Virus record (IMG/VR): IMGVR_UViG_2974749168_000001
Coordinates: 4,191-68,190 of that record
DNA length: 64,000 nt
Reading direction: 5' to 3' (one strand)
From: a virus
Taxonomy: Duplodnaviria > Caudoviricetes
Both the position numbers and the translations under genes were made by a program. Within the stretch, counting starts at the first letter, position 1; each line of letters starts with the position of its first letter. The notes below the pieces were generated by a model. That model had not been told where the DNA came from. It made no database searches and saw only the letters and a list, made by a program, of their open reading frames with translations. Positions 1 to 64,000 of this stretch are shown here, one piece after another.

Positions 1-4
1 GCCG

Positions 5-574
5 ATGAGCCGCGCGACCGAATGCGGGGACCGGAACTGGCGCAACGGCGCTGAGTGCGTGCTCCCCGAGGGGCATCCGGGGTGGCACGGCAACCTCACG
101 AACTCGTCGTGGCCGGACGAGGAAGAGGACATCGCCGAGATCTATGGGTTCGGCCAGGGGGAGCCGGTCCAGACCGACGCCCCGAGCGCGCACGATCTCG
201 TGATCGCTGATATGCGCCAGCGCAAGGCGTTTGGACTGGCGAAGTACGGCACCATCCTCCAGCACGACAACGGCCGCGATCACCTGCAAGACGCCTACGA
301 GGAGGTGCTCGATCTCGCGGTGTACCTGCGCAACGAGATCGAGCAGCGGCGTACCGCGGCCGGAGACCAGGCCCCGAAGCACTGCAACAAGATCGCGCTC
401 GACGGCGAGCGGTGCCTGCGCAGTCCTGGTCACGACGGCCGCTGCTACTCGCGGATGGCCACGCCGGAGAACGTTGCGAAGTGCCTGCGCCAGATGCCTG
501 ACGGCTCGAAGTGCCAACTGAAGATGAACCACGACATGCCCCACATCTCGAACACCTCCGAGGAGCTCTCATGA
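5..574 (+). CDS. Protein with a central MazG-like all-alpha NTP pyrophosphatase-type segment flanked by three Cys/His zinc-finger-like repeats
   Basis: Core RKAFGLAKYGTILQHDNGRDHLQDAYEEVLDLAVYL (EExxD acidic helix); three C-x8/10-C-x4-H motifs; overlaps the next start (ATGA). Confidence 0.5.
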   Translation: MSRATECGDRNWRNGAECVLPEGHPGWHGNLTNSSWPDEEEDIAEIYGFGQGEPVQTDAPSAHDLVIADMRQRKAFGLAKYGTILQHDNGRDHLQDAYEEVLDLAVYLRNEIEQRRTAAGDQAPKHCNKIALDGERCLRSPGHDGRCYSRMATPENVAKCLRQMPDGSKCQLKMNHDMPHISNTSEELS

Positions 575-921
575 CCGACATCACCCCGATCGACAGCGCA
601 CCTGTATTCACCCGTACGTCTACAGTGACCACCGTGACGGTGGAGGTCTCTGGCGTTCCCGACATCACGGGGTCGTTCCACTCGAAGCCGATCCGGCCGG
701 ACGGGGCCAAGCTCGTCTACCACGAGGCCGGGACCTGGCGAAACAACCCGGTGGTCTCCATCGAGGTCTCAGGGCCACAGGTACGCAAGGACGGCTCCGA
801 GAGCAAGAATCGGAGCACGTTCACCGTCTGGCACGACCGGGTCGAGCCCTGGATGCTCGACATGATCGACGCCGTCCGGCCCTCGACGCACCCGAAGACC
901 GACGACGAGGGCATCGGGTGA
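571..921 (+). CDS. Hypothetical protein (116 aa)
   Basis: ATG at 571 overlaps the upstream stop; GGAG upstream; typical codon usage. Confidence 0.75.
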   Translation: MTDITPIDSAPVFTRTSTVTTVTVEVSGVPDITGSFHSKPIRPDGAKLVYHEAGTWRNNPVVSIEVSGPQVRKDGSESKNRSTFTVWHDRVEPWMLDMIDAVRPSTHPKTDDEGIG

Positions 922-1313
922 CCGGCGAGACCATCGCGACCCTCGACGAGCTGGTCGACGGGCTGCCGGACATCTACGTCCCGGTCGTGACGGCGGTCTG
1001 GAGACACCGCGAAGGCGTGCGCGACATCGCCGAGCTCAGCGAGGCCGTAGACACGCTGTTTCGGGCGATGAACGACCTCCGAACGCTCGACGAGCACGAC
1101 GCCGCCGACCTGCCGGACCACCCGGACAACTGGGGCCTGTGCGCGGCTGCCTGGGCCTCGGTGTACTGGAGCGAGGAGCGAGGTTTCGACCGGCCTTCGG
1201 ACCGGGGTGCATTCTGGAAGTACATGCACGCTGGGGACCTCGGACGAGCGCTGGAGTTCCTGGTGATGCTCAACAATCAGACCGTCGACGAGATTCGGAG
1301 AAAACATGACTGA
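918..1313 (+). CDS. Hypothetical protein (131 aa)
   Basis: GTGA overlap with the upstream gene; coding-like composition. Confidence 0.75.
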   Translation: MTGETIATLDELVDGLPDIYVPVVTAVWRHREGVRDIAELSEAVDTLFRAMNDLRTLDEHDAADLPDHPDNWGLCAAAWASVYWSEERGFDRPSDRGAFWKYMHAGDLGRALEFLVMLNNQTVDEIRRKHD

Positions 1314-1524
1314 CCTGGCCGTACGCTTCCTCTCGCTGATCGGGCCGATGTCGGCGCTGATCGTGCTCCTGCGGATCTTCGAGAGCGTGCCACTGTCGGA
1401 GTGGTGGCCGTTCCTGATCTTCACGATTGCGGTCAACGCGCTCACCGTGCTGGTCGTCCAGAAGACCCGGCGTCCGGCCGACGACGATCTGATCCTGGGG
1501 CCGGACGTCGACGAGAAACGGTGA
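1306..1524 (+). CDS. Small membrane protein, two predicted TM helices
   Basis: Two hydrophobic stretches, acidic C-tail; GGAG RBS. Confidence 0.7.
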   Translation: MTDLAVRFLSLIGPMSALIVLLRIFESVPLSEWWPFLIFTIAVNALTVLVVQKTRRPADDDLILGPDVDEKR

Positions 1525-1766
1525 GCACGTCGCTCCCGGGGTCCAAGAGATCCCGAAAGACGTTGCGGGGCAACAAGCACTACAAGGAACTGGCCGAGAA
1601 GATCATCTCTGCCGGAGCCGAGATCCGTTGGCCCCGCGGGAAAGGCCACCCACAGGTCTACTTCCGAGGCGAGCACGTGACCAGCCTCGCGATGACACGA
1701 TCCGATCCCCGAGGGGACAAAAACACCATCGCTCGGTGCCGCCGAGCGGGAATGGACATTCGATGA
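1521..1766 (+). CDS. HicA-like (dsRBD-fold) toxin-family protein
   Basis: 81 aa, basic; RGKGHPQVYFRGEHVTSLAMTRSDPRGDKNTIARCRRAG matches the GH...T.SD.R...N...R.AG pattern of phage HicA-like proteins. Confidence 0.6.
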   Translation: MSTSLPGSKRSRKTLRGNKHYKELAEKIISAGAEIRWPRGKGHPQVYFRGEHVTSLAMTRSDPRGDKNTIARCRRAGMDIR

Positions 1767-2422
1767 CCGAATACACCGTTGACCAGCTCGAAGAACTGAT
1801 CGGGCTCGACAACTTCCCGGAGTTCCACGGCGTCCCCGCGGCATGGTGGATCACCACCGACGCCGATCAGATCGCGCGCTGGGAGAGCTACAAGTCCGAC
1901 CGGAACGAGTGGTTCGAGCGGGCCAGAGCGCTCACCCGGAAGCTCGGACTCGGTGACGAGGGCGTGATGGTCAGCTCGTTCGGCAAGCAGACCAACGTCG
2001 TCGGCATCCAGCCGAGCCAGGAGATGCGCAAGTCGGAGTGGCGCGGGCCGAGCCTGGTGCCCGAGGGCTGGCGGATCGACTCGAAGAGCGGGTACCTGAA
2101 GCCGAAGCGCAAGACCAAGGCCGACCGGGAGAGCCAGGCCAGCAGGGACTTCGAGTCGATCTATCGGGTGCCGGACTCCGCGGCGTACATCAAGGGCCTG
2201 CCGGAGTACCTCCAGCTCGACGACGGGCCCGGTCTGAGCGGGCACCTGTACCCGTTCAACACCCGCAAGGGGGAGAAGTGCCTGATGGCGTTCTGCGGCG
2301 GCGACCCCGATCGCGCGGAGAAGAGCCGGGATCACAAGATCGCCGAATGGTGGGAGCGCCAGCCGCTCTCGACGATGCACGCGCTCCGTGAGCGGAAGCA
2401 GACGAAAGAGCAGGGTCGATGA
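1763..2422 (+). CDS. Hypothetical protein (219 aa)
   Basis: ATGA overlap with the upstream gene; typical codon usage. Confidence 0.8.
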   Translation: MTEYTVDQLEELIGLDNFPEFHGVPAAWWITTDADQIARWESYKSDRNEWFERARALTRKLGLGDEGVMVSSFGKQTNVVGIQPSQEMRKSEWRGPSLVPEGWRIDSKSGYLKPKRKTKADRESQASRDFESIYRVPDSAAYIKGLPEYLQLDDGPGLSGHLYPFNTRKGEKCLMAFCGGDPDRAEKSRDHKIAEWWERQPLSTMHALRERKQTKEQGR

Positions 2423-2799
2423 CCGACGAGGTTCAGCAGCCGACGCCGCGAGAAGACCTGCGCGCGATCATCACCAAGCTCTGCCAGGACGCAGCGACGA
2501 CCGGGATCAACCATCCGGCGTTCCCGGTGCATCGCGAGCACCTGATCGAGTCGTTCTTCGCGACGTGGTTCGTCGAGAAGCCGACAGAGGTCGGCAAGGA
2601 GCGCGCCGCGCAGGCCGAGTGGCAGGACGAGGCCAAGGCGCTGTTCGCGGCGATGGTGACGGCTCTGGACCGACTTGGGAAGCGGCCGACGGGTCTTCCG
2701 CCGACCCTCGGGCCCCACGTTCTCGCCGCGACCGAGGTCGTCCTGCGCGAGCGAGGCGTCGAGGACGCCAACGAGCTGATGGAGCGAATGCTGCCGTGA
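2419..2799 (+). CDS. Hypothetical protein (126 aa)
   Basis: ATGA overlap; coding-like composition. Confidence 0.75.
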   Translation: MTDEVQQPTPREDLRAIITKLCQDAATTGINHPAFPVHREHLIESFFATWFVEKPTEVGKERAAQAEWQDEAKALFAAMVTALDRLGKRPTGLPPTLGPHVLAATEVVLRERGVEDANELMERMLP

Positions 2800-3080
2800 G
2801 TGCGATGAGGTTCCGCGACGAGTTCGCGGTGGAGTGGATCCGCAACGACGGCAGCTCGGTGCAGTCCGAACCGACGCGCAGCGAAGAAGTTGCCGAGAGC
2901 TGCGCTCGTTGGCTGAACGAGGACGGGCACGGCCTGGCTCCCCGGGTCATCACGCGCACCGTACGCGAGGAGCGCGACCACTGGTGGCATCCGTGGCGGA
3001 CCACCGGCGTCTCGAAGTGGTTCGAGTGGGGCGAGCTCGCGGACGGGTCGCCGATCGTGGAGATCGACCCCGCTGTCTGA
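2796..3080 (+). CDS. Hypothetical protein (Trp-rich, about 94 aa)
   Basis: GTGA overlap (alternative ATG at 2805). Confidence 0.65.
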   Translation: MSAMRFRDEFAVEWIRNDGSSVQSEPTRSEEVAESCARWLNEDGHGLAPRVITRTVREERDHWWHPWRTTGVSKWFEWGELADGSPIVEIDPAV

Positions 3081-3105
3081 CACGGTTGACGTCAACCGCT
3101 ATCAT
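3077..3105 (+). promoter_or_regulatory. Sigma-A-like promoter CTGACA-N17-TATCAT with the 16-bp palindrome CGGTTGACGTCAACCG in the spacer; probable leaderless transcript
   Basis: Read directly; ATG at 3112 lies 6 nt after the -10. Confidence 0.7.
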
Positions 3106-3111
3106 CTAGGC

Positions 3112-3603
3112 ATGACCGAGGAGGAACATATGCCCATCAAGCCAGACGGCGGGCTCACCGGCCCGCTGAAGGACACCGGAGTCGGTATCCAGGTCGAGGT
3201 CGGCGACACCAAGACGCCGCGACTGACGCCGGACCGGGCCCGCCGGATCGCCGCGGTGCTCGTCGAGGGGGCCGACACCGCGGAGGGGAAGCCGAACTAC
3301 CGTGTGCGGCTGCGCCAACGTTGGAAGCCGGGAGGGGTGCGCGATACCGAGAACCGCTCGATCGGCCTGGGTCTGGGGATTGGCCTCACTCTCGCCATCG
3401 GACTGGGGTTGGACCTGATCCAGGTCGAGCCGGTGGAGTGGCTGTTCTGGCTGCTGGCGGCGCTCAACGTGTTCGGTGCCGGGGTGCTCTACCTCGATCG
3501 TCGCCGCGGCGACCGCAAGGACATCGAGGACGAGTTTCGCGAGCGCCGGTACGGCCAGACCATCGGCCAGTCGACCGGCGTGCTCCCCTGGGAGATCCGG
3601 TGA
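3112..3603 (+). CDS. Membrane protein (two TM segments)
   Basis: IGLGLGIGLTLAIGLGL and WLFWLLAALNVFGAGVLYL hydrophobic segments. Confidence 0.75.
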   Translation: MTEEEHMPIKPDGGLTGPLKDTGVGIQVEVGDTKTPRLTPDRARRIAAVLVEGADTAEGKPNYRVRLRQRWKPGGVRDTENRSIGLGLGIGLTLAIGLGLDLIQVEPVEWLFWLLAALNVFGAGVLYLDRRRGDRKDIEDEFRERRYGQTIGQSTGVLPWEIR

Positions 3604-3628
3604 GCCTGTCGGACGTCAGGGGTAACCT

Positions 3629-3928
3629 GTGACCATTGCTGTCGGCCATCGGCCCGGCACCCCGCAGGGTGGAAAGTTCGCACCGCGCGCGACGCTGGTT
3701 GGCTGCGACTTTCCGCTCTGCGACAAGGCCCTCACGTTCCCGGTCAACCTCCAGTCGTCGAACGCGCAGTGCATTCGCGACACGATCCGATTCATGAAGG
3801 CGAAGGACCGCGGGCCCGAGATCTCTGGGTGGACGGTCGACGACACCGTCGACCCCGCGAAGTTCTTCTGCTCCCGGCACGCCGACCAGCCCAAGCGGCC
3901 GACCAGTTCCCTGATACTCCCGAGGTAA
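3629..3928 (+). CDS. Hypothetical protein with a Cys/His zinc-binding-like motif
   Basis: CDFPLC ... FCSRH; fills the gap between neighbouring genes. Confidence 0.6.
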   Translation: MTIAVGHRPGTPQGGKFAPRATLVGCDFPLCDKALTFPVNLQSSNAQCIRDTIRFMKAKDRGPEISGWTVDDTVDPAKFFCSRHADQPKRPTSSLILPR

Positions 3929-3936
3929 GGACCCCT

Positions 3937-4374
3937 ATGCCCGACACAGCAGTTGAGCGCGTGCTCAGCATCAACGACTACCAGCAGGCGATCGACACGC
4001 TGGGGAAGGTCCGCGCGAAGGCGCTGGCCGGGAAGAAGTTGTCCCGTAAGGACCAGGCGATCCTGGTCTACGCCGCGGACTCGGTCGCCGCGCATCGCAG
4101 CGCGGACCTTCTCAGAGATGCCCTGCCTACTCCTCCCCTGTTCGCCCCGGCGCCAGGGCCGGGAGAGGAGAGGGTAGCGCTCGCAATCGCTCAGATCGAC
4201 CCGGAGCGAATGGCCGAGATCGACCTGGAAAGGCGGATCGAAGCCTTCCGGGGGATGCTCTACTCCGGTGAGCGAGCAGCGAGCAACGGGCTTCTGATCG
4301 GCGAGAAGGCGTATGCAGCATCGGTAAAGGCCGACTTCGAGCGCGTCTTCGCCCCGGAGCTCGGCGATGAGTGA
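3937..4374 (+). CDS. Hypothetical protein (145 aa)
   Basis: AAGGA RBS before the ATG at 3937. Confidence 0.7.
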   Translation: MPDTAVERVLSINDYQQAIDTLGKVRAKALAGKKLSRKDQAILVYAADSVAAHRSADLLRDALPTPPLFAPAPGPGEERVALAIAQIDPERMAEIDLERRIEAFRGMLYSGERAASNGLLIGEKAYAASVKADFERVFAPELGDE

Positions 4375-4636
4375 CCAGGTGGTCGCCGAGCTGAAGGTGA
4401 CCAAGCGGATCGACCCTGAAAGGGTCGGCCGGGTGCTGAAGCACAACCGAGACACCATGATGAAGCTCGCCGAGGACAACCCGAGGCTGTTCCAGGCGCT
4501 CATCCAGCAGGCCGAGGTCGACATGGGCCGGTGCGCCGACGCATCGGCCACGCTGCGCGAGATCACCAATCAGCTCGTCGACGTGATGACCACGGGCTAC
4601 GAGATCGCCATCGAGAAGAGGATCAAGATCAAGTGA
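4367..4636 (+). CDS. Hypothetical protein (89 aa)
   Basis: Overlapping start/stop; helical composition. Confidence 0.7.
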   Translation: MSDQVVAELKVTKRIDPERVGRVLKHNRDTMMKLAEDNPRLFQALIQQAEVDMGRCADASATLREITNQLVDVMTTGYEIAIEKRIKIK

Positions 4637-4977
4637 CCGGACCGGAGAAGGTGGCGACGGGAGTTGGCCTGTGGATCGTGCTCGCCGCACTGGTGAACGC
4701 GGTGTCGCACGACTGGCTCTCGGCGTTCACCTGCCTGATGATCGCCGCCGCGATCCTCACGTGGGTCTTCGGTCGTGGCCAGGACCGGCGCGAGCGACGA
4801 GCCCAGCGGGAGCGGGCAGACCTGGTCGATCGACTGGAACGGGACGTGCTCGCCGAGCAGTCCACTGGGGAGTACGTCCGCAACGAGGAGGGGTTCTATG
4901 TCCGACGACCAAACGACGCCGATCAACGGGATCGAGGAGCTGTCGGCCGAGACGATTCGGAATGCGATCAGCACTGA
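4633..4977 (+). CDS. Membrane protein (two N-terminal TM helices)
   Basis: GTGA overlap; VATGVGLWIVLAALVNAV and WLSAFTCLMIAAAILTWVFG. Confidence 0.65.
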   Translation: MTGPEKVATGVGLWIVLAALVNAVSHDWLSAFTCLMIAAAILTWVFGRGQDRRERRAQRERADLVDRLERDVLAEQSTGEYVRNEEGFYVRRPNDADQRDRGAVGRDDSECDQH

Positions 4978-5197
4978 GGTCAAGGAGCGCTTCGGCGAGG
5001 ACTTCTTCGTCCGGTCGGCGATCGTGGTGGCCATCGTCGAGCGTCCCCGCGGGGAGCTGGAGAAGCCGAACGCGCCGCGGGTGTCGTTGTTCCTGAAGAG
5101 CCTCATGCCGATACATCCGAGCATCGCGATCAATATGATGAAGGAAGCCGCCAAGATGTACCAGGTGAAGAAGACCACGTCAGGGGAATCACAGTGA
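4898..5197 (+). CDS. Hypothetical protein (99 aa)
   Basis: GGAGG RBS before the ATG at 4898; overlaps the upstream gene by 80 nt. Confidence 0.6.
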   Translation: MSDDQTTPINGIEELSAETIRNAISTEVKERFGEDFFVRSAIVVAIVERPRGELEKPNAPRVSLFLKSLMPIHPSIAINMMKEAAKMYQVKKTTSGESQ

Positions 5198-5919
5198 GCG
5201 ACATCGTATTACGGACGATGCGGGGGACCGGCGAGCCGCTGGAGAGCCCGATGATGAACGACATCGTCGAGGCCTGCCGAGCCCTGGACGTGCCGCACCG
5301 GCCGGTGCAGTACTGGGCCTCGATCGCTCCGGCCGGGGGCACGAAGATGTTCCACGAGAGCTATGCCGACGGTTGGCACCGAGGAGCTGTCGCTGACGCC
5401 GAGGGCCCCGCGTCGGTCTGGGTCGGCTACTCCCTCGGCGCGCTCATCGCCGGAGACCTTGCGGCAGCGGGGGAACTGGCCAACTGCATCCTGATGATCC
5501 TCATTTCGGATCCGCTCCGGCATGACCGCCAGATCGCTCCCGAGTGCCGGGTCCCGAGGGGGCTCTACGGGTGCGCGGGAAGCCGGTACATCCCCGACGC
5601 CAACTTCCCCGTCGTCTCGCTCTCGGTCCCGAACGACCCGATCTCGGCGCTGGAGCACTGGAACGGCTTCCGGCAGATCGCCTCGGTGATCACCGGCACC
5701 CCGCAACGCTGGGACGTCGGCAACGCCAACATCGGCGCGATCGTCGACGCGGCCCGTCGGTACCTCGGCACGCCGCCGAACCGTCTGTTGGGCACCCCGG
5801 CCAAACCCAGTCGGCACGTGGTCTACAACTCCGAGAAGATGCCGGGGCTCCCGGTGACCTACACCCAGTTCGCGGCGCGCGCTGCCGAACAGGCGATCGA
5901 GGACTATCGCGCGGTGTAG
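5194..5919 (+). CDS. Cutinase-like alpha/beta hydrolase, probable lysin B
   Basis: N-terminal RGTGE, nucleophile elbow GYSLG, NDPIS acid motif, C-terminal His (SRHVVY); size typical of actinophage LysB. Confidence 0.7.
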   Translation: MSDIVLRTMRGTGEPLESPMMNDIVEACRALDVPHRPVQYWASIAPAGGTKMFHESYADGWHRGAVADAEGPASVWVGYSLGALIAGDLAAAGELANCILMILISDPLRHDRQIAPECRVPRGLYGCAGSRYIPDANFPVVSLSVPNDPISALEHWNGFRQIASVITGTPQRWDVGNANIGAIVDAARRYLGTPPNRLLGTPAKPSRHVVYNSEKMPGLPVTYTQFAARAAEQAIEDYRAV

Positions 5920-5955
5920 TCTGGCCGTTGCGCCAGTGACGTGACGCCACAGAGG

Positions 5956-5990
5956 AACCCCGGTCGCTCCCATGAGAGGCCGGGGTTTCT
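5956..5990 (+). terminator. Stem-loop after lysin B (AACCCCGG...CCGGGGTT then TCT)
   Basis: Inverted repeat 5956-5963 / 5980-5987. Confidence 0.5.
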
Positions 5991-6015
5991 GCCTGTCCGG
6001 GGTACGATCCGGGGC

Positions 6016-6279
6016 ATGTCGTCTTCGTCGAGTCGCGCCAAGGGCAAGGCCTCCGACGGCGCACAACCGAAGGCCTACTGGCTCACCGGCGCTGGGGCAG
6101 CGAAGATCCGCTGGAACACCCCCGGGGACTTCACGCGCTGTGTCCGGCAGATCCGGAAGTACGCCGCGAAGGAGGGGTTCTCGGCTGAGGGGTACTGCTC
6201 CCGGCTGCACAAGGCGGCGACCGGGGTCTACCCGGGTGACAAACGCAACGTAGGCGGAAACGGCAGATCGAAGACGTGA
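6016..6279 (+). CDS. Conserved-looking small basic hypothetical protein; probable leaderless start
   Basis: -10-like TACGAT at 6003-6008, just upstream of the ATG; YW..GAGAAKIRWNTPGDFTRC pattern recalled from other actinophages. Confidence 0.7.
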   Translation: MSSSSSRAKGKASDGAQPKAYWLTGAGAAKIRWNTPGDFTRCVRQIRKYAAKEGFSAEGYCSRLHKAATGVYPGDKRNVGGNGRSKT

Positions 6280-8312
6280 GTCGGCATGACCGCAAAGTTC
6301 AGTTCACGACACCCCAGCGATGGGAGTGGCTCTGGAGCGAAAACGGAGAGCACCTGATGGCGACCAACCCTGGCGCGCGAGTTAACCGGTCGTACTCGGC
6401 GGGACAACTCACCCAGATGAACCCGACGCTGCTTGACGGGCAGATGGTTCTGGAGAAGGACACCGGCGCACTGAAGATCGGCGACGGCACGCTGGCCTGG
6501 AGGGACTTGCCGTACTTCGTCGGTGCGGTCATGGGTGGTGAGGCCATGGTGCCGAAGACCTCGCAGCCGTTCCGGGTCTACGGCACCAACGAGACTGGAG
6601 ACCAGGCGCTCTATCCGATCAACTTCAGTGCCGAGCCCGAGACGGTCGTGGCGCGCAACGGCGATGGCACCTTCGACGTCAGTCCCCCGGCAGGACCGAA
6701 CAACCCGGTCACGAAGGGCTACGGGGACAGTCGATACGCGCCAACGGTCGATGCTCGCGTCCCTGCTGCCAATCTCCCCCAAGCGTTCCGGACCACCGAC
6801 AGCCAGCCGTTCGCGGCCAGCTCGCACTGGAACACCCCCATTGGCACCGAGGTGCTCTTCGAGTCAGCCAACGACTCAGCGACAGCCAGTCTGCTCGCCG
6901 CTACCCCAGCCATCAACGACGGCACGGCCTACGGATTCACCAACAACATTGCGCGACCGACGGACCCTCTTTGCACGGCAGTATGGAAGTCGGGGGGAGT
7001 GACTCACGGAACCTTCCAGTTCAAGTGCCCCTATGACCCGATCATCTCCTCGGGCACCGACCTCTCGATGCGCGTCATTGACGGACGCTGGGCCTACGAC
7101 CTGTGGAAGACCACTCGCACCGGGGTGTTCAAGTTCGAGGCCGAGTTCATCACCAAGACGGACCTTCTCGGAACCGGCCGCAATGCGGGGACCCGGGCCG
7201 CACGCTGGCCGACGGCGGGTGGACTGATCCGTGCTCACGAACTGACCTACATCCCGCACGCTATCGCGATGTCGATCCCTGGGACCTCGTTGAAGCGAGG
7301 GTTCGTGTGGCCCGCAGCGGCCGAGGACGCCGCTGGCGTGGTCTACTCGGGCCAGGTCCCCATGGGCTCGTTCTTCGCTATCCCGCCGAACGTCAATCTC
7401 GACTCGCTCGGGCTGTCGGTCGAGGGCTACGCCCTGGCCGAGGCGATGCAGAACTACGGGGTATACATCGGCGACCAATCCGGGTCCGCGGCTATCTCGG
7501 TCGACGGCGAGGCCTACACTTCGGCCCGCCCGGCGTTGGAGCGGATGCGAACCGACTGGACCACCAAGATCTTTCAGCAGCTTCGTCGGGTCACGAATCT
7601 GGCTGAGCCTCAGCCGGGTGGACCCGGCCCCCGAAAGGTCGCACCGACCGGCCCTGTAACGGTTCGGGGCGACTCGCAGGACTTCCTCGTTGACAACCTC
7701 TCGCTGAAGCTCCAAGCCCTCCTAGGGACCACGATCACTTCGGACGACTTCACCGTCCCCGCGGCAACAATGGTCCCGACGACCGCATCCCAGGGCGGGA
7801 AGCCGTGCAACTGGACGGGATACCCCCTCCAGTACCGAATCGTCGACGGGGGGATCAAGCGCATCGCTGAGCCCGACGGCCAGACTCGGCTGCTGATGCT
7901 GGCTGTCGGCAAGCGCGACGTGCGGGTCAAGTTCCGGGTCAAAGCCCTGCACGCCTCCGGCTTCTGCTATGTGGCGCTGGCCACGGCAGGATCGGGAGAG
8001 AACTATCGCTTGGCCATCACCTCGCAAGGGAGTTGCCACCTCCAGCGGGTGGCGCCGGGGGAGGCGGCGGTGGCGATCACCCCTGGAACCCCGAACGGAA
8101 CGATCGGGGCGAACAAGGATGTCGAGGTCTCGATTCGGGGGAACCGGTTGGAGTACAAGGTCGACGGCGAGGTACTGGGAGAGGTTTATGACGTCGCCGA
8201 GATCGCCGGAACCAGCGTCGGAATCTGGTTCCCCAGCGACACCGCCATCGCCTGGACCAACCTCGTGGTGCAGTCGATCCCGAGGCTGACGCGCAAGATT
8301 AGCGCCGGGTAG
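6276..8312 (+). CDS. Tail fibre / receptor-binding-like structural protein
   Basis: N-terminal NPTLLDGQMVLEKDTGALKIGDGTLAWRDLPY (Mtd-N/hyaluronidase-type anchor motif); beta-rich, lectin-like C-terminus. Confidence 0.65.
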   Translation: MSRHDRKVQFTTPQRWEWLWSENGEHLMATNPGARVNRSYSAGQLTQMNPTLLDGQMVLEKDTGALKIGDGTLAWRDLPYFVGAVMGGEAMVPKTSQPFRVYGTNETGDQALYPINFSAEPETVVARNGDGTFDVSPPAGPNNPVTKGYGDSRYAPTVDARVPAANLPQAFRTTDSQPFAASSHWNTPIGTEVLFESANDSATASLLAATPAINDGTAYGFTNNIARPTDPLCTAVWKSGGVTHGTFQFKCPYDPIISSGTDLSMRVIDGRWAYDLWKTTRTGVFKFEAEFITKTDLLGTGRNAGTRAARWPTAGGLIRAHELTYIPHAIAMSIPGTSLKRGFVWPAAAEDAAGVVYSGQVPMGSFFAIPPNVNLDSLGLSVEGYALAEAMQNYGVYIGDQSGSAAISVDGEAYTSARPALERMRTDWTTKIFQQLRRVTNLAEPQPGGPGPRKVAPTGPVTVRGDSQDFLVDNLSLKLQALLGTTITSDDFTVPAATMVPTTASQGGKPCNWTGYPLQYRIVDGGIKRIAEPDGQTRLLMLAVGKRDVRVKFRVKALHASGFCYVALATAGSGENYRLAITSQGSCHLQRVAPGEAAVAITPGTPNGTIGANKDVEVSIRGNRLEYKVDGEVLGEVYDVAEIAGTSVGIWFPSDTAIAWTNLVVQSIPRLTRKISAG

Positions 8313-8329
8313 CAGGATAGGATTCGGAC

Positions 8330-8515
8330 ATGGCAACTCGACGTCGGCGCGGCGGCTCGCTCAACACCCGGAAGAAGGGGAAGGCGAAGAACGGTGCGAA
8401 GTGGGGGCACGGCTTCGTCCCGAAGAACGCCGCCGCGCGCAAGCTGAAGAAGAAGCTCGACCGAAACGGCAAGCGCCGCAAGCGAACTTCGCAGGGATAC
8501 CCGAAGAAGCGATGA
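8330..8515 (+). CDS. Very basic small protein, probable nucleic-acid binder
   Basis: 25 of 61 residues are K or R, one acidic residue; AGGA RBS. Confidence 0.7.
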   Translation: MATRRRRGGSLNTRKKGKAKNGAKWGHGFVPKNAAARKLKKKLDRNGKRRKRTSQGYPKKR

Positions 8516-8943
8516 CCGGCCGAGCCCCGAAGCTGTGCTCGTGGCGGGACCCGGACAACCCCTCGCGCAAGTGCTCGCGCCGGGCCGAGGAAGCACCGAA
8601 CGGCGACGACTTCCGGTGCCAGGAGCACTGGCGGAAGTCCTTCGGCACCAAGACCCCTCGGCGCGTCCGGCCGCTGACCGAGGACGAGAAGAACTACGTC
8701 CGCGAGCGTGACTTCCACGTCTGCCGCGAGTGTGGCGCCCCGGCACATCAGGTCGACCACATCGTCGAGGTGGCCGACGGCGGGGGCAACGAGCCCTCGA
8801 ACCTTCAGCTACTCTGCGACTCCCACCACGCCGACAAGACTCGCGCGAGTCAGGAGGCATGGGACCCTGGTATCAGGCGGGGGACGTCGGCGCGCGCCCA
8901 GGCGAAGCGAAAGACGCGCGCTCGCGGGCTCTATGCGCAGTAG
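8512..8943 (+). CDS. HNH endonuclease (terminase-associated position)
   Basis: CRECG...VDHIVEVADGGGNEPSNLQLLCDSHH; directly upstream of terL. Confidence 0.9.
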   Translation: MTGRAPKLCSWRDPDNPSRKCSRRAEEAPNGDDFRCQEHWRKSFGTKTPRRVRPLTEDEKNYVRERDFHVCRECGAPAHQVDHIVEVADGGGNEPSNLQLLCDSHHADKTRASQEAWDPGIRRGTSARAQAKRKTRARGLYAQ

Positions 8944-8963
8944 GAGATGACTGGGGAGGTCAC

Positions 8964-10691
8964 ATGAGGGTCGAGTACCCGGCGGTCGAGGACGACGACG
9001 TCACGTACCCGACGCTCGGGCCGCAGGTCGCGGCATTCATCGAGAGCCGATTCACCTACGGGCCAGGATCGCTTCAGGGACAACCGGCTCGGCTCACCGA
9101 CGACCAGCGCCGGGTGCTCTACCGCGCGTACGAGCACTTCCCGAAGGGGTACAAGCTCTACGGGATGGACATGTCCGGCCGACGCCGGTTCACTCGCGTT
9201 TCGTGGTCGGTGCGCAAGGGCTCGGCCAAGACCGAGTTCATGGCCTGGGTCACCGCGTGCGAGTTGCACCCGGAGTCGCCGGTGCGGTTCAACGGCTACG
9301 TCGAGCAGATGACCGAGAAGCAGCGGGATCTGTGGGACGACGAGGAATACGAGCGGTACCGGAAGTTCGGCATGGCGCCCGGGCGAGCGGTGAACAACCC
9401 CTACATCCCGCTGCTGGCCTACACCAAGGACCAGACCGAGGAGCTGGCGTTCGGCGCGCTGCGCTCGATCCTGGAGACCACCGACGACGCCGACAGGCTC
9501 TTCGACATCGGCAAGCAGCGCATCATCCGAAAGAACGAGTTCGGCGCCGAGGACGGCAAGTGCCATGCGCTGGCGGGCAACCCGAACTCGGCCGACGGCG
9601 CACGCACCACCTTCCAGGGCCTCGACGAGACCCACCGTCTCTACACCGAGACCCACCGCAACGCCATCGAGACGATGCTCCAGAACCTCCCGAAGCGGCC
9701 GATGGAGGACCCCTGGCAGCTCGCGATCACCACCGCGGGGGAGCCGGGGCAGGGGTCCTACGCCGAGGACGAGTACCGCGAGGGGGTGGCCTGCGCGCAG
9801 GGCAAGAAGAAGTCCGAGGGGTTCTACTTCCTGCATCGGCAGGCGCCGGACGGCTCGAAGTTCGACACGATGCAGCAACGCATGGAGGCGATCTGGTGGG
9901 CCACATCGCCGTCGGTGCGCGAGTGGACGCGCTTCGATTCCATTGCGGCGAACTGGGATCGCGAGGGTGCCGATAAGCAGTACCTGGAGCGGGTGTGGAC
10001 CAACCGCTGGACCCAGACCGCGTCGCAGGCCTTCGACCGCGATGAGTTCGAGGCGCTCGGCGATGCGCGATTGACGATCCCGGACGGAGCGTTTGTCACA
10101 GTTGGCTTCGACGGCGCAAAGTTCCAGGACTCAACGGGTTTCGTGGTCACCGACATCCTCACCGGTCGCCAGAATGTGCTCGGGTTCTGGGAGCGGCCCG
10201 ACGACAGCGAGATCGAGCGTGACGCCGACGGCAAGAAGGTGAAGTGGCAGGTCCCCGAGGCCGAGGTGAACGCCACCTTCGAGGAGATCATGCGCCGGTT
10301 CAAGGTCTGGCGGGTGTACGCCGACCCGCCGCACTGGGTAGAGTCTGTCGGCCACTGGCACGCGAAGCACCCCGACCAGGTCTTTGAGTTCTGGACCAAG
10401 GACCCGACGCGAATGTACTACGCGGTCAAGGGGTATCGCAGCGCGATCGCCAGCGGGTCTGTGTCGCACAACGGGGACCCGGATCTGGTCCGGCACATCG
10501 GCAACGCGGGCAAGCGGACCACCCGTGGTGAGGACGAGGACGGGCAGCCGCGGTTCGTCCTGACGAAGATCGCCTACGAGCGCAAGTTCGACCTCGCGAT
10601 GGCGGCGATCCTATCCTGGGAGGCGCGGATGGACGCGATCAACGAAGGGGCGAAGGCGCCGGTCCACACCGCTATCATCCGGGTGCGATGA
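8964..10691 (+). CDS. terL: Terminase large subunit
   Basis: Walker A-like VRKGSAKT, Walker B GLDETH, motif III ITTAG, nuclease GFDGAK...D and KFDLAMA. Confidence 0.95.
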   Translation: MRVEYPAVEDDDVTYPTLGPQVAAFIESRFTYGPGSLQGQPARLTDDQRRVLYRAYEHFPKGYKLYGMDMSGRRRFTRVSWSVRKGSAKTEFMAWVTACELHPESPVRFNGYVEQMTEKQRDLWDDEEYERYRKFGMAPGRAVNNPYIPLLAYTKDQTEELAFGALRSILETTDDADRLFDIGKQRIIRKNEFGAEDGKCHALAGNPNSADGARTTFQGLDETHRLYTETHRNAIETMLQNLPKRPMEDPWQLAITTAGEPGQGSYAEDEYREGVACAQGKKKSEGFYFLHRQAPDGSKFDTMQQRMEAIWWATSPSVREWTRFDSIAANWDREGADKQYLERVWTNRWTQTASQAFDRDEFEALGDARLTIPDGAFVTVGFDGAKFQDSTGFVVTDILTGRQNVLGFWERPDDSEIERDADGKKVKWQVPEAEVNATFEEIMRRFKVWRVYADPPHWVESVGHWHAKHPDQVFEFWTKDPTRMYYAVKGYRSAIASGSVSHNGDPDLVRHIGNAGKRTTRGEDEDGQPRFVLTKIAYERKFDLAMAAILSWEARMDAINEGAKAPVHTAIIRVR

Positions 10692-10698
10692 ATCGACC

Positions 10699-10707
10699 TG
10701 TTACAGT
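10699..10707 (+). promoter_or_regulatory. Extended -10 element TGTTACAGT upstream of portal
   Basis: Same TG-n-TACAGT as upstream of genes 40394 and 47852. Confidence 0.45.
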
Positions 10708-10731
10708 TAGCGAAACCAGCGAGGAGTCGGC

Positions 10732-12321
10732 GTGAAGGTGAAGTACGACCAATTGGTACGCATGACCGTACCAATTGAGGACGACCGGCCGCAGCCCGAC
10801 TGGTTCCTCATCTCCATGCTGAAGGAGCTTCTCGCCAAGCAGAAGCGGTTCGACCGGCTGAAGCGCTATGTCGAGGGTGATCCGCCGAAGCCCGAAACCC
10901 CGAACAACACCTCCCAGGATTCCTGGAAGGAGTTCGAGACCTTCCGCAAGAAGTCGCGCACCAACTACGCCGGTCAGATCATCGGCGCGTGTGTCGACCG
11001 CACCACGGTGCAGGGCTTCCGGACGTCGCAGGACCACGACACCGACGGCGACAAGGTCGCTCGGAAGCTCTGGGACGACAACGACATGGACGTCAAGGGC
11101 GACAAGGCGATGGCCGACGCCTACACCTACGGCGTCGGGATGCTGCTCGCGGACCCGCTGACGAAGAAGGCAAAGTACTTCCACCCCTGGCAGGCAACCG
11201 TCGTCAAGGACTCGGTCGACGACCCGAGAGCGGCGCTGTGCATCGAGCACAACCCGACCGAGGGCCGCGACTACGCCTACCTGTTCCTGCGCGACATCGA
11301 CGACTTCGGCGTCGGCAAGGGCAACATCAGCATCCACATCGCCGTGCGCGACCGGGACAACCGCAACGCCGTGCGCAACGGGCTCTTCGAGAAGGAAGTG
11401 CCGGTCAACACCTACCTCACCCAGCGATGGACGTGGTGGAAGACCGTCGACCAGGCCGACTTCCCCGCCCTCGACATCATCCCGCTGGTGCCGTTCGACA
11501 ACCGCGACGAGCGGGGAGAGTTCGAGAACGACACCGACCTGCTGGACCGGATCAACCACATGATCCTTCAGCGCGTGGTCATTGCGACGATGCAGGCGTT
11601 CAAGCAGCGCGGCATCAAGGGCACCTTCCCGAAGCACGACAACAAGGGGAAGGAGATCGACTACAACGGGATGTTCCCGGCCGACCCGAACGCGCTGTGG
11701 CTGCTGCCGCCGGACGCCGAGATCTGGGAATCGGGACAGACGTCCATCCAAGACATCCTCTCCGCGGTCAAGGATGACGTCCGCGACCTCGCGTCGGTCA
11801 CCCGGACCCCGATGAACTACTTCTCCTCCGACGCGGCGAACCAGTCGGCGACGGGCTCCGAGCTAGCGAACGACTCCTACCTGCTGAAGATCCGAGATCG
11901 CAAGGCGCGGATGCGCGGCCGCTGGGTGCGGTTCATGCATCTGATGTTCCGGATCAACGGCGACGAGCAGCGCGCGAACATGGAGAAGCTCGCGGTCATC
12001 TGGATGCCGAGCGACAACGTCTCGATCACCGATCGGTACTCCGCGGCGTCGCAGGCGAAGAGCCTCGGCCTGTCGCTGCGCACCATCATGCGCGAGGTGC
12101 TCAACTACGACCCGGAGACCATCGAGGTCGCCGAGCTGGAGATGATCTCCGAGACGCTGAAGAACGCGATCCGGACGGTCGATCCCGGGCAGACGACCGG
12201 GGCGAACCCGGCTGCGCAGACTCCGCTCCAGCAGCGCGCGGCGAGCGCGGCGGCGCTCCAGTCGAGCAATGGCGCCACCAGTAGGTCGACCGGCGCAACC
12301 GCGGGCCGGAGCGGGCAGTGA
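10732..12321 (+). CDS. Portal protein (SPP1 gp6-like)
   Basis: Follows terL; 529 aa; TNYAGQII...RTTVQGF and VPFDN...GEFE...LLDRIN motifs. Confidence 0.92.
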   Translation: MKVKYDQLVRMTVPIEDDRPQPDWFLISMLKELLAKQKRFDRLKRYVEGDPPKPETPNNTSQDSWKEFETFRKKSRTNYAGQIIGACVDRTTVQGFRTSQDHDTDGDKVARKLWDDNDMDVKGDKAMADAYTYGVGMLLADPLTKKAKYFHPWQATVVKDSVDDPRAALCIEHNPTEGRDYAYLFLRDIDDFGVGKGNISIHIAVRDRDNRNAVRNGLFEKEVPVNTYLTQRWTWWKTVDQADFPALDIIPLVPFDNRDERGEFENDTDLLDRINHMILQRVVIATMQAFKQRGIKGTFPKHDNKGKEIDYNGMFPADPNALWLLPPDAEIWESGQTSIQDILSAVKDDVRDLASVTRTPMNYFSSDAANQSATGSELANDSYLLKIRDRKARMRGRWVRFMHLMFRINGDEQRANMEKLAVIWMPSDNVSITDRYSAASQAKSLGLSLRTIMREVLNYDPETIEVAELEMISETLKNAIRTVDPGQTTGANPAAQTPLQQRAASAAALQSSNGATSRSTGATAGRSGQ

Positions 12322-13709
12322 CCACTCCCGGGTCGCTCATGCCGCGGCCGAGTCTGCTCGACGTGCCCGCGGTGCCGCCGGAGCAGATGACGGCCGAGGA
12401 GACCGAGGCGTGGACCGTCGCGCAGGTCGCAGCGATCACCCTCGCCGCCGCGTCGGCACGCGAGCAGATCACGAACAACGTTGTGCTGCAACTAGTCCCG
12501 CTGCTCAGGCTGATCAACCCGTATAGCGAGGAGGCGGTGACGCGATTCGCAGTCGAGGCTGCTGAGCTCGTCGCCGTGGGGATCAGCGAGGTCGGCCGCG
12601 TGGCCTGGTCCGCGGTGTCGTCGCGACTGGTCGTCCAGGGGCATTCGCTGAATCAGCGCTACGAGCCGCCGACCGACGGCCGGACCACCGCGCTGGAGGT
12701 GGCCTACAAGCGCGTGGCAGCCGACTACCGGCGCCGGGTGGCAGCCGGGTCCGAGTCGATCGCCGGGACGATCCAGCAGGCCGAGGAAGAGCGGTTCCAG
12801 GCGATCGGTGGAGCGGTCGTCGCCGAAGGTCGCAAGGGGGAGAGCAATGCCGAAGTCGCGGGGACGAAGCGATCACCGACGAAGAGTGGAGGCGCGGGCT
12901 CGGCGAGCGGAGGCGGAAGCGGAGCGGACCGGTCTGGACCCGCGAAAAACGACGGTGGTGCATCGGAAGGCGGCTCAGCGAGCACGGGTAGCAGCTCGTC
13001 GTCGTCAGGCAGCGCCACAGGAACTCAGCGAAAGCCGACCCCTGATCGACAGGTCAACCGGACCGCTGAAGATGCCGACGAGCCAACTCCGGGAGGAGTC
13101 GACGCTGGTCCTGCCGCCGCCGCAGATGTCGCCGAGGAAGACGCCGCTCGCCTCGAAGCCGAGCTTCGTCGTGAGGCAGCCCTGAGCGATGGCGAGAAGC
13201 GCCAGCTCCTCGAACAGGTCGCCCAGCAGGAGATGGAGATCCGGCTGGAGCGCATGGTCAACGACGACATCGCGATGGCGAACCGGTCGGCGTTCCGGAA
13301 CGCGATCAACGCGGCACCGGCGGGAGTGATCACCGGCTACCGGCGAGTGCTGCACCCGGAGCTTGCGAAGACCGGCCAGTCGTGCGGGCTGTGCGTCGCG
13401 GCGTCGACCCGCATCTACAAGAAGAAGGATCTGCTGCCTCTGCACAACCTGTGCAACTGCGAGCCCCAGGAGATCGTCGATGGCCGTGATGTCGGGCAGC
13501 AGATCAACGATGAAGACCTCGACATCCTCTATGGTGAGGCGGGATACAGCACTCACCGCACGGACCTGTCGAACACCAAATGGAAGGTCTTCGATCACCC
13601 CGAGCTCGGGCCGGTCCTTCGGTCGGTGCCTCGGAACAAGAAGAGCAAGCCCGCGGACATCTCGTTCAGCCCGCGGGAGTCAGCAACCGACCGGGGAGGT
13701 CAATCATGA
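12318..13709 (+). CDS. Head morphogenesis protein (MuF-like / capsid maturation protease class)
   Basis: Between portal and scaffold; GYRRVLHP...SCGLCVAASTRIY...PLHNLCNC. Confidence 0.75.
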   Translation: MTTPGSLMPRPSLLDVPAVPPEQMTAEETEAWTVAQVAAITLAAASAREQITNNVVLQLVPLLRLINPYSEEAVTRFAVEAAELVAVGISEVGRVAWSAVSSRLVVQGHSLNQRYEPPTDGRTTALEVAYKRVAADYRRRVAAGSESIAGTIQQAEEERFQAIGGAVVAEGRKGESNAEVAGTKRSPTKSGGAGSASGGGSGADRSGPAKNDGGASEGGSASTGSSSSSSGSATGTQRKPTPDRQVNRTAEDADEPTPGGVDAGPAAAADVAEEDAARLEAELRREAALSDGEKRQLLEQVAQQEMEIRLERMVNDDIAMANRSAFRNAINAAPAGVITGYRRVLHPELAKTGQSCGLCVAASTRIYKKKDLLPLHNLCNCEPQEIVDGRDVGQQINDEDLDILYGEAGYSTHRTDLSNTKWKVFDHPELGPVLRSVPRNKKSKPADISFSPRESATDRGGQS

Positions 13710-14422
13710 AGCACATCACCCGAACTCGCGCCATCGCCGCAGCGATGCCCCTCGATGGAGGGCTGCCGTTCGCCGGTCGCCCGGCACGAGCCGGTCGCGC
13801 GATCCCGCGTCGCGATGACAACGACGGCCACCCCAACGGCGGGAAGCCGAAGGGTGACAAGGACGATGACGCCGACGGCGGAAAGCCCGACGGGGGCAAG
13901 CCCAAGGGCGACAAGGACGATGACGACGACGAGCCGAAGCCGGTCGACGTCAAGGGCTCGCCCGAGTACAAGGAAGCCGAGCGCCAGCGCAGGGCCGAGA
14001 AGAAGCGCGCCGACGACGCCGAGGCTGCGCTCGAAGAGGCTCGGCGCAAGGGCATGTCGGACGACGAGAAGATTCGCGACGATGAGATCAAGTCGCGTGT
14101 GGCGACCGCCGTTACCGAGAAGGAGACGGAGCTGACTGATCATTACGAGGGTCAGATCGCCAGCCTCCAGACCCAGATCATCGACTCGACGATCGAGAGC
14201 GTATTCGCCGGTGGCGGACTGGATCGCAAGGATTACGAGGACGTGATCGCGACTTTGGACAAGACCCATTTCATCAAGGACGATGGGTCTGTCGACCGGG
14301 AGAAGGTCAAGAAGACCCTGGCCCCGCTGGCCAAGGCGGCGGTCTCGCGGCCCCCTCGGACGAGTAGCGCTCGACGGACCGAGAACAAGGGCTTCGGCCG
14401 TTATCTCGAATCGAAGGACTGA
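13706..14422 (+). CDS. Capsid scaffolding protein
   Basis: Charged, coiled-coil composition; position before decoration and MCP genes; GGGGAGG RBS. Confidence 0.85.
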   Translation: MKHITRTRAIAAAMPLDGGLPFAGRPARAGRAIPRRDDNDGHPNGGKPKGDKDDDADGGKPDGGKPKGDKDDDDDEPKPVDVKGSPEYKEAERQRRAEKKRADDAEAALEEARRKGMSDDEKIRDDEIKSRVATAVTEKETELTDHYEGQIASLQTQIIDSTIESVFAGGGLDRKDYEDVIATLDKTHFIKDDGSVDREKVKKTLAPLAKAAVSRPPRTSSARRTENKGFGRYLESKD

Positions 14423-14439
14423 GAGAAGGAGAAGGCTCC

Positions 14440-14865
14440 ATGGCCGGATTGACCCCCACTCGGACGAACAACAGCAACGTCCGCGACCACACCTGGCTCG
14501 CCTCGCGCGAAGGCGTGGAGAACGCGCGCAGCGTCACCCTTCACGCGGCCAGCCTCAACGCGGCCGGGTCGCACAAGCTGGAGAACTGGCTCCGCGGCGG
14601 CACGCCTCTCGGCGAGATCACCGCCGTCGGCGCGACCAAGGGCCAGTACGGACTGTACGACCCGACGGCCACCGACGGCCGTCAGAAGCACGCGGGCTTT
14701 CTGCTCGACTCGGTCCAGCTCTCGGACCCGGTCACCGGACAGGCGAACGTGCCGATCACCGGCGCCCTCCACGCGCGGGGCCAGGTGCTCGTCAATCGTC
14801 TCCCGGTCACGTTCGACGCGAGCGACGCGGACGTGTCGCCGTACTTCATCTACCGGACGCAGTAA
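14440..14865 (+). CDS. Capsid decoration protein (lambda gpD-like position)
   Basis: 141 aa before an MCP-E-type capsid gene; GKYGLYDP.ATDGRQ..AGFL-type motif. Confidence 0.8.
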   Translation: MAGLTPTRTNNSNVRDHTWLASREGVENARSVTLHAASLNAAGSHKLENWLRGGTPLGEITAVGATKGQYGLYDPTATDGRQKHAGFLLDSVQLSDPVTGQANVPITGALHARGQVLVNRLPVTFDASDADVSPYFIYRTQ

Positions 14866-14904
14866 GACCGGCTCGGACTGAGACCAGAAGACAGGAGAGG
14901 GTAA

Positions 14905-15975
14905 ATGCCCATCAATCGCGATTTCGTTGATCCCGCGGAGTTGACCTCGCAGGTGCGAGTGGCTCTGGCGGACTACGACATCAACGGCCCGAACACGCTC
15001 GCGCCGTACCTGCCGTCGGAGACCCTCGACGACATCGAGTACGAGGCGGACACCGGACAGGGCGGGCTCATCGAGGCCGCGATGTACCGCGCGTTCGACG
15101 CCGAGCTGCCGCTGGCGAACGACGAGGCGCAGGGCCAGATGCGTGGACGCATCCACCCGCTGGGCCAGAAGATCCCCCTCTTCGAGGAGGATCGGATTCG
15201 CCTCCGCAACGGTGCCGAGGACGGCCTGCGCTCCTACATCGACCGCGTGTCGAAGCGGATCGCCAAGGCCGTTGCGCTCCAGATCAACCTGAAGCGCGCC
15301 GAGGCCCTGACCACCGGCAAGCTCCAGTTCGTCGGCAACGGCCAGAACTTCCCGGTCGACTTCGGTCGTCGTGCGGACTTCACGTTCACCGCGGCGACCT
15401 TGTTCTCCGACCCCGACGTCGACCCGTTCGGCGTCCTGGAGGACTGGAACGAGGCCTACTTCGACGAGAACGGCTTCGAGATCGGCAAGATGCTCGCGCC
15501 GAAGGAGGTCATCAACGCCTTCTACCGGCATCCGCTGGTGACTGCGCTGGCCTTCGGCCGCAAGCTGTCCGACGTCCCGGACGGCGCCGTGGCGCCCCCG
15601 TCGGCGATCGACGCGCTCTTCGGCGAGCGGGACCTGCCCGGCTTCACCAAGATTGGTGGCCGGATCAAGGTGCGCGACATCAACAACCAGACCATCATCA
15701 AGGATCTGGTGCCGCGCGACGGGATCATCGCTCTCGACGGCGAAGGCGACGCCTCGGTGGCGGGGTCGAGCGAACTCGGCTCCACCATGTGGGGCAAGAC
15801 CATCGAGGCCGACAAGCCCGAGTGGGGCCTGTCCGCCGAGGGTGACGGCCCCGGCATCGTCGCCGCTGTCCACGACAACGACGACGTCCCGGCGCGCATG
15901 TGGGTTTCGGCTCACGCGATCGCGATGCCGGTCCTGGTCAACCCGAACTACTCGTCCTTCATGAAGGTGCTCTGA
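14905..15975 (+). CDS. Major capsid protein (phage major capsid E family)
   Basis: 356 aa; position; VDFGR...; C-terminal AIAMPVLVNPN. Confidence 0.92.
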   Translation: MPINRDFVDPAELTSQVRVALADYDINGPNTLAPYLPSETLDDIEYEADTGQGGLIEAAMYRAFDAELPLANDEAQGQMRGRIHPLGQKIPLFEEDRIRLRNGAEDGLRSYIDRVSKRIAKAVALQINLKRAEALTTGKLQFVGNGQNFPVDFGRRADFTFTAATLFSDPDVDPFGVLEDWNEAYFDENGFEIGKMLAPKEVINAFYRHPLVTALAFGRKLSDVPDGAVAPPSAIDALFGERDLPGFTKIGGRIKVRDINNQTIIKDLVPRDGIIALDGEGDASVAGSSELGSTMWGKTIEADKPEWGLSAEGDGPGIVAAVHDNDDVPARMWVSAHAIAMPVLVNPNYSSFMKVL

Positions 15976-15976
15976 T

Positions 15977-16435
15977 ATGGCGAAGAAGCTCAACACTTAC
16001 GTGTGGCTTCGGGAGCCCGGAGCTCTGGAGCAGACCTCGTTCGCCCCGGGAGACACCCTGCCGGAGTGGGCCGAAGAGTTGCTGGCCAACAGCCCGCATG
16101 TCTTCGAGGGGTATGTGAAGCCCAGCCGGAAGTCGACGACCGTCAAGGTTCCGCTCCCCAAGGATCAGCCGTCCGAACCGGCCGACTACAAGTCGACCGG
16201 CGAGGCGACGGGCAAGGAGCCCGCGGCGACCGAGGAGGGCAAGACTCAGCTCGACGATGCCGACTCCGACGACGACGAGGACGACGGCCCGAAGCAGCCG
16301 AAGGGCAACGCCTCCCGCGAAGCCTGGGCCCTGTTCGCCGGTCACGACGACATCGGGGTGCCCGTCACTCCCGATATGAGCCGTGACGACATCAAGGCCG
16401 CGTGCGCCGAAGCTGGCGTTCTCGACAGCGAGTAA
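15977..16435 (+). CDS. Head-associated hypothetical protein with an acidic linker and a short C-terminal helical motif
   Basis: FAPGDTLPEWA N-terminus; NASREAW...MSRDDIKAAC C-terminus; follows MCP. Confidence 0.75.
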   Translation: MAKKLNTYVWLREPGALEQTSFAPGDTLPEWAEELLANSPHVFEGYVKPSRKSTTVKVPLPKDQPSEPADYKSTGEATGKEPAATEEGKTQLDDADSDDDEDDGPKQPKGNASREAWALFAGHDDIGVPVTPDMSRDDIKAACAEAGVLDSE

Positions 16436-16482
16436 GACCGGACCGAGAGGCCCGACCAACAGGACCAGGGAGGGGTTGGCAG

Positions 16483-16938
16483 ATGACCGCATTGGCCACG
16501 TTTGAACACGTGCAGAGCGGATTCGAGAAGCCGATCCCGACCTCACTGAAGCCGAAGGTGGAAGTGTTCCTGGGTCGGGCCTCTCGTCGTCTGCACCTCC
16601 TGGTCCCCAAGCTCGCCGCCGCGGTCGAGAAGGCGCTCGCCGAGAGCGACTACAACCCCAGCGCCGAGGAGAGCGAGACCAACGAGATCCCCACGATCGT
16701 CGGGTTCGCCCGTGACATGATCGTGCAGGCGGCCGAGAATAAGCTGCGCAACTTCAGCGGGTATTCGTCCGAGAGCGCAGGCGTGTTCTCGGTGACCCGC
16801 GAGGACTGGTGGGCCAAGGGGCGCGTCGACTTCGCCCCCGAAGACCTGCGCATCCTCAACGAGAACATCGACGACACCTTCGGCGCTGTGCTCACCGGAC
16901 CGATTCGTACGTCCGTACCACCTCATCGGTGGCCCTGA
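16483..16938 (+). CDS. Head-to-tail adaptor
   Basis: Position; gp6/gp15-like helical pattern ending SESAGVFSVT. Confidence 0.75.
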   Translation: MTALATFEHVQSGFEKPIPTSLKPKVEVFLGRASRRLHLLVPKLAAAVEKALAESDYNPSAEESETNEIPTIVGFARDMIVQAAENKLRNFSGYSSESAGVFSVTREDWWAKGRVDFAPEDLRILNENIDDTFGAVLTGPIRTSVPPHRWP

Positions 16939-17330
16939 TGATCGGGATGAACGCCTGGATCGGCGGGATCGACATCGAGGTCTGGTCCGAGGCGAAGAAG
17001 GACTCCTGGGGCAACACGAAGCCGTCGGTCCATCGGCTCACCTTGGAGAGCGTCCCCTTCGTGCCACGCACGACGACCATGGCCACCAACGACAGCTTCC
17101 GCGAGCGCATCGAGAGCGGGTACACGGTGTACCTCTCGGCCGATCAGATTGGTGAGCTGGAAGAGGCCGACGAGTTCCGCGTCACCTTCCCTACCGGCCA
17201 GCAGGCAGCGTTCGCGCTTGACGGCTCGCTGGAAGGTCTCATGTGGGACCTGAACCCGTTGTCCAGCATCGACCTTGGCAACGAGGTCAACCTGAAGTTC
17301 CTTCGCCGGATCGGAGCGCGCGGTGCCTGA
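16938..17330 (+). CDS. Head-to-tail stopper
   Basis: TGATG overlap; DSWGN motif; beta-rich. Confidence 0.7.
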   Translation: MIGMNAWIGGIDIEVWSEAKKDSWGNTKPSVHRLTLESVPFVPRTTTMATNDSFRERIESGYTVYLSADQIGELEEADEFRVTFPTGQQAAFALDGSLEGLMWDLNPLSSIDLGNEVNLKFLRRIGARGA

Positions 17331-17688
17331 GGCAGGGAGCCACCCGAACGACGTCTGGCGCAACGGGTACCGGCAGAACACTCGCGGCTTCGGCCAACTG
17401 CTCCGACGCTCGAAGCCGCTCGATCGCGCGCTGCGCTACTCCGCGGTCCAGGTCGCCTGGTACTACCGGCGCAAGCTCCCCCGTTCCAAAGAGGCGGGGA
17501 TGCCCTCGGCCGACCAGGTGCGCGTCTTCAAGCGGGTCCCCGGCGGTCGGCGGAAGGACCGCATGGAGATGATGGTCGTTGCGTCGAACCAGAAGAACAT
17601 GAAGAACATGGCCCAGACCTTCCGCGCCGGACTTGTTCACGTGTCCGGCGGTCGGAAGATCTCGGCCCGGGGGAGGGTATCGAGTTGA
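17323..17688 (+). CDS. Neck/tail-completion hypothetical protein (basic)
   Basis: Position between stopper and tail terminator. Confidence 0.65.
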   Translation: MPEAGSHPNDVWRNGYRQNTRGFGQLLRRSKPLDRALRYSAVQVAWYYRRKLPRSKEAGMPSADQVRVFKRVPGGRRKDRMEMMVVASNQKNMKNMAQTFRAGLVHVSGGRKISARGRVSS

Positions 17689-18200
17689 CCTGGCAGCAAC
17701 CAACGTTGGACCAACTGATCGCCGAGGCGAGCGACCGCATCCCGGGGTTCAACAGCGACTTCCCCGAGGGTGCGCAATACGCCGACATCGAGAAGGTCTT
17801 CGCCTTCGTCTTGCGACCTTTGGTCGAACTCGACGAGCACATCGGCAATTTCGTGATCGCCGACTACGACCAGGACAAGCTCGACGAGAACACCGGCGCG
17901 GTCATCGAGACGCCGTTCATCGAGATCCACCGCCGCGGAGGCGAGTACAACCCCGACGACTTTTCGTACTCCCCGAACGTGGAGGTACTGTTCTGGGGTA
18001 AGTCGAGGGATATGGCCAACGGCACGGCTGACCTGGGGACGATCCTGCTCCTGGGCTGCGGTGGAGCCGAGGTAGACGGCGTCTATCTCGACTTCGTGGA
18101 GGACGCGACGGGCGACGAAGAGATTCGTCAGAACAACTTCGACGACCGCTGTGTCACACGACAATTCCGAACGGGATACCGACCCACCTACCCCGACTGA
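17685..18200 (+). CDS. Tail terminator
   Basis: Immediately upstream of the major tail protein; acidic; IHRRGG motif. Confidence 0.7.
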   Translation: MTWQQPTLDQLIAEASDRIPGFNSDFPEGAQYADIEKVFAFVLRPLVELDEHIGNFVIADYDQDKLDENTGAVIETPFIEIHRRGGEYNPDDFSYSPNVEVLFWGKSRDMANGTADLGTILLLGCGGAEVDGVYLDFVEDATGDEEIRQNNFDDRCVTRQFRTGYRPTYPD

Positions 18201-18228
18201 TCGGGACTGGAGATAAGGAGCAAGGCAG

Positions 18229-18912
18229 ATGCCTTCTTTCGCATCCTTGGCGAAGCGCCAGGGTGAGCTGATCCGCAAGCCGCTCGCGGGCATCATCGGC
18301 GTTGCCCCCGAAGACCTCGAACTGGACGCCGACTTCAAGTTGACCGCGCTCGCGGCCGGTGGCGCCATCGAGCTCGCCGATCTGAGCGACTTCGACCAGC
18401 TCGGCTGGGTCTCGAAGTCCGACGGCGTGGTGTTCTCGGCCGACACCGAGACTTCCGACGTCGAGTCGTGGGGCGCGCTGGAGCCGACCCGCTCCGACAT
18501 CACCAAGGACGTCACCTCGGCGCAGTTCACCTGCCAGGAGACGAACAAGATCGTCCTGGAGATGTTCTACAATGTCGACCTGGAAGCCGTTCTCGGCGAC
18601 CACGACACCGGCGAGATCGCCTTCAACCAGGCCGTCGATCCGTCGACGACCTACCGCCGGATGCTGTTCCTGTCCAAGGACGGCAGCGGGCCGAAGGAAG
18701 TCTTCATCGGCAAGCTGATGCCGCGCGCCGGTGTCACCGCGAAGTCGGACCAGAACTGGAACTCCGAGGACGCGCTCGTCCACGGCATGACCATCACCGC
18801 GAAGGTCGACGACGAGATGGGCTACGCCGTCCGGCACATGTTCGGCGGCGCAGGCTGGAAGGCGCAGCTCACCAAGATGGGCTTCACCCTGGCCCCCGAC
18901 CCCACCCCGTAG
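18229..18912 (+). CDS. Major tail protein
   Basis: LGWVSKSDGVVF...DVESWGALEPTRSDIT, typical of actinophage tail tube proteins. Confidence 0.9.
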   Translation: MPSFASLAKRQGELIRKPLAGIIGVAPEDLELDADFKLTALAAGGAIELADLSDFDQLGWVSKSDGVVFSADTETSDVESWGALEPTRSDITKDVTSAQFTCQETNKIVLEMFYNVDLEAVLGDHDTGEIAFNQAVDPSTTYRRMLFLSKDGSGPKEVFIGKLMPRAGVTAKSDQNWNSEDALVHGMTITAKVDDEMGYAVRHMFGGAGWKAQLTKMGFTLAPDPTP

Positions 18913-18915
18913 AAC

Positions 18916-18958
18916 CCAACCCGGCTCGCTCTTCCTCCCCGGTAGCGAGCCGGGTTGG
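18916..18958 (+). terminator. 15-bp perfect hairpin after the major tail gene; the loop carries an anti-Shine-Dalgarno-like sequence
   Basis: CCAACCCGGCTCGCT / AGCGAGCCGGGTTGG, loop CTTCCTCCCCGGT. Confidence 0.65.
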
Positions 18959-18996
18959 CTCCACCGGGGAGGACCATCTCACCCAAGGAGAAGACC

Positions 18997-19374
18997 ATGG
19001 CATTCGAGCCGATCCAACTGGTTCACCCGAAGACCGGTGTCGTGGTGACCGCCACCACCGCAGTCGATCTCACCAACTTCCGGTTCAACGACGGCTACGT
19101 CCCGGCCGAGCAGGCGAAGGTTCTCGTCGGCTCGGAAGGCGGGGCCGAGAAGTACCCCAAGCTCGTGGAGGGCCTGAAGGTCGTCGACGAGATCGAAAAG
19201 GCGCAGGCCGGGGACGAGCCCGAGCCGGAAGCGGCCGACGAGAAGCCGGATACCGAGTCGGAGAAGCCCGCCGCGGTATCCTCGCCGAAGGGAGCCCGGT
19301 CGACCGGCCAGGCTGCCAAGACCGCCGCGAAGAGCGGAACGGACGCCAGCGGAAACGACGTCGGCGTCTCCTGA
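18997..19374 (+). CDS. Hypothetical protein in the tail operon (125 aa, low-complexity C-terminus)
   Basis: AAGGAG RBS before the ATG at 18997. Confidence 0.75.
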   Translation: MAFEPIQLVHPKTGVVVTATTAVDLTNFRFNDGYVPAEQAKVLVGSEGGAEKYPKLVEGLKVVDEIEKAQAGDEPEPEAADEKPDTESEKPAAVSSPKGARSTGQAAKTAAKSGTDASGNDVGVS

Positions 19375-19406
19375 TCCACAACCTACCGGGGAGGTAGAAC
19401 AGCACC

Positions 19407-19721
19407 ATGGCAGTCAATTTCGAGGATCTCGAAGCCCGCGCTGCAAAGCGGACCGCGCATCGCAATCGCGCGCCGTACGTCATCAACGTCAAGGACGATG
19501 ACCCGATCGAGATCAAGTACCCCGACTCCATCGCGTCGATGGAGTACGAGCGTGCCACCTCGGTCTACGACCAGTTGCGGATCCTGACCGAGTCGGACTT
19601 CCCCCGGATTCTGGATCTGGTGCGGGGGAAGGACATCTCGGTCGTCCAGCTCCTCATCACCGAGATGTGGGCCTTCTGGGGCGATGACTCTCGCGAGGTG
19701 CCTGGGGGAAAAGAGGGCTGA
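19407..19721 (+). CDS. Tail assembly chaperone (G)
   Basis: Upstream of tape measure; ends at slippery GGGGGAAAA (19704-19712). Confidence 0.85.
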   Translation: MAVNFEDLEARAAKRTAHRNRAPYVINVKDDDPIEIKYPDSIASMEYERATSVYDQLRILTESDFPRILDLVRGKDISVVQLLITEMWAFWGDDSREVPGGKEG

Positions 19722-20212
19722 TCGAGCTCTTCGATCAGTACGGCCGCGAGATCCTTCTGGACTTCAGGTCGTACTGGTCGGGGCTCGATGTCCTCGACTA
19801 CTTCACCGGCGACCGGTCGTGGTTCGAGTTCTACGACTTCCTCTTCGGACTCCCGAGTTGGTCGCGCTTCCAGGCCAAGATGGCTCTCGACCCGGCGTAC
19901 GCCGAGATGATCCATCAGCGCAAGCTGGAGGCCGGAGAGTACGACGACGACGACGAGGACGACAGCGACGAGGGGTGGAAGCCCGAGACTCGTTCGCAGG
20001 AGGGCTTCAGCCCGGTCATCGCGACGATGTACACGGCCATCGAGTCCATCAACGAGGTGTCGCGCACGCTGATCGCGGTCCATGGCACCAAGCCGCCGAA
20101 CCGACAGAAGCTCCCGCGACCGTTCTCGGCGCTCGACCTGCTGGAACTCGAAGACGAACGCGACGACATGCACGACCTCGCAGCGAGGTTTGGCATGAAG
20201 CAGCCAGGCTGA
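19407..20212 (+). CDS. Tail assembly chaperone G-T fusion via programmed -1 frameshift
   Basis: The -1 frame is open from the slippery site (KRGLIELFDQYGREILLDF...) into ORF 19880-20212. Confidence 0.85.
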
Positions 20213-20236
20213 GATAGGATCGAACCGGCCTAACCG

Positions 20237-20272
20237 AAGGGCATCAGGGATCGGAAACCCCTGGTGCCCTTT
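20237..20272 (+). terminator. Hairpin between chaperone and tape measure genes
   Basis: AAGGGCATCAGGG...CCCTGGTGCCCTT then TT. Confidence 0.45.
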
Positions 20273-20295
20273 CGCATATCAGAGAGGGGTGAGAC

Positions 20296-23200
20296 GTGGC
20301 GAAGACCTTCCTCGTTGGCGAAGGAGCCGTTCGTCTCGTCCCCAACGCCGCCGGGTTCCACGTCAAGGCCCGCGGTGAGATCGCCAAGGACAAGCTGGCC
20401 GTCGGCGTCAATCTGAAGCCGAACCTCGCCGGGTTCAAGACCGATGCTCGCAACCAGCTCAAAGCCATTCAGGGGCTTCGCGTCTCGGTTGATCTGCGAC
20501 CCGACGTCACCGGCTTCAGCCGCGAGGCCCAGGCGAAGCTCGACGCCACCCGGGATCTGAAGGTCAGCGTCGGCGTCGAGGCCCGCGTCGACCGAGGGTC
20601 CGTCGCCGCGGCGCATCGCGAGATGCAAGCTCAACTCATTGCGATGGGACCGCTGCGAGTATCGGTCGAGTCTCGGATCGACGACGCCAGCCTGCGGCGC
20701 GCGATCGAAACCCTGCGCGCTCGCGTCGCCGCCGCCAACATCACCGCGAACATCAACAGCCGCAACGGCCGCGGGCCGCTCGGCGGGATGGGTGACGGCG
20801 GTGGAGGAGGCGGCGGCGGACGCGGACGACCAGTGCGCAAGGCCGCGATTGCCACCGGCGTCACCATGGCCCCGATCGTCACCAACGCGGCCGTCGGCGG
20901 ACTCACCGCTCTCGTCGGCGCCGCGGCCCAGGCCGCTGGGGCCCTCGGCCTCCTCCCCGCGGCCGCGACGGCTGCCGGTGCAGGCTTGGCCGCAATCGCC
21001 ATCGGCGCGGCCGGTATCGGGGGCGCGTTCTCCGCGCTCTCCAAGGAGTCGGCGTCGGCGGGTGCCGCAGCACAGCAGAGCGGGGCCCAGCAGGCCTCCG
21101 CGGCTCGCTCGATTGCCGCTGCCGACCGAGGGCTGGCCCAGGCACACCGCGGCGTCACGCGGTCGCTGGAAGACCTCAACGACGCTCGCAAGGATGCGCT
21201 CCGGCGGCTGCGCGACCTCAACGACGAAGCGAAGATGGCGCCGATCAACGAGCGCGAGGCCGCGCTCGCGATCAAGGAGTCGACCCGGGCCTTGCAGGAG
21301 GCCTACGCCTCCGGCGACTCGCTCGAAATCGAAGGCGCGCAGATCGACCTGGAGAAGTCGCGGCTCCAGTACGACCAGCTCCGAAAGCAGAACGACGATC
21401 TCGCCAGTGACGTCGCCGAGGCCAACCGCAAGGGGGTCGAGGGCGACAAGCAGGTTGTCGCGGCGAAGGACGGCGTCGTCGACGCCAACAACGCGCTGAA
21501 GGACGCCCAGGACGCGCTCGCGAGCGCGATGGAGTCGGCTGCCGACGCGGCGAAGTCGATGGCTGCCGGGGTCAATCAGCTCGACCAGGCGATGGCGAAG
21601 CTCTCGCCGAACGCGCAGCAGTTCGTCCGGCAGATCCACGCGCTCGGACCGGCCTGGACCGAGACCCGCAAGTTCATCCAGGACGCGCTGTTCAACCGGC
21701 TCGGCGACTCGGTGACCAAGCTCGCCGGAGTCCAGCTCCCCGTGCTGCGCACCGGCCTGGCGGGGATCGCGACCGAGATCAACGGCGGGCTCCGCGGTGC
21801 TCTCGCGACCTTCTCCACCGAGCAGGCCGCGATGGACTTCACCACCACGCTCAACAACTCCCGGGGAATGTGGGCCGGAATCGCGCAGAGCTTCGCGCCG
21901 TTCGCTCAGGCCTTCATGAACGTGACCACCGTCGGCTCGACGTTCATGCCGCGGCTCGGCACCGCAGTGTCGAACATGGCCTCGAACTTCAAGCAGTTCA
22001 CCGACGAGGCCCGGGCTGACGGCTCGATGCAGGAGTTCTTCGAGAACTCCCTGACGATGGCCAAGCAGCTCGGTCGCATCCTCGGCAACGTCGGCGCCAT
22101 CCTCGGCGAAATCTTCTCTGCCGGAGCGGAAACCGGCGGTGGGTTCCTGAACACCATCGAGACCGCGACCGCTGAGCTTCGAGAGTTCCTCGGGTCGGCC
22201 GAGGGGCAGGAGGGGCTGAAGACCTTCTTCGAGGGGGTCAAGGTCGCCGTCCAGACCCTCGCGCCGATCATCACGATCGTCGGCGACGTCCTGCTCAACG
22301 TACTCGGACCGGCGCTGACCGACTTCGTCATCGGCCTCGGCCCCGGGCTCGTCGCGATGTTCGAGGGGCTCGGCAACGGGCTCGCCGCCATCCAGCCGGT
22401 GATGCAGGTCGTCGGCACCGCCATCGGCTCGATCGGCGTCGAACTGGGCAAGGTATTCGAGGTGCTCGGTCCGATCATCGCCGAGACCTTCATGGCCCTC
22501 GCCCCAGCTATCGCGCCGCTGGCCCAACTGCTCGGTGCGGTCATCAAGGCGCTCGCCCCGATTCTTCCTCTTGTTGCTGAGTTCGTCGGACTCCTGATCT
22601 CTGCTCTTGCACCAGCTTTCACCTCTATCGTGGAAGCTCTCACCCCGGTGATTCAGTCGCTCGTCGATGCGCTGATGCCGATCCTGCCGCCGATCATGGA
22701 CGTGCTCGGCCAGCTCGCGAGCACCATCGCTGACGCGCTGGTGATGGCTCTCCAGGCCATCGCCCCGTTCCTGCCGCAACTCGTCGGCGCGTTCGGGTCG
22801 CTGTTGACCGCGATCTTGCCGCTCATGCCGGTCTTCGGCGAACTGATCGCGTCGCTGATTCCGCCACTGATCAGTGTGCTCGAAGGAATCATGCCGACGG
22901 TCATCCGCATCATCGAGATCCTCGGGGACCTCATCGGATTCATCGTCCCGATCCTGATCCCGATTCTGCGCCTGCTCGCAGCGGTCGTCGGCGAGGTCTT
23001 CTCGTGGATCGGCTCTCTGATCGGCGCCGTGTTCCGCAACGTGCTCGACCCGATTTTCATCGCGATCGGATGGGCTCTTCAGAAGCTCGGCGACTTCTTC
23101 CACTGGCTGTGGGAGGTGGCGATCAAGCCTGCCTGGGACGCGATCTGGGGTGCGATCAAGTGGGGCTGGGAGAACGCGATCAAGCCCGCGTTCGATGCCC

Positions 23201-25689
23201 TCATGACCGGCATCGGGAAGGTCGGCGACTTCTTCGCGAGCGTCGTCACCGGCATCGGAAAGGCCTGGGCCAAGCTCGGAGAGATCGCCTCCACCCCGAT
23301 CAACTGGGTGATCAACCACGTGATCAACGGCGGCATCGGCCGCGCGTGGAAGGCTGTCGACAACTTCCTCGGTGGACACCTGCCGGACTGGAAGGACGTC
23401 GCTCAGATCAAGATGGCCACCGGCGGCGAGGTCCCGATGGCGAAGGGTGCCGAGCGGGGCAAGGACTCGGTCCGCATCCTCGGTATGCCTGGCGAGCACA
23501 TGTGGGACGTCGAAGACGTTGTGCGCGCCGGTGGTCAGAAGGCCATGTACCGGATGCGCGACATGGTCATGCGCGGAGAGCCGTTCACCTGGACCCCGGG
23601 TGGGTTGGCTGCCGCGACCGGCGACGGCGCGATGCCGCGGTACGCCAAGGGTGGCGAGCTGTCCGCCGGTGACAAGCTGGCGCCGCTCCCGGGCGAGGGT
23701 GGTCTCCAGCCGATCGCGCAGCTCATGGCGCGCATCATCAAGCGCACCTGGCCCAAGACGGTCACGTCCATCGGCGGCTACCGTCCGCCGGACGGCTACA
23801 ACGAGCACTCGTCGGGTCGCGCGCTCGACGTCATGGTCGCCGAACTCGGGGGCAAGACCGGTGACGAGGTCACCGAGTTCTCGATGGCGAACCACCCGAA
23901 CTACCCGGTGACGCACACCATCTGGAAGCAGCAGATGCACTACCCGCCGGACGGCCGTACCGAGGGGATGGAAGACCGCGGGTCGCCGACGCAGAACCAC
24001 ATGGACCACCCGCACATCTGGTACGCACCGAACCAGGGTCCGATCAACCCCAACGTCATGCCCGACAACATCGCGTTCGGAGGGGTGACCGATGCCGCTG
24101 TGCGCAAGGGCATCACCGCGTGGGCCGAGAAGGCGTTCAACACCGCGCTGGCCCCGGTGAAGACGATCCTCGACAGCGGCGCGTTCACGCCGCCGCCGGA
24201 GATCAAGGCTGCTCCGCGCGAGATGTACAAGGGCATCGTCGAACCGGCGAAGGAGAAGCTGCTCGACAAGGTCTCCGAGCTGACGTCGGTCGAGGGCTGG
24301 AAGAACATGCTCGGCGGCGCGGTCGACAAGGTCAAATCCGGCGCGGGCAACCTGCTCGGCGGGCTGAAGCGCGTCCTGTTCGACACCGGCGGCGTCGTCC
24401 GACCGGGAACCACCGTGGTGCAGAACGACACCGGCCGGGACGAGTACATGCTCAACCCGACCGAGACCATCCTGCTCCGCGGGCTCGTCGCGGCGCTGCG
24501 CGGTATCGGGATCAGCCCGGTCCTCCCCCAGGATCAGCCGACGACCCCGGAGACCCAGGACGTCAACATCGACTCGGTTGGTGGCCAGAAGACCACCCCG
24601 GGCGATCTGCCGACCCCCGAGCAGAAGGAGATCAAGCCGCCGACGGCCGAGGATCTCGACGGCGGTCTGGCGGGGACCGGCTCCGGCGCCGACACGATCC
24701 CGCTGAAGCGCAACCCGGACGGGACCTACTCCTCGACCGACCCCGAGTGGGACCACCTGATCCAGCGCGAGTCCGGCGGCATCGCCGACCGCCAGCAGGA
24801 GGTCATCGACGTCAACTCCGGCGGCAACGAGGCCAGCGGGCTGTTCCAGATCGCCAAGGGCACTTGGGCTTCCAACGGCGGCACGAAGTTTGCGCCGACC
24901 GCCGGTGAGGCGACCCCCGAGCAGCAGGCCGAGATCGCCGCGAAGATCTTCAACGAGCAGGGTGGACAGCCCTGGGGCTCCGGCCTGGCCGGACGCGAGA
25001 GCGACGACAAGCTGCGCGCTGGCATCCGCAAGGGTGGGCCGGTCGGCACCAAGGACGACCCGGTCAGCGTCGTCACCCAGAACACCCCGTCGGACGATCC
25101 CTCGAAGGACTGGGAGACCACCGCCGACACGAAGCCCGGGGACACCACCGGCTCCGCGTATGGCCAGAACCTCCAGGGCGCGGCGATCGGCCCGAACGGG
25201 GAGTACAAGCCGGACAACAACGTGCCCAAGGGCGGGAACATCGACCCGGCGTCGAAGCCGATGTTCACCAACCCGTTCGAGACCGACGGCGGCAAGTTCG
25301 CTCTCGGCTTCGGGAAGAACGCCCCGCTGGGTATCGGTGCTCCGCAGATGGAGAAGGCCGCGGAGAAGGCCCCCGCCGTCACCGAGCTGGCCAACGGGAT
25401 CGCCAAGGCTGCCCCGGCATGGGGTGCGGCGCTGGCGGGGAATCCGGCCGCGCTCATGGCCAACATCGGGCAGGCCACCGGTCAGTGGGCCACGAAGACC
25501 GCGGCCGACTTCGCGAGCTACCTCCCCGAAGCGGCTCCGGGGATGCTGGAGTCCGCGCTGTCGGCGGTGGGAGGCCCGCTCATTGGTACGGTGAACACCG
25601 GAGTCAGTGAGGCTCAGCTCATGTCCACCATGGAGGACGCACAGAACCGGCAGATCCGCCGGACCAAGACCGGTCGCCGGAGGTACTGA
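20296..25689 (+). CDS. Tape measure protein with C-terminal peptidase-like and Rpf/lytic-transglycosylase-like domains
   Basis: 1797 aa, Ala/Leu/Gly helical repeats; SIGGYR...EHSSGRALDVM...HMDHPH; WDHLIQRESGG...ASGLFQIAKGTW. Confidence 0.95.
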   Translation: MAKTFLVGEGAVRLVPNAAGFHVKARGEIAKDKLAVGVNLKPNLAGFKTDARNQLKAIQGLRVSVDLRPDVTGFSREAQAKLDATRDLKVSVGVEARVDRGSVAAAHREMQAQLIAMGPLRVSVESRIDDASLRRAIETLRARVAAANITANINSRNGRGPLGGMGDGGGGGGGGRGRPVRKAAIATGVTMAPIVTNAAVGGLTALVGAAAQAAGALGLLPAAATAAGAGLAAIAIGAAGIGGAFSALSKESASAGAAAQQSGAQQASAARSIAAADRGLAQAHRGVTRSLEDLNDARKDALRRLRDLNDEAKMAPINEREAALAIKESTRALQEAYASGDSLEIEGAQIDLEKSRLQYDQLRKQNDDLASDVAEANRKGVEGDKQVVAAKDGVVDANNALKDAQDALASAMESAADAAKSMAAGVNQLDQAMAKLSPNAQQFVRQIHALGPAWTETRKFIQDALFNRLGDSVTKLAGVQLPVLRTGLAGIATEINGGLRGALATFSTEQAAMDFTTTLNNSRGMWAGIAQSFAPFAQAFMNVTTVGSTFMPRLGTAVSNMASNFKQFTDEARADGSMQEFFENSLTMAKQLGRILGNVGAILGEIFSAGAETGGGFLNTIETATAELREFLGSAEGQEGLKTFFEGVKVAVQTLAPIITIVGDVLLNVLGPALTDFVIGLGPGLVAMFEGLGNGLAAIQPVMQVVGTAIGSIGVELGKVFEVLGPIIAETFMALAPAIAPLAQLLGAVIKALAPILPLVAEFVGLLISALAPAFTSIVEALTPVIQSLVDALMPILPPIMDVLGQLASTIADALVMALQAIAPFLPQLVGAFGSLLTAILPLMPVFGELIASLIPPLISVLEGIMPTVIRIIEILGDLIGFIVPILIPILRLLAAVVGEVFSWIGSLIGAVFRNVLDPIFIAIGWALQKLGDFFHWLWEVAIKPAWDAIWGAIKWGWENAIKPAFDALMTGIGKVGDFFASVVTGIGKAWAKLGEIASTPINWVINHVINGGIGRAWKAVDNFLGGHLPDWKDVAQIKMATGGEVPMAKGAERGKDSVRILGMPGEHMWDVEDVVRAGGQKAMYRMRDMVMRGEPFTWTPGGLAAATGDGAMPRYAKGGELSAGDKLAPLPGEGGLQPIAQLMARIIKRTWPKTVTSIGGYRPPDGYNEHSSGRALDVMVAELGGKTGDEVTEFSMANHPNYPVTHTIWKQQMHYPPDGRTEGMEDRGSPTQNHMDHPHIWYAPNQGPINPNVMPDNIAFGGVTDAAVRKGITAWAEKAFNTALAPVKTILDSGAFTPPPEIKAAPREMYKGIVEPAKEKLLDKVSELTSVEGWKNMLGGAVDKVKSGAGNLLGGLKRVLFDTGGVVRPGTTVVQNDTGRDEYMLNPTETILLRGLVAALRGIGISPVLPQDQPTTPETQDVNIDSVGGQKTTPGDLPTPEQKEIKPPTAEDLDGGLAGTGSGADTIPLKRNPDGTYSSTDPEWDHLIQRESGGIADRQQEVIDVNSGGNEASGLFQIAKGTWASNGGTKFAPTAGEATPEQQAEIAAKIFNEQGGQPWGSGLAGRESDDKLRAGIRKGGPVGTKDDPVSVVTQNTPSDDPSKDWETTADTKPGDTTGSAYGQNLQGAAIGPNGEYKPDNNVPKGGNIDPASKPMFTNPFETDGGKFALGFGKNAPLGIGAPQMEKAAEKAPAVTELANGIAKAAPAWGAALAGNPAALMANIGQATGQWATKTAADFASYLPEAAPGMLESALSAVGGPLIGTVNTGVSEAQLMSTMEDAQNRQIRRTKTGRRRY

Positions 25690-26630
25690 TGAGTGGGGGA
25701 GGCCTCAGCCGCGGGGATCGCACGCACGTCATCTTCCGTGGTCCCGAAGGACCGAAGCCGTTCTGGCTCTCGGGGATGCGTGGCCAGGGGAAGCAAGGCG
25801 TAGAGCTGGCCAACGGCCTGGTCGGCCTCGATCGTCCCCCGACTGAGCTCGTGTGGCTCCAGGAGGCTCGTCAGAACGGGGCCGATCTCGTCGGCAGCAA
25901 CGTCGATGTCCGCACCGTGAAAGGCGCAGTCAACATCCTGGGGAAAACCCCTCGCCAGGTGCGCGCGGCCTACGATGATTGGCAGCGCAACAACCACTTT
26001 GAGCGCTACTCTCGGATGTTCTTCATCAACAGCTACAGCGGCGTCCGGTTCCTCGATGTCCTCCTCGGCGCATCGCCGGACGGCTCGCTCGACAAGGACC
26101 CGGCGCTGCTGCGGCGCCTGGTCAACTACCCCTGGACCTGGGTCGCGCCGAACCCCTACTACAAGGGCTACACCGAGACCTTCCGCGCGAAAACCCTGGG
26201 CAGCGGGGACGAGTTCGTCCGGATCAAGGTGCGCAACTTCGGCAGTGCGCCGCGGGTGTACCCGCGCATCTACCTGCCCGGCCCCGGCGTCTGGCACATC
26301 CCCCGCGGGACGCGGCAGCCGAACTGGCGGGGCGAGGAGAACCTCGGTCCGCTGGTCGAGGACGACATGATCCCGCTTCCGGCGATCAAGTCCAGCGAAG
26401 GCATCTGGCTCAATCCGGATCCGCGCATCGAAACCATCACCCGGGTCGACGCCAACGATCCGACGAACACGGCCAAGGAGAAGAACCTCTGGGCCCAGAT
26501 GAGCGGACAGCGACCGAAGCTCTGGCTCAATCCTCGCTCGCAGGAGACATGGAAGTTCCGGTGCGTCGGCGGTGTCGGCGGACGCGAGGCGAAGATGGTC
26601 GTCCAGCCCCTCTACCTGACGTTCTGGTGA
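25689..26630 (+). CDS. Minor tail protein (distal tail/Dit)
   Basis: Directly after tape measure; 313 aa. Confidence 0.85.
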   Translation: MSGGGLSRGDRTHVIFRGPEGPKPFWLSGMRGQGKQGVELANGLVGLDRPPTELVWLQEARQNGADLVGSNVDVRTVKGAVNILGKTPRQVRAAYDDWQRNNHFERYSRMFFINSYSGVRFLDVLLGASPDGSLDKDPALLRRLVNYPWTWVAPNPYYKGYTETFRAKTLGSGDEFVRIKVRNFGSAPRVYPRIYLPGPGVWHIPRGTRQPNWRGEENLGPLVEDDMIPLPAIKSSEGIWLNPDPRIETITRVDANDPTNTAKEKNLWAQMSGQRPKLWLNPRSQETWKFRCVGGVGGREAKMVVQPLYLTFW

Positions 26631-26634
26631 TCCG

Positions 26635-28248
26635 ATGCCTCCTCTCCTGAGTGACGCGCCCCCGATCTCGATGGACGACCGCGGCATCATGCCGTCGTGG
26701 CGCACCGAGGCCGAGATCGAGGTCCGCCGGTGGATCGACGACGACCCGATGGGCCTGGAAGGCTACTGCAACGACTACATCGAGTCCGAGTTCGACTTCG
26801 CCGAGAACGCCACCGGCCCCGGACACATCGAGGTTCCCCGGAACTCGAAGTGGGCCAAGATCTTTGCCAACTGCGACAACGAGGTCATCCTCGTCCACGC
26901 CAAGATCAACGGCGAGTGGTGGACCGGACGTGTTGACAAGTGCCGGAAGGTCCGAAAGGGCAAGAAGCGCACCGTCATCGCCGAGCTGGTGAGCGACTAC
27001 GTGTGGCTCGAAGCGATGTTCTGCTGGCCGAATAACTTTGCGCCCCTGGGCATCCAGTGGCCGAAGAAGAACGTCAAGCTCATGCCGACGAAGAGCATGA
27101 TCGAGAGCTACATCTTCGAGGTGTTGTTCCGGCTCCAGGCTTTCGGCAGTGGGCTCTACCGGTTCCCCATCGGGTTCTTCGACAACCCGGGCGAGAACTG
27201 GTGGTCGATGAAGGTCAAGGACTGGGCTCGACCGTGCGTGGTGATCCCGGGCAACATCCTCTACGACACCACCCGCTGGAACACGCTGCTGGCGCGGATG
27301 ACTCCGCTCGACGAGCTGTTCAAGGACGTCACCTACGACGAGCACGTGGTGATCAAGGCGCAGGCCTGGGTGAAGGGTCGAGACCCCCAGCCGTCGGACG
27401 CGATCACCCTCGAACACTCGTGCATCTACTTCAAGGTCGAGGACAAGCGCGCCGTCGTCGGCCGGACCGGCACGGTGCTCGACGGCCTGTTCAACACCAT
27501 CATCGACACGATCTCGCCGGTGGTCGAGAACGTCATCGGCGCCTTCACCGAGAACAGCGAGATGTACTCGCTGAGCAAGTTCTTCGGCACCGACCCCAAG
27601 GACCCCTGGGTCGTCATCCGCGAGGACGACATCGACGATGACATCGAAGAGTCCGAGGTCATCATCAACAGCCCCCAGGCGCACACCGGGATCGTCGGTG
27701 GCCAGGCCCCGGAGTGGCTGAACAAGGGCATCGAGATGGTCGCCAACGCGGCGATCGGCGGGATCTTGGCCATGGCCGGAATCTCGTTCCTCTCCGACCT
27801 GATCAGCGGGGAGCTCTCCGACATCGCGCTGGCCTTCCAGAGCCAGACCGACGAGCGGCGCCGGTCGAAGTTCGGCATCATGATGCTGCCGGAGGCCTAC
27901 CCCGGCAGCGGCACGACGGCCTACACCTACGACTCGATCCAGGCGCTCCGCAAGATCATGCACGAGACCCGGCCGTACCGGACGTTCTCGGTCACGGTCA
28001 ACGACGGGAAGCCGTTCGTCCCGTTCGTCCACTTCGGAATTGGCGATCCGATCGGCTGGGAGGACGAAGGCGAGATCCACGTCGACTACGTCCGCCGGAT
28101 CACCGTCACGCTCAGCCGCGACAAGAGGACCCGGCTCACGATCAAGGTCGGCGACGACCAGGGCCCCCGGGACCCGATGGAGCTCGCGCTGAAGCGGGTC
28201 GAGGGAGTCAAGCAGGCCTTCGACTTCTGGACTTTGTCGGATGGCTGA
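26635..28248 (+). CDS. Minor tail protein (baseplate hub/Tal-like)
   Basis: Second gene after tape measure; 537 aa; PFVHFGIGDPIG C-terminal motif. Confidence 0.85.
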   Translation: MPPLLSDAPPISMDDRGIMPSWRTEAEIEVRRWIDDDPMGLEGYCNDYIESEFDFAENATGPGHIEVPRNSKWAKIFANCDNEVILVHAKINGEWWTGRVDKCRKVRKGKKRTVIAELVSDYVWLEAMFCWPNNFAPLGIQWPKKNVKLMPTKSMIESYIFEVLFRLQAFGSGLYRFPIGFFDNPGENWWSMKVKDWARPCVVIPGNILYDTTRWNTLLARMTPLDELFKDVTYDEHVVIKAQAWVKGRDPQPSDAITLEHSCIYFKVEDKRAVVGRTGTVLDGLFNTIIDTISPVVENVIGAFTENSEMYSLSKFFGTDPKDPWVVIREDDIDDDIEESEVIINSPQAHTGIVGGQAPEWLNKGIEMVANAAIGGILAMAGISFLSDLISGELSDIALAFQSQTDERRRSKFGIMMLPEAYPGSGTTAYTYDSIQALRKIMHETRPYRTFSVTVNDGKPFVPFVHFGIGDPIGWEDEGEIHVDYVRRITVTLSRDKRTRLTIKVGDDQGPRDPMELALKRVEGVKQAFDFWTLSDG

Positions 28249-28288
28249 TGACGACCGATAGACTGACTCGCGAACCGAGGGAGACACG

Positions 28289-29416
28289 ATGACCGGCCCA
28301 GTAACCACTGTCCGCGAGGCGATCGCGAAGCTCGTCCTGCGCTGGGACGGTGACGCTCTGGACTACGAGTCCGAGCGGCGCGCGTTCATCGAGGTGACCA
28401 ACGGCGAGGGAGAGCTGCTGCTCCCTCGTGGTCGCAAGGGCGACAAGGGCGACGACGGCCTGCCGGGGCCGAAGCTGGCGCCGGACCTCATCCTCGAAGA
28501 GGACCAGGACGCCGACATCACCCCGCAGCTCCCAGCCGGACTCAGCGACGTCGACCGCGGGTACGTCGTGGTCAACGACACCACGAAGACCGCGTGGTTC
28601 TGGAGCGGCACCGGCTGGCAGATCGTCCACGACGTCGTCGGGATGCAAGGCGAGCGGGGACCGGCCGTCGGCTTCTCCATCGGCACCATCACCACCTCCC
28701 CGGCCAACGGGTCCGCGTCGGTGTCCATCGACCCCTCGTCGACGCCGGGGAACATGATCCTGAACTTCACTCTCCCTCGGGGTGGTCAGGGCCCGGTCGG
28801 CGTCGGCCAGCGCGGTCTCGCTGGCGATGCGATCTTGCAGGCCAACGATTTCGCCGCCCCCGAAGGCGGGGCCGAGGGCATGGAGGACGGCACCACCCTC
28901 GTGTGGGACACGACCGTCGGGAAGTTCGTCCCGATGGCGGTCACCAGCGGACCGGCCGGACCGTACGGCATCGGCCCCAACGAGTTCGCCGCGGTGAACG
29001 ACAACAACTGGCCGAACGACTACAAGGTCGTCGCTCAGATCACCGTCCCGGAGCAGCCTTTCGCCTGGCATCCCCGCGTCTTCGCACAGTGTGACGTCCG
29101 GCTCACCGGTCTCCAGGCGCGCGTCGACCTCGAAGCCCGCATCGGGTCGCCGACCGGCCCCATCGTCGGCCGCGGTCCGGGACACACGATCTCGACCTTC
29201 ATCGACAACTACTACCCGCGCGACCTCTCCCCCGCGTTCGAGGGAGGCCCCATCACCCCGGAGTCCTCGGCCTACTCGATCCCGCGGAACACCCCCGGCA
29301 CGATCTACCTCGTCATCCGGCGGATCGACACCCTGGCGACCTTCGGTGTGAGCACGCGCAAGGACCGTGCGTCGCTGACGGTGTACTGCGACCCGATCCC
29401 GGGGTCGGAGACGTAG
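28289..29416 (+). CDS. Minor tail protein with short collagen-like segments
   Basis: RGRKGDKGDDGLPGP, GMQGERGP, RGGQGPVG. Confidence 0.85.
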   Translation: MTGPVTTVREAIAKLVLRWDGDALDYESERRAFIEVTNGEGELLLPRGRKGDKGDDGLPGPKLAPDLILEEDQDADITPQLPAGLSDVDRGYVVVNDTTKTAWFWSGTGWQIVHDVVGMQGERGPAVGFSIGTITTSPANGSASVSIDPSSTPGNMILNFTLPRGGQGPVGVGQRGLAGDAILQANDFAAPEGGAEGMEDGTTLVWDTTVGKFVPMAVTSGPAGPYGIGPNEFAAVNDNNWPNDYKVVAQITVPEQPFAWHPRVFAQCDVRLTGLQARVDLEARIGSPTGPIVGRGPGHTISTFIDNYYPRDLSPAFEGGPITPESSAYSIPRNTPGTIYLVIRRIDTLATFGVSTRKDRASLTVYCDPIPGSET

Positions 29417-29417
29417 C

Positions 29418-31784
29418 GTGACCGACGTCCTCGACCTCAACCGGAAAACCCCGGAGGAGTTGCTCCTCGCGGGCAAACAGCTCGCGCTGAAGGCTGACAT
29501 CTGGGACCCGAAGAGTGTCGGCGAGATCGTCGCGAAGATCCTCGACATGTTCGGGCTCGACATCCCGAACTGGGAAGACGCGCTGGCGAATTGGGACGCG
29601 CTGAAGGACGCCTTCGAGGGCAACTACGTCGGCTCCGACCTCGCGCTCAACATCATCCAGAACACCGTCGGCACGATCCGGAGGCTGGCGACCGGCCTGA
29701 TCAACCCGTCCCGGCTGCCGCTGATCCCGTTCTCCCACATCGGCGAGGCCTACCCGAACCTGCTGGAGAACGGCGAGTTCGAGGGGGCCGACTCCCTCGA
29801 TGGCCAGGACATCTGGACCTGGGACGGCACCGAGGGCCGAAACGATCCTGGGTCGGCGCGCACCCACGGCAGCGGGGAGCGAAAGGTGCTGCTGTCCAAC
29901 GCTGTCGCCGCCACCCCGGAGCAGAAGTTCCAGATCTCGGGCTGGACGAAATGGAACGGGGTCTCGGGAGGCGCTGCGGCGCTACGGATCTCGGCCGTCG
30001 CATACGCCGGGGACACTATCGTCGGCGAGACGGTCATCGCGACGATCAACTCCCCGGCGTCGACGCAGGGGTGGACCCAGCTCAGCGGAACCTACGAGGT
30101 CCCCGCGGGAGCGGACGCCGTTCGGGTGCAGGTCGAGGTCGGCGCCAGCGTCACTCTCGGCACCGTGTGGTGGGACGACATGCGCGTCTCGAAGTACGGC
30201 AGCCTCCCGCAGCGCTTCATCGGCGGGCTCGTCGATGCCCTTGGCGACCTCGGCGCCGGAATTGTGGCCGTGGTCAACCAGATCGGTGACTTCTTCGACC
30301 GGATCACCGGCCGCGTCGGTGCCACCATCATCGACATCCAGGAGTGGATCTCCCAACTCGGAACGATCCTGTCCGGCGGGACCGTCGGCGCCGGTCTGCT
30401 CCCGACGTTGTCCAACGGGCTGCGCACCGTCGTCGGAGGCGTTCAGGGGTTCATCCAGAGCGTCATCGACACGATCCTCTCGGCGCTGCGCAAGGTCCCG
30501 GTGATCGGCGGCCTAATCTCCGACATCGGCGACGACATGGAGAATCTCGGGAACACTGCCCAGAAGGGGCTCTCGATCGCTCAGGATGGCCGGACGCTGG
30601 CCCAGAGCACCGTCTACAACATCGCCACCGCTCGGCCGCTGTGGTCCGGCCTGGACCCCACCGCGGAGGTCTCCTTCAACTGGGGCGACCTCGCCTACAA
30701 CACCGGCGGTTCGATCTCGACGCAGACGGTGACCCCGACGATCGCGCGCATCGTGAAGATCCGCTGCCAGGTCGACCAGATCATGAACACCGTGGCCATC
30801 CTCGCCTCGAAAAGCGGGACGTCGCAGTCGATCTACATGAACATCTACCGGTACAACGAGGAGACCGCGAAGTGGGTCCGGGTCTACGCGACCTCGTCCA
30901 GCTTCGCCTCACTGATCGGCGCCTCTCTCAACCGGGTCACCCTGAAGTTCTCCGAGGAGGGCTTCCCGGTCAGCGCGCAGGAGCTGTACGCCTTCGAGTT
31001 CTGGGTGACCGGCGGCAACGTCACCTTCGCCTCGAAGACCTTCCCTGTTGCACCGATCCCTTCGGTCGTGCCGGGAGCCATCGGCGGGTCCCGGAACCCG
31101 ACGACGGCGAACATGAACGAGATCACCAGTGCCGAGATGGAAGCGATCAACGACGGCAACACGATCTACCTGGAGTTCGGCTCGGACCTGGGGCAGCTCG
31201 AACTGCCGCGGCACTTCTTCATCAACTTCGACAACTACTCGTGGCAGAACTGGGTTCGCAACACCGTCGATGGGAACCAGCTCCAGATCGAGAACGGCCG
31301 CGTGGTGTACGGCAACCCTGGAGGAGCCGGTGCCGGGGTGCAAACCGCCGTCTTCGGGTCGCAGACACTCACCGACGACATGGCCATCATCGGGGAGCTC
31401 GTCGAGGAGCCGAAGACCCTGGCGTACTCGGTGTTCGGGATCTGCTCGGACAACACGACGAGCAACAACAACGCCCAGACCGTGCTAATGCGCATCAACC
31501 GGGGCAACGTGGCGATCATGACTGGCGCGACCGTGCGTGCCGATGCCGACGGGACGTATACGGCAGGGTCGTACCGGTTGCGCTACAGCGAGGCGACGAA
31601 CACCTTCACCGCCGAGCGGTGGAACGGTCTGGGGTGGTCCTTCATCGTCGATTGGATCGACTCGGGGAGCGTCGCCGGACACGGGCCTGGTCGTCGCTAC
31701 GGAGTCATCGCGATCCAGTACGCCTTCTTCAACGCCGGACCCGCAATCGACAACGTCCAGATCATGGACCTGGTCGCGGCCTGA
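29418..31784 (+). CDS. Minor tail protein (large, with carbohydrate-binding-like domains)
   Basis: NLLENGEFE (CBM4-like start), lectin-like C-terminus; position. Confidence 0.85.
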   Translation: MTDVLDLNRKTPEELLLAGKQLALKADIWDPKSVGEIVAKILDMFGLDIPNWEDALANWDALKDAFEGNYVGSDLALNIIQNTVGTIRRLATGLINPSRLPLIPFSHIGEAYPNLLENGEFEGADSLDGQDIWTWDGTEGRNDPGSARTHGSGERKVLLSNAVAATPEQKFQISGWTKWNGVSGGAAALRISAVAYAGDTIVGETVIATINSPASTQGWTQLSGTYEVPAGADAVRVQVEVGASVTLGTVWWDDMRVSKYGSLPQRFIGGLVDALGDLGAGIVAVVNQIGDFFDRITGRVGATIIDIQEWISQLGTILSGGTVGAGLLPTLSNGLRTVVGGVQGFIQSVIDTILSALRKVPVIGGLISDIGDDMENLGNTAQKGLSIAQDGRTLAQSTVYNIATARPLWSGLDPTAEVSFNWGDLAYNTGGSISTQTVTPTIARIVKIRCQVDQIMNTVAILASKSGTSQSIYMNIYRYNEETAKWVRVYATSSSFASLIGASLNRVTLKFSEEGFPVSAQELYAFEFWVTGGNVTFASKTFPVAPIPSVVPGAIGGSRNPTTANMNEITSAEMEAINDGNTIYLEFGSDLGQLELPRHFFINFDNYSWQNWVRNTVDGNQLQIENGRVVYGNPGGAGAGVQTAVFGSQTLTDDMAIIGELVEEPKTLAYSVFGICSDNTTSNNNAQTVLMRINRGNVAIMTGATVRADADGTYTAGSYRLRYSEATNTFTAERWNGLGWSFIVDWIDSGSVAGHGPGRRYGVIAIQYAFFNAGPAIDNVQIMDLVAA

Positions 31785-32842
31785 TGTGGTCACCGACGCC
31801 GACCCCGGACCCGACCGTCAACCGCGGGACCGGTTGGTCCCCTGACGGCGTCGCTGAGGTCCCGATCGACAGCGAGATCGGCTGGTGGGTCCGGCAGCAG
31901 CTCATCGCCCGAGCCGAGCACCTCGGCGAGTTCCCTGCGACGCTGGCTGCGCACCTCCGCGCCGTCGCCGAGACCAGCGGGGCCTACCCGGCAACCCTCG
32001 TCGCACACCTGGTCGGCGTCGTCGCGTCGTCGGCCGTATCGACGGCCTCCCTGGTCGCGCATCTCAACGCCGTCACCGAGGCGCAGGCTGAGTTCCCGGG
32101 ACGTACGTCCGTACCAGGGATCGCGCCGATGGAGGCGACCGGCCAGTTCCTCGCGTCGCTCCAGGCGCATCTGCTGGCGGTGCAGACCGGCGCCGGAGAG
32201 CACGTTGCCACCCTCGCCGCACGACTCGTGGCCACCCTCGACGCCAGCGCGACCTTCCCCGGCAGAGGGGCCTACAGCCCGGTCGCGCCGACCACCACGG
32301 CATTCACCACCGTCGGCGCGTTCGCCTACCCGATCCCGGCCTGGAGCATCTACGTCGACGCCATCGGCGTCGGCGGCGGGCGCGGCGGGCAAACCGGATC
32401 CGGTGCGAACAGCCAACCCGGGTCCGGCGGTCTCCCTGGCGTCTGGGCCGGGATCACGCTTCAGCGCGGAGTCGACATCCCCTGGAGCGAGGTCCAGCTC
32501 ACCGGTGTCGTCGGCGCTGGCGGGGCCGGAGGAGCGAACTCGGACAACGCCGCGGGCCAACCCGGCGGGAACACCACGATCACCGCATCGGTCGGGACCC
32601 TCACTGCGGCCGGAGGAACCGGCGTCAACAGCGGCTCGACGAGACGCGATGGTCCGGGTCCTGGCGACTACACTTACCTCGATACCACCTACACCGGCGG
32701 CGCGCTGTCCGACGGCAGCGGGCTCCCCGGCAACCCTCCTGGCGGCGGCGGATCGGGTGGCAACGGCGGTGTTTTCGGCAACAGGACCCGCGGTGGCGCG
32801 GGAGCGAGGGGGCAGGCGTGGCTTCGAGCCCGACAGTCGTAG
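31784..32842 (+). CDS. Minor tail protein with 18-aa repeats and a Gly-rich C-terminus
   Basis: TGATG overlap; GVGGGRGG...GAGGAGG...PGGGGSGG...GAGARGQAW. Confidence 0.8.
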   Translation: MWSPTPTPDPTVNRGTGWSPDGVAEVPIDSEIGWWVRQQLIARAEHLGEFPATLAAHLRAVAETSGAYPATLVAHLVGVVASSAVSTASLVAHLNAVTEAQAEFPGRTSVPGIAPMEATGQFLASLQAHLLAVQTGAGEHVATLAARLVATLDASATFPGRGAYSPVAPTTTAFTTVGAFAYPIPAWSIYVDAIGVGGGRGGQTGSGANSQPGSGGLPGVWAGITLQRGVDIPWSEVQLTGVVGAGGAGGANSDNAAGQPGGNTTITASVGTLTAAGGTGVNSGSTRRDGPGPGDYTYLDTTYTGGALSDGSGLPGNPPGGGGSGGNGGVFGNRTRGGAGARGQAWLRARQS

Positions 32843-33120
32843 AGTTCGAGACCGAGTTCTGGATCGAGTTCGGAGGCTGGATCATCGTCCCTCTCGGGAC
32901 CGAGATTACCGGTCGTCGGGTCGAGGACGGATACCTCATCGTCGAGGCCCGGTGCGTCTACGATTACGGTCCCTTCTCCGACGGCTACGCCCCTGCCTTC
33001 GACTTTCAGGCGGTTCGGTTCGCGGCCACTCTCTTCGGAGAGCTTCTCGATCCTGTCGAGACCACCTGTACCAGCGCGCCGGACGGTGAAGGCGCACGCA
33101 TCACCATCGCCAAGGAGTGA
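32818..33120 (+). CDS. Hypothetical tail-region protein (100 aa)
   Basis: Fills the gap; start uncertain. Confidence 0.55.
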   Translation: MASSPTVVEFETEFWIEFGGWIIVPLGTEITGRRVEDGYLIVEARCVYDYGPFSDGYAPAFDFQAVRFAATLFGELLDPVETTCTSAPDGEGARITIAKE

Positions 33121-33123
33121 CCC

Positions 33124-33465
33124 ATGCCCTCGACCAACGCCGACAAACTCGAAATCGCCGATTACATCGCGAGTCGCGTCAACAAGATCACCCCGCACAG
33201 CGGCGATCCCGGGACCACCGGCGCCAATCGCATTGGCACGCTGGAGGCAGCACTCACGTGGCCCGCGGCGGCGATGAACGGTGCTGTCGCTAGGGCTGTG
33301 AGCAACCCTGCGGCCGTGGTGATCCCCGCCAACACCACCGTGAGTCACTACGGCGTGTGGAATGGGAGCACCTTCCGTCGCGGTTACCCCATGCAGAATC
33401 CGATCACCACCGGCCCGTCGCCGGTGTCGGTCGACCTCACCGCCGAGGTCAACTACACGGCCTGA
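33124..33465 (+). CDS. Tail-associated hypothetical protein (113 aa)
   Basis: AAGGAG RBS; HSGDPGTTGAN...SHYGVW motif typical of actinophage tail accessory genes. Confidence 0.8.
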   Translation: MPSTNADKLEIADYIASRVNKITPHSGDPGTTGANRIGTLEAALTWPAAAMNGAVARAVSNPAAVVIPANTTVSHYGVWNGSTFRRGYPMQNPITTGPSPVSVDLTAEVNYTA

Positions 33466-33516
33466 GTTTCGGATGGGCCCCAAGGCCGGTGATACCGTCG
33501 GGTAACCGGAGGAGGG

Positions 33517-34155
33517 GTGCGAGTGGCTGCTGGCGATGTGGTGTTGAAGTTCGACCACGTGATCATCCCGCAGGAGACCTATTACTGGTGCGGACCTGCG
33601 ACGATGCAAGTGCTCCTGTCGATTCGGGGCATCCATGTCACCGAGAAGTACATGGCCGACCAGCTCGGCACCACGGTGAATGGTACGGACACCATCCTCT
33701 ACCTCACCCGAGAGCTGAACGAGCGTCTCGGTGACATCTACCGCACCGTGCAGGTCCCGGGAGCCGGGAACCTCGACCAGTTCCGGGAGCACGTCTTCCA
33801 CTCGATCGACGCCGGATACGGTGTCGGCGGAAACATCATGGTGCCCCCGGCCAACTACCCTCGGCCGCAGCGGGGAGAGCGCGCGCAGTACCGCGGCGGG
33901 TGGATCTACCACTACTGGTCCATCGTCGCGAAGAACGAGCGCCTCGACCAGATGGCGATCGCTGACAGCGGGTTCCCGGACTACTACTACTGGGTGACCA
34001 GCGAACAGGCCCTCTCGATGATCTCGGGTAAGGGGTACACCTGGGCTGCCAACGCCAAGGTGGCTGACGACTTCCTCGGCCTGCTCACCGACACCGAGAT
34101 CGCGAAGGTGCTCGCCGGTGCCACTCAGGTCGGCGAGCCGCACAGGGGGTCATGA
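33517..34155 (+). CDS. Lysin A, C39-like cysteine peptidase polypeptide
   Basis: QETYYWCGPAT (catalytic Cys), HYWSIV (His), IADSG (Asp). Confidence 0.85.
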   Translation: MRVAAGDVVLKFDHVIIPQETYYWCGPATMQVLLSIRGIHVTEKYMADQLGTTVNGTDTILYLTRELNERLGDIYRTVQVPGAGNLDQFREHVFHSIDAGYGVGGNIMVPPANYPRPQRGERAQYRGGWIYHYWSIVAKNERLDQMAIADSGFPDYYYWVTSEQALSMISGKGYTWAANAKVADDFLGLLTDTEIAKVLAGATQVGEPHRGS

Positions 34156-35177
34156 TGGACGTTGCAACGCTCCGGAAGGCCTTGGCCCCAACGCCCCTCA
34201 GCGACGCCGAGCTGGCGAACCACCTGCCCGCGGTCGAGGCCGCGATGATCCAGGCCGGAGCCACCACGGTGCGCCGGGCCGCGGCGTGGTTCTCCCAGAT
34301 CACCGTCGAGTCCGGCGGGCTCCGGTGGTTCGAGGAGATCTGGGGCCCCACCGCACAGCAGCGCGGGTACGAGGGCCGATCCGATCTCGGCAACACCGTG
34401 CCGGGGGACGGCTACCGATTCCGCGGCCGTGGCCCGATTCAGCTCACCGGTCGCAACAACTACCGCGAGTTCGGAAAGTGGTGTGTCACACAGGGTCTCG
34501 TCACCGACCCCGAACACTTCACGAAGAACCCGGACCTGGTCGCGATGCCGAAGTGGGGATTCCTCGCCGCGGCGAAGTACTGGTCGACGACCTGGCGCCG
34601 CGGGAAGTCGATCAACGAATGGGCCGACGCGGGAGACATTCTCGCGGTCAGCCGATGCGTGAACGGGTGGATCGACGGGTCGTACCCGTACCATTACGCC
34701 GAGCGCAAGAAGAGCTGGGACAACTGCCTCGCACTCGGCGAGGCGATACTACCGGGAGGTTTCCTCATGGCCATCGACGAAGTCGGACAGCGCAAGATCC
34801 TCGGCGCCGCGATCCAGACCGCGGACCCGCAGCAGACCGACGTGGCGAAGGGGGTCATCGGCCCCCGTCCGCAGCGACACACCCAGTTCTACAACGTGGA
34901 CGGGAACCCGTCGCTCGCAGCCAAGGGGAAGAAGCTCGCCTACCTGCGCGCGATGGTCATGGACCTCTGGAACGAGCTCGTCTACGACGGTTACGTCGCC
35001 GAGATCGAGGACCCCGCGCTCGACGACAAGCGCTACGGATCGCCGGTGCGATTCATCACCGCGATCCACAAGAACGTGCGGCAGAGCTTCCTGCTCATCC
35101 GCGCCATCGCCGACAAGGTCGGCGTCGACACCAAGGCCGTACTCGAACCGGCCCCCAGCATCGAGGAGAAGAAGTGA
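34152..35177 (+). CDS. Lysin A, GH19 glycoside hydrolase with C-terminal domain
   Basis: VESGGLRWFEE, YEGRSDLGNTVPGDGYRFRGRGPIQLTGRNNY. Confidence 0.92.
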   Translation: MMDVATLRKALAPTPLSDAELANHLPAVEAAMIQAGATTVRRAAAWFSQITVESGGLRWFEEIWGPTAQQRGYEGRSDLGNTVPGDGYRFRGRGPIQLTGRNNYREFGKWCVTQGLVTDPEHFTKNPDLVAMPKWGFLAAAKYWSTTWRRGKSINEWADAGDILAVSRCVNGWIDGSYPYHYAERKKSWDNCLALGEAILPGGFLMAIDEVGQRKILGAAIQTADPQQTDVAKGVIGPRPQRHTQFYNVDGNPSLAAKGKKLAYLRAMVMDLWNELVYDGYVAEIEDPALDDKRYGSPVRFITAIHKNVRQSFLLIRAIADKVGVDTKAVLEPAPSIEEKK

Positions 35178-35485
35178 CTCTGCCCAGCATCCCGCCCGTC
35201 CCCGCGACCGAGGTCGTCGACCAGCTCCGTGCGGATCTCCAGGCGCAGCCGTGGTTCAAGCGGTTCTCCAACACCGTCAGCTCGGCCGTCGGCGTTCTCG
35301 CCCTGGTCATCTGGGTCGCCGTCACCAACGGCGTGCAGATCGACCCGGCCATTCAGACCGGGGTCGGCGCGCTGCTCGCGGTGCTGACCGTGCTCGGCGT
35401 CCTGAAGACCCCGAACGGCGTCACCCCGCGTGGCGTCGAGAAGGTCGAGGACGCGGCCCTGACGGTGGCGCACCGGTTCGAGTGA
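35174..35485 (+). CDS. Holin
   Basis: GTGA overlap; two TM helices; PW..R..NTV and TPNGVT motifs of actinophage holins. Confidence 0.8.
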   Translation: MTLPSIPPVPATEVVDQLRADLQAQPWFKRFSNTVSSAVGVLALVIWVAVTNGVQIDPAIQTGVGALLAVLTVLGVLKTPNGVTPRGVEKVEDAALTVAHRFE

Positions 35486-35988
35486 CCCGCATCCGGCGCT
35501 TCCGACTTCCCCGAACCGGGCGATGGACTCCCCTCATCCCTCTCCCGGTTCGGGTGGTCATCCTTGCCCTCTGGGCACTGGAGCCGATCTCGCGGGGTCT
35601 GGACTACCTCACCGGTGATCAACCGGGAGTGACCCAGTCGCTCACCAGGATCGAGCAGGCGTTCCCTCTCCAGGTCTGGGGTGGGTTCTGTTTCATCTCC
35701 GGAGTGATGATCCTCGTCGGGTTCGCCGGTCGTTGGCGGCGCCTCGCCATCCTGGGCCTCTACTTCGCCGGAGCGACCTACGTCGCTCTCGGGTGCGGGT
35801 TGGCTGCGGTCGTGATTGAGCGAGGAGGAGATGGGTTCCGCACGCCGGTCATGTTCTTCGTCTTCGGGCTCACGTACTGGGCCGCAGCCATCGGATACAT
35901 GATGAGTGGCCCTCCGGAACTTATCGTTGTGGACAGCAACGATTCTGACGAGAAGGTGCCCGATGGAAGTCCCTCTACCGACCACTGA
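35482..35988 (+). CDS. Lysis-cassette membrane protein (four TM)
   Basis: Four hydrophobic segments; follows the holin. Confidence 0.75.
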   Translation: MTRIRRFRLPRTGRWTPLIPLPVRVVILALWALEPISRGLDYLTGDQPGVTQSLTRIEQAFPLQVWGGFCFISGVMILVGFAGRWRRLAILGLYFAGATYVALGCGLAAVVIERGGDGFRTPVMFFVFGLTYWAAAIGYMMSGPPELIVVDSNDSDEKVPDGSPSTDH

Positions 35989-36388
35989 CAACTTCTGGCT
36001 CACCCTTCTCGTCTTCATCCTGTTCGGGTCCCCCGCGCTGTTCTCCAAGACCGCGGCGAAGCTCCCGGGATTCCTTGGCGCGGCCGGTCGTTGGTGGCAG
36101 AACCGATCCGAGGCCAACTCCAACACCTCGCGCGTGGTCACCGCGGCGAACCTCGAACGGATCATCGACCAGCGGGTGTCGGAGAAGGTCGGCCATATCG
36201 AGCGCGAGGTCGTCGAGCTTCGCGAGGACATCGACGACTACTCGGAGTACCTGACCTACGACGCCGGGTGGCACCGGGAGACGAACATCTATGCCGCGCA
36301 AGCGGGCTTCGAGTTCCCGCCGCCGACACACCTGACGTTCACGCAATGGCAGGAGCGCAAGCGCACCCGGGCCACCTCGGCGGGCTAG
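35963..36388 (+). CDS. Lysis-cassette membrane protein (one TM plus coiled coil)
   Basis: FWLTLLVFILFG then a helical region; last gene before the strand switch. Confidence 0.75.
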   Translation: MEVPLPTTDNFWLTLLVFILFGSPALFSKTAAKLPGFLGAAGRWWQNRSEANSNTSRVVTAANLERIIDQRVSEKVGHIEREVVELREDIDDYSEYLTYDAGWHRETNIYAAQAGFEFPPPTHLTFTQWQERKRTRATSAG

Positions 36389-38934
36389 TCGACGGCCTTG
36401 CGCGACAGTCCCTTGAACACGTAGGCCGAGGTGACCTTCCCGTTCTTGCGCACGCTGGCAGATTTCGTCGTGAACCCGTTGTCGCGCATCCGAGCCATGA
36501 ACTCGCGCTTGTTCATCGGCTCCCGGATCTCTTCGCGCTTGGCCCACTGCCGGTACAGCTCGAACAGCGTGGTGGTGACGATCTTCCCGTCCTCGTCGGC
36601 GACGGTCATCTCCGACAGGAACGTCTGGAAGCTCGACGTCCCGGCGATGAACTTCTTCTGACGCTGGCGCACGAGCACCGGCATGTCGACGTCGAGACCT
36701 TCGGCGAGGTAGTCGATCAGGCCCTCGACGAGCCAGGCCAGCACGGCGCGCAACGCCTCGGGAGACGACTTGATCGGGTCGCTCTCGACCGCGCTCGGCG
36801 GGACCTGCCGGTCGAAGGGGAGCACGAGCAGACGACGCCAGAGTGCCGCGTCGCCGTCCTCAATCGTCGGCATCGAGTTGGTTGCGACGATCGGGGTGAA
36901 CATCGGGGTCTTCTGGACGATCGTGTTGCTGTAGAGAGCACGGGCCGACACCGAGTCGCCGCCGGTGAGCCGCTTGATGACGTCGGAGTGCAGCTTGTTG
37001 CGCTGGCCGACCTCCGAGGCGAACACGATCCGGCGGGGGAAGGCGTTGATCACCTCGGGCATCGGACCCGAGTCCCGCTTCTGGCGGAACAGGCCGTTGA
37101 GGTCGATCGAACCGGCGTAGTCGCCGAGACAGGCCTGCATCGCTTCGAGGATGGTCGTCTTGCCGGTCGAGGTGCCACCCTGGATGAAGATGATGCGGCG
37201 CTGCGGATTCCCTCCGAGGAAGGCGTAGCCGAACACCTTCCGGACGTACCGCTGGTACTCCGGGTCCGGCAGGAACGTGCTGAGGTAGCTCTCCCACTTC
37301 GGGTGGGTGAGACCGGGCTCGTAGGTGGTCGCGGTGTGCTGGAGGATCAGGTCTTCGGGCTTGCCCTTGCGGCACAGCGAGTCGTAGTCGGTGACCACAC
37401 CCTTCTTCGCCGCGACCTCGCGCAGATCCAGGACGCCGTTGCCGACACCCCAGGTCAGCGGATTCGTATCGAACTCGGCCGGGTCGATCGGGTTCTTCGA
37501 GAGCACGTGAGCCATCGACATCGAGTGCTCGATGATGGTCCGGTTGCCCGCCGTGACGGCGCGTTTGTCGAAGGCCTTCGCCGCCTTCAGGGTGTCGTCG
37601 GCTTCCGACATCCCCTGCTCCTCCTGGACCTCAGCCATGTTGTAGTGGCTCACCGCGGCAGCGCGGAGGGAGGCCTGCACCGACTGGGACCAGAGCAGGC
37701 CGTAGGTCTCGGCCTTGGTCAGCTTCACCAGCCGACCGATCTCCTCGTCCCACCAGGCCCAGTCGTCGGTGCCAGTCTTGATCGGCCGAACGACGTCGCC
37801 GAGCGCGTCGAGGAACATCTGCGCGCGGCCGGAGTCGCTGTCTTCGTACTCGCTGGCGTCGACGATCGTGTTGCGGCGCTCGATCATCCGCTTCAGCATC
37901 TTGTCGCGGAACGCCTCGATGTCGATGTCGCCGTCCCTGGCGGTGTACCCGCCGACGGTCGAGATCCGGATCAGATCGTCGGCGATGTCGGCGCGCAGCT
38001 TCGAGACCTCCCCGCACAGCGCGCGGCGCCACTCTCCCTTGGCCTGCAAAATGTCTCGGCGGGCCTCGCCACCGTCGGCCCCGCCGAGGGTCTCGGTCAG
38101 GAAGGCCTTACGGACGCGGCTGATCGCCAGCTTCAGTCCGTGGTGGCCCTCGGCCGCGAGCTGGACGACCTCGTGCAGTCGGCCGAGCATCATGTCGTGT
38201 GCGCCGGAGGACATCTCCTCGGCCAGCTTCTCCGGGTTGGTGGCCCGGTTCATGTGGCCGGACGGCTCCTCTTCGTAGCCGGGGATCTCGGTTTCGAGCC
38301 ACTGCACGGCTTCTTCGACGTCGTCGATCTCCTCGATCACGCGCGACTGGCCAGCTTCGCCCTTGCACAGGTGCTCGACCCACGGCTCCGGCAGCTCCGG
38401 CAAGTCGGTGACGTGCGGCGGGCCGTCCATCGGCTGCTCGTCGAGGTCGTACCAGCGGTAGACCCGGTCGTCGGTCTCCGACGGCCATGCGACGGCGTAG
38501 CGGTGGGTGCGCTGGATGACCTCGATGTCGGGGCCGGGCTTGCCCTTCCACTTCTGATCGGCAGGGACGAGGAAGAACCGGATACCCGACGGGTTGTCGG
38601 GGTCACGCGAGGTGGAGCGGTAGGTCATCGGCAGCGGTCCGAGCTCGTCGATCAGGTCGCGCAGAGTCTCGTAGCCGTGCTTGTCGTCGTACTCGTCGAC
38701 GTCGAGGCCGATGACCTCGACCTTGATCTCTCCCCCGAGGGTGAACCGCGGCATCCGCAGGCCCAGGTTGGACTCCGGGATCTCCTCGATCCAGTCGTTG
38801 ATCTGGTTCTCGTCGGGGTATGGCTTGTTCCCCGTGGTGTCGTCCGGCGGCGGGTACTTCATGCCCTCCGGCAGCGGAAGCGGGCTGTGCCAACCGGCGG
38901 CAAGGTAGGCGTCAGCGTGGTCACCGTAGATCAA
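36385..38934 (-). CDS. Primase-polymerase / D5-like SF3 helicase
   Basis: N-terminal Prim-Pol (IGLDVDEY, SGIRFF); C-terminal GGTSTGKTT, IVFASE, IKRLTGGD, RRLLVLPF. Confidence 0.92.
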   Translation of the reverse strand: MIYGDHADAYLAAGWHSPLPLPEGMKYPPPDDTTGNKPYPDENQINDWIEEIPESNLGLRMPRFTLGGEIKVEVIGLDVDEYDDKHGYETLRDLIDELGPLPMTYRSTSRDPDNPSGIRFFLVPADQKWKGKPGPDIEVIQRTHRYAVAWPSETDDRVYRWYDLDEQPMDGPPHVTDLPELPEPWVEHLCKGEAGQSRVIEEIDDVEEAVQWLETEIPGYEEEPSGHMNRATNPEKLAEEMSSGAHDMMLGRLHEVVQLAAEGHHGLKLAISRVRKAFLTETLGGADGGEARRDILQAKGEWRRALCGEVSKLRADIADDLIRISTVGGYTARDGDIDIEAFRDKMLKRMIERRNTIVDASEYEDSDSGRAQMFLDALGDVVRPIKTGTDDWAWWDEEIGRLVKLTKAETYGLLWSQSVQASLRAAAVSHYNMAEVQEEQGMSEADDTLKAAKAFDKRAVTAGNRTIIEHSMSMAHVLSKNPIDPAEFDTNPLTWGVGNGVLDLREVAAKKGVVTDYDSLCRKGKPEDLILQHTATTYEPGLTHPKWESYLSTFLPDPEYQRYVRKVFGYAFLGGNPQRRIIFIQGGTSTGKTTILEAMQACLGDYAGSIDLNGLFRQKRDSGPMPEVINAFPRRIVFASEVGQRNKLHSDVIKRLTGGDSVSARALYSNTIVQKTPMFTPIVATNSMPTIEDGDAALWRRLLVLPFDRQVPPSAVESDPIKSSPEALRAVLAWLVEGLIDYLAEGLDVDMPVLVRQRQKKFIAGTSSFQTFLSEMTVADEDGKIVTTTLFELYRQWAKREEIREPMNKREFMARMRDNGFTTKSASVRKNGKVTSAYVFKGLSRKAVD

Positions 38935-38943
38935 GGGGATCTC

Positions 38944-39348
38944 CTATATCTCCTGCTCACGGAGCAGAACTTCATCGACGGACTCGAAGTAGAGCCCGCA
39001 GCCTGGACAGACCATGGGGAAGGCGAGGTACTCGCGGAAGTAGCGGACGTGGGCCGGACACAGCACCGCGTAACGGCGGATGAGTCCGGCGACGAAGGGG
39101 ACCGTGGAGATGTCGTATCCCTCGTCGATGAGTTTGATCGGGTTGGACCCCGGCCAGCAGGTGCAGAGGCGAAGGTCGTAGGCCTTGGTCCCGCGGGCCT
39201 GGCAGCCCTTGGGGTCCAGCTCGGCCAGGCTCACCTCGGCGGGTAGCACCCGGTCGAGATTGGCCGACAGCCAGAGCATCTTCTTGGCATCGCAGACCAG
39301 ACCATCAGTCTCGAAATCGAGGCTCTCCAGGGTCTTGTCGAAGTCCAC
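38944..39348 (-). CDS. Hypothetical Cys-rich protein
   Basis: GAGAG RBS; C...CTC...CPAH...CPGC. Confidence 0.65.
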   Translation of the reverse strand: MDFDKTLESLDFETDGLVCDAKKMLWLSANLDRVLPAEVSLAELDPKGCQARGTKAYDLRLCTCWPGSNPIKLIDEGYDISTVPFVAGLIRRYAVLCPAHVRYFREYLAFPMVCPGCGLYFESVDEVLLREQEI

Positions 39349-39652
39349 GACTCTCCTTGTGCGATCGGTTCTGAATGAGTTCGCCGCCGTAGATGCCCTC
39401 GGCGAGAGGGTCGAGCTGTGCCGCGGCGAGGCATTGGACGCGCTGGGTGCAGGCCTGGCACACGGCCTTGGCCATCTCGTGACGCCCCCGGCGCGCGACC
39501 GCGCTCTCCCCCTTCGCGTTCTTCTCGCCGCCGCCGTCGAGTTCGGCGTCCCAGAGCCACGACCCCTGGAATCGAGGCTGGCAGCAGGACGCTTCGCGAC
39601 GGTCGACGGCGAGCTGAGCGGGGGAGAGCAGGCCGAGCGGGATCGGGGTCAC
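39305..39652 (-). CDS. WhiB-family transcription factor
   Basis: C...AKAVCQACTQRVQCLAAA...GIYGG (four-Cys Fe-S motif plus G[IV]xGG turn). Confidence 0.8.
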   Translation of the reverse strand: MTPIPLGLLSPAQLAVDRREASCCQPRFQGSWLWDAELDGGGEKNAKGESAVARRGRHEMAKAVCQACTQRVQCLAAAQLDPLAEGIYGGELIQNRSHKESRGLRQDPGEPRFRD

Positions 39653-39921
39653 CCTTTCGGAACGTTGGCGCGGATGATGTTCTCTCGCACGACTTCTGAG
39701 TCGAAGTAGACCAGGATGCCCTGGATCTCCAGTCGCTCGGCGACCAGGCGCATCATGTTCTCGTTCGAGATCCCCTCCTCGGGGTCCCAGTCGTCGTCGA
39801 GGCGCTTCACCGGGTGAACGTCGCTCCCGGCGCGCAGCTTGCCCTCCTCGTAGTCCTTGGCCACCGAGCCCACCGTGGCGGTGAGCCGTTCGGCGACCTG
39901 GACCGGATCGAGACGTTTCAC
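39649..39921 (-). CDS. Hypothetical protein (90 aa)
   Basis: GTG start overlapping the upstream stop. Confidence 0.6.
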   Translation of the reverse strand: MKRLDPVQVAERLTATVGSVAKDYEEGKLRAGSDVHPVKRLDDDWDPEEGISNENMMRLVAERLEIQGILVYFDSEVVRENIIRANVPKG

Positions 39922-40394
39922 TGTGCGGACCCCGCTTCCATCAGTGCCTCCACGCTCTCGCGGTAGTAGCGGACCTGCTTCGGCCCGAGCGGACGCACGC
40001 CGACGATCTTGCCCTCGCGCTCCCACCGACGCAGGGTCGGCCGAGACACCCCGAGCATGGTTGCCGCGGTGTTGGCGTCGATGGTCTCGCGGATCACCTT
40101 GCGCAGCTCGGCGATCTTCTCCGGCGAGGACTTGCGGGGCAGGGACTTGGAGTCCGAGCGACGCGAGATCTCCAGGCGCCAGTTGTGGATCTCTTCGATG
40201 ATCAGTTCGTAGTCGTCGATCAGGGTCTTGACCGGGACCCGTTGGTGCGCACCCGCCGTCCGGCTGACCGGCAGGGTCTCCATCCCACCCTGCCGGTTCA
40301 GGCAGCGGCGAAGGACCCAGGCGGGCACACCGAGAAGGACCGCGGCCTGGTTGATACTCACCAGGTTGTCGATCGTGATGTCAGTGCCGCTCAT
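39918..40394 (-). CDS. Tandem MerR/excisionase-type HTH DNA-binding protein
   Basis: SINQAAVLLGVPAWVLRR and DANTAATMLGVSRPTLRRWEREGKI...VRYYRESV. Confidence 0.8.
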   Translation of the reverse strand: MSGTDITIDNLVSINQAAVLLGVPAWVLRRCLNRQGGMETLPVSRTAGAHQRVPVKTLIDDYELIIEEIHNWRLEISRRSDSKSLPRKSSPEKIAELRKVIRETIDANTAATMLGVSRPTLRRWEREGKIVGVRPLGPKQVRYYRESVEALMEAGSAQ

Positions 40395-40423
40395 GTCCTC
40401 ATTCCTCGTTTTGTTTCGGTTAC

Positions 40424-41155
40424 TCACAACTGTAGCAGACCGCGGTCTATCGCCTCCTTCAGCAGCGGCCACGCGCGAAACACCTTCGCCCGCTGCTCGC
40501 GCACCTTCCGGATGAACAGCAGCGCGTGGCGGTCGGCGTCGCGCGCGTGACGGCTGCCAGAGGCCCAGAGACCCCACTGCTTCAGCCGCTCGTCGGTGAT
40601 CGTGGTCTTGGCCTCGCTCGGCTGCTGTTTGACCGGCTCCGGGACGATGCGCTCGATCCAGAGCAGGGTGTCGAGGCTGGAGATGAGTCGGACCGGCGAG
40701 ATCGCGTCTCGCTTCTGCGACTGGGTCCGCAGGATGAAGTCCTCGACCACCACGGTGGCGCACGGCACACGTCCGCCGAGCCGGATCAGGCGCTCCATCA
40801 TGAACACCCCGGCCGCTTCGCCGGACGCCGAGCCACCGAGGTCGATCCCCTGTGCCGCCGCGGAGTTCGCCACCTGTCCGGACTTCGCTCCGCAGTCGAT
40901 CTCCCCGTGGTGCCACTGGGTGATGGTTTCGTGCGGCCGGACGGTCTTGTCGAGCAGCTTGGCGGGGTCGACGCGCATGATCGACCAGCCGGTGGTCCCG
41001 CCCGGGTCGAACGCGACGACGCTGAGCCCTCGGCCGAGCCGGTGAATGATGCGGTCGTCGTCCATCGCGGCGACCTTCTGCGCGAAGGGAGCGTCGAGGT
41101 CGAGCATCGCCTTCTTCCGGTCGAGCCAGTCGCCGGTGGGATCAGAGGGCTTCAC
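40424..41155 (-). CDS. RuvC-like Holliday junction resolvase
   Basis: VVAFDPGGTTG, VVVEDF, QQPSEAK, HARDADRHA. Confidence 0.82.
   Translation of the reverse strand: MKPSDPTGDWLDRKKAMLDLDAPFAQKVAAMDDDRIIHRLGRGLSVVAFDPGGTTGWSIMRVDPAKLLDKTVRPHETITQWHHGEIDCGAKSGQVANSAAAQGIDLGGSASGEAAGVFMMERLIRLGGRVPCATVVVEDFILRTQSQKRDAISPVRLISSLDTLLWIERIVPEPVKQQPSEAKTTITDERLKQWGLWASGSRHARDADRHALLFIRKVREQRAKVFRAWPLLKEAIDRGLLQL
40429..40448 (-). promoter_or_regulatory. Extended -10 TGCTACAGT with an adjacent 12-bp palindrome AGACCGCGGTCT, upstream of the HTH gene
   Basis: Read directly. Confidence 0.5.
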
Positions 41156-41382
41156 TCCATCGTCTCCTGGGCCGAGACGGTGACCTCCTGCTCCATCGGG
41201 GGAGAGTCAAGATCCCAGGTCACTCGGTAGACGTTGTAGACACGACCGTCCTTCCGGATGCGCTCCCCGACAGCGGGGACCCGGAATGCGTCGCCGACGA
41301 ACTGGTAGTAGGCGGTGACCGACCGAGGCCCCATGAGGGACTGAAGATCGTATGTGACAACAACTTTCGTAGGCATGGTCAT
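41152..41382 (-). CDS. Hypothetical protein (76 aa)
   Basis: Overlapping start/stop; VPAVGE motif shared with its neighbour. Confidence 0.7.
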   Translation of the reverse strand: MTMPTKVVVTYDLQSLMGPRSVTAYYQFVGDAFRVPAVGERIRKDGRVYNVYRVTWDLDSPPMEQEVTVSAQETME

Positions 41383-41606
41383 TCTGGTGCTCCTAGCTCG
41401 ACGTTGATCAGGGTCCGGCCCGGACGATTGACGTGCATCGACCAGCTCACCTTCAGCACCGGCCGAAGACCGCTGGACTCGACATGATCCCCTACCCGAG
41501 GGACCAGCGGGGCTGAGCCGGTCGGATACTGCACATGCCAGGAGGGGTGAGCCCGGGGCTCCTGGGCCTTGGAGTGATAGAACACGGTCGTTTCCTGGTA
41601 CATCAT
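41379..41606 (-). CDS. Hypothetical protein (75 aa)
   Basis: Overlapping start/stop; VPRVGD motif. Confidence 0.7.
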   Translation of the reverse strand: MMYQETTVFYHSKAQEPRAHPSWHVQYPTGSAPLVPRVGDHVESSGLRPVLKVSWSMHVNRPGRTLINVELGAPE

Positions 41607-44600
41607 TCCTCCAGTTCGATCAGGGTGAGTTCTTCTGCCTGGACGCTCGGGCCGTGCCCGTCGCGGGACAGGCCGAGCACGTGAACCGCGGTGAGGTCGG
41701 TGATCGCGGCGATCTCTTCGGCAAGGTCGGGGTACATGAACCGATGAACGTAGATGTGGACCTCGATCCCCTCCCCGTCTTCGGCGATGATGGTGGCCTT
41801 CGTCGACTTCTCCGGTGCCGAGTCCTCGGCGCGCAGCTCCTCGACCGGACGGCCGGTGCGCTTGCGCAGAGCCTCGAAGTGGTCCTTGATCTTGACCTCG
41901 CGGACCAGACCGATGAACACCACCCGCTCGTCGACGGCCGAGAGCAACAGGTCCGAGCCGGTGTTGTCGCCGAGCAACCCGAGATCGCCGTCGTCGATCG
42001 CGGTCTCGATGGTCGCGACGGCGCGTGCGGCCCGGTTGATCCCGAACGGGTCCGGGCTGGACGACATGTCGTTGAGCCGGTCGATCATCTTCGGACCAAC
42101 GCCAGGGATGCCGGTCGACGGCTCGTCCGGAAGGGTCTTTCGGCCCTTCTTCCCGGCGACGTACCGCATGTCCTCCCAGTGAAGACCGACCAGCCGGAAG
42201 TCGACTGGTCCGGTCATCTCGTCCGGCGGGGTCGCGCGAGCGTCACGCCACTCGACCATCTTCCGGCCGACCTTCTCGGCGACACCCTCGACCTGGGTGA
42301 AACCGGCGCGCACGGCCCGGGGCCCCTTGAACTGCGCTCGGATCGGGCTGCCGTCCTCACGGAGCCCGCGGAACTCGTCGGTCCACACTGGCTCCCAGGT
42401 GAGTTGTGACTTGGCCAGGCTCGGCTCGACGATACTGACCCCATGTCGCGTTGCATCCTTCATGAGGGCCAACGCCTGGTCCTTGTCCGCGCGGCGCAGC
42501 GCCGCCGCGAAGAACTCGCGAGGGTAGTAGAGCTTCAGCCAGGCCAGCCAGTAGCCGACGACCGAGTAGCAGACAGCGTGCGCGATGTTGAACAGGTAGC
42601 TCGATGACGCGGCCATGTAGTCCCACAGCTCGCGGGCCTCGCTCTCGCTGAGCCCGACCTCGCGCTTCATGCCGTCGCGGAACTCCTCCCAGAATGCCTC
42701 GAACGCGCCACCCTGCTTCTTCTTTCCGATGATCCGGCGCAGCGCACCGACCCTCTCGCCAGGCATCCCCGCGGTGCGGCCCATGCCCATCACCTGCTCC
42801 TGGTAGACCAGGCAGCCATTCGTCTCCGCGAGCACCTTGTTGAGGTCGGGGTAACCCCAGTCGCGAGGCTCCTCTTTGCCCAGCTCGACGGCCTCGTAGT
42901 GGCTGGTCTGGCCGGAGATCAGCGCGCCGGGGCGCGACAGCGCGTTGATGTCGGCGAGATGGCGGAACTCGAACTTCGTGGCTCCGGCCAGCGCGTTGAC
43001 GATCCCGCGGGTGGTGCGGCCGTCGAACTGGAAGATGCCGGTGAGGTCACCGGTGCCGAAGATGTCGTCGAACACCTGCTGGTTGTCCCGGGGCAGCGCG
43101 TAGAGCTCGTTCCAGGACATGCCGATCCACCCGAGCGCGTCGGAGATCAGACCGAGGGTCTTCAGCCCGAGGATGTCGAGCTTCAGCATCCCGAGGTACT
43201 CGGCGTCGCGCTTGTCATAGGCGATGCCTCGGCGGGTCACGCCGTCTTTGGTCTGGGTGTAGATCGCGCACGTGTCGACGATGGGTCGGGTCGAGATCAC
43301 CAACCCCGCGGCATGGATACCGAGACCCCGGTAGTCCCCCTCGATGTCGGCTGCCATGCGCAGGTCGGGGTACTTCTCGACGATCTCCCGGGCTCGGTCG
43401 AAGCTGGCGATCGCGTCGACGACGGAGTAGTTCTCGCGCGGGTCGCCGTCGTCGCGGTCGACGATGAGATCCTTCAGCTCGAAGACCTCGGAGAAGTCCG
43501 ACAGCTCGTGTGCTCGCGCGACGTCGGCGATCGCCGTCCGGCCGCGGTAGCGCATGTAGTTGGCGATGTGGCTGGTCTTCTCGGCGCCGTACTTGTCTGT
43601 GGCGTAGGCGAATACGGCCTTGGGGTCCTCGAAGTCGATGTCGATGTCGGGGTCGTCCGGACGCGACGGGTCGATGAACCGCTCGAACTGCATGAGCGGG
43701 AACTCCATGGGGTCGATCTCGGTGATGCGCAGCAGGTAGCAGATCTCCGACCCGGCAGCCGAGCCACGACCGGGGCCGACGCCCATCTTCGCGACGTCCT
43801 TGGCCCACCGGACCAGGTCGGAGCACACGAGGAAGTAGTCGCAGAACCCCTTCTCGTCGAGCAGCCCGAACTCGTAGTGGATCCGCTCCAGGTAGGCATC
43901 GGTGTCGGCATCCCACCGCTGCGCGAAGCGGGGGTCGGTGTTCGCGCGGAACTCGATCCCGTCGTTGATCCACTCGCGCAACCGGTCCGGCGCGGACATC
44001 TGCTTGCCGCGCTCGATGTAGATGACGCGCTCAGACTTCGGCAGCTCGACGTTGCAGCGGTCGGCGATCTCGCGAGCCCCGCGGATGGCGGCGTCCCCCT
44101 CCGCGTCACTCAGCAGGCAGTCAGCGAGCTTGCGCAAGCACTCCTCGTCGGACTCGGGGTAGGTCAGCCGGACGTCGTACTCCCAGTCGGCGTCCTGGGT
44201 CGACACTGTGCCGCCGCGGTGCGCCGCGTGCAGCATCCGCTGGATGGCGTTCTGGTCGGGGTAGGGGTAGTGGACGTCAGCCGTCGCGACCGTGGGGATG
44301 CCGTCGGCCGCGGCGACGTCGGCGAAGAACTGGTTGAGCAGCACCGCTCGGTCCAGCTCGGGGAACATCTGCATCTCCAGGTAGAACCGGTCGCCGTAGA
44401 CCTTCCGGAACTTCGCGATGAGTGCGCGGGTCTCGTCGACGGACTCGTCGGTCCAGTCGTCACGCCGGTCACCGAGGGTCTTGCCGCCGAGCAGCGTGCA
44501 GGAGATCCACGAGTCGGCGCACCCGCTGGTCACGATGAGCCCCTTCGTCAGCTCGGGATCGAGGATCTGATTCAGGTGCAGGCGCGGGACGTACTTGGTC

Positions 44601-44914
44601 TGCTCCCAGGCCAGGCCGACGAGACGATTGAGGTTGCGGTACCCCTCGGCGTTCATCGCGAGCACGGTCTGGTGGAAGTGCCGTCGACGGGGCTCGTCGG
44701 CCGGGGCGATGTCGAACTCGACGCCGAAGATCGGCTTGATCCCAGCCTCGTTCGCAGCCTGTTCGAGCTGTACGTGCGACGAGAGGTTTCGGTGCTCGGT
44801 GAGCGCGAGCGCGTCCATCCCCAGCTCGACGGCCCGGGCCACGTGGTGCTTCGGCAGCCGGTACCCGTCGCCGTGGGAGAACGAGCTGTGCGTGTGCAGG
44901 GAGACCCACTCCAT
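41603..44914 (-). CDS. dnaE: DNA polymerase III alpha subunit (DnaE-like)
   Basis: PHP domain SLHTHSSFSHGDG; GPGRGSAAGSEICYLLRIT; PDIDIDF; GIHAAG; KLDILGL; YLFNIAHA. Confidence 0.95.
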   Translation of the reverse strand: MEWVSLHTHSSFSHGDGYRLPKHHVARAVELGMDALALTEHRNLSSHVQLEQAANEAGIKPIFGVEFDIAPADEPRRRHFHQTVLAMNAEGYRNLNRLVGLAWEQTKYVPRLHLNQILDPELTKGLIVTSGCADSWISCTLLGGKTLGDRRDDWTDESVDETRALIAKFRKVYGDRFYLEMQMFPELDRAVLLNQFFADVAAADGIPTVATADVHYPYPDQNAIQRMLHAAHRGGTVSTQDADWEYDVRLTYPESDEECLRKLADCLLSDAEGDAAIRGAREIADRCNVELPKSERVIYIERGKQMSAPDRLREWINDGIEFRANTDPRFAQRWDADTDAYLERIHYEFGLLDEKGFCDYFLVCSDLVRWAKDVAKMGVGPGRGSAAGSEICYLLRITEIDPMEFPLMQFERFIDPSRPDDPDIDIDFEDPKAVFAYATDKYGAEKTSHIANYMRYRGRTAIADVARAHELSDFSEVFELKDLIVDRDDGDPRENYSVVDAIASFDRAREIVEKYPDLRMAADIEGDYRGLGIHAAGLVISTRPIVDTCAIYTQTKDGVTRRGIAYDKRDAEYLGMLKLDILGLKTLGLISDALGWIGMSWNELYALPRDNQQVFDDIFGTGDLTGIFQFDGRTTRGIVNALAGATKFEFRHLADINALSRPGALISGQTSHYEAVELGKEEPRDWGYPDLNKVLAETNGCLVYQEQVMGMGRTAGMPGERVGALRRIIGKKKQGGAFEAFWEEFRDGMKREVGLSESEARELWDYMAASSSYLFNIAHAVCYSVVGYWLAWLKLYYPREFFAAALRRADKDQALALMKDATRHGVSIVEPSLAKSQLTWEPVWTDEFRGLREDGSPIRAQFKGPRAVRAGFTQVEGVAEKVGRKMVEWRDARATPPDEMTGPVDFRLVGLHWEDMRYVAGKKGRKTLPDEPSTGIPGVGPKMIDRLNDMSSSPDPFGINRAARAVATIETAIDDGDLGLLGDNTGSDLLLSAVDERVVFIGLVREVKIKDHFEALRKRTGRPVEELRAEDSAPEKSTKATIIAEDGEGIEVHIYVHRFMYPDLAEEIAAITDLTAVHVLGLSRDGHGPSVQAEELTLIELEE

Positions 44915-45243
44915 CAGCGCATCCTCGACAGTCGAGCGGCCCGTGCTGCCTGGTCGTAGACGGCAGCGCGAGCTTTCGCCCGCTCGAAGGGGTCGATGTA
45001 CCCGCGGTAGAGATCCTTCGGCGCGGTGATGATCCGGCCGTTGAAGACCATCACCCCATTCTCGTCGAAGGCCGACAGCGGGGTGAAGTAGTGCCGTGAG
45101 GGGGAGTCCGGGGCTCGATGGCGGCGCCCTTCGTCGTGTCCGGCGATCAGCGTGCAACGCACCTCGACGCCCATCTTGTTCTCCTTGACGAAACCGCAGC
45201 GTCCGCGCGGTTTCAGCGTCGGGACGCGGTTGACGATGGTCAT
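44914..45243 (-). CDS. Hypothetical protein (109 aa)
   Basis: GGAGG RBS before the ATG at 45243; TGATG coupling to dnaE. Confidence 0.7.
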   Translation of the reverse strand: MTIVNRVPTLKPRGRCGFVKENKMGVEVRCTLIAGHDEGRRHRAPDSPSRHYFTPLSAFDENGVMVFNGRIITAPKDLYRGYIDPFERAKARAAVYDQAARAARLSRMR

Positions 45244-45289
45244 GGGTCCTCCAAAATTGCCGGAAAATCCGGGGGAAGTTTCGAGATCG

Positions 45290-45319
45290 ACTTTAACAGT
45301 TGACGTCAAGCGACGTCAA
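45290..45319 (-). promoter_or_regulatory. Promoter TTGACG-N18-TAAAGT with TTGACGTCAA in the spacer
   Basis: Read directly on the reverse strand. Confidence 0.7.
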
Positions 45320-45536
45320 GGTGTCGCTGGCCCCGCGAACCGATGAGCCACTTCCTGAACGTGATCATGTCGTGGGTGCGGTTGTAGGCCGCGATCTCCT
45401 CGGGGTGGTCGGAGCAGGCGTTCTCGCGCTCGATCTCCTGCCGGTACCGCTCGGCGCGGTACTCATCGACCTGGCGGGCATGAGCGATCGAACACTGCAC
45501 GTGGGAAGCCGTGCAGCGCAGATGCGGCGCCAGCAC
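45306..45536 (-). CDS. Hypothetical protein (76 aa)
   Basis: Fills the gap; E...AY...ITFRKWL pattern. Confidence 0.55.
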   Translation of the reverse strand: MLAPHLRCTASHVQCSIAHARQVDEYRAERYRQEIERENACSDHPEEIAAYNRTHDMITFRKWLIGSRGQRHLDVA

Positions 45537-45542
45537 CGCCGG

Positions 45543-46007
45543 TCAGTCGCGCTTCTCGGCCCACAGGACCCGGCCGTCGGCCGTCACGCCGACCTGCTCG
45601 AACTGGGGCGGGACGGCGGTCTCGATCTCGGCCATGGCGTCGGCCATCCGGTCCTGCGCGCCGGAGTGGCAGAGCTGGTCGACAGCCTCCTTCAGCTTGT
45701 CGAACGGGATCGTGCCGGTGATCGTGGTCTCGACGTGCCCGGCCTTGACCAGCAGGATCGCCGGGGTCGAGGTCAGCGAGGCGTCTTCGAGGAATCGGAT
45801 GACCTGGTCGTATCCGGTCCAGGAATCACACGAGGCGAATCGGAGGTTCCGGTAGATCGGCAGCTCGTTGACGGCCGATTCGAGGTAGTCGTGCATCGGG
45901 TCGCCGGGTCGGCCGACGAGGACCAGCCAGCGAGGAGAGCGGCTCTCGTCGGTCACCCGCTCGTAGATGGCGGGGTTGTTCAGGGGGGCGAACTCAATGA
46001 TGGGCAT
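45543..46007 (-). CDS. Thioredoxin-like fold protein lacking CxxC
   Basis: TPAILLVKAGHVETTITGTIPFDKLKEAV resembles the cis-Pro beta-beta-alpha C-terminus of thioredoxins; AAGGAG RBS. Confidence 0.5.
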   Translation of the reverse strand: MPIIEFAPLNNPAIYERVTDESRSPRWLVLVGRPGDPMHDYLESAVNELPIYRNLRFASCDSWTGYDQVIRFLEDASLTSTPAILLVKAGHVETTITGTIPFDKLKEAVDQLCHSGAQDRMADAMAEIETAVPPQFEQVGVTADGRVLWAEKRD

Positions 46008-46029
46008 GGGGCTCCTTCTGGGACGAGAA

Positions 46030-46067
46030 GAGCGGGTGGACCGACCCCTCAATCGGTCCACCCGCTC
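46030..46067 (-). terminator. 15-bp perfect hairpin downstream of the SSB-like gene
   Basis: GAGCGGGTGGACCGA / TCGGTCCACCCGCTC. Confidence 0.7.
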
Positions 46068-46079
46068 AGGTGTGGTGGC

Positions 46080-46997
46080 TCAGAACGCGCTGCGGCGCTT
46101 CCGGCCGGTGGGCTCCGGTTCGGGCTCCGGGCCGTCCTCGTCCCCATCCTCGGGCTCGTCGGCCACGTAGCCGTCCTCGTCCCCATCCTCATCGACGTAT
46201 TCGTCCTCGTCGATCGGGTCCTCTTCCGGCTCCGGCTCGTCCTCGTCCTCAGGGTCCGGCTCCGGTTCGGGCTTCGGCTTGCGCCTGGTCGCCCGCTTCT
46301 TGGTCGCCGCGACGACCTTCTCCGGCTGCTCGTCCTCGTCATAGTCGGTGGGATCGTCCGACACGTCATCGTCGTCGACCACGATCTCGTCGTCGTCGAC
46401 GATCACTTCCTCCTCGACCGGGCCGCTGGAGGGCACCTCATGGCCGGAGGGGTAGATGTCGTTGACCCGGAGCTGGCGCATCGGGGTCTTCTTGATCGTC
46501 CCGTCTGCGCCCTTCTCCTTCTTCGTGTAGCTGTCGTTCTTCGTCGAGACGACGACCGGGATGCCCTTGAATCCCTTTCCGCCCATGGAGAACTGGCCGA
46601 GCTTGATGATTTTCTCGCCCTTGTCATCCATGACCGCGTTGCCGCCCCAGAACACCGCGCGGAGCTTGTCGTCGCCGGAGATCGCGTCGAACAGCCGGTT
46701 GATCTGGCCGACCTTCAGGTCGATGTACTCCTCCTCCATGCTCTCGGGGATCACGAGGCGATGGAAGATGGCGTAGCCGTTGTACTTCTCGTGCTCGTGG
46801 CCCTTCGGCGCATCGAACTCGATGATGGTGACCAGCATCGTCTTGTCACCGGCGCGGGTCGGCTTCACGCCGATCTGCTTGATTTTGGCCGAGTAGACCC
46901 CCATGGGAGGGACGGGGCCCGAGTAGTTGGAATACCCCTCGGTGGCCTTGACCTTTGCGGCCTCGGCTCCGAGCTTCAGCTTCAGCTTGACGCCCAT
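46080..46997 (-). CDS. Single-stranded DNA-binding-like protein with a long acidic tail
   Basis: OB-like N-half (PPMGVYSAKIK...), D/E/P-rich C-third; next to the Sak4-like ATPase. Confidence 0.6.
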   Translation of the reverse strand: MGVKLKLKLGAEAAKVKATEGYSNYSGPVPPMGVYSAKIKQIGVKPTRAGDKTMLVTIIEFDAPKGHEHEKYNGYAIFHRLVIPESMEEEYIDLKVGQINRLFDAISGDDKLRAVFWGGNAVMDDKGEKIIKLGQFSMGGKGFKGIPVVVSTKNDSYTKKEKGADGTIKKTPMRQLRVNDIYPSGHEVPSSGPVEEEVIVDDDEIVVDDDDVSDDPTDYDEDEQPEKVVAATKKRATRRKPKPEPEPDPEDEDEPEPEEDPIDEDEYVDEDGDEDGYVADEPEDGDEDGPEPEPEPTGRKRRSAF

Positions 46998-47030
46998 TGT
47001 GCGTGTTTCTCCTAGTTCCCTGGTGGGGTG

Positions 47031-47852
47031 TTACTTTGCCGAGCCAGCGGTTGCGGGCTCGTCGTCCTCGATGGAGTTTGCCTCTTCGATCTTCGCGGCG
47101 ATCTTCGCCAAGTTCGGCCGGATCGAGCGGGGTCCGAGAGCGTCGAACCGGTCCTTGGCGATGACCGACCCGTCCGGGCTGTGCCACTGGATGACCCGCT
47201 CACTGGTCGTCTTCTGGGTCTTCGCGCTGGTCACCGAAGCCTTGTGCATGTAGCCGACGCAGTGCATCTGCGCGGCGATCCAGTTCGCGACCTTGTAGCC
47301 CTGGCCGTGGAACTGGGGCATCCGGAGCTGTTTGCCCTCCTCGTTGTCGACGAGCATCGCGTGTGCGGTCCAGCAGACGTTGACCGGCAGATCGTTGATC
47401 AGGGTCACGTAGCGCATGAGGCGCTGCTGTTCCTTGCCGTACTCGTCGAGGTGGACTTTGTCCGGGTCGAGATCCTTCGCCGTGCCCTCTTCGACGCGCT
47501 CATCGACGATGTCGCGCCGGATGTTGAGCTGGAGCTGGGTGCCGGTGTCGACGCACACCCAGTCGAACGGGAAGCCTTCGGCTCCGGCGTGGTCGCGCAG
47601 CCACTCGTAGGCATCCTTGAACCGCTGCCACGACGCGGTGCAGTCCCAGACCTTCGAGCCCTCGCCCCCGACCGACTTGCGCGCGGAGATGGTGCCGTTC
47701 TCGGTGGCCAGGAACAGGACTCGTCCGCCGGTCCCGGCGAAGCGGGTCTTGCCGATCCCGGGATCGCCGTAGACCAGCATGGTGATGTTCTCGGTGTACT
47801 CGTCGATGTCGACGATGTCGTCTGGAAGGTCGAACTCGGTTTCGGTGGTCAT
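47031..47852 (-). CDS. AAA-family ATPase (Sak4-like recombinase)
   Basis: LVYGDPGIGKTRFA, VCVDTGT, VCWTAH, AKDRF. Confidence 0.82.
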   Translation of the reverse strand: MTTETEFDLPDDIVDIDEYTENITMLVYGDPGIGKTRFAGTGGRVLFLATENGTISARKSVGGEGSKVWDCTASWQRFKDAYEWLRDHAGAEGFPFDWVCVDTGTQLQLNIRRDIVDERVEEGTAKDLDPDKVHLDEYGKEQQRLMRYVTLINDLPVNVCWTAHAMLVDNEEGKQLRMPQFHGQGYKVANWIAAQMHCVGYMHKASVTSAKTQKTTSERVIQWHSPDGSVIAKDRFDALGPRSIRPNLAKIAAKIEEANSIEDDEPATAGSAK

Positions 47853-47868
47853 GGCTCCTTGATTCCTC

Positions 47869-47907
47869 GTTGACGTCAACTGTAGCAGTAAATCACATCG
47901 CTGTCAC
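47869..47907 (-). promoter_or_regulatory. Promoter GTGACA-N17-TACAGT (extended TG) with GTTGACGTCAAC overlapping the -10/+1 region
   Basis: Read directly. Confidence 0.7.
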
Positions 47908-49107
47908 TCAGAACTCGCCGCGGCGCTCCTCGCGGTGCGCGGCGTACGGATCGCGCACGCGGTACGCGACCTCTTTCAGCATCTCGACGTCGCCGCCGTT
48001 CTCGTCGGCCAGGCACAGCGCGTAGAAGTCGCAGTCCCAGGTGCAGTCGGTCGTCGGCGTCTTGTACAGCGGCAGCCGACCCTCGCGCATCTCGTTCATC
48101 ACCACGACCTCGTCGGCGATCCGCTGGATCTGCTTGCGACGCTCTTTCGAGGTGCGATACACCGGCTCCCGCTTGAACCGCGGGCTCGGCTGGCTGTTCG
48201 AGACGTCACCGAGCACCACGAGCTCTCGCGCGTCAGCCTCCTCGATCAACTCATCGACCTTCATCTTCTCGAAGATCTTCAGGGTGGCCGGACCCTCGAT
48301 GTTGCGCCAGTCCTCGGCGATCCCCTTCCACTGCTGGGACTCCCACTCCATCAGCGCGTCGAGGTAGTGCTTCTTCGTCGGCTTGTTCGTGGCCTGGCCC
48401 TGCGCGTTGACCGGCCGGGGGTCCGGCGGGGCCTTCATCAGGAAGTTGTACATGATCCCGTTGATCCGCTCGGTCTTGCCGATCACCCCGCGACGGCGCA
48501 GCACGGTGTCGGCCACGGCCCAGTACCCACCAGCCTGGTCGTCGAGCGGCAGGTGGTGAGTGCGGATCGAGCGCGCCGTTTTGTGGTCCCAGAGCCAGAT
48601 GGAGCCGTCCGGAAGGTACCGCGCGACGATGTCGAAGGTCCCGTGGAACTTGGCGACCGGGGTGAGGTCTTTCGGCCGCTCCGGGTCGACGCCGGTGGAG
48701 CGGGGGATGCCGATGCCGAACGGCGATTCCGGAGACAGGATCTCCCAGTCCTCGTCGAGGCCGAACTCGACGAGGTAGTTCTCCAGCATCGCCACGCCGA
48801 CGGCCTCGGCGTCCATCACCGTGGTCTCGGCGTCTTCGGGGAGGCCCGACTTCTTGAACTCGACTCGGATCAGCTCACGGACACCCTCGCAGTACTCCCG
48901 CCACGTTTCGACCAGCGGACGGCCGCGCTCGGTGCCGGGGATGTACCACTGCTCGAAGGCGAGGTGGATGCCGGTCCCGAACCACAGCGGGAGCTTCTGC
49001 TTCTTCGACTCCAGGCCGTCGCGCCAGGCCCACCACCACCGCTGCGGGCACCGCTTGAAGTCCTTGCGCTCGGACCCGCGGAGCAGAGGGAGGTCGATCT
49101 GAGTCAC
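47908..49107 (-). CDS. Cas4-like PD-(D/E)xK exonuclease
   Basis: FKRCPQRW, GTGIH, GTFDIV...WDHKT, Q...Y, C-terminal CTWDCDFYALC (1+3 Cys). Confidence 0.88.
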   Translation of the reverse strand: MTQIDLPLLRGSERKDFKRCPQRWWWAWRDGLESKKQKLPLWFGTGIHLAFEQWYIPGTERGRPLVETWREYCEGVRELIRVEFKKSGLPEDAETTVMDAEAVGVAMLENYLVEFGLDEDWEILSPESPFGIGIPRSTGVDPERPKDLTPVAKFHGTFDIVARYLPDGSIWLWDHKTARSIRTHHLPLDDQAGGYWAVADTVLRRRGVIGKTERINGIMYNFLMKAPPDPRPVNAQGQATNKPTKKHYLDALMEWESQQWKGIAEDWRNIEGPATLKIFEKMKVDELIEEADARELVVLGDVSNSQPSPRFKREPVYRTSKERRKQIQRIADEVVVMNEMREGRLPLYKTPTTDCTWDCDFYALCLADENGGDVEMLKEVAYRVRDPYAAHREERRGEF

Positions 49108-49412
49108 GGCAGCAGAACCTCTTCCATGATCGAGATGACTCGCTCGGCGTTGATCCGGAGGATTTGCACGTGAGTGCTCCCCACGGAGTTGAGTCGTGCG
49201 TCTGCCTCCCGAGCATCGGGGTCGCGGATCGGCAGAAACGTGATGAAGTCGCGCACTCGGTCGTCGGCCTCCACGAGATAGCCGACGAACCGTCGAATCG
49301 GACCCTCGGTGCCCTGCTCGTACATCAGGGTCGAGAGCTTTTCGTCGACGTCGCCGTACTCCCCTCGAACGTACGCGAGGATGGCGGGGTCGACTCCGCG
49401 GTGAGTTGCCAT
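49104..49412 (-). CDS. Hypothetical protein (102 aa)
   Basis: Overlapping stop/start; coding-like composition. Confidence 0.65.
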   Translation of the reverse strand: MATHRGVDPAILAYVRGEYGDVDEKLSTLMYEQGTEGPIRRFVGYLVEADDRVRDFITFLPIRDPDAREADARLNSVGSTHVQILRINAERVISIMEEVLLP

Positions 49413-49422
49413 GGGAGGCCTT

Positions 49423-49599
49423 TCAGTTCATCCGTACAGGGGTGGGGTTGGTGCGACCGCAGTCGAGGCACTCCCGCTGGCCGAGCCGGACCACCCCGGC
49501 CGGTTGGCCGTTGTCGGTGGCCGGTCGGGTGACCCAGTCCTTCAGCCGGGTGCGGGTGTGCTTGCACCGCTTCGCGGCGCGGCGCTCGGCGCGGTTCAT
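49423..49599 (-). CDS. Small zinc-ribbon-like protein (58 aa)
   Basis: MNRAERRAAKRCKH...CLDCG. Confidence 0.6.
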   Translation of the reverse strand: MNRAERRAAKRCKHTRTRLKDWVTRPATDNGQPAGVVRLGQRECLDCGRTNPTPVRMN

Positions 49600-49904
49600 G
49601 CGGCTCGGTCGAACACGTGCCAGACGAAGATCCCGTCCCGCAGCGTGGCGATGTACTCGCCGACGTTGCCAAGCGGGTGCCCGGTGCCGCGGACGTGAAC
49701 CGTGCGCCGTTCGTGATGACCGGCGTGCAGCTCGACGATGGCCCACAGCTCGATGACATGCTCGTCAATGATCAGACTGTCGGCCTGGCGATGTCGGAGG
49801 AAGGCGTCTCCTCGGGGCAGCCAGCGGAGGAGCTTCGCGTTGTTGATCGCGACCTCGACCTCGTCTTCGATGGGGATCGTGAACTTCCAGATCGTCTGTG
49901 TCAC
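49596..49904 (-). CDS. Hypothetical protein (102 aa)
   Basis: TIWKFTIPI...LWAIVE...RTVHVRGTGHP...YIAT...VWHVF, a recurrent phage pattern. Confidence 0.7.
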   Translation of the reverse strand: MTQTIWKFTIPIEDEVEVAINNAKLLRWLPRGDAFLRHRQADSLIIDEHVIELWAIVELHAGHHERRTVHVRGTGHPLGNVGEYIATLRDGIFVWHVFDRAA

Positions 49905-50119
49905 TTGATGCGTCCTTCCTTGCGAAACCCGCTGGCGGGGCCGTGATGCGAGACCGATCCGTCGTCGCTCACACAGTGGATGTTGCCGTTCTGGTAGACC
50001 GAGGTGACCTTGCAAGCGGTCATCTTCGCGGTCACGTCCTCTCCCTCGACGAGCATGACCGGCCGGACGTAGTCCCCGGGTCGCAGGTTGTGGGTCTTCG
50101 CGGTCTTCGTCTTGCTCAT
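49901..50119 (-). CDS. Hypothetical protein (72 aa, SH3/KOW-like)
   Basis: LRPGDYV beta-barrel-like start; ATGA coupling. Confidence 0.65.
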   Translation of the reverse strand: MSKTKTAKTHNLRPGDYVRPVMLVEGEDVTAKMTACKVTSVYQNGNIHCVSDDGSVSHHGPASGFRKEGRIK

Positions 50120-50454
50120 TCGATGCCTTCCGCATCAGGGAGCAGCGCGATCGCTGCCCGGATCAGGTTGGCCAGCTCTTCGTGGCCCTCTCGGCGCAAT
50201 CCGTCGAGGTCGGAGGCGCGCTCGAAGTCGCCGAAACGGTAGTGCGTCGACCGATGGCTCACGGTGCCGTCCTTCAGCACCCGAGGTCCTTCGATGAACC
50301 AGTGGGTCCGGAATCGACCCCGGGGATCGAAGCGTCGCCCCCGGGTGACCCGCAGGGTTTCAGGAATCAGGGAAATCGCACGGGAGCCAACGAGTGGCTC
50401 CTGGTGTCCCTCAATCTCGAATCGGGCTTTGTACTCGATCGTCCGGAGGTTCAC
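50116..50454 (-). CDS. Hypothetical protein (112 aa)
   Basis: Coupled overlaps on both sides. Confidence 0.65.
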   Translation of the reverse strand: MNLRTIEYKARFEIEGHQEPLVGSRAISLIPETLRVTRGRRFDPRGRFRTHWFIEGPRVLKDGTVSHRSTHYRFGDFERASDLDGLRREGHEELANLIRAAIALLPDAEGIE

Positions 50455-52517
50455 GCTGCCTTCTCTCGTTTGATGGGGGTGAGCAGGGCCTTCGCGAAGT
50501 TGACCCCGCGCTGGCCGTCGATGAGGAGCTTGGTCAGGCGCTCCCGGTTGCCTGCGGTGAACGCGATGTTCTCCTCGACCGTGCCGATCGTGCGCAGGTA
50601 GTGGATCGTCACCTGGTGGATGCGCGAGACGCGGTGGATGCGGTCCTCGACCTGCTCTTGCTCGTCAGGAATCCAGGTCTCGTCGAGGAACACGAGATCG
50701 TCGGCCGCGTCGAGAGTGAGCGAGACGCCACCGGCCTGGGTGTTGAGCAGGAACACCCGCGGGCCACCCGGTTGCTGCCACCGGTCCTTGTTGGCCTTCC
50801 GCTGCGCCTGGGACACCTTGCCGGTGACCTTCAGGCACTCGATCCCGATCCGGTTCAGCTCGATCTCGAACATGTCGAGAATCGAGGTGAACTGGCTGGC
50901 CACAACCACCTTGCGCTCTTCTTCGTCGGGCTCGATCGAGCTGTGCTTGTTGATCCCGAGGGTGTCGAGGAAGTCGACCAACCAGTCGAACTTCGCCGAG
51001 GGCATCTTCGGCAAGAAGCGGTAGGCCTCCTCGCCGTCCTTCAGGTAGGTCTGGATGTCGCCGTGACAGATCGCGAACTGCTTCAGCCTGGTGAGCTCGG
51101 CCAGGAAGCTGTTGGCGACCAGGATGCCCGAGTCGAGCATGGTCTCAGCCTGTTCGGCGATCTCGTGGTAGGCCTTCGCCTGCTTCGGGCTCATCTCCAG
51201 CCAATGTCCGACCGGGCTGTTTTCGTCGATGATGCCGGTGTCCGGGTGCGGGAGCGGGGTCCCGGCGTAGAGCTTGTCCGGCAGCTCGGCGCGGACCTCC
51301 TTCTTCGTCCGACGCAGCATGATCGGCGCGATGTCCTCGTAGAAGAGCTTCGCCTTGGTCTCGTCCAGACCGGCGACCTCGACGTTGCCCCGCTTGCCCT
51401 CGCTGCTGCGGACATCGCCGAGCACGTGGAACCACTGCTGGAGCCAGGTGTAGTAGGCGTGGTACTTCTTCGGGTCGAGCCAGTTCAGAGTGCCCCAGAG
51501 GTTCTCCGGCTTCCCGCGGAACGGGGTGCCCGAGAGAGCGATCCTCATCCCGTTGTCGGCGACCTTGATCATGCCTGCCCCGGCGCGCACCTGGGTCTGG
51601 GACTGCGGGGTCGCGGAGTGACAGATCAGGCAGCGGTGGCTCTCGTCGACGACGAACGCCGACCACTCCCGCTCGTGGAGCTGCGGGTACTTGTGGTCCC
51701 ACCAGCCAGGCTCGTTGAACAGGCCCATCTTCCCGGTCCTCTTGTGCGGACGGCGAACCTGGGTCGGCTTGACCCACTCCGAGCGCATCATCTCCAGGTT
51801 GATGATGATCCAACGGCGGCGGTTGGTCGGCGCCGGTCCGAGGTCGTCGAGGATCTTCTTGCGCTTCGGGCCGGTGCCCATCACGGGAATGCACTCCTCG
51901 CTGGGAGCCCAGAGCGCGAGTTCGTCCGGCCAGGTCGTCGCGACGGCGATCGACGGCGCCGCGACGAGAATGTCGCCGGTGAGCTGCGCCTCGGCCATCG
52001 CTCCGATGGTCTGGAGCGTCTTACCCAGGCCCGGGTGGTCGGCGAGCAGCGCGTACCGGGTGTGGGTAAGGAACGCGATCCCCGCTCGCTGGTACGCATG
52101 TACCACCCGTGAAATAGCAGGTAGATCGCTATGGAAGTGCTCCGACAGCACCGCGTCGCTGCTCGCGCTGGAGAAGTTCTCGATCGCGCCGAGCCGGTCG
52201 ATCTCGTCCAGCGCCCACTCGTTGAGGCCTTCGGAGATCGACAGCCGCTCACCGAACGTCTGGCGCAGCGCCTTGCAGTTGGTCAGGGTCAGCGGGAGCG
52301 AGCCCCCTCCGGCCGCGAGCTTCGTGCCGCCGAGATCCTTCAGCCGCTCCTTCATGACCTCGCGCTCGGTGGCGCGCATCCCGGTCGGCCACCAGACCTC
52401 GATCGAGGTCGGCGAGCTGTCGTCGTCGGCTAGCTCAGCCCACAGCTCTCCAGCTCGGAGGGCTTCGATCCGTTCGAGGACGGAAGGATTGTCGGATTCG
52501 AGCTCGATGGCTCCCAT
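50451..52517 (-). CDS. SNF2-like (SF2) DNA helicase
   Basis: LLADHPGLGKT, VVDESHR, ALSGTP, VVASQF, GGVSLTL, EQVEDRIHR; exact start uncertain. Confidence 0.92.
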   Translation of the reverse strand: MGAIELESDNPSVLERIEALRAGELWAELADDDSSPTSIEVWWPTGMRATEREVMKERLKDLGGTKLAAGGGSLPLTLTNCKALRQTFGERLSISEGLNEWALDEIDRLGAIENFSSASSDAVLSEHFHSDLPAISRVVHAYQRAGIAFLTHTRYALLADHPGLGKTLQTIGAMAEAQLTGDILVAAPSIAVATTWPDELALWAPSEECIPVMGTGPKRKKILDDLGPAPTNRRRWIIINLEMMRSEWVKPTQVRRPHKRTGKMGLFNEPGWWDHKYPQLHEREWSAFVVDESHRCLICHSATPQSQTQVRAGAGMIKVADNGMRIALSGTPFRGKPENLWGTLNWLDPKKYHAYYTWLQQWFHVLGDVRSSEGKRGNVEVAGLDETKAKLFYEDIAPIMLRRTKKEVRAELPDKLYAGTPLPHPDTGIIDENSPVGHWLEMSPKQAKAYHEIAEQAETMLDSGILVANSFLAELTRLKQFAICHGDIQTYLKDGEEAYRFLPKMPSAKFDWLVDFLDTLGINKHSSIEPDEEERKVVVASQFTSILDMFEIELNRIGIECLKVTGKVSQAQRKANKDRWQQPGGPRVFLLNTQAGGVSLTLDAADDLVFLDETWIPDEQEQVEDRIHRVSRIHQVTIHYLRTIGTVEENIAFTAGNRERLTKLLIDGQRGVNFAKALLTPIKREKAA

Positions 52518-53005
52518 GGAATGCGTCCCCCGGATTTGATCTGGTCGGTCAACGTGTTGAGCTTGGTGATGTACTGCCGCTTGGCTTCTCGGCCGGTGAA
52601 GGTGACCCCGGCCCAGGTGCCGCAGAGCCGCCCGGCCGAACCCTGGTGTCGAGCGATGGCTTGCGCGGCGCCGAGCGCGTCTCGCGAGCATATGTCGAGG
52701 AACCGACACTCCTCGATGCACGCTCGGCGTGTCGTGCGTGCGGGGGTGACCGGCGGGACCCCGAACGGGTCGTCTTCGTCGTCGGGGATGTAGTCTTCGG
52801 TCTGGAGGTCGCACGGTTTGGGCTCGTTGCGCCAGTGCCGGAAGCGATCCGGGAGGTCGGGGACCTCGAACTCCATGGCCGGATTGGCATCCACGTTGTA
52901 GACCGCGAAGATCTTCGGGTCGATCTCGGCCAGCGAGCGAGCGATGCGGCGCCCGGTCACCGACAGAGACTCGATGCGAGACGCCCGGGTCCGTCCGATG
53001 GTCAC
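52430..53005 (-). CDS. Divergent WhiB-like protein
   Basis: PCD...RACIEECRFLDICSRDAL...GTWAGV. Confidence 0.6.
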   Translation of the reverse strand: MTIGRTRASRIESLSVTGRRIARSLAEIDPKIFAVYNVDANPAMEFEVPDLPDRFRHWRNEPKPCDLQTEDYIPDDEDDPFGVPPVTPARTTRRACIEECRFLDICSRDALGAAQAIARHQGSAGRLCGTWAGVTFTGREAKRQYITKLNTLTDQIKSGGRIPWEPSSSNPTILPSSNGSKPSELESCGLS

Positions 53006-53187
53006 GAATTGTCACCGAGCTCGATCGGGGACTGGTCCCGAACGACTCTCGGCTCGCTGCGCACGCTCTCGCTGTGGATGGGTCGGCCGTACTCCGCGTA
53101 ACGGTCGATGGCCTCGGCCTCGGTGGAGGCCTGGACGGCGTAGGTGGTCGTGGTCGACTGGTCGATCTCGACGAGGAACTCCTGCAC
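53002..53187 (-). CDS. Hypothetical protein (61 aa)
   Basis: AGGAGA RBS; YAVQASTEAEAI. Confidence 0.7.
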   Translation of the reverse strand: MQEFLVEIDQSTTTTYAVQASTEAEAIDRYAEYGRPIHSESVRSEPRVVRDQSPIELGDNS

Positions 53188-53227
53188 GGGTGTCTCCTGG
53201 TAGTGGGTAGTGAGGCGAACGAAGGTC

Positions 53228-53256
53228 AGCCTAGTCGGTTGACGTCAATTGGTCAA
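53228..53256 (-). promoter_or_regulatory. Promoter TTGACC-N17-TAGGCT with TTGACGTCAA in the spacer
   Basis: Read directly. Confidence 0.72.
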
Positions 53257-53264
53257 GTGCCTGG

Positions 53265-53390
53265 TCAGAGGTGGTAGAAGTGGTTCGGGCTGACGAGGTA
53301 GTAGATCGACGGAATCCACATCAGCATCCAGCCGAAGAGCAGATGCAGCGTCAGCGAGTGGCCGGTCTGCACGCGCGTGTAGTTACTCAT
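53265..53390 (-). CDS. 41-aa membrane peptide (not in the ORF track)
   Basis: Hand translation MSNYTRVQTGHSLTLHLLFGWMLMWIPSIYYLVSPNHFYHL; GGAGG RBS; ATGA coupling. Confidence 0.75.
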   Translation of the reverse strand: MSNYTRVQTGHSLTLHLLFGWMLMWIPSIYYLVSPNHFYHL

Positions 53391-53857
53391 CGCGGGACCT
53401 CCGACTGGGTTCCGTGATTCTGGTTGTCGACGGTCCGGTCATCGTTGTCGAAGATCTGATCCAGAATCACGTCCAGGCCGTAGATCGTGACGAGGTCGTA
53501 GTGCCGGAACGAGTATTCCTCGACCGCACCGGCACCGACGTTGATGTGGACCTCCCCTCCATCGAACGAGATCTGGCGCAGCTCAGCGACCACGATCTTC
53601 ATCGACATCCCGTCGTCGCCGAAGCGCTTCGGGAAGCGGACGTACCGGCCGATGTCGCGCGCCATCAGCTCGCAGGCGTAGACCTGGATGCAGTTGTCAC
53701 CGAGCGACCGAGCGGGCTCCTGGCGCGCGACCCATCCACCCTGGCTTGTCGTCGCCGCGGCGATCGTGATCGTGTCGTCGGCCTTGTCGAGGTTGTCCAT
53801 CGCGTTGAGCTGGTACGCCATCCGGTCCTGGTCGGCGATCTTCTTCTTGGTGGCCAT
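53387..53857 (-). CDS. Hypothetical protein (156 aa)
   Basis: GGAG RBS; typical codon usage. Confidence 0.7.
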   Translation of the reverse strand: MATKKKIADQDRMAYQLNAMDNLDKADDTITIAAATTSQGGWVARQEPARSLGDNCIQVYACELMARDIGRYVRFPKRFGDDGMSMKIVVAELRQISFDGGEVHINVGAGAVEEYSFRHYDLVTIYGLDVILDQIFDNDDRTVDNQNHGTQSEVPR

Positions 53858-53860
53858 TGG

Positions 53861-54334
53861 TTATTTCTCCAATTCGGAGTCGTAGCTAGGGATTTCACTG
53901 TCGGGGATGTAACGAACTGACTCCCCGATGGGCTGGGGGAGGAGGCGAAAGAGGGTCCCGGAGGTCGTAGAGACCTTCTCCAACAGGCCGATTTTCACCA
54001 GAGCGGTGAGTCGGCTGTACGCGGCAGACTCATTTAGGCCTAATATCGTCGCGGCTCCCTTGGCGGTCACTTCTTCGCCGGAGGTCGATTCGACCATCGA
54101 GTAGGTAGCGAACTGAACATCGGTTAGGGCCTGGAGGTCCCTTCCCAGGTCATCGGTGAGACCAGTAATGAGGGGCCTCCTCTGCGACTTCGTTGCCGAT
54201 CTCCTATATGGCCGATCGCGCATGGGCTCCTGCGACTGCTCCGAAGGGGGCTGCGACGACGGCCATTTCGAGAGGAAGTCCGCGATTTCAGCGGGGGTGC
54301 CGTTCAGGGACACGCCTCGGTAGACCGCTCTCAT
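53861..54334 (-). CDS. Winged-helix HTH DNA-binding protein, atypical codon usage
   Basis: VTAKGAATILGLNESAAYSRLTALVKIGLLEKV. Confidence 0.65.
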   Translation of the reverse strand: MRAVYRGVSLNGTPAEIADFLSKWPSSQPPSEQSQEPMRDRPYRRSATKSQRRPLITGLTDDLGRDLQALTDVQFATYSMVESTSGEEVTAKGAATILGLNESAAYSRLTALVKIGLLEKVSTTSGTLFRLLPQPIGESVRYIPDSEIPSYDSELEK

Positions 54335-55299
54335 CAGCCGATCTTCTTGATGCGGCAGACGGCGACGGAACGGAAGCCGCCGCCGACCTGGAGGAAGTGC
54401 AGGATGCGGAGGTCTTCTCCGTGCTCCTCGGGGTCGAACTCCGCGGGGGTGATGTGCGGCGGGTACTTGCCCCCGTCACCATCGACGATCGCGCGGTCGA
54501 GCGCGCCGGACAGAGCGTTGAGCCAGACGACCTCGACGCGGTTGTTCGACTTCCGGTTGACCCCGAGCTTGGTCAGGATCTCCGCGGAGGTGAGCGGGGA
54601 CGCGACGCCGGACCAGTTGCGGCTCGGATTGGCCTGCTGGCTGCGCACCGCAGCGTAGGTGTCCTGCTGGCTCCAGAGCGCGTTCGGCTGGTCAGCGGGG
54701 CGAGCGCGTTCCGCGGCGTCCTTGTGCGCGATCGCTTCGGCGGCGATGTCGAACTCGTCGACCTCGGGCACCATGCCGACGTGCTCCATGACCGTCTTCT
54801 CGGTGGGCGGCACTTCGTCGTCGCTATGGGCGGCACTCTCGTCGTCGGTGTCCGGATGGGCGGCACTGGTGGGCGGCACGTCCTGGTGGGCGGCACTATG
54901 GGCGGCACTGGTGGGCGGCACTGGCGCCTGGTCGGCGTCCACCGGCCCGGGGTCGGGCTGGTCGTCCTCGGGCTGCCGCGCCTCGGGGCCGAGGACGTGG
55001 AAGTCGTTCTCGATCTGCTCGCGCACGTCGCCGCTCTCGGTGTCCAGCACCTTCGTGGCGCCGCTGGGGTCGGTGTAGGTGACCTGGTCGTTCTCGGCGT
55101 CGGGGTCGACGGCGTAGAAGGCCTTCAGCTCCTCCCGGTCTCCAATCTCGTTGATCTCGCGCCGCAGCGTGACGAAGGCGAACTTCTTGTTGACCTTCGG
55201 GTGCCCCTTGGCCGGGGTCCAGTCGTACTTCTGCGCGTGCGCGGTGATCTGATTGGCCAGATCGAAGGCGTCCTGCTGGGCCTCGCTCAGTTCAGCCAT
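54334..55299 (-). CDS. Hypothetical protein (321 aa) with internal VPPT/SAAH repeats
   Basis: AAGGAG RBS; TGATG coupling; typical codon usage. Confidence 0.8.
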   Translation of the reverse strand: MAELSEAQQDAFDLANQITAHAQKYDWTPAKGHPKVNKKFAFVTLRREINEIGDREELKAFYAVDPDAENDQVTYTDPSGATKVLDTESGDVREQIENDFHVLGPEARQPEDDQPDPGPVDADQAPVPPTSAAHSAAHQDVPPTSAAHPDTDDESAAHSDDEVPPTEKTVMEHVGMVPEVDEFDIAAEAIAHKDAAERARPADQPNALWSQQDTYAAVRSQQANPSRNWSGVASPLTSAEILTKLGVNRKSNNRVEVVWLNALSGALDRAIVDGDGGKYPPHITPAEFDPEEHGEDLRILHFLQVGGGFRSVAVCRIKKIG

Positions 55300-55304
55300 G
55301 GTTC

Positions 55305-55345
55305 TCCTTAAATAATGTTGTTACTCAATAATATTCATTATTAAT
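55305..55345. promoter_or_regulatory. AT-rich divergent promoter block
   Basis: TTAAATAATGTTGTTACTCAATAATATTCATTATTAAT upstream of gene 55299. Confidence 0.6.
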
Positions 55346-55385
55346 CAGCGGATTTCTCGCGTACTCGCTGTACTCGGGTACCGGC

Positions 55386-55448
55386 GGGTCGGGGCGGGCT
55401 CGCGGGGCTCGGCCGCGGGGTCGGGTGCCACGGGGTCGGGTCGCGGGG
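55386..55448 (+). repeat. G-tract array (nine G3-G4 runs; CGGGGTCGGG repeated)
   Basis: Read directly. Confidence 0.7.
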
Positions 55449-55460
55449 TGGTCGCGCGCG

Positions 55461-55518
55461 TCGAACGTGCGTTCGACCGGGGTGGGTCGAACACTTGTTC
55501 GATCGAACCTCTGTTCGA
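55461..55518. promoter_or_regulatory. Three perfect LexA (SOS) boxes TCGAAC-N4-GTTCGA
   Basis: 55461-55476, 55487-55502, 55503-55518; match the actinobacterial LexA consensus. Confidence 0.75.
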
Positions 55519-55807
55519 TTGGGTCCCGATTCTGTCCGGCCGGTTGCCCGTTCGCGCTGTGCCGCGCGATCGCCGTATCGGGTCCCCGTTGGCGCGCTTA
55601 CCCTGGCGCCGTCGGTGCGCGTAGCTCTCGCGCTTCCCGTGTCCGCTGTGCTGTTTTCAATGGTCCCGCTGCGCCGTCCGGCGCGATACGACAACTGTAC
55701 CTGTTACCGGGCAACCGTCGCAACTCCCGGCCGTGTGGCCGTGTCGCGCTGCTCTCGTGTGCTGCTCATGAGACCACCGTACACACGTGCGCCGGTTGTC
55801 GCCAATC

Positions 55808-55837
55808 TTGCCAAGTACGGCCGTCGTCGCTTACTGT
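55808..55837 (+). promoter_or_regulatory. Promoter TTGCCA-N18-TACTGT upstream of the island
   Basis: Read directly; about 40 nt before the first island gene. Confidence 0.6.
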
Positions 55838-55878
55838 ATCCCCACCGGCCGCACACGGCGACCGGATGAGAGGACACT

Positions 55879-56682
55879 ATGACACTCACGCTCACCCCGC
55901 TCACCGGCGCCGACGCGCAGCGTTTCGACGGCGCGCAGTTCGACGACGCGACCGTCTACCGGATCGCCGATACCCGCGTGTCCGGTGTCGTCACCGCGCG
56001 CCGGGTCCTGTCGGGCAACGGTGCGCCGACCCACCGGGCGATTGACCCGACAACTGGCCGTGACGCCGATTCTGATACCCCGATCGCGCTCTATCCGTCG
56101 CTGTGGCTCACGTTCGGCGCGCAGGTGCGGGGGACCTATCTGAACACTCACGACACCGAAGAGATGTATCCCGAACCGTTCACCGTCAACGGCCGCGCGT
56201 ATCACCGGGTGACGGTGCGCGTCGACTTCCATCCGGTCGGTGTCGCCGGTCTCGACGTCAATTACACGTCACCCCAATCGGTCTCGCAATGGAACAGGTA
56301 CCCGGTCGAGACCGCGCGAGAGCGTGCCCGGGATCTCGCCGACGGCGTCGGGGGTGTCCTGTTTGTCGAGAGCGTGCCCGGGACCCACGGTGAGCGCTCG
56401 CACGGCGTCTACGTCGCCGACGTCTCGCAGTTCGACCGCGGCGAGATGACGCAGGCCGGTCGCCGCACGACCGAAAGGATCGCCGTCGAGATCTTGCGTG
56501 CGCAGATCGACACCGGTGTCGAGACCGATTGGCTCGACGACGTCGCCGCGCATGTCAATGCGCAGATCGCAGCGGCCGACGAGATCGCGCACCGATGGAA
56601 CGTCGAGAGCGCGAGGCTTCAGAACGTGCGCGTTGCTGCGCGCACCGAAGCGGTTTGCGGTCACGCCGTGGTGATCCGATGA
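55879..56682 (+). CDS. Island hypothetical protein (267 aa, no Lys)
   Basis: GAGAGGA RBS; long ORF; ATGA coupling to the next gene. Confidence 0.8.
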   Translation: MTLTLTPLTGADAQRFDGAQFDDATVYRIADTRVSGVVTARRVLSGNGAPTHRAIDPTTGRDADSDTPIALYPSLWLTFGAQVRGTYLNTHDTEEMYPEPFTVNGRAYHRVTVRVDFHPVGVAGLDVNYTSPQSVSQWNRYPVETARERARDLADGVGGVLFVESVPGTHGERSHGVYVADVSQFDRGEMTQAGRRTTERIAVEILRAQIDTGVETDWLDDVAAHVNAQIAAADEIAHRWNVESARLQNVRVAARTEAVCGHAVVIR

Positions 56683-57074
56683 CACTCACCCTCGACACGC
56701 GCGTCGCTACCGGCGCGCTCGCGATTGACGTTGAGAGCGTCGGCGAGACCGTCGCGACGCTCACCGCGGCCGGGTATGTCTGGCAAGTGATCGCCGACGC
56801 CGACGACACCGGCGCCGACCGGGTGCGCGTCGTGTGCCACGGTCGCCGGATCTCGCGACTGTTCGACCGGTGGCAGTACCCGCGGGCCGACGTGTGGTCG
56901 GCCGTCGCCGTCGCCGGTGTCCGCACGCTCACCGGCGCACAGCGGGTGACGCTCACCCTCGCCCCGGCCGGACCCGGCGCCGTATCGTTCCGCGGCCGAC
57001 GGCCGCTTCCCGACGCCGAACGTCACGCCGTCGAGAGCGCAGCGCGGCACTACGCCGTCACTGATCTCGACTAA
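56679..57074 (+). CDS. Island hypothetical protein (131 aa, no Lys)
   Basis: ATGA overlap; MTLTL N-terminus like its neighbours. Confidence 0.7.
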   Translation: MTLTLDTRVATGALAIDVESVGETVATLTAAGYVWQVIADADDTGADRVRVVCHGRRISRLFDRWQYPRADVWSAVAVAGVRTLTGAQRVTLTLAPAGPGAVSFRGRRPLPDAERHAVESAARHYAVTDLD

Positions 57075-57110
57075 CCGCTCACTCCCCTACTGACAGAACA
57101 GGATCGGACC

Positions 57111-57407
57111 ATGACTGTTACCCAACTCCCCAACGGCGCATACGCCGGGATCGACGACGACGACCGCGCGGCGCGGATCGCCTACCTCGGACGGCCGCGC
57201 CGACCGGGGGACCCCGGCGACCACTACCGGACACCCCGCGGATACGCGCGCTGCTACCGGTGCGAGAACAGCGCGACGACACACGTTCGGATGGCGATTA
57301 GCTCACTCACGCCGGTGTGTTTCCAACACCTGGACATGCTCGACGTCGAGCGGGACCCCTACGGGACCACGGTCGAGCGCGTACAACCGACCACCGAAAA
57401 CAACTGA
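57111..57407 (+). CDS. Island hypothetical protein (98 aa, CxxC...CxxH, no Lys)
   Basis: CAGGA RBS; CYRC...CFQH. Confidence 0.7.
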   Translation: MTVTQLPNGAYAGIDDDDRAARIAYLGRPRRPGDPGDHYRTPRGYARCYRCENSATTHVRMAISSLTPVCFQHLDMLDVERDPYGTTVERVQPTTENN

Positions 57408-57425
57408 GAGACAGGACACCCCACC

Positions 57426-58175
57426 ATGGACACGCGAATCATTGACCACGTCGACACGACCCGAATCGGGACTCAATCGGACGACGGCCTATTGCAGCTC
57501 ACTGACATCGGGTGCGACACCGACACCGACGACGCTGTGAGCGTCACCGTCCGGGAGCTGATTGGTCACAACGGATGGACATGTTCCCCGCGGTCGCTTG
57601 ACAAGCGTATGCGCCGCTTCGCTGCGCGCTGCTCGGGATACGGCGACCGTGCGCGGGTGAGCGTCGAGCGTCGGTGGATCGCTTACGGGTGCGACAACGT
57701 GACCTATTCGGTCCGTCCGGCCGACGGCCGACCGGGGGAGCGCTCCCGAGCGCGCCTCGACGGGATCTTTGCCGCCAACGGATGGCGCAGCGCGGCGAGC
57801 GATAAGTCGGGACACCCGGACGTGTACGTCCGGGACACGACACACGGGGGACCTCGGGCAATGGTCCAGGTGTATAGGGACCCGGCGCGGGGTCGAGTCA
57901 CCGGAGCGACGCTGTTCGACGACGACGGCCGCGCCTACCCGTTCCCATCACACGGGACGCTGCGCGCGGTGAGCGCGTACCTGCTCGGGTACCGGTGGAA
58001 GGTCACGACATACAACGGCGCCGTCCCGACGTTCGGCGTTCGCTACGGTCCCTCGGGGTCGATTGTGTTCCCGACCGAACCGGCCGCGCGCCGGTACTTC
58101 AAGCGCGTCAACCGTGAGCAGAGCGCAACGATCACCCGTGTCCCACCGGCCGACAAACCGGCCGGTACCCGGTAG
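57426..58175 (+). CDS. Island hypothetical protein (249 aa)
   Basis: CAGGA RBS. Confidence 0.75.
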   Translation: MDTRIIDHVDTTRIGTQSDDGLLQLTDIGCDTDTDDAVSVTVRELIGHNGWTCSPRSLDKRMRRFAARCSGYGDRARVSVERRWIAYGCDNVTYSVRPADGRPGERSRARLDGIFAANGWRSAASDKSGHPDVYVRDTTHGGPRAMVQVYRDPARGRVTGATLFDDDGRAYPFPSHGTLRAVSAYLLGYRWKVTTYNGAVPTFGVRYGPSGSIVFPTEPAARRYFKRVNREQSATITRVPPADKPAGTR

Positions 58176-58176
58176 T

Positions 58177-58205
58177 TTGCACGGTTGACGTTAAGCGCGT
58201 AACGT
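58177..58205 (+). promoter_or_regulatory. Promoter TTGCAC-N17-TAACGT with the operator variant TTGACGTTAA in the spacer
   Basis: Read directly. Confidence 0.68.
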
Positions 58206-58249
58206 ATCCCACATCGGGTCACCGGGACCCACTCACGAAAGGATCGACC

Positions 58250-58933
58250 ATGACACTCACACACGTTGTTACCGTCCGCGACACCGTCACGCTGCGCCGG
58301 GATCTCTCAGCTACCGGGTACGTCGGCGCAGTTCATCCCGACGGCGTCACCGTGCGGGTGTCCTGGGAAGGCGGGGCCGGTGTCTCGACCCTCGAAAACA
58401 TCGCCGATCTGTTCTATATCCTGCCTGCCGATCACGTCGGCGAGCGTCACACGGTTGATCTGCGGCCGGGTGTCCCGACGGTGTGCGGCGCCGGTGTGTT
58501 CACGTGGACAGACGAGTACGGCGACGAGTACGCGGGAAGCTGTACTCACCCCGCTGGGCATGACGGGGACTGTGCCGTGTCGATCGACGGCCTCGACGGC
58601 CTCGACGACGAGCGTTGCGTCGCGTGCGGTGAACCGGTCGACTACTGCCAGGGACACGGCGAGATCGGCGACCCGGTCGGCCGTGCGATCCTCGACGCAC
58701 ACGACGACGGCGACCACAACAATTGTCACCCGCTCGGGTGCGACGACGCTCCCCGGTCGTACTGGTACCGGTTCAACCGGCCGATGGAGCGGGAGCACTA
58801 CGTCGGCGATCTCGACGGTCTCGCGTATCACGTCGCGCGTCTACTCACCGTCCGGACCGTTCGCCTGCTCGACGACGGCCGCATGGTCGACGCCGGTTGC
58901 GGGATGACCGTCGGCGAGTATGGCGAACTGTAA
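58250..58933 (+). CDS. Island acidic Cys/His-rich protein (227 aa, no Lys)
   Basis: GAAAGGA RBS; several Cys/His clusters. Confidence 0.78.
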   Translation: MTLTHVVTVRDTVTLRRDLSATGYVGAVHPDGVTVRVSWEGGAGVSTLENIADLFYILPADHVGERHTVDLRPGVPTVCGAGVFTWTDEYGDEYAGSCTHPAGHDGDCAVSIDGLDGLDDERCVACGEPVDYCQGHGEIGDPVGRAILDAHDDGDHNNCHPLGCDDAPRSYWYRFNRPMEREHYVGDLDGLAYHVARLLTVRTVRLLDDGRMVDAGCGMTVGEYGEL

Positions 58934-58946
58934 CCCTCACTCATCC

Positions 58947-58975
58947 CGCGGCCGGGTCACCTCGACCCGGCCGCG
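58947..58975 (+). terminator. 12-bp perfect intergenic hairpin
   Basis: CGCGGCCGGGTC-ACCTC-GACCCGGCCGCG. Confidence 0.55.
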
Positions 58976-59000
58976 CCCTCACAGATAGGAAACGCTCATC

Positions 59001-59669
59001 ATGTCCGCAACGGGATACCTCGGCCGCAACGTGTACCGGTCGGCCGACGAGAACAAACAACCGACACCCGTCGAGCGGCTCACGGGGACCTCGACGACGT
59101 TCGGCCCTCGACCGCGCACGCTGCGCCGTAACGCCGACATCGGGCCCGCGATCGCCGACCGGATACCCGCCCTCGACGGCGGCGTGAGCGACGACGACGC
59201 GCGCGCAGCGGCCGCGTTTCGCACCCGCAACGGCGCCGTGTCGGCCGGATGGATCCCGTACGGCGAACTGTGCCGGTGGATCACGGGTCGATACGACGGC
59301 GCAGACAACGGGTGCGCGCTCCCCGCGGGGTGGCGCCGGGAGCTGTCCGAAGTCGCCTGCACACAATCGACGGCGTACGTGTACGTCGTATTCAGCTACG
59401 AAACGCCGATAGCGTGGCTGGACATGCGGGACGCGGCGCCGGTGCGCTCCCCGCTGCTCACGGTCCCCGATGTCCGCTATTCCCTCTCGACCGGCCGTCA
59501 CCAATCGGCGTGCCTCGGATACTTCCCGCGCAACGCCGACGGGACGCACGACTACTCGCGTGAGTACGTCCGCACCGGTGAGCGTGCGACGCTCCCCGAC
59601 GTCGACCCCGGGGAAGTCTCGCGTGGCCGCGGCCGGTCCCCGTTCGGACCTCGACGGGGAGGCTACTGA
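59001..59669 (+). CDS. Island hypothetical protein (222 aa)
   Basis: TAGGA RBS; YVVFSYETPIAW...YSLSTGRHQS pattern recalled from other actinophage proteins. Confidence 0.78.
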   Translation: MSATGYLGRNVYRSADENKQPTPVERLTGTSTTFGPRPRTLRRNADIGPAIADRIPALDGGVSDDDARAAAAFRTRNGAVSAGWIPYGELCRWITGRYDGADNGCALPAGWRRELSEVACTQSTAYVYVVFSYETPIAWLDMRDAAPVRSPLLTVPDVRYSLSTGRHQSACLGYFPRNADGTHDYSREYVRTGERATLPDVDPGEVSRGRGRSPFGPRRGGY

Positions 59670-59671
59670 AC

Positions 59672-59842
59672 ATGCGAGCGTCCGAACGTCGCGCGCTCCG
59701 CGCGATCACGGCCGACGCGCTGCGCGGGGTGGTCGCGATACCGGCCGACTCCCCTCACTACTGGCAAGCGCTCGACACCCTGCACACGGCCCGCGCACAC
59801 CGGCGCGCGCTGCTCACCCTCACAGATTGGCCCGAAAAATGA
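59672..59842 (+). CDS. Island small protein (56 aa; not in the ORF track)
   Basis: Hand translation MRASERRALRAITADALRGVVAIPADSPHYWQALDTLHTARAHRRALLTLTDWPEK; ATGA coupling to the next gene. Confidence 0.55.
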   Translation: MRASERRALRAITADALRGVVAIPADSPHYWQALDTLHTARAHRRALLTLTDWPEK

Positions 59843-60672
59843 CACACTCACCCGCTGCTAGCGACGTAATCGCAACGCGCACACTCGACCCCGTCGACGG
59901 TTTCACGCTCACCGCTTTCGAGGTCCCCGACACCGACTCGACACCGATCGGCCAATCGCTCGACGAGGGTGGCTGTTACACGGCCGACGACATCGAGGCA
60001 TGGCGCCGTGATGAGTGGCAGTACGTCGGTGTCGTCGTCGTCGCGTCGCGCGCCGGGGTGGATCTCGGGAGCGCGTCGATATGGGGAATGGACACCGGCG
60101 ACTATTGGGACGCGATCACTCGCGCCGACGGCCGGACACCCTACGGGGTGCTGGACAACGTCCCGAACAGCGTCACCACGGGACACCCTCGGGAGGATGG
60201 CGGGATCGACTACGTCACCCGGGATGACTTTGCCCACGGATACGGCGCAGACCTGATCTCTGAAGCGCTCACCGAAGCGCGCGCGACGGTCGCCGCGCTC
60301 ACGTCGCCGGACGTCGTAATCCCGGTGTGCGACGAGTGTGGGGAGCGCGCCGACGGCGTGAGCGACGCGCACGGCGTCGCCTGCTCACTGTTCACGGGCA
60401 ACGTCGCCGGGGACCCCTACGAGGTCCCGGCGCCGACGTTCTACCCGGGTGCGGGAGGCTGGCACACCGAACAGCGGGGGACATGCACGTATCACGTCGC
60501 GACCATCGCCGGGGGACATCGCGCGGCGTATGTGACGTTGAGCGATGCCAACGAGTACGTCGCCGGTCTCTACGACACAACGGACACCCCGCACGTGATC
60601 GGGACGTTCCCGACGCTGTTCGACGGGAAGCGCGCGGCCGACGCTGCTCGGGAGCGGGGGAGCGTCAAGTGA
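59839..60672 (+). CDS. Island acidic hypothetical protein (277 aa)
   Basis: AWRRDEWQYVGVVVVASRAGVDLGSASIWG pattern; CDEC motif. Confidence 0.78.
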   Translation: MTHSPAASDVIATRTLDPVDGFTLTAFEVPDTDSTPIGQSLDEGGCYTADDIEAWRRDEWQYVGVVVVASRAGVDLGSASIWGMDTGDYWDAITRADGRTPYGVLDNVPNSVTTGHPREDGGIDYVTRDDFAHGYGADLISEALTEARATVAALTSPDVVIPVCDECGERADGVSDAHGVACSLFTGNVAGDPYEVPAPTFYPGAGGWHTEQRGTCTYHVATIAGGHRAAYVTLSDANEYVAGLYDTTDTPHVIGTFPTLFDGKRAADAARERGSVK

Positions 60673-61352
60673 ACGTCACGACACCCGACGGCCGTGTGAT
60701 CGGCCGCGTGGATCTCACCCCGACCGACGTCGCAGCGCTCGCGCACGGTGTCGGCGCCGACGTCGAGCGACGCGCTCGCGCTCTCATCGGCGCGCAGCGC
60801 GCAGCGATCGCCACCGGGGGAGGCTGGACACCGGGACCGTCGACCGACGCGCGACCGTCGAGCGGGGAGCGTCCCCGTCGCCGTCGATGGTGGCCGTGGA
60901 TCGCCGGTGTGTTCGGCGCGCTCGCGCTGCTCGGGATGATCGCCGACACCGACGAGACACCCGCGGCCGACTCCCCGGCCGTCGAGGTCCCCGCAACCGT
61001 GGCACCGCAACCGGTCGACGCTGCGCGCGCGGTCCCGGCCGCGGACGGTTCGATCATGGTTGGGGCCGTCGTGGTCGACAACGTATTCGACGACCGCTCA
61101 CCGCTGCGCGACCGGTTTGCCGGTGTCGTGATCTCGCACGGCGCAACCGGGACCGTCGGCCGTGAGCTTGACGCGAACCTACGCGACGGGATCAAGTTCT
61201 GTCGGGATCTCGCGACCGGGCAACCGATCGCCACCCGACACGCGGCGATCGTCACCGGGACCGCCCCGGCGCGCGCCGGGTACGGGGACCTCGGGACCCA
61301 ACGTCGCGCGATCGTCACCGCTGCGCTCTCGACGCTGTGCCCTGCTCTGTAA
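60669..61352 (+). CDS. Island membrane-anchored protein with a DUF732-like C-terminal domain
   Basis: RRRRWWPWIAGVFGALALLGMIA TM; GIKFCRDLATG ... AALSTLCP cysteine pair. Confidence 0.65.
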   Translation: MNVTTPDGRVIGRVDLTPTDVAALAHGVGADVERRARALIGAQRAAIATGGGWTPGPSTDARPSSGERPRRRRWWPWIAGVFGALALLGMIADTDETPAADSPAVEVPATVAPQPVDAARAVPAADGSIMVGAVVVDNVFDDRSPLRDRFAGVVISHGATGTVGRELDANLRDGIKFCRDLATGQPIATRHAAIVTGTAPARAGYGDLGTQRRAIVTAALSTLCPAL

Positions 61353-61384
61353 CCCTCACTCACACAACAAGAATTGGAGCTGTC

Positions 61385-61915
61385 ATGCACTTCAAACCGG
61401 GTAACGCGCTCGCGCAAGTGAGCGACCGGCACTATCTCACGCTCGACGACGTCGTCGAGTACTCCCGGACCGACCGGTATCCGGCGCCGCGCAGCGCTAC
61501 CGGGTACGGCGAGAGCGCAACGGCGCACCGGTTGCGCTGCGCCGTCGGCGACGACGGCCGGATACTCACCCGGCGTGTGTACGTCCTGAACTATGGCAAC
61601 GGGGGAGGCACGCCGTACGTGTACGGCCGGGTGAGCGGGGAGCGCACACGGTTCTACCTCGACCCGTGGGTCGAGGACTACGTGCGTGCCATGGTCGCGC
61701 TCGACCGGAAAACGTCGGCCGTCGAGACGCTCGACGTCACCCGCGCAGCGACACAGGACCGATGGAACGATTACGGGTACGCCGACCGGGTGAGCGCGAC
61801 CGACGGTAGTCCTCGGGGACCGCTGCGCGTCTACCCGACGTCGAGACCAGACGACGTCGGCCGGTTAACCCGTGAGGGTCGTCTGTACTTCGCACGTCGG
61901 GACGCGCAGCGATGA
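61385..61915 (+). CDS. Island hypothetical protein (176 aa)
   Basis: GGAG RBS; SATGYG...RRVYVLNYGNGG..YV pattern. Confidence 0.75.
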   Translation: MHFKPGNALAQVSDRHYLTLDDVVEYSRTDRYPAPRSATGYGESATAHRLRCAVGDDGRILTRRVYVLNYGNGGGTPYVYGRVSGERTRFYLDPWVEDYVRAMVALDRKTSAVETLDVTRAATQDRWNDYGYADRVSATDGSPRGPLRVYPTSRPDDVGRLTREGRLYFARRDAQR

Positions 61916-62241
61916 GCGCGCGCGACGAGTGGCGACTGGGTGCGCCGGGAATGCTCACGTCCGGCGACGTGTGGTCACAGTCTCGACCGGCGACCGTCAA
62001 CGTTCTCATGTGGTCGGCCGACAACGCCGAGGGAAACAACGTTTACGCGCGACCGCGAGGACCGATCGCCGACGTGGTCCGGGATCTTGTCTGGCAGACA
62101 TGGCGAGAGCTGCGGCCGACGCTCGCGCAGCGCTACCCGGACGCGATTGTCACCGTGCGGCCGGACGACTGCTATCGCGGCCGGTGGCACTACACCGTGT
62201 GGTCTCACCCGTTAGTTGCGCCGGTTAGCGTCAACCCGTAA
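61912..62241 (+). CDS. Island hypothetical protein (109 aa, no Lys)
   Basis: ATGA coupling. Confidence 0.65.
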   Translation: MSARDEWRLGAPGMLTSGDVWSQSRPATVNVLMWSADNAEGNNVYARPRGPIADVVRDLVWQTWRELRPTLAQRYPDAIVTVRPDDCYRGRWHYTVWSHPLVAPVSVNP

Positions 62242-62288
62242 TGTCTGTCGTGTCGGCGAGAGACGCCGACGAGACGAGAGGACACCCC

Positions 62289-62624
62289 ATGGCACACAAC
62301 ACACTCACCGCGCAGATGTTTGACGCGCTCGCGTCGGTCGACATCGACGGCGTCGACATCTCTCAGGACCACGCCGGTCGGTGGCTCGACCTCGAATTGA
62401 CCACCGGGGAGGGCGGGGACCTGCTCATCGACCGTGATCGCCGGTACCCGGACGGTCTCGGGTGGCGGACACGGTGCGACCGTGTCGGGACCCGTCACCA
62501 CCGGACCATGGGGGACGTTGTCGACTACGTGACGTGGTGGGCCGACCGGTACGGCTACACGACACCGGACGTCGCGCCGGTGACGCTCACCCTGTTCGAC
62601 GGCGGCGCGTCGGTCGACGTATAG
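62289..62624 (+). CDS. Island hypothetical protein (111 aa, no Lys)
   Basis: GAGAGGACACCCC RBS. Confidence 0.7.
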   Translation: MAHNTLTAQMFDALASVDIDGVDISQDHAGRWLDLELTTGEGGDLLIDRDRRYPDGLGWRTRCDRVGTRHHRTMGDVVDYVTWWADRYGYTTPDVAPVTLTLFDGGASVDV

Positions 62625-62633
62625 CTCACCCCT

Positions 62634-62662
62634 CGGGACCCGGTCACTACGGCCGGGTCCCG
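62634..62662 (+). terminator. 10-bp intergenic hairpin followed by TTT
   Basis: CGGGACCCGG / CCGGGTCCCG. Confidence 0.55.
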
Positions 62663-62690
62663 TTTCATCTCTCACAGATTGGATCTCCCC

Positions 62691-62966
62691 ATGACAGACC
62701 ACCGGACACCCGGAATCATCACCAAAGTCGACCGACTCACCCGGGCAAACACACTCGCGCTCGAAACGGCCGTCACCCGCGGATACCTCGACGGCGACCG
62801 GGTCGACGTCGGTCGCACCGTCGCGACGTTTCGGGACGCGACTGCGGCCGACGCGCTCGCGTTGCTCGACGCTGCTCGGGAAGCGCTCGCACAGGATCAC
62901 GGGACCCGGGGACACCCCGTAGCGTCGCTACCGGCCGTGCGCCGTAAGTTGGTCGCGCTGCTGTAA
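62691..62966 (+). CDS. Island hypothetical protein (91 aa)
   Basis: Preceded by the CTCACAGATTGG motif. Confidence 0.7.
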   Translation: MTDHRTPGIITKVDRLTRANTLALETAVTRGYLDGDRVDVGRTVATFRDATAADALALLDAAREALAQDHGTRGHPVASLPAVRRKLVALL

Positions 62967-63010
62967 TTCCCGGCGCATCGGGTGAGTTGGTCCCCGACGT
63001 TGGATGACAC

Positions 63011-63048
63011 CCGACACCCCGTCACTCCCCATGGTGACGGGGTGTCGG
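63011..63048. terminator. 15-bp perfect hairpin closing the island
   Basis: CCGACACCCCGTCAC / GTGACGGGGTGTCGG. Confidence 0.65.
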
Positions 63049-63241
63049 CGTGTGTGCGCTGTGCGGGTGTCGTGTGTGCGGGTGGATCTCGGGGAGCGTC
63101 GTCGAGAGCGGGTGCGCTGCTCGGGAGCGTGAGAGCGTCGCTGTGCTCGACGCCGGGAAGGTGAGCGGGTGAGTGTGCGCTCATCGCTGCGCGGCCGTGT
63201 GTGGCGATCTCGGGACGTGTGCGGCCGTGTGTCGTCGAGCA

Positions 63242-63284
63242 GGGTAGGGGTGTCATGGGTAGGGGTGTCCTAGGTAGGGGTGTC
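63242..63284 (+). repeat. GGTAGGGGTGTC x3, 15-bp period
   Basis: 63243, 63258, 63273. Confidence 0.85.
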
Positions 63285-63309
63285 TGTGCGGCGCCGAATG
63301 ATGGGAGCA

Positions 63310-63600
63310 TTTCAAAAAACTTTACTGACTTGAATTATCTTTACTGACATGGATTATCTTTACTAACGTGCATATAGGCAGATACGAGGTAATTGTTTTC
63401 TAAGAATGAACAGGAATAAATAATTAATTATTTGTATTAGGCATTGTAATAGGCATAGGGGAGGGGTCCTATATAGGGGTATTTATGCACATTGAATAAT
63501 ACTTAGATGTTCTAATAATATTTCTAGAAATAATTCTGAGATATTTCTAGAATGAGTTGCACAATTGACGTCAATCGTTTAAACTAAGAATGTCAGCAAG
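63310..63600. other. AT-rich, origin-like region with three tandem 19-bp repeats and palindromes
   Basis: CTTTACTGACTTGAATTAT / CTTTACTGACATGGATTAT / CTTTACTAACGTGCAT at 63320, 63339, 63358; TATTTCTAGAAATA at 63519-63532. Confidence 0.55.
63557..63585 (+). promoter_or_regulatory. Promoter TTGCAC-N17-TAAACT with ATTGACGTCAAT in the spacer
   Basis: Read directly. Confidence 0.75.
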
Positions 63601-63621
63601 GAACGAACAAAGGAGCAGAAA

Positions 63622-63837
63622 ATGACCAGCACGATTGAGTACACCGAAGGCCACCGGTACACGGCGGAAATGATCGGGATCGGCGACACCGAAGAGATCA
63701 GTGCAATACGAGAGCACATTTCCCGGGTCGAGCGTGCAGCGTCGACCGACTTCGCCACTTGGGACCGCTGTTACTGGTTTGCCACGGGGTGCGCCGACGC
63801 TCTCGCCGGGAAGCGCGACCGGACACACGGCCGCTGA
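63622..63837 (+). CDS. Hypothetical protein (71 aa)
   Basis: AAAGGAG RBS; own promoter and terminator. Confidence 0.78.
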   Translation: MTSTIEYTEGHRYTAEMIGIGDTEEISAIREHISRVERAASTDFATWDRCYWFATGCADALAGKRDRTHGR

Positions 63838-63851
63838 CAGCCTCGACACCG

Positions 63852-63883
63852 ACGGCCGTGCCCTACGGGGTGCGGCCGTTTTT
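63852..63883 (+). terminator. Rho-independent terminator
   Basis: ACGGCCGTGCCC-TAC-GGGGTGCGGCCGT-TTTT. Confidence 0.8.
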
Positions 63884-64000
63884 CTGCGCGCAGCGTGGCC
63901 CTGAGCTGCGCGTATGGTCCCTCGGGGACCCGGCGACCGCGCAGCGGGGGACGGGGGAGGGACCCCCTCCCCGGCCTGCGGCCAGGGGCCCGCCGCGTAC

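Follow-up and report, generated by a model that had tools for sequence, protein, structure and literature searches.

Background

Restriction-site avoidance in phages is word-specific, complete and genome-wide, and depletion of CRISPR PAMs in phages was reportedly described by Kupczok and Bollback in 2014. Horizontally transferred islands are marked by the Karlin dinucleotide signature and sharp boundaries, along with a donor, mobility genes or a patchy distribution. T5 first-step-transfer DNA and plasmid leading regions adjoin a physical end and carry small orphan genes, and we know of no compositional domain of the kind reported here that has been described for either. Differences in codon usage between early and late phage genes have reportedly been recorded as well (PMC5683454). 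Lysine deserts occur in proteins of Actinobacteria and mycobacteriophages and have been proposed to reflect pupylation avoidance (Szulc et al. 2023; PMC10665810).

In this study, a window of 64,000 nucleotides was analyzed, which forms the final 64 kb of the genome of a Gordonia phage in cluster CR2 (Zierdtviridae). The last operon of this genome, a rightward right-arm unit of about 8 kb with 13 orphan genes, forms a compositional island. Like the lysine deserts it has long lysine-free stretches and belongs to phages of Mycobacteriales hosts, which possess the Pup-proteasome; unlike them it is one whole contiguous operon, and that operon alone, and it adds Glu-to-Asp and Gln-to-His replacement, a shift from NAG to NAA codons, a strand-symmetric rule at codon junctions and a bias in non-coding DNA, features that are not derivable from lysine avoidance alone. 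It shares sharp boundaries and a large signature difference with horizontally transferred islands, but no donor, mobility genes or patchy distribution. As in restriction-site avoidance, reverse-complement pairs are depleted, and the same genome lacks eight hexamer palindromes; the island bias, however, is diffuse, regional and at the dinucleotide level, and CG-rich palindromes are enriched. As in PAM depletion, the loss among trinucleotide pairs is greatest for AAG/CTT and AGG/CCT, but the island words lie near dinucleotide expectation, AAG loss is almost all in frame and phages of different host genera share one pattern. The island resembles T5 first-step-transfer DNA and plasmid leading regions in being a terminal block (about 12% of the genome) of small orphan genes, although its promoter-proximal end is the far one. 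It is also a temporal or functional gene class with its own codon usage, like the early and late classes, from which it differs in an effect that is far larger, strand-symmetric and context-dependent, alters amino acids and reaches non-coding DNA.

Results and Discussion

Location, boundaries and genes of the island

An unsupervised change-point analysis of strand-symmetric dinucleotide log-likelihood ratios placed the boundaries at 55357 and 63295, nearly identical to the 55360-63300 proposed in the original prediction. These boundaries match the transcription unit and its AT-rich flanks, and the word AATAATATT is common to both flanks (Table 1). The right end of the genome could also be placed, since the last ten bases of the window match the 3' overhang CGCCGCGTAC of the close relative Wheezy (PMC11751726). 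The island ends 705 bp from this cos end, and the terminal 705 bp do not carry its signature. Clusters of putative LexA-type boxes are kept in the Gordonia members, and neither Rhodococcus phage Apiary nor Nocardia phage NC1 has them; because these two phages nevertheless carry the signature, the boxes were rejected as its cause.

Table 1. Features of the island and its surroundings in the 64,000-nucleotide window
Feature	Position	Strand	Remarks
AT-rich left boundary, between leftward replication operon and island	55305..55345	.	Direct reading; change-point 55357 follows
Compositional island: right-arm transcription unit with non-coding leader and trailer	55357..63295	+	Change-point, delta* 194, alternation of flanks
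Putative LexA-type boxes, three perfect TCGAAC-N4-GTTCGA, island leader	55461..55518	.	Predicted from match to actinobacterial LexA consensus
Small ORF, putative coding	55660..55869	+	69 aa, 1 Lys, 13 Arg; annotated gp78 in NatB6
Island gene 1	55879..56682	+	267 aa, 0 Lys, 26 Arg; orphan, phrog_26936
Island gene 2	56679..57074	+	131 aa, 0 Lys
Island gene 3	57111..57407	+	98 aa, 0 Lys
Island gene 4	57426..58175	+	249 aa, 5 Lys, 33 Arg
Island gene 5	58250..58933	+	227 aa, 0 Lys, 9 Cys
Island gene 6	59001..59669	+	222 aa, 1 Lys
Island gene 7	59672..59842	+	56 aa
Island gene 8	59839..60672	+	277 aa, 2 Lys
Island gene 9	60669..61352	+	227 aa membrane protein, weak DUF732-like C-terminus, 1 Lys, 23 Arg
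Island gene 10	61385..61915	+	176 aa, 2 Lys
Island gene 11	61912..62241	+	109 aa, 0 Lys
Island gene 12	62241..62624	+	127 aa, 0 Lys
Island gene 13	62679..62966	+	95 aa, 2 Lys
Non-coding trailer	62967..63295	+	GT-rich, island-level alternation; perfect hairpin ~63013-63053; three tandem GGTAGGGGTGTC-type repeats
AT-rich right boundary, promoter-like sites, putative origin	63300..63600	.	
Right physical genome end	63991..64000	+	Last ten bases equal the Wheezy 3' overhang

The island genes are real and under purifying selection, with substitutions by codon position of 59/39/142 against NatB6 and 165/131/425 against GTE8. Searches of 5.8 billion proteins and of phage records returned no homologues of the island proteins outside the family, except for one distant domain in Mycobacterium phage Achebe that corresponds to the N-terminal domain of gene 8. 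Five lysines of the Achebe protein stand at positions occupied by R, R, R, V and A in gene 8, and several changes from E to D were found as well.

Magnitude of the signature

The strand-symmetric dinucleotide distance (Karlin delta*) between island and rest was 194; other pieces of 7.9 kb averaged 40 and did not exceed 62. Strand-symmetric dinucleotide values in island and rest were 0.62 and 0.97 for AG/CT, 1.48 and 1.04 for AC/GT, 1.47 and 1.22 for CG, and 0.78 and 0.39 for TA. The most depleted double-strand trinucleotide pairs were AAG/CTT (0.26) and AGG/CCT (0.38). Rates per kb, island against rest, were 3.5 against 12.4 for AAG, 2.3 against 10.5 for CTT, 0.42 against 6.2 for CCAG, 1.8 against 7.8 for CTGG and 2.5 against 7.1 for GAGG. 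Earlier hand counts for 55861-62966 (AAG 25, CTT 16, CCAG 3, CTGG 13) and for the capsid gene (CCAG 6, CTGG 9, AAG 15, CTTC 11) were reproduced, and the enrichment of CpG (173 against 132 per kb) and of purine-pyrimidine alternation (0.56-0.58 against about 0.49) that had been noticed by eye was likewise confirmed. Purine or pyrimidine runs of at least 9 occur at 0.13 per kb in the island and at 1.75 per kb elsewhere. The non-coding flanks show the same alternation as the coding part (0.575 and 0.571). The non-coding island DNA (1.1 kb) is poor in AG, AA and GA on the + strand but not in CT, TT and TC, an asymmetry more in keeping with a cause acting on RNA than with one acting on the duplex.

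Null models, codon context and strand symmetry

Shuffles keeping amino acids and codons were used as null models, together with a Markov model of maximal order fitted to the island. The original prediction that CCAG/CTGG is avoided on both strands held under the codon-preserving nulls (CCAG 3 observed, 13-24 expected; CTGG 13 and 37-47). For AAG/CTT only one half survived: CTT remained depleted (16 and 34-38), whereas AAG was explained by protein and codon composition (22 and 19.7-21). GAGG, said to be avoided on the + strand, does have a low rate, which composition explains (17 and 19). Depletion also persisted for AGCC (0 and 22), GGCT (11 and 28-33), CCTT (0 and 9-12), CCT (50 and 93-110) and GCCC/GGGC. 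Scores for CTT, CCAG, CTGG, AGCC, GGCT, CCTT and CCT ranged from z = -3.6 to -8, and CG was enriched at z +14.

Synonymous choice was found to depend strongly on context, as had been proposed. Leu CTC outnumbers CTG before G by 47:4 in the island, compared with 282:147 in the rest, and before C or T the figures are 10:33 and 148:211; for Ala, GCC to GCG within the island is 76:18 before G and 15:106 before A, C or T; and Gln CAA to CAG after C is 6:2 in the island and 16:224 elsewhere. The depletion is double-stranded: island/rest log ratios of words and their reverse complements correlated with r of 0.88 at k = 2, 0.78 at k = 3 and 0.66 at k = 4, against -0.12, 0.09 and 0.03 in random gene sets (maximum 0.30 at k = 4). 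At synonymous codon junctions, with protein and codon usage fixed, the symmetry persisted (r = 0.54-0.66), so that the bias is not protein composition alone; on the other side, it was weak between in-frame codons and their reverse complements (r = 0.23). Decomposition assigned delta* 155 of 200 to amino-acid composition, and the context step lowered AG/CT from 0.71 to 0.60 and raised CG from 1.34 to 1.52; amino-acid composition thus carries about three quarters of the signature, and strand-symmetric codon-junction choice one quarter. The general claim that reverse-complement depletion points to selection on double-stranded DNA, not only on protein, holds, in that the bias is largely strand-symmetric and persists at synonymous junctions.

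Lysine, amino acids and codons

Lysine makes up 0.62% of island residues and 4.24% of residues elsewhere, and six of the 13 proteins have none. In-frame Lys AAG falls to 0.08-0.09 of its rate elsewhere, while AAG in the other two frames stands at 0.70 and 0.95; Gln CAG and Glu GAG fall to 0.36 and 0.48. By residue, K, Q and E are at 0.15, 0.53 and 0.56. The sum K+R stays constant (11.2% in the island, 11.5% elsewhere), as does D+E, and the replacements (K to R, E to D, Q to H, F to Y, S to T, I/L/M to V) bring in chemically similar residues whose codons carry AC, GT, CG or TA, dinucleotides that are raised in all three codon frames. AG is depleted to 0.32 at codon positions 2-3 and stands at 0.88 and 0.86 in the two remaining frames; AGC and GGG codons are not avoided. 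The remaining lysine codons are 6 AAA and 8 AAG, compared with an expectation of about 1 to 13 (AAA 6% and AAG 94% elsewhere), and CAA (39% against 9%) and GAA (28% against 16%) rise too. A-ending Gly, Arg, Val and Pro codons do not rise, and Ala GCA does so slightly (10% against 7%). A shift to NAA without a general rise of A-ending codons points to avoidance of AG/NAG rather than removal of the lysine residue, and lysine scarcity would largely be its consequence.

Conservation across the phage family

The same right-arm signature was found in NatB6, Buggaboo, NosilaM, GTE8, IDyn, two IMG/VR contigs, Rhodococcus phage Apiary and Nocardia phage NC1, in homologous and non-homologous right arms alike. 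Among four islands compared, AG/CT was 0.60-0.62, AC/GT 1.39-1.52 and CG 1.47-1.61, with delta* of 47-97 from island to island and 192-260 from island to rest; 3-mer log-ratio vectors correlated at 0.89-0.93 between phages. Lysine was 0.6-0.9% in these islands and 4.5-5.4% elsewhere in the same genomes. Mosaicism is greatest in the right arm of these genomes, with coverage falling to 20-60% in more distant relatives, and identity to the nearest relative is about 95.7% in the island and 99.4-99.6% in structural genes.

Explanations of the island signature

A protein-level cause, in which scarce lysine lets the island proteins escape lysine-directed tagging or degradation (by the Pup-proteasome or a ubiquitin-like antiphage conjugation) and the DNA signature is a by-product joined to a separate codon-pair bias, agrees with the lysine-free proteins at constant K+R, the low lysine of every family island measured, the almost purely in-frame loss of AAG and its full explanation by amino-acid composition, the share of delta* that composition carries, and the proposal made for mycobacteriophage lysine deserts. 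It does not account for E to D, Q to H, F to Y and I/L to V, the NAG-to-NAA shift, the strand-symmetric junction rule or the signature of the non-coding flanks, and the right arm of TPA2, which also has a Mycobacteriales host, has normal lysine (2.5%); we consider it unlikely. Somewhat less likely still is evasion of translation-level immunity, whereby avoiding NAG would keep the operon translatable under anticodon nucleases or A-site toxins of the RelE, HigB or YafQ type. The joint depletion of K, Q and E with movement to NAA and the centring of AG loss on codon positions 2-3 suit this idea, no tRNA genes of the phage's own were found, and NatB6 encodes a HicA-like RNase toxin and Apiary an RtcB-like RNA ligase, the enzyme type that repairs cleaved tRNA. 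Antiphage defences targeting tRNA have reportedly been documented (PMC10264068 and PMC11555353). Such evasion predicts an effect on the sense strand and in frame alone, so that avoidance of the junctions A|G and C|T and symmetry at k = 4 are unexpected; moreover, the TAG stop codon is still used twice, alternation extends to the non-coding flanks, and late genes remain lysine-rich, which would merely defer the block unless an island product disarms the defence.

The original prediction had offered avoidance of host restriction or BREX-type sites or of CRISPR PAMs in a segment exposed early. Taken as avoidance of host DNA-targeting immunity (the type I-E PAMs AAG/AGG, or type I, III or BREX motifs) in DNA that would be the first to enter the cell, this explanation is not supported, and we hold it to be improbable. 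Closeness to the cos end, the identity of the two most depleted trinucleotide pairs, strand symmetry and orphan genes that could be early anti-defence genes speak for it. Against it, the Markov model leaves the words near sub-word expectation (AAG 27 against 25 expected, CCAG 3 against 6, CTGG 14 against 23), AAG is barely depleted out of frame, about 41 AAG/CTT remain, the signature is constant over three host genera, and the boundaries track the operon rather than distance to the undepleted end. Restriction avoidance proper is genome-wide and word-specific in this phage, in which GCCGGC (about 74 expected), CTCGAG (about 62 expected), CAGCTG, ATCGAT, CTGCAG, GCATGC, ACGCGT and GTGCAC are all absent; island palindromes show no special depletion, and 4-mer palindromes are enriched. 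Equally improbable is a regional mutation bias, arising from head-on conflict of replication and transcription near the putative origin or from a different polymerase for synthesis or repair. The attractor-like, near-identical values in diverged phages and the faster divergence of the island would fit, and were the origin at 63.3-63.6 kb, no large unit other than the island would run head-on; however, the signature is mostly strand-symmetric where mutagenesis linked to conflict or transcription is strand-asymmetric, and conservative replacement resembles selection working around a constraint. The coarse, unpolarized substitution spectrum at synonymous sites against GTE8 is alike inside and outside the island (transitions 0.45 and 0.475, C<>G 0.33 and 0.37), and thus does not favor a separate mutational regime. 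Recent transfer from a donor, also proposed earlier, is refuted because the relatives examined all share the signature and no donor was found in protein and phage searches. Its ancient form, a module long ago acquired from or still exchanged with a gene pool of other signature, is very improbable: delta* is of the size seen between distant taxa and the right arm is mosaic, but homologues are confined to the family apart from the Achebe domain, non-homologous right-arm genes carry the signature, a sample of Rhodococcus DNA does not resemble the island (delta* 164-227), and synonymous sites are saturated between genera, so that a signature not maintained should have decayed. Incompatibility with a base modification, the last of the earlier proposals, has in its favor only that the bias lies at DNA level and is strand-symmetric; the effect is at the dinucleotide and not the motif level, and the annotations of NatB6, GTE8, IDyn, Apiary and NC1 include no methylase, deazaguanine or other modification gene. 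It is the least credible of all.

Conclusions

The reading that we prefer, with a probability of about one half, is that the island is a conserved compositional domain maintained by selection, mainly on the nucleic acid of one transcription unit, and is neither a recent import nor a product of restriction or PAM-word avoidance. That three quarters of the signature is protein composition leaves room for a protein-level cause, and literature searches for a precedent of such a domain found none. The boundaries of the domain, its strand symmetry, its conservation and the reality of its genes are shown, as is the rule that describes it; we infer that selection rather than mutation bias maintains it. 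The rule has two layers. In one, the NAG codons (Lys AAG, Gln CAG, Glu GAG) are purged, leftovers are shifted to NAA and replacements are drawn from similar residues whose codons carry AC, GT, CG or TA; in the other, the synonymous third base is such that the junctions C|G, G|T, A|C, G|A and T|C are favored over A|G, C|T, C|C and G|G, which are avoided. The two layers jointly remove purine and pyrimidine runs and lift alternation from 0.49 to 0.58, in non-coding as well as coding DNA. The leading guess is an intolerance of such runs, as R-loop or triplex-prone DNA or as Shine-Dalgarno-like or anti-Shine-Dalgarno-like words, in what may be the sole operon transcribed head-on towards the putative AT-rich origin at 63.3-63.6 kb. 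Because AGC and GGG codons are not avoided, the rule is not merely exclusion of purine runs, and the R-loop version is weakened. Since values are nearly equal in Gordonia, Rhodococcus and Nocardia phages, the agent would be the family's own or common to Mycobacteriales, and not a host-specific immunity.

Position of the island and organization of the genome

By megablast, the window was placed among Gordonia phages of the genus Foxborovirus (Zierdtviridae, Emilbogenvirinae), with 99.4-99.6% identity to Foxboro, Tracker and NatB6 in the structural region and about 96% identity to NatB6 in the flagged segment. The right end of the genome could be located: the final ten bases of the window, CGCCGCGTAC (63991-64000), are identical to the 3' overhang described for Wheezy, a close relative in cluster CR2 (PMC11751726). 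On this match, the window covers the final 64 kb of a ~67-kb cos genome, and position 64000 is the right physical end of that genome, 705 bp beyond the island (the flagged right-arm operon of 13 orphan genes with its non-coding leader and trailer; the remainder of the window is called the rest).

The main features are listed in the table. In every Gordonia member examined, a cluster of 3-4 LexA-type boxes occupied the corresponding position. LexA boxes as a cause of the signature described below were rejected, since they are absent in Rhodococcus phage Apiary and Nocardia phage NC1, both of which carry it. The intergenic modules have a TAAC-C(C/G)CTCACTC-type pyrimidine-rich word, after which there often come, in this order, a GC-rich hairpin and a weak AGGA-type ribosome-binding site; the modules are similar to the 3' end of 16S rRNA (anti-Shine-Dalgarno-like). 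The two flanks that share AATAATATT are possibly promoters or binding sites of one kind. None of the public sequencing runs was listed as containing RNA from the island, and IMG/VR yielded nothing beyond copies of already known relatives.

Features of the island and its surroundings in window coordinates
Feature	Position	Direction	Remarks
Structural and lysis genes	up to about 35 kb	rightward	family gene order
Replication genes	36.4-55.3 kb	leftward	family gene order
Small genes without assigned function (the flagged segment)	after the replication genes	rightward	family gene order
AATAATATT	55305-55345, 63480-63560		word contained in these two AT-rich island flanks
Three perfect TCGAAC-N4-GTTCGA (LexA-type) boxes	55461-55518		between the divergent operons
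Intergenic modules	57072-57110, 58931-59000, 61350-61384, 62622-62678		after stop codons
GT-rich non-coding trailer	62967-63295		adjoins the AT-rich region
Perfect 13-bp-stem hairpin	about 63013-63053		in the trailer
Three tandem GGTAGGGGTGTC-type units	about 63243-63290		in the trailer, just before the AT-rich region

Size and bounds of the compositional domain

A change-point analysis of the strand-symmetric dinucleotide log-likelihood ratio placed the borders at 55357 and 63295 (55360 and 63300 in the original prediction), both in AT-rich stretches bracketing the operon. The word counts behind that prediction were reproduced exactly, in 55861-62966 (AAG 25, CTT 16, CCAG 3, CTGG 13) as well as in the capsid gene (CCAG 6, CTGG 9, AAG 15, CTTC 11). 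The enrichment in CpG and in purine-pyrimidine alternation that it had described was also found, with 173 CG per kb in the island vs 132 and an alternation of 0.56-0.58 vs about 0.49. By delta* (the Karlin strand-symmetric dinucleotide distance), the island was separated from the rest by 194, and other pieces of 7.9 kb gave a mean of 40 and a maximum of 62. Dinucleotide relative abundances in the island and the rest, respectively, were 0.62 and 0.97 for AG/CT, 1.48 and 1.03 for AC/GT, 1.47 and 1.22 for CG, 0.78 and 0.39 for TA, 0.75 and 0.85 for CC/GG, and 0.73 and 0.88 for AA/TT. Purine or pyrimidine runs of at least 9 nt dropped from 1.75 per kb in the rest to 0.13 per kb in the island, and alternating runs of at least 9 nt rose from 0.94 to 4.3 per kb, no more than the step frequency predicts; long Z-DNA tracts were accordingly rejected (tracts of at least 9, 4.3 per kb vs 5.4 expected under a geometric model with a step probability of 0.58). 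The signature follows the borders of the operon and leaves the terminal 705 bp unaffected.

Proteins and codons carrying the signature

Lysine makes up 0.62% of the island proteins vs 4.24% elsewhere (median per protein 0.22% vs 3.93%), and six proteins, of 267, 227, 131, 127, 109 and 98 aa, have none; the island has lysine-desert proteins, which are defined by a Lys-free stretch that spans 150 aa or more, or else half of the protein or more. The sums of Lys and Arg (11.2 vs 11.5%) and of Asp and Glu (13.1 vs 13.6%) are constant, with Cys, Tyr, Thr, Arg, Val, His and Asp raised and Lys, Met, Gln, Glu, Ile, Phe and Asn lowered. In a stepwise decomposition, amino-acid composition alone accounted for a delta* of 155 of 200 and the addition of island codon usage brought it only to 160, the remainder being supplied by the real codon context, which shifts AG/CT from 0.71 to 0.60, CG from 1.34 to 1.52, CC/GG from 0.84 to 0.73 and alternation from 0.554 to 0.580. 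The rough gene calls for the rest contained some seven probable shadow ORFs; leaving these out of the frame, decomposition, symmetry and codon-context analyses made no difference to the picture.

The loss of AG lies mainly within NAG codons (Lys AAG, Gln CAG and Glu GAG; ratio 0.32). AA is lost in AAN codons only and is up in other frames, and AC, GT, CG and TA are raised in all three codon frames. Among the leftover lysine codons of the island 6 are AAA and 8 AAG, vs 6% and 94% elsewhere, and usage of CAA and GAA is also up. Since the share of NAA rises and that of other A-ending codons does not (Gly, Arg, Val and Pro not raised; Ala GCA slightly, 10% vs 7%), the pressure acts on NAG/AG and not simply on the residue lysine. 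Avoidance of UV lesions on the template strand was rejected, as the change from NAG to NAA makes more template TT and GA/TC is hardly lowered.

The island genes are under purifying selection and are real genes, because substitutions gather at third positions (59/39/142 per codon position vs NatB6 and 165/131/425 vs GTE8). Relaxed constraint was therefore rejected as the whole explanation; moreover, the left arm, which is also orphan-rich, lacks the signature. For the ten island proteins searched, no Pfam match above threshold and no PADLOC match was obtained, and PHROG matches were to function-unassigned PHROGs only. No significant paralogy was detected among the island genes. The gene 1 structure model was based on an alignment of five sequences; its mean pLDDT was 46.9, and it was not used for a search by fold.

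Depletion beyond protein and codon composition

Three null models were applied to the 13 island genes: in null A, proteins were held and codons drawn from usage in the rest of the genome; in null B, proteins and island codon usage were held and synonymous codons permuted; in null C, codon order was shuffled inside each gene. The predicted avoidance of AAG stands as a low count but does not go beyond composition (22 observed, 19.7-21 expected under A and B), and the same holds for GAGG (17 vs 19 under B), so that protein and codon composition suffice for both. CCAG/CTGG and CTT, as predicted, were still depleted under the shuffles, and so were several related words, with z-scores of -3.6 to -8: CTT (16 observed vs 34-38 expected), CCAG (3 vs 13-24), CTGG (13 vs 37-47), AGCC (0 vs 22), GGCT (11 vs 28-33), CCTT (0 vs 9-12), CCT (50 vs 93-110), GCCC (11 vs 50) and GGGC (13 vs 56). 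CG was enriched at z +14.

At codon junctions (last base of a codon | first base of the next), a milder bias of the same general kind was seen in the rest, where C|G, G|A and T|C are up and C|C and G|G are down. Only the island avoids A|G (42 vs 76) and C|T (92 vs 137) and favours G|T and A|C. The choice of Leu CTC over CTG before G, noticed by eye in the first island gene, holds throughout (47:4, elsewhere 282:147), and before C or T the ratio is 10:33 (elsewhere 148:211). Ala GCC and GCG in the island behave likewise, at 76:18 when the next codon starts with G and at 15:106 when it starts with A, C or T.

Strand symmetry

The original prediction took the depletion of reverse-complement pairs as a sign of selection on double-stranded DNA. 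Correlations between words and their reverse complements in sense-oriented log ratios of island over rest were r = 0.88, 0.78 and 0.66 for k = 2, 3 and 4, the symmetric component comprising 80-88% of the log-ratio variance, and random sets of other genes gave -0.12, 0.09 and 0.03 (maximum 0.30 at k = 4). Sequences keeping only the island amino acids reached 0.72, 0.61 and 0.34. The context bias specific to the island stayed symmetric when protein and codon usage were fixed (r = 0.54-0.66), the leading pairs being AGCC/GGCT, CCAG/CTGG, GCCA/TGGC, GCCC/GGGC, TCAG/CTGA and CAGG/CCTG. Stronger RNY codon periodicity was rejected as a source of the symmetry (RNY codons 0.370 vs 0.365). In the 1.1 kb of non-coding island DNA, alternation (0.575 and 0.571) was level with that of the genes, and AG, AA and GA were low on the + strand only. 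The general inference of a bias at the level of double-stranded DNA is supported, and a sense-strand component exists alongside the symmetric one.

Some individual words are strongly asymmetric. On the + strand of 55357-63295, CCAGC, CAGCC and AGCCC do not occur and GCCAG occurs once, about 57 being expected in all; depletion of the complements GCTGG, GGCTG, GGGCT and CTGGC in the island is milder, about 3-fold. CCGAG, among the most asymmetric depletions, occurs 8 times in the pooled islands of the window, Buggaboo, NosilaM, GTE8 and IDyn, vs about 148 expected from the sense-strand rate elsewhere, and its complement CTCGG 45 times.

Selection on RNA folding was rejected: after GC adjustment, minimum free energies per 150 nt are only ~1.2 kcal/mol apart, with comparable z-scores against shuffles. 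So was extra duplex stability, with a GC-adjusted nearest-neighbour energy just 1.6 sd from the rest. Hidden binding-site repeats were rejected as well: the over-represented GACACC, CTCACC and their complements are mostly in frame 0, where they represent Asp-Thr, Leu-Thr and Gly-Val codon pairs, and form no longer consensus.

Distribution among related phages

The same signature, with a sharp onset at the divergent switch, was found in the right arm of all nine relatives examined, namely NatB6, Buggaboo, NosilaM, GTE8 and IDyn (genus Sukkupivirus), two IMG/VR contigs (67,311 and 67,359 bp), Apiary and NC1. The GTE8 record runs past cos into the left arm, whose first gene encodes an HNH endonuclease, and the signature ends about 200 bp upstream of this gene. 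Island values are near-constant between phages (AG/CT 0.60-0.62, AC/GT 1.39-1.52, CG 1.47-1.61), delta* being 47-97 from island to island and 192-260 from island to rest, and trinucleotide log-ratio vectors correlate between phages at r 0.89-0.93. Lysine amounts to 0.6-0.9% in four of four islands vs 4.5-5.4% elsewhere. No such domain was found in Tsukamurella phage TPA2, an unrelated phage of the same genome architecture, and its right-arm lysine is normal.

Homologues of island proteins are restricted to the phage family, except for one domain in Mycobacterium phage Achebe. This homologue has Lys at five sites that are R, R, R, V and A in the island protein, and several Asp of the island protein are Glu in it. 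The unpolarised synonymous substitution spectrum is equal inside and outside the island. Among genes elsewhere in the family, Apiary gp75 (locus L011, 36239-37450) encodes an RtcB-like RNA ligase and NatB6 gp9 (locus L015, 5790-6035) a HicA-like RNase toxin, a hint that cleavage and repair of RNA or tRNA play a part in infections by this family.

Causes of the signature

Atypical composition within a genome is usually read as recent horizontal transfer. The island resembles a horizontally acquired genomic island in its atypical composition (delta* 194 vs at most 62 for other pieces) but differs in that neither a patchy distribution nor a recognisable donor was found among the nine relatives and in homologue searches, and no mobility signatures were detected (no tRNA genes; no Pfam or PHROG mobility matches for the ten island proteins searched); its borders are AT-rich promoter-like DNA. 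The donor block suggested in the original prediction is refuted as a recent transfer, the signature being family-wide and the island homologues confined to the family, and no donor exists. Host-like composition was rejected too, a 50-kb sample of a Rhodococcus plasmid being intermediate for AG/CT (0.76) and far from the island overall.

Avoidance of restriction sites or CRISPR PAMs, also suggested, found no support. Under a maximal-order Markov model of the island itself, the flagged words were close to the expectation from their sub-words (AAG 27 vs 25, CCAG 3 vs 6, CTGG 14 vs 23, GAGG 18 vs 22, AAGG 5 vs 5), which places the primary level at the dinucleotide step; AGCC/GGCT and GCCC/GGGC were the only consistent outliers, including in IDyn and Buggaboo, and are somewhat low in the rest of the genome too. 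The frame-independent depletion of AAG, the type I-E PAM, was not found, the ratio being 0.08 as Lys codon and 0.70 and 0.95 out of frame. Classical restriction-site avoidance does exist in this phage, and it is unlike the island signature in being word-specific, complete and genome-wide. Eight 6-bp palindromes are fully absent from the whole 64 kb: GCCGGC (63 expected in the rest and 11 in the island, about 74), CTCGAG (54 and 8, about 62), ATCGAT (about 24), CAGCTG (about 21), ACGCGT (about 14), GTGCAC (about 10), CTGCAG (about 9) and GCATGC (about 8), which match NaeI-, XhoI-, ClaI-, PvuII-, MluI-, ApaLI-, PstI- and SphI-type sites. Avoidance of hexamer palindromes had a mean z of -1.92 in the rest (p = 3e-6) and -0.75 in the island; no island-only palindrome depletion was found, 4-mer palindromes being enriched there. 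Because the words meet sub-word expectation, AAG is lost in frame, the signature is the same across host genera, its borders follow the operon and spare the terminal 705 bp, and true restriction avoidance is genome-wide, a restriction or PAM cause is unsupported. Incompatibility with a base modification fared no better, as the annotations of the relatives include no modification genes.

This leaves a compositional domain that is maintained, limited to one operon and intrinsic to the phage family. We favour selection on the nucleic acid, with conservative accommodation by the proteins, because the replacements all go one way (K to R, E to D, Q to H, NAG to NAA, and junctions that turn AG/CT into AC/GT and CG) and the coarse mutation spectrum is unchanged. 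Two other explanations are live, avoidance of lysine at the protein level as an escape from Pup or ubiquitin-like tagging, and evasion of translational defences at the codon or tRNA level. Both would account for the fact that most of the signal sits in NAG codons and protein composition, but both leave the strand-symmetric junction rule and the non-coding flanks unexplained. For selection on the nucleic acid, our leading guess is that purine or pyrimidine runs, including R-loop-prone or triplex-prone DNA and Shine-Dalgarno-like or anti-Shine-Dalgarno-like words, would not be tolerated in the only operon that would be transcribed head-on to a putative origin in the AT-rich DNA at 63.3-63.6 kb; this guess is weakened because GGG and AGC codons are not avoided.

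More broadly, the whole operon may be written in a restricted code, with near-zero NAG (hence lysine) and no purine or pyrimidine runs, that keeps its DNA, transcripts and products functional under lysine-, tRNA-Lys/Gln/Glu- or A-site-directed defences, or under non-B DNA or R-loop stalling of a head-on operon. Such 'immune-proof' or 'conflict-proof' coding, held at one equilibrium in phages of three host genera, is a tentative reading to which we give a chance of roughly one in four. No feature like the island domain was described in the literature searched, the nearest published idea being lysine deserts in mycobacteriophage proteins.

That one domain with sharp bounds is as far from its own genome as unrelated taxa are, at the same values throughout a family whose hosts span three genera, is a warning for methods of island detection and host prediction built on k-mer signatures. 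The domain reshapes 13-17 proteins (Lys from 4-5% to 0.6-0.9%), and its conservation points to a strong local selective force on one operon. Candidates for the agent are lysine- or tRNA-directed immunity, replication-transcription conflict and a property of DNA structure. Once found, the agent would explain what actinophages' large, function-less right arms encounter in the cell, and would supply a marker, based on composition alone, for operons of this kind.

Follow-up and report, generated by a model that had tools for sequence, protein, structure and literature searches.

Lysine deserts, defined as continuous Lys-free regions covering at least 50% of a protein's length or at least 150 aa, have been described in Actinobacteria and in the pan-proteome of Mycobacterium phages (Szulc et al., 2023, PMC10665810; reviewed in PMC13696103). 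Whether the deserts of actinobacteria and their phages represent an adaptation to the Pup-proteasome or an artefact of GC content is debated, and what has been published is a proteome-wide signal with GC as a confounder. Comparable Lys poverty is found in the catalytic chains of ER-translocating AB toxins and in Lys-less viral proteins, in which Arg stands in for Lys and function is retained. The classical reading of this loss is escape from Lys-directed tagging. At the level of DNA, the first-step-transfer (FST, pre-early) region of phage T5 consists of small orphan genes in a sharply bounded terminal block that has an oligonucleotide usage of its own, and internal Shine-Dalgarno (SD) words are depleted in coding sequences elsewhere. 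The locus described here resembles each of these in part.

The window, which is the whole stretch of 64,000 nucleotides that was analysed, belongs to a 68-kb Gordonia phage (Foxborovirus) that is 96% identical to NatB6. Gene calls were carried over from NatB6 and matched all 13 ORFs at 55879-62966. These genes constitute a right-arm accessory block, or cassette, belonging to high-GC Zierdtviridae of the Gordonia/Rhodococcus branch. An earlier note on this DNA had described 13 consecutive + strand genes with an abrupt switch at their edge; the switch coincides with a divergent intergenic region (~55300-55660), and the compositional regime proved slightly larger than the genes (~55345 to ~63300, ~8 kb), ending ~0.7 to 1 kb from the right genome end. 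The features are as follows, where alternation is the fraction of nucleotide steps that pass between purine and pyrimidine.

55345..63300, no strand: whole compositional segment, cassette plus two long non-coding flanks; alternation ~0.58
55461..55518, no strand: three perfect TCGAAC-N4-GTTCGA boxes, upstream of the cassette within the divergent control region
55660..55869, +: doubtful 69-aa ORF in the leader, homologue of NatB6 gp78; dN/dS 0.94 versus GTE8
55879..56682, +: gene 1, 267 aa, 0 Lys; core family, in 36/36 related records
56679..57074, +: gene 2, 131 aa, 0 Lys; phrog_13959
57111..57407, +: gene 3, 98 aa, 0 Lys, with Cys
57426..58175, +: gene 4, 249 aa, 5 Lys, the most in the cassette
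58250..58933, +: gene 5, 227 aa, 0 Lys, rich in Asp and His
59001..59669, +: gene 6, 222 aa, 1 Lys
59672..59842, +: gene 7, 56 aa, 1 Lys
59839..60672, +: gene 8, 277 aa, 2 Lys; phrog_5644 at the N-terminus
60669..61352, +: gene 9, 227 aa, 1 Lys; annotated membrane protein, phrog_16405, weak DUF732 match
61385..61915, +: gene 10, 176 aa, 2 Lys
61912..62241, +: gene 11, 109 aa, 0 Lys
62289..62624, +: gene 12, 111 aa, 0 Lys
62634..62662, +: 12-bp GC-rich hairpin; after it come the CTCACAGATTGGA module, which recurs, and the start codon of the next gene
62691..62966, +: gene 13, 91 aa, 2 Lys, one of them invariant in 7/7 aligned homologues
62967..63300, no strand: non-coding GT-rich flank; alternation 0.57, GTGTGTGCGC-type tracts and three GGGTAGGGGTGTC repeats

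The boxes, which we take to be putative sites of the mycobacterial-type LexA/SOS consensus, number three in the window versus 0.3 expected; 7 related phages have them at an identical position, and in GTE5 they lie at the cassette edge. The 69-aa leader ORF may be non-coding. A confident structure model of gene 1 comprises a beta-rich N-terminal part followed by a long C-terminal helix, and this predicted structure matches no known fold. Three of the Lys residues of gene 4 are held in common with the Commandaria and GTE8 homologues, and remoter homologues have Arg or a gap there. Ribosome-binding sites in the cassette are weak (GGA).

The earlier hand count of Lys was exact: the 13 proteins contain 14 Lys in 2241 aa (0.62%), and six of them (267, 131, 98, 227, 109, and 111 aa) contain none. 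Lys makes up 4.5% of residues elsewhere in the same genome, and the two genes chosen for comparison were likewise counted correctly (14 Lys in 321 aa for 54334-55299; 14 in 356 aa for the capsid gene). In a permutation test, no random draw of 13 other genes out of 200,000 was as Lys-poor, the difference from other genes was significant (Mann-Whitney p = 5e-7; 1.6e-6 versus genes of ≤280 aa), and the lowest three 13-gene Lys runs of the genome all fall in the cassette. By the relative definition, 12/13 cassette proteins are lysine deserts versus 4/38 other proteins of at least 150 aa, and among the 7 cassette proteins that reach 150 aa, 5 have a Lys-free stretch of that length or more. As published descriptions ask of a desert, genomic GC content does not explain this poverty. 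The block has the lower GC3, and the remainder of the same genome has 4.5% Lys, which bears out the claim that a genome-wide GC effect is not responsible. Unlike the published deserts, the signal here is confined to one operon, so that the cassette provides a natural within-genome control: host and GC content are the same, and Lys differs 7-fold.

The same cassette is present in nine phages, whose ~29 unrelated gene families are all Lys-poor (0.4 to 1.1%); a trait of a single family was rejected on this basis. The poverty is kept through divergence to 34 to 43% amino-acid identity, with dN/dS of 0.1 to 0.6. As to whether homologues in unrelated phages are equally Lys-poor, a question raised in the earlier note, homologues were found only within this phage group and always in the same cassette.

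Amino-acid composition in the cassette has shifted within chemical classes, with class totals kept (cassette versus rest: K+R, 11.2 versus 11.8%; D+E, 13.1 versus 13.8%; F+Y+W, 7.7 versus 7.6%; normal aliphatic total). Lys is the most depleted residue (0.15x), and its share of basic residues is 0.06 versus 0.38; Glu, Gln, Met, Phe, Ile, and Asn are also down (0.44 to 0.60x). The shifts run from Lys to Arg, Glu to Asp, Phe to Tyr, Ile/Leu/Met to Val, and Ser to Thr, and the favoured members have codons that fit the nucleotide rule described below: Arg CGN rather than Lys AAR, Asp GAC rather than Glu GAG, Tyr TAC rather than Phe TTC, Thr ACN rather than Ser, and His CAC rather than Gln CAG. Replacement of Ile, Leu, and Met by Val (GTN) is also seen, where the change from Ile to Val leaves the purine/pyrimidine pattern unaltered. 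Enrichment is seen for 14 of the 16 codons that alternate throughout (RYR, YRY).

The DNA of the segment follows the same pattern. Alternation is 0.576 in the cassette, whereas all remaining 2-kb windows of the genome fall between 0.44 and 0.51, and it is 0.577 to 0.601 in the nine cassettes versus 0.496 in their controls; Kimchi1738 and Dryad have neither the alternation excess nor the Lys poverty. Alternation at 58 to 60% of steps rather than ~49% arises because the steps AG/CT and GG/CC are rarer than expected, whereas AC/GT and CG are favoured. The rule is strand-symmetric and equal at the three codon steps (1-2, 0.560 versus 0.474; 2-3, 0.553 versus 0.462; 3-1, 0.629 versus 0.534, where base content predicts 0.520). 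At the 3-1 junction, odds in the nine cassettes are 0.41 to 0.65 for AG, 0.57 to 0.69 for CT, 0.56 to 0.76 for GG/CC, 1.46 to 1.95 for AC, 1.34 to 1.56 for GT, and 1.28 to 1.43 for CG; in controls AG/CT is near 1 (0.93 to 1.19) and the other steps are far less extreme. The two long non-coding flanks show alternation of 0.57 with odds as in the cassette, versus 0.455 in other non-coding DNA. Short intergenic spacers within the cassette (0.37 to 0.55) do not show the regime. In cassettes only, 4-mers and their reverse complements are both scarcer than in a codon-shuffle null: AGCC (0 versus 21 expected) with GGCT (11 versus 31), CCAG (4 versus 17) with CTGG (14 versus 44), and GGGC (14 versus 67) with GCCC (11 versus 50). 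Lys poverty in the cassette is accompanied by this frame-independent, strand-symmetric dinucleotide regime, a further difference from the published deserts and one not predicted by the Pup hypothesis. The regime also sets the cassette, known from its sequence, apart from the AB toxins and Lys-less viral proteins, which are single proteins in a eukaryotic ubiquitin context, carry no DNA-level signature, and have been studied by add-back experiments.

Unlike T5 FST DNA and other restriction-site-poor early islands, the cassette does not avoid short palindromes, and its rule operates on dinucleotides rather than sites. ACGT, CCGG, GCGC, and TCGA exceed Markov expectation, as does GGCC, mainly within CGGCCG (55 occurrences, where the remaining genome predicts 14). 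AGCT, TGCA, and CGCG are modestly below it, other common 4-bp palindromes are at or above it, and 6-bp palindromes match local expectation; loss of restriction words of the T5 type was thus not found among 4-bp and 6-bp palindromes. As in SD depletion, the frequencies of AGG, GGAG, GAGG, and AAGG are 3- to 10-fold below those of the remaining genome. However, strong anti-SD binders stand at 0.65 of the codon-shuffle null versus 0.71 in controls, which is no greater loss, and the complementary CT/CC words are avoided equally. Neither Gly GGN codons nor GA/TC steps are avoided in the cassette, and long alternating tracts are no more frequent than first-order expectation, which gives no specific Z-DNA signal.

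The reading that we favour, at about even chances, is that the whole ~8-kb segment is under a nearest-neighbour nucleotide rule and that the loss of Lys is mostly collateral. The rule covers coding DNA and the long flanks alike, and the proteins keep their class totals while using, within each class, members whose codons fit. Lys would be the biggest casualty because both of its codons are all purine and it has a near-perfect substitute. A log-linear model fitted without the Lys codons predicted an AAG ratio of 0.21, a 5-fold loss, versus 0.11 observed (9-fold), and comparable shifts are seen in K:N (0.16), Q:H (0.20), and E:D (0.35). The model accounts for most of the loss of AAG, and a Lys-specific residual of ~2-fold remains, so there may also be a direct contribution. 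The earlier note had offered avoidance of AAG/AG in the DNA as a competitor to its own favoured causes; a DNA-level by-product does fit better than those causes, but the rule is broader than AAG/AG avoidance, and out-of-frame AAG is barely depleted. Against the favoured reading, AG depletion is strong at step 2-3 (0.32) and slight at 1-2 (0.84; AGC unchanged), and the short spacers, Gly GGN codons, and GA/TC steps stand outside the regime. Since ~60% of the alternation excess resides in the amino-acid sequence, causality could also run partly from protein to DNA.

We infer that Lys poverty is mainly collateral to a constraint at the level of the duplex, with direct lysine avoidance (Pup-proteasome) or tRNA escape as possible minor contributors. 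What imposes the rule is harder to name; selection on the duplex is our leading guess, rather unlikely as it is when taken singly. The segment is the only operon transcribed toward the right, putatively origin-proximal genome end and the adjoining AT-rich iteron region, and the gain might be fewer RNA:DNA hybrids or less non-B DNA where transcription meets replication. Alternatively, the rule could evade a host factor that reads such steps. In its boldest form, which we put forward tentatively, a duplex-level "code" of physical or defence-related cause on one operon would have rewritten the residues of ~30 unrelated families and nearly abolished Lys. If true, selection on DNA would here clearly be setting protein composition inside a single phage genome. 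To the debate on lysine deserts the cassette adds a third option, in which amino-acid usage is pulled along by a local rule at the nucleotide level, in a sharply bounded, conserved, and tractable system (SEA-PHAGES phages, Gordonia terrae 3612) for comparing DNA- and protein-level selection. Purine/pyrimidine alternation per operon is a simple statistic with which similar segments could be found elsewhere.

Direct selection against Lys, with Arg substituted to escape the Pup-proteasome (PafA/Mpa/PrcAB) or another Lys-directed modifier, is unlikely as the main cause but is the best of the alternatives. On this view the cassette proteins would do their work at a time when that system is active in the host. 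Lys is the residue most depleted at constant K+R, it lies below the nucleotide-model prediction, and alignment, as had been suggested, showed that the residual Lys residues are mostly sporadic and exchange with Arg (39) and Thr (31). The cassettes of Gordonia and Rhodococcus phages are Lys-poor and that of a Corynebacterium phage is not, and Corynebacterium is without a proteasome (PMC13696103); this contrast is one genome, confounded by its 51% GC. Evasion of the Pup-proteasome calls for depletion specific to Lys, but other residues fall as well and are replaced within class throughout. The shifts from Glu to Asp, Phe to Tyr, Ile/Leu/Met to Val, and Ser to Thr are left unexplained, as are the junction and non-coding signature and the symmetric 4-mer gaps, and Lys is at normal levels in the divergently transcribed replication genes and in other small, fast-evolving genes of this phage.

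Defences that target tRNA-Lys are well documented (PMC10264068, PMC11555353), and NAG codons (Lys, Gln, Glu) could be avoided so that the cassette stays translatable when the C34 or s2U34 tRNAs for these amino acids are depleted by an anticodon nuclease or toxin. AAG (0.10x), CAG (0.34x), and GAG (0.46x) all fall and the NAC codons of Asp, His, and Tyr rise; a Rhodococcus relative has an RNA ligase gene in the arm adjoining its cassette, and a related Corynebacterium phage carries a tRNA-Lys. We nevertheless consider such escape improbable. The NAA:NAG shift does not exceed the overall rise of A/T-ending codons (TAT, TGT, CGT, ACA) and equals the overall loss of GC3 bias, depletion of Met, Phe, Ile, and Asn matches that of Gln and Glu, and all other genes of the phage still require tRNA-Lys. 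No tRNA genes were found in the window, and the annotation of NatB6 lists no tRNA, RNA ligase, or RNA-repair gene. Junction, non-coding, and strand-symmetric features are again unaccounted for.

Equally improbable is a foreign signature, in which the genes circulate in a separate pool (another replicon or phage lineage) whose oligonucleotide signature they retain through ongoing exchange and not through selection in place. No part of these genomes is more mosaic than the cassette, with many of its families in only some phages, and its GC3 is below that of the rest. However, searches of 1.84 billion cluster representatives and 50,697 phage records found homologues of gene 1 nowhere outside the group. 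Core families, accessory families, and the long flanks all share one signature, it persists at saturating synonymous divergence, and long vertically inherited core families still carry it in full.

High-GC genes have antisense shadows that are free of Lys. Miscalled frames, or neutral drift toward GC-rich composition in ORFans under weak constraint, would match the 0 to 2% Lys of this genome's antisense shadow ORFs and the ~1.4% that random sequence of the same base composition would give, but is very improbable, as GC1 > GC2 < GC3 is a sense pattern, frames are open with lengths conserved to 34% identity under the dN/dS values given above, gene 1 has a confident predicted fold, GC3 is lower rather than higher in the cassette, the junction signature disfavours drift, and equally fast-evolving small left-arm genes have 4 to 10% Lys.

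The virus record totals 68,190 bp, of which the window covers bases 4191-68190. Region 55800-63000 shares 95.8% identity with Gordonia phage NatB6 (Zierdtviridae, Emilbogenvirinae, Foxborovirus; host Gordonia terrae) and matched Gordonia phages only; genes were called by carrying the NatB6 annotation over by tblastn. The lysine-poor cassette comprises homologues of NatB6 gp79-gp92, tightly packed on the + strand at the right genome end and separated by a 580-bp control region from a divergent leftward replication arm. The segment is organized as follows.

55345-55878, long non-coding left flank
55461-55518, three perfect TCGAAC-N4-GTTCGA boxes
55660-55869, 69-aa leader ORF, doubtful (dN/dS 0.94)
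55879-62966, + strand, cassette of 13 genes
55879-56682, + strand, gene 1 of the cassette, 267 aa
62967-63300, GT-rich non-coding right flank
63310-63600, AT-rich iteron region, directly right of the GT-rich flank

The cassette reading frames are real, since codon-position GC has the sense pattern (GC1 > GC2 < GC3), open frames and lengths are retained down to 34-43% identity, dN/dS is 0.1-0.6, and gene 1 gave a confident structural model. A first AF2 model had a pLDDT of 41; the second, of gene 1 with nine homologues aligned, reached 88. Searches of the latter with Foldseek (PDB and BFVD) and VIA-align returned no related fold, only trivial long-helix matches. For the cassette proteins, Pfam gave nothing but one weak DUF732 match under the curated cut-off, PDB profile searches were empty or weak and nonsignificant, an ESM Atlas search gave no match above chance, and PHROGs matches were to families of unknown function plus one annotated membrane protein family. 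No paper describing this cassette was found.

The earlier note had described an island of 13 nearly lysine-free genes that did not reflect a genome-wide GC effect, and both points held. Of the 2241 residues in the 13 proteins, 14 are Lys (0.62%), six proteins having none, while the other 76 genes average 4.5%. None of 200,000 random draws of 13 other genes was equally lysine-poor, and the genome's three lowest-lysine 13-gene runs all lie within the cassette. By the published relative criterion for a lysine desert (a continuous Lys-free region of at least 50% of protein length), 12 of 13 cassette proteins qualify, versus 4 of 38 larger proteins elsewhere. Stronger GC pressure is excluded because GC3 is lower in the cassette (∼0.81) than elsewhere (0.88), with third-position A and T increased. 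Small left-arm genes, whose divergence from NatB6 is faster than that of the cassette, contain 4-10% Lys. Outside the cassette, a 352-aa minor tail protein (31784-32842, NatB6 gp44 homologue) also has no Lys; this structural protein belongs to an arm whose lysine content is otherwise normal.

Lysine poverty was followed into related phages, and it held in each one listed here.

Lysine content of the cassette in related phages
GTE8, 0.94%
MerCougar, 0.39%
Sukkupi, 0.49%
IDyn, 0.56%
Marietta, 0.52%
Commandaria, 0.80%
GTE5, about 1%
Rhodococcus phage MacGully, 1.10% (5.44% in its other genes)

In Corynebacterium phage Kimchi1738 (same family, 51% GC), the figures were only 3.8% versus 5.8%, and no lysine-poor block was found in Streptomyces phage Dryad. 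The genes of GTE5 and Dryad were called with an automatic caller. The objection that scarcity is a protein-family property fails, since it is common to ∼29 BLAST-unrelated cassette families, many restricted to some genomes. The homologues of gene 1 are confined to this phage group, none being found outside it. In alignments of cassette homologues, leftover Lys is largely sporadic, few columns being conserved, and its main exchange partners are Arg (39) and Thr (31), the type of substitution that the earlier note had proposed to look for. The scarcity is a purge that has been maintained rather than an artefact of GC content, and its persistence across genera and families makes the observation stronger than first stated.

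The lysine deficit is the extreme case of a shift within amino acid classes generally. Glu (0.55x), Gln (0.51x), Met (0.44x), Phe (0.58x), Ile (0.59x), and Asn (0.60x) are reduced in the cassette, and Arg (1.49x), Thr (1.47x), Val (1.35x), Asp (1.30x), Tyr (1.66x), His (1.56x), and Cys (2.15x) are raised. Class totals hardly differ from those of the rest (K+R, 11.2 versus 11.8%; D+E, 13.1 versus 13.8%; F+Y+W, 7.7 versus 7.6%), but the K fraction of basic residues is 0.06 versus 0.38 elsewhere, the E fraction of acidic residues is 0.28 versus 0.49, and the F fraction of aromatic residues is 0.25 versus 0.42. Among codons, AAG (0.10x), CAG (0.34x), GAG (0.46x), and CTG (0.56x) are scarcer; ACA (11x) and TAT, TGT, and CGT (3-5x) are commoner; of the 16 codons that alternate fully (RYR, YRY), 14 are enriched; and Gly codons are not avoided.

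The cassette also follows a regime at the nucleotide level. In the cassette, AG (0.45x), CT (0.81x), and AA (0.62x) are depleted, and AC and GT (1.4x), CG (1.3x), and TA (1.8x) are enriched. Alternation, the share of purine/pyrimidine-alternating dinucleotide steps, is 0.576, compared with 0.44-0.51 in all other 2-kb windows of the genome, and it changes stepwise at genome position 60 kb; nine cassettes gave 0.577-0.601, and their control genes gave 0.496. The excess is equal at all three codon steps (1-2, 0.560 versus 0.474 in the rest; 2-3, 0.553 versus 0.462; 3-1, 0.629 versus 0.534, where base content predicts 0.520). Amino acid selection alone is therefore insufficient, since the 3-1 junction would then stay put. 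Junction odds are strand-symmetric, and in all nine cassettes AG (0.41-0.65), CT (0.57-0.69), GG (0.56-0.76), and CC (0.60-0.70) are disfavored while AC (1.46-1.95), GT (1.34-1.56), and CG (1.28-1.43) are favored; in controls, AG/CT is about 1 and the other steps are much less extreme. Against a codon-shuffle null, 4-mers were lost as reverse-complement pairs in cassettes only: AGCC/GGCT (0 versus 21 and 11 versus 31 expected), CCAG/CTGG (4 versus 17 and 14 versus 44), and GGGC/GCCC (14 versus 67 and 11 versus 50). The two long non-coding flanks show the same odds and an alternation of 0.57, versus 0.455 in other non-coding DNA; the short spacers between cassette genes lie outside the regime (0.37-0.55). 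Protein sequence carries ∼60% of the alternation excess, codon usage ∼10%, and codon context ∼30%. AG depletion is strong at step 2-3 (0.32) and at junctions and weak at step 1-2 (0.84; AGC unchanged).

To what extent does this regime account for the lysine loss? A log-linear codon-shift model of position-specific bases and 1-2 and 2-3 dinucleotides, fitted with Lys codons left out, predicted ratios of 0.21 for AAG (observed, 0.11) and 0.76 for AAA (observed, 0.95). Neighbor products for AAG agreed with the model (AAC x GAG/GAC = 0.23; AAC x CAG/CAC = 0.16). Together these indicate that most of the purge comes from two general trends, NAG-to-NAC replacement and fewer A-initial codons. The model leaves a residual of ∼2-fold, comparable to that of other outliers such as ACA. 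We give an even chance to the reading that the cause is a segment-wide, strand-symmetric, frame-independent nearest-neighbor rule, of which lysine is the largest casualty: such a rule acting on the DNA would shift amino acid usage and hit lysine hardest. The purge described in the earlier note stands, and its interpretation is supported in part; the causes that it favored, escape from lysine-directed tagging or from tRNA-Lys destruction, are less likely than its own DNA-level alternative, which, once broadened, is best supported. What imposes the rule is the interesting question raised by the cassette.

Direct avoidance of lysine is rather unlikely. The published lysine-desert signal carries a Pup-proteasome adaptation hypothesis, which its authors and a 2026 review describe as untested and GC-confounded (PMC10665810, PMC13696103), and our literature search turned up no experimental link between pupylation and phage proteins. 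Escape at the tRNA level is improbable: the synonymous NAA:NAG shift is significant, yet it does not exceed the general increase of A/T-ending codons, which counts against a tRNA-specific cause. An RNA ligase gene in the MacGully arm adjoining the cassette (L010:8896-10122) and a tRNA-Lys, one of five tRNAs, in Kimchi1738 (L011:25563-25636) hint that tRNA-targeting defenses matter in the family. Import of the signature from a foreign gene pool is just as improbable, and drift or artefact is scarcely credible.

Other mechanisms were also considered. The AAG/AG avoidance suggested earlier survives as such a rule but not as a ban on the AAG word itself, out-of-frame AAG occurring at 0.75x and 1.6x (small counts). 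Nor did the tests support restriction-site avoidance (most common palindromes at or above expectation), mRNA-structure selection in either direction (MFE z-scores of −0.29 for the cassette versus −0.5 to −0.8 elsewhere), internal SD avoidance as driver (modest, not cassette specific against a shuffle null), the mycobacterial RNase E motif RNCNT (equal density in cassettes and controls), or Z-DNA tract selection (long alternating tracts at first-order expectation). Depletion of Type I-E PAMs (AAG/AGG/GAG) is unlikely, given that ∼50 AAG/CTT sites are left and that CCA, GAA, and CAG are equally depleted.

The three TCGAAC-N4-GTTCGA boxes, which we take to be mycobacterial-type LexA boxes, are located in the divergent control region, upstream of the cassette; the window contains no further copies (0.3 boxes expected). 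They recur at the equivalent site in NatB6, GTE8, MerCougar, Sukkupi, IDyn, Marietta, and Commandaria and at the cassette edge in GTE5; in all, eight Gordonia phages (L001, L004-L009, and L012), otherwise annotated as lytic, have one to three copies at the cassette head. This placement makes SOS control of the cassette likely in Gordonia phages. MacGully was searched for the boxes and has none; therefore, SOS control is not required for the regime. A HicA-like mRNA-interferase toxin homologue (1521-1766; 100% identical to NatB6 gp9) has no adjacent annotated antitoxin.

Ribosome-binding sites in the cassette are weak (GGA) and lie within a recurring hairpin and CTCACAGATTGGA module, ordered as a GC-rich hairpin, CTCACAGAT(T/A)GGA, and the start codon; several genes begin with ATGACACTCAC (M-T-L-T). 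The module could be a cassette-specific RNA-processing or translation-initiation element. In addition, ACGTGTAC occurs in four copies (∼0 expected), within perfectly alternating tracts of 12-14 nt (GCGTACGTGTACGT and similar), and may be a binding site.

58934-59000, 59800-59838, 62625-62690, and other gene starts, intercistronic module
59373-59386, 61573-61584, 61614-61625, ACGTGTAC

CGGCCG occurs 52-55 times in 55879-62966, where the rest of the genome would predict ∼14, and three quarters of the segment's GGCC sites fall inside a CGGCCG. The right flank holds GTGTGTGCGC-type tracts and three tandem GGGTAGGGGTGTC repeats. If the adjoining iteron region is an origin, the cassette would be the sole block whose transcription meets the leftward fork head-on.
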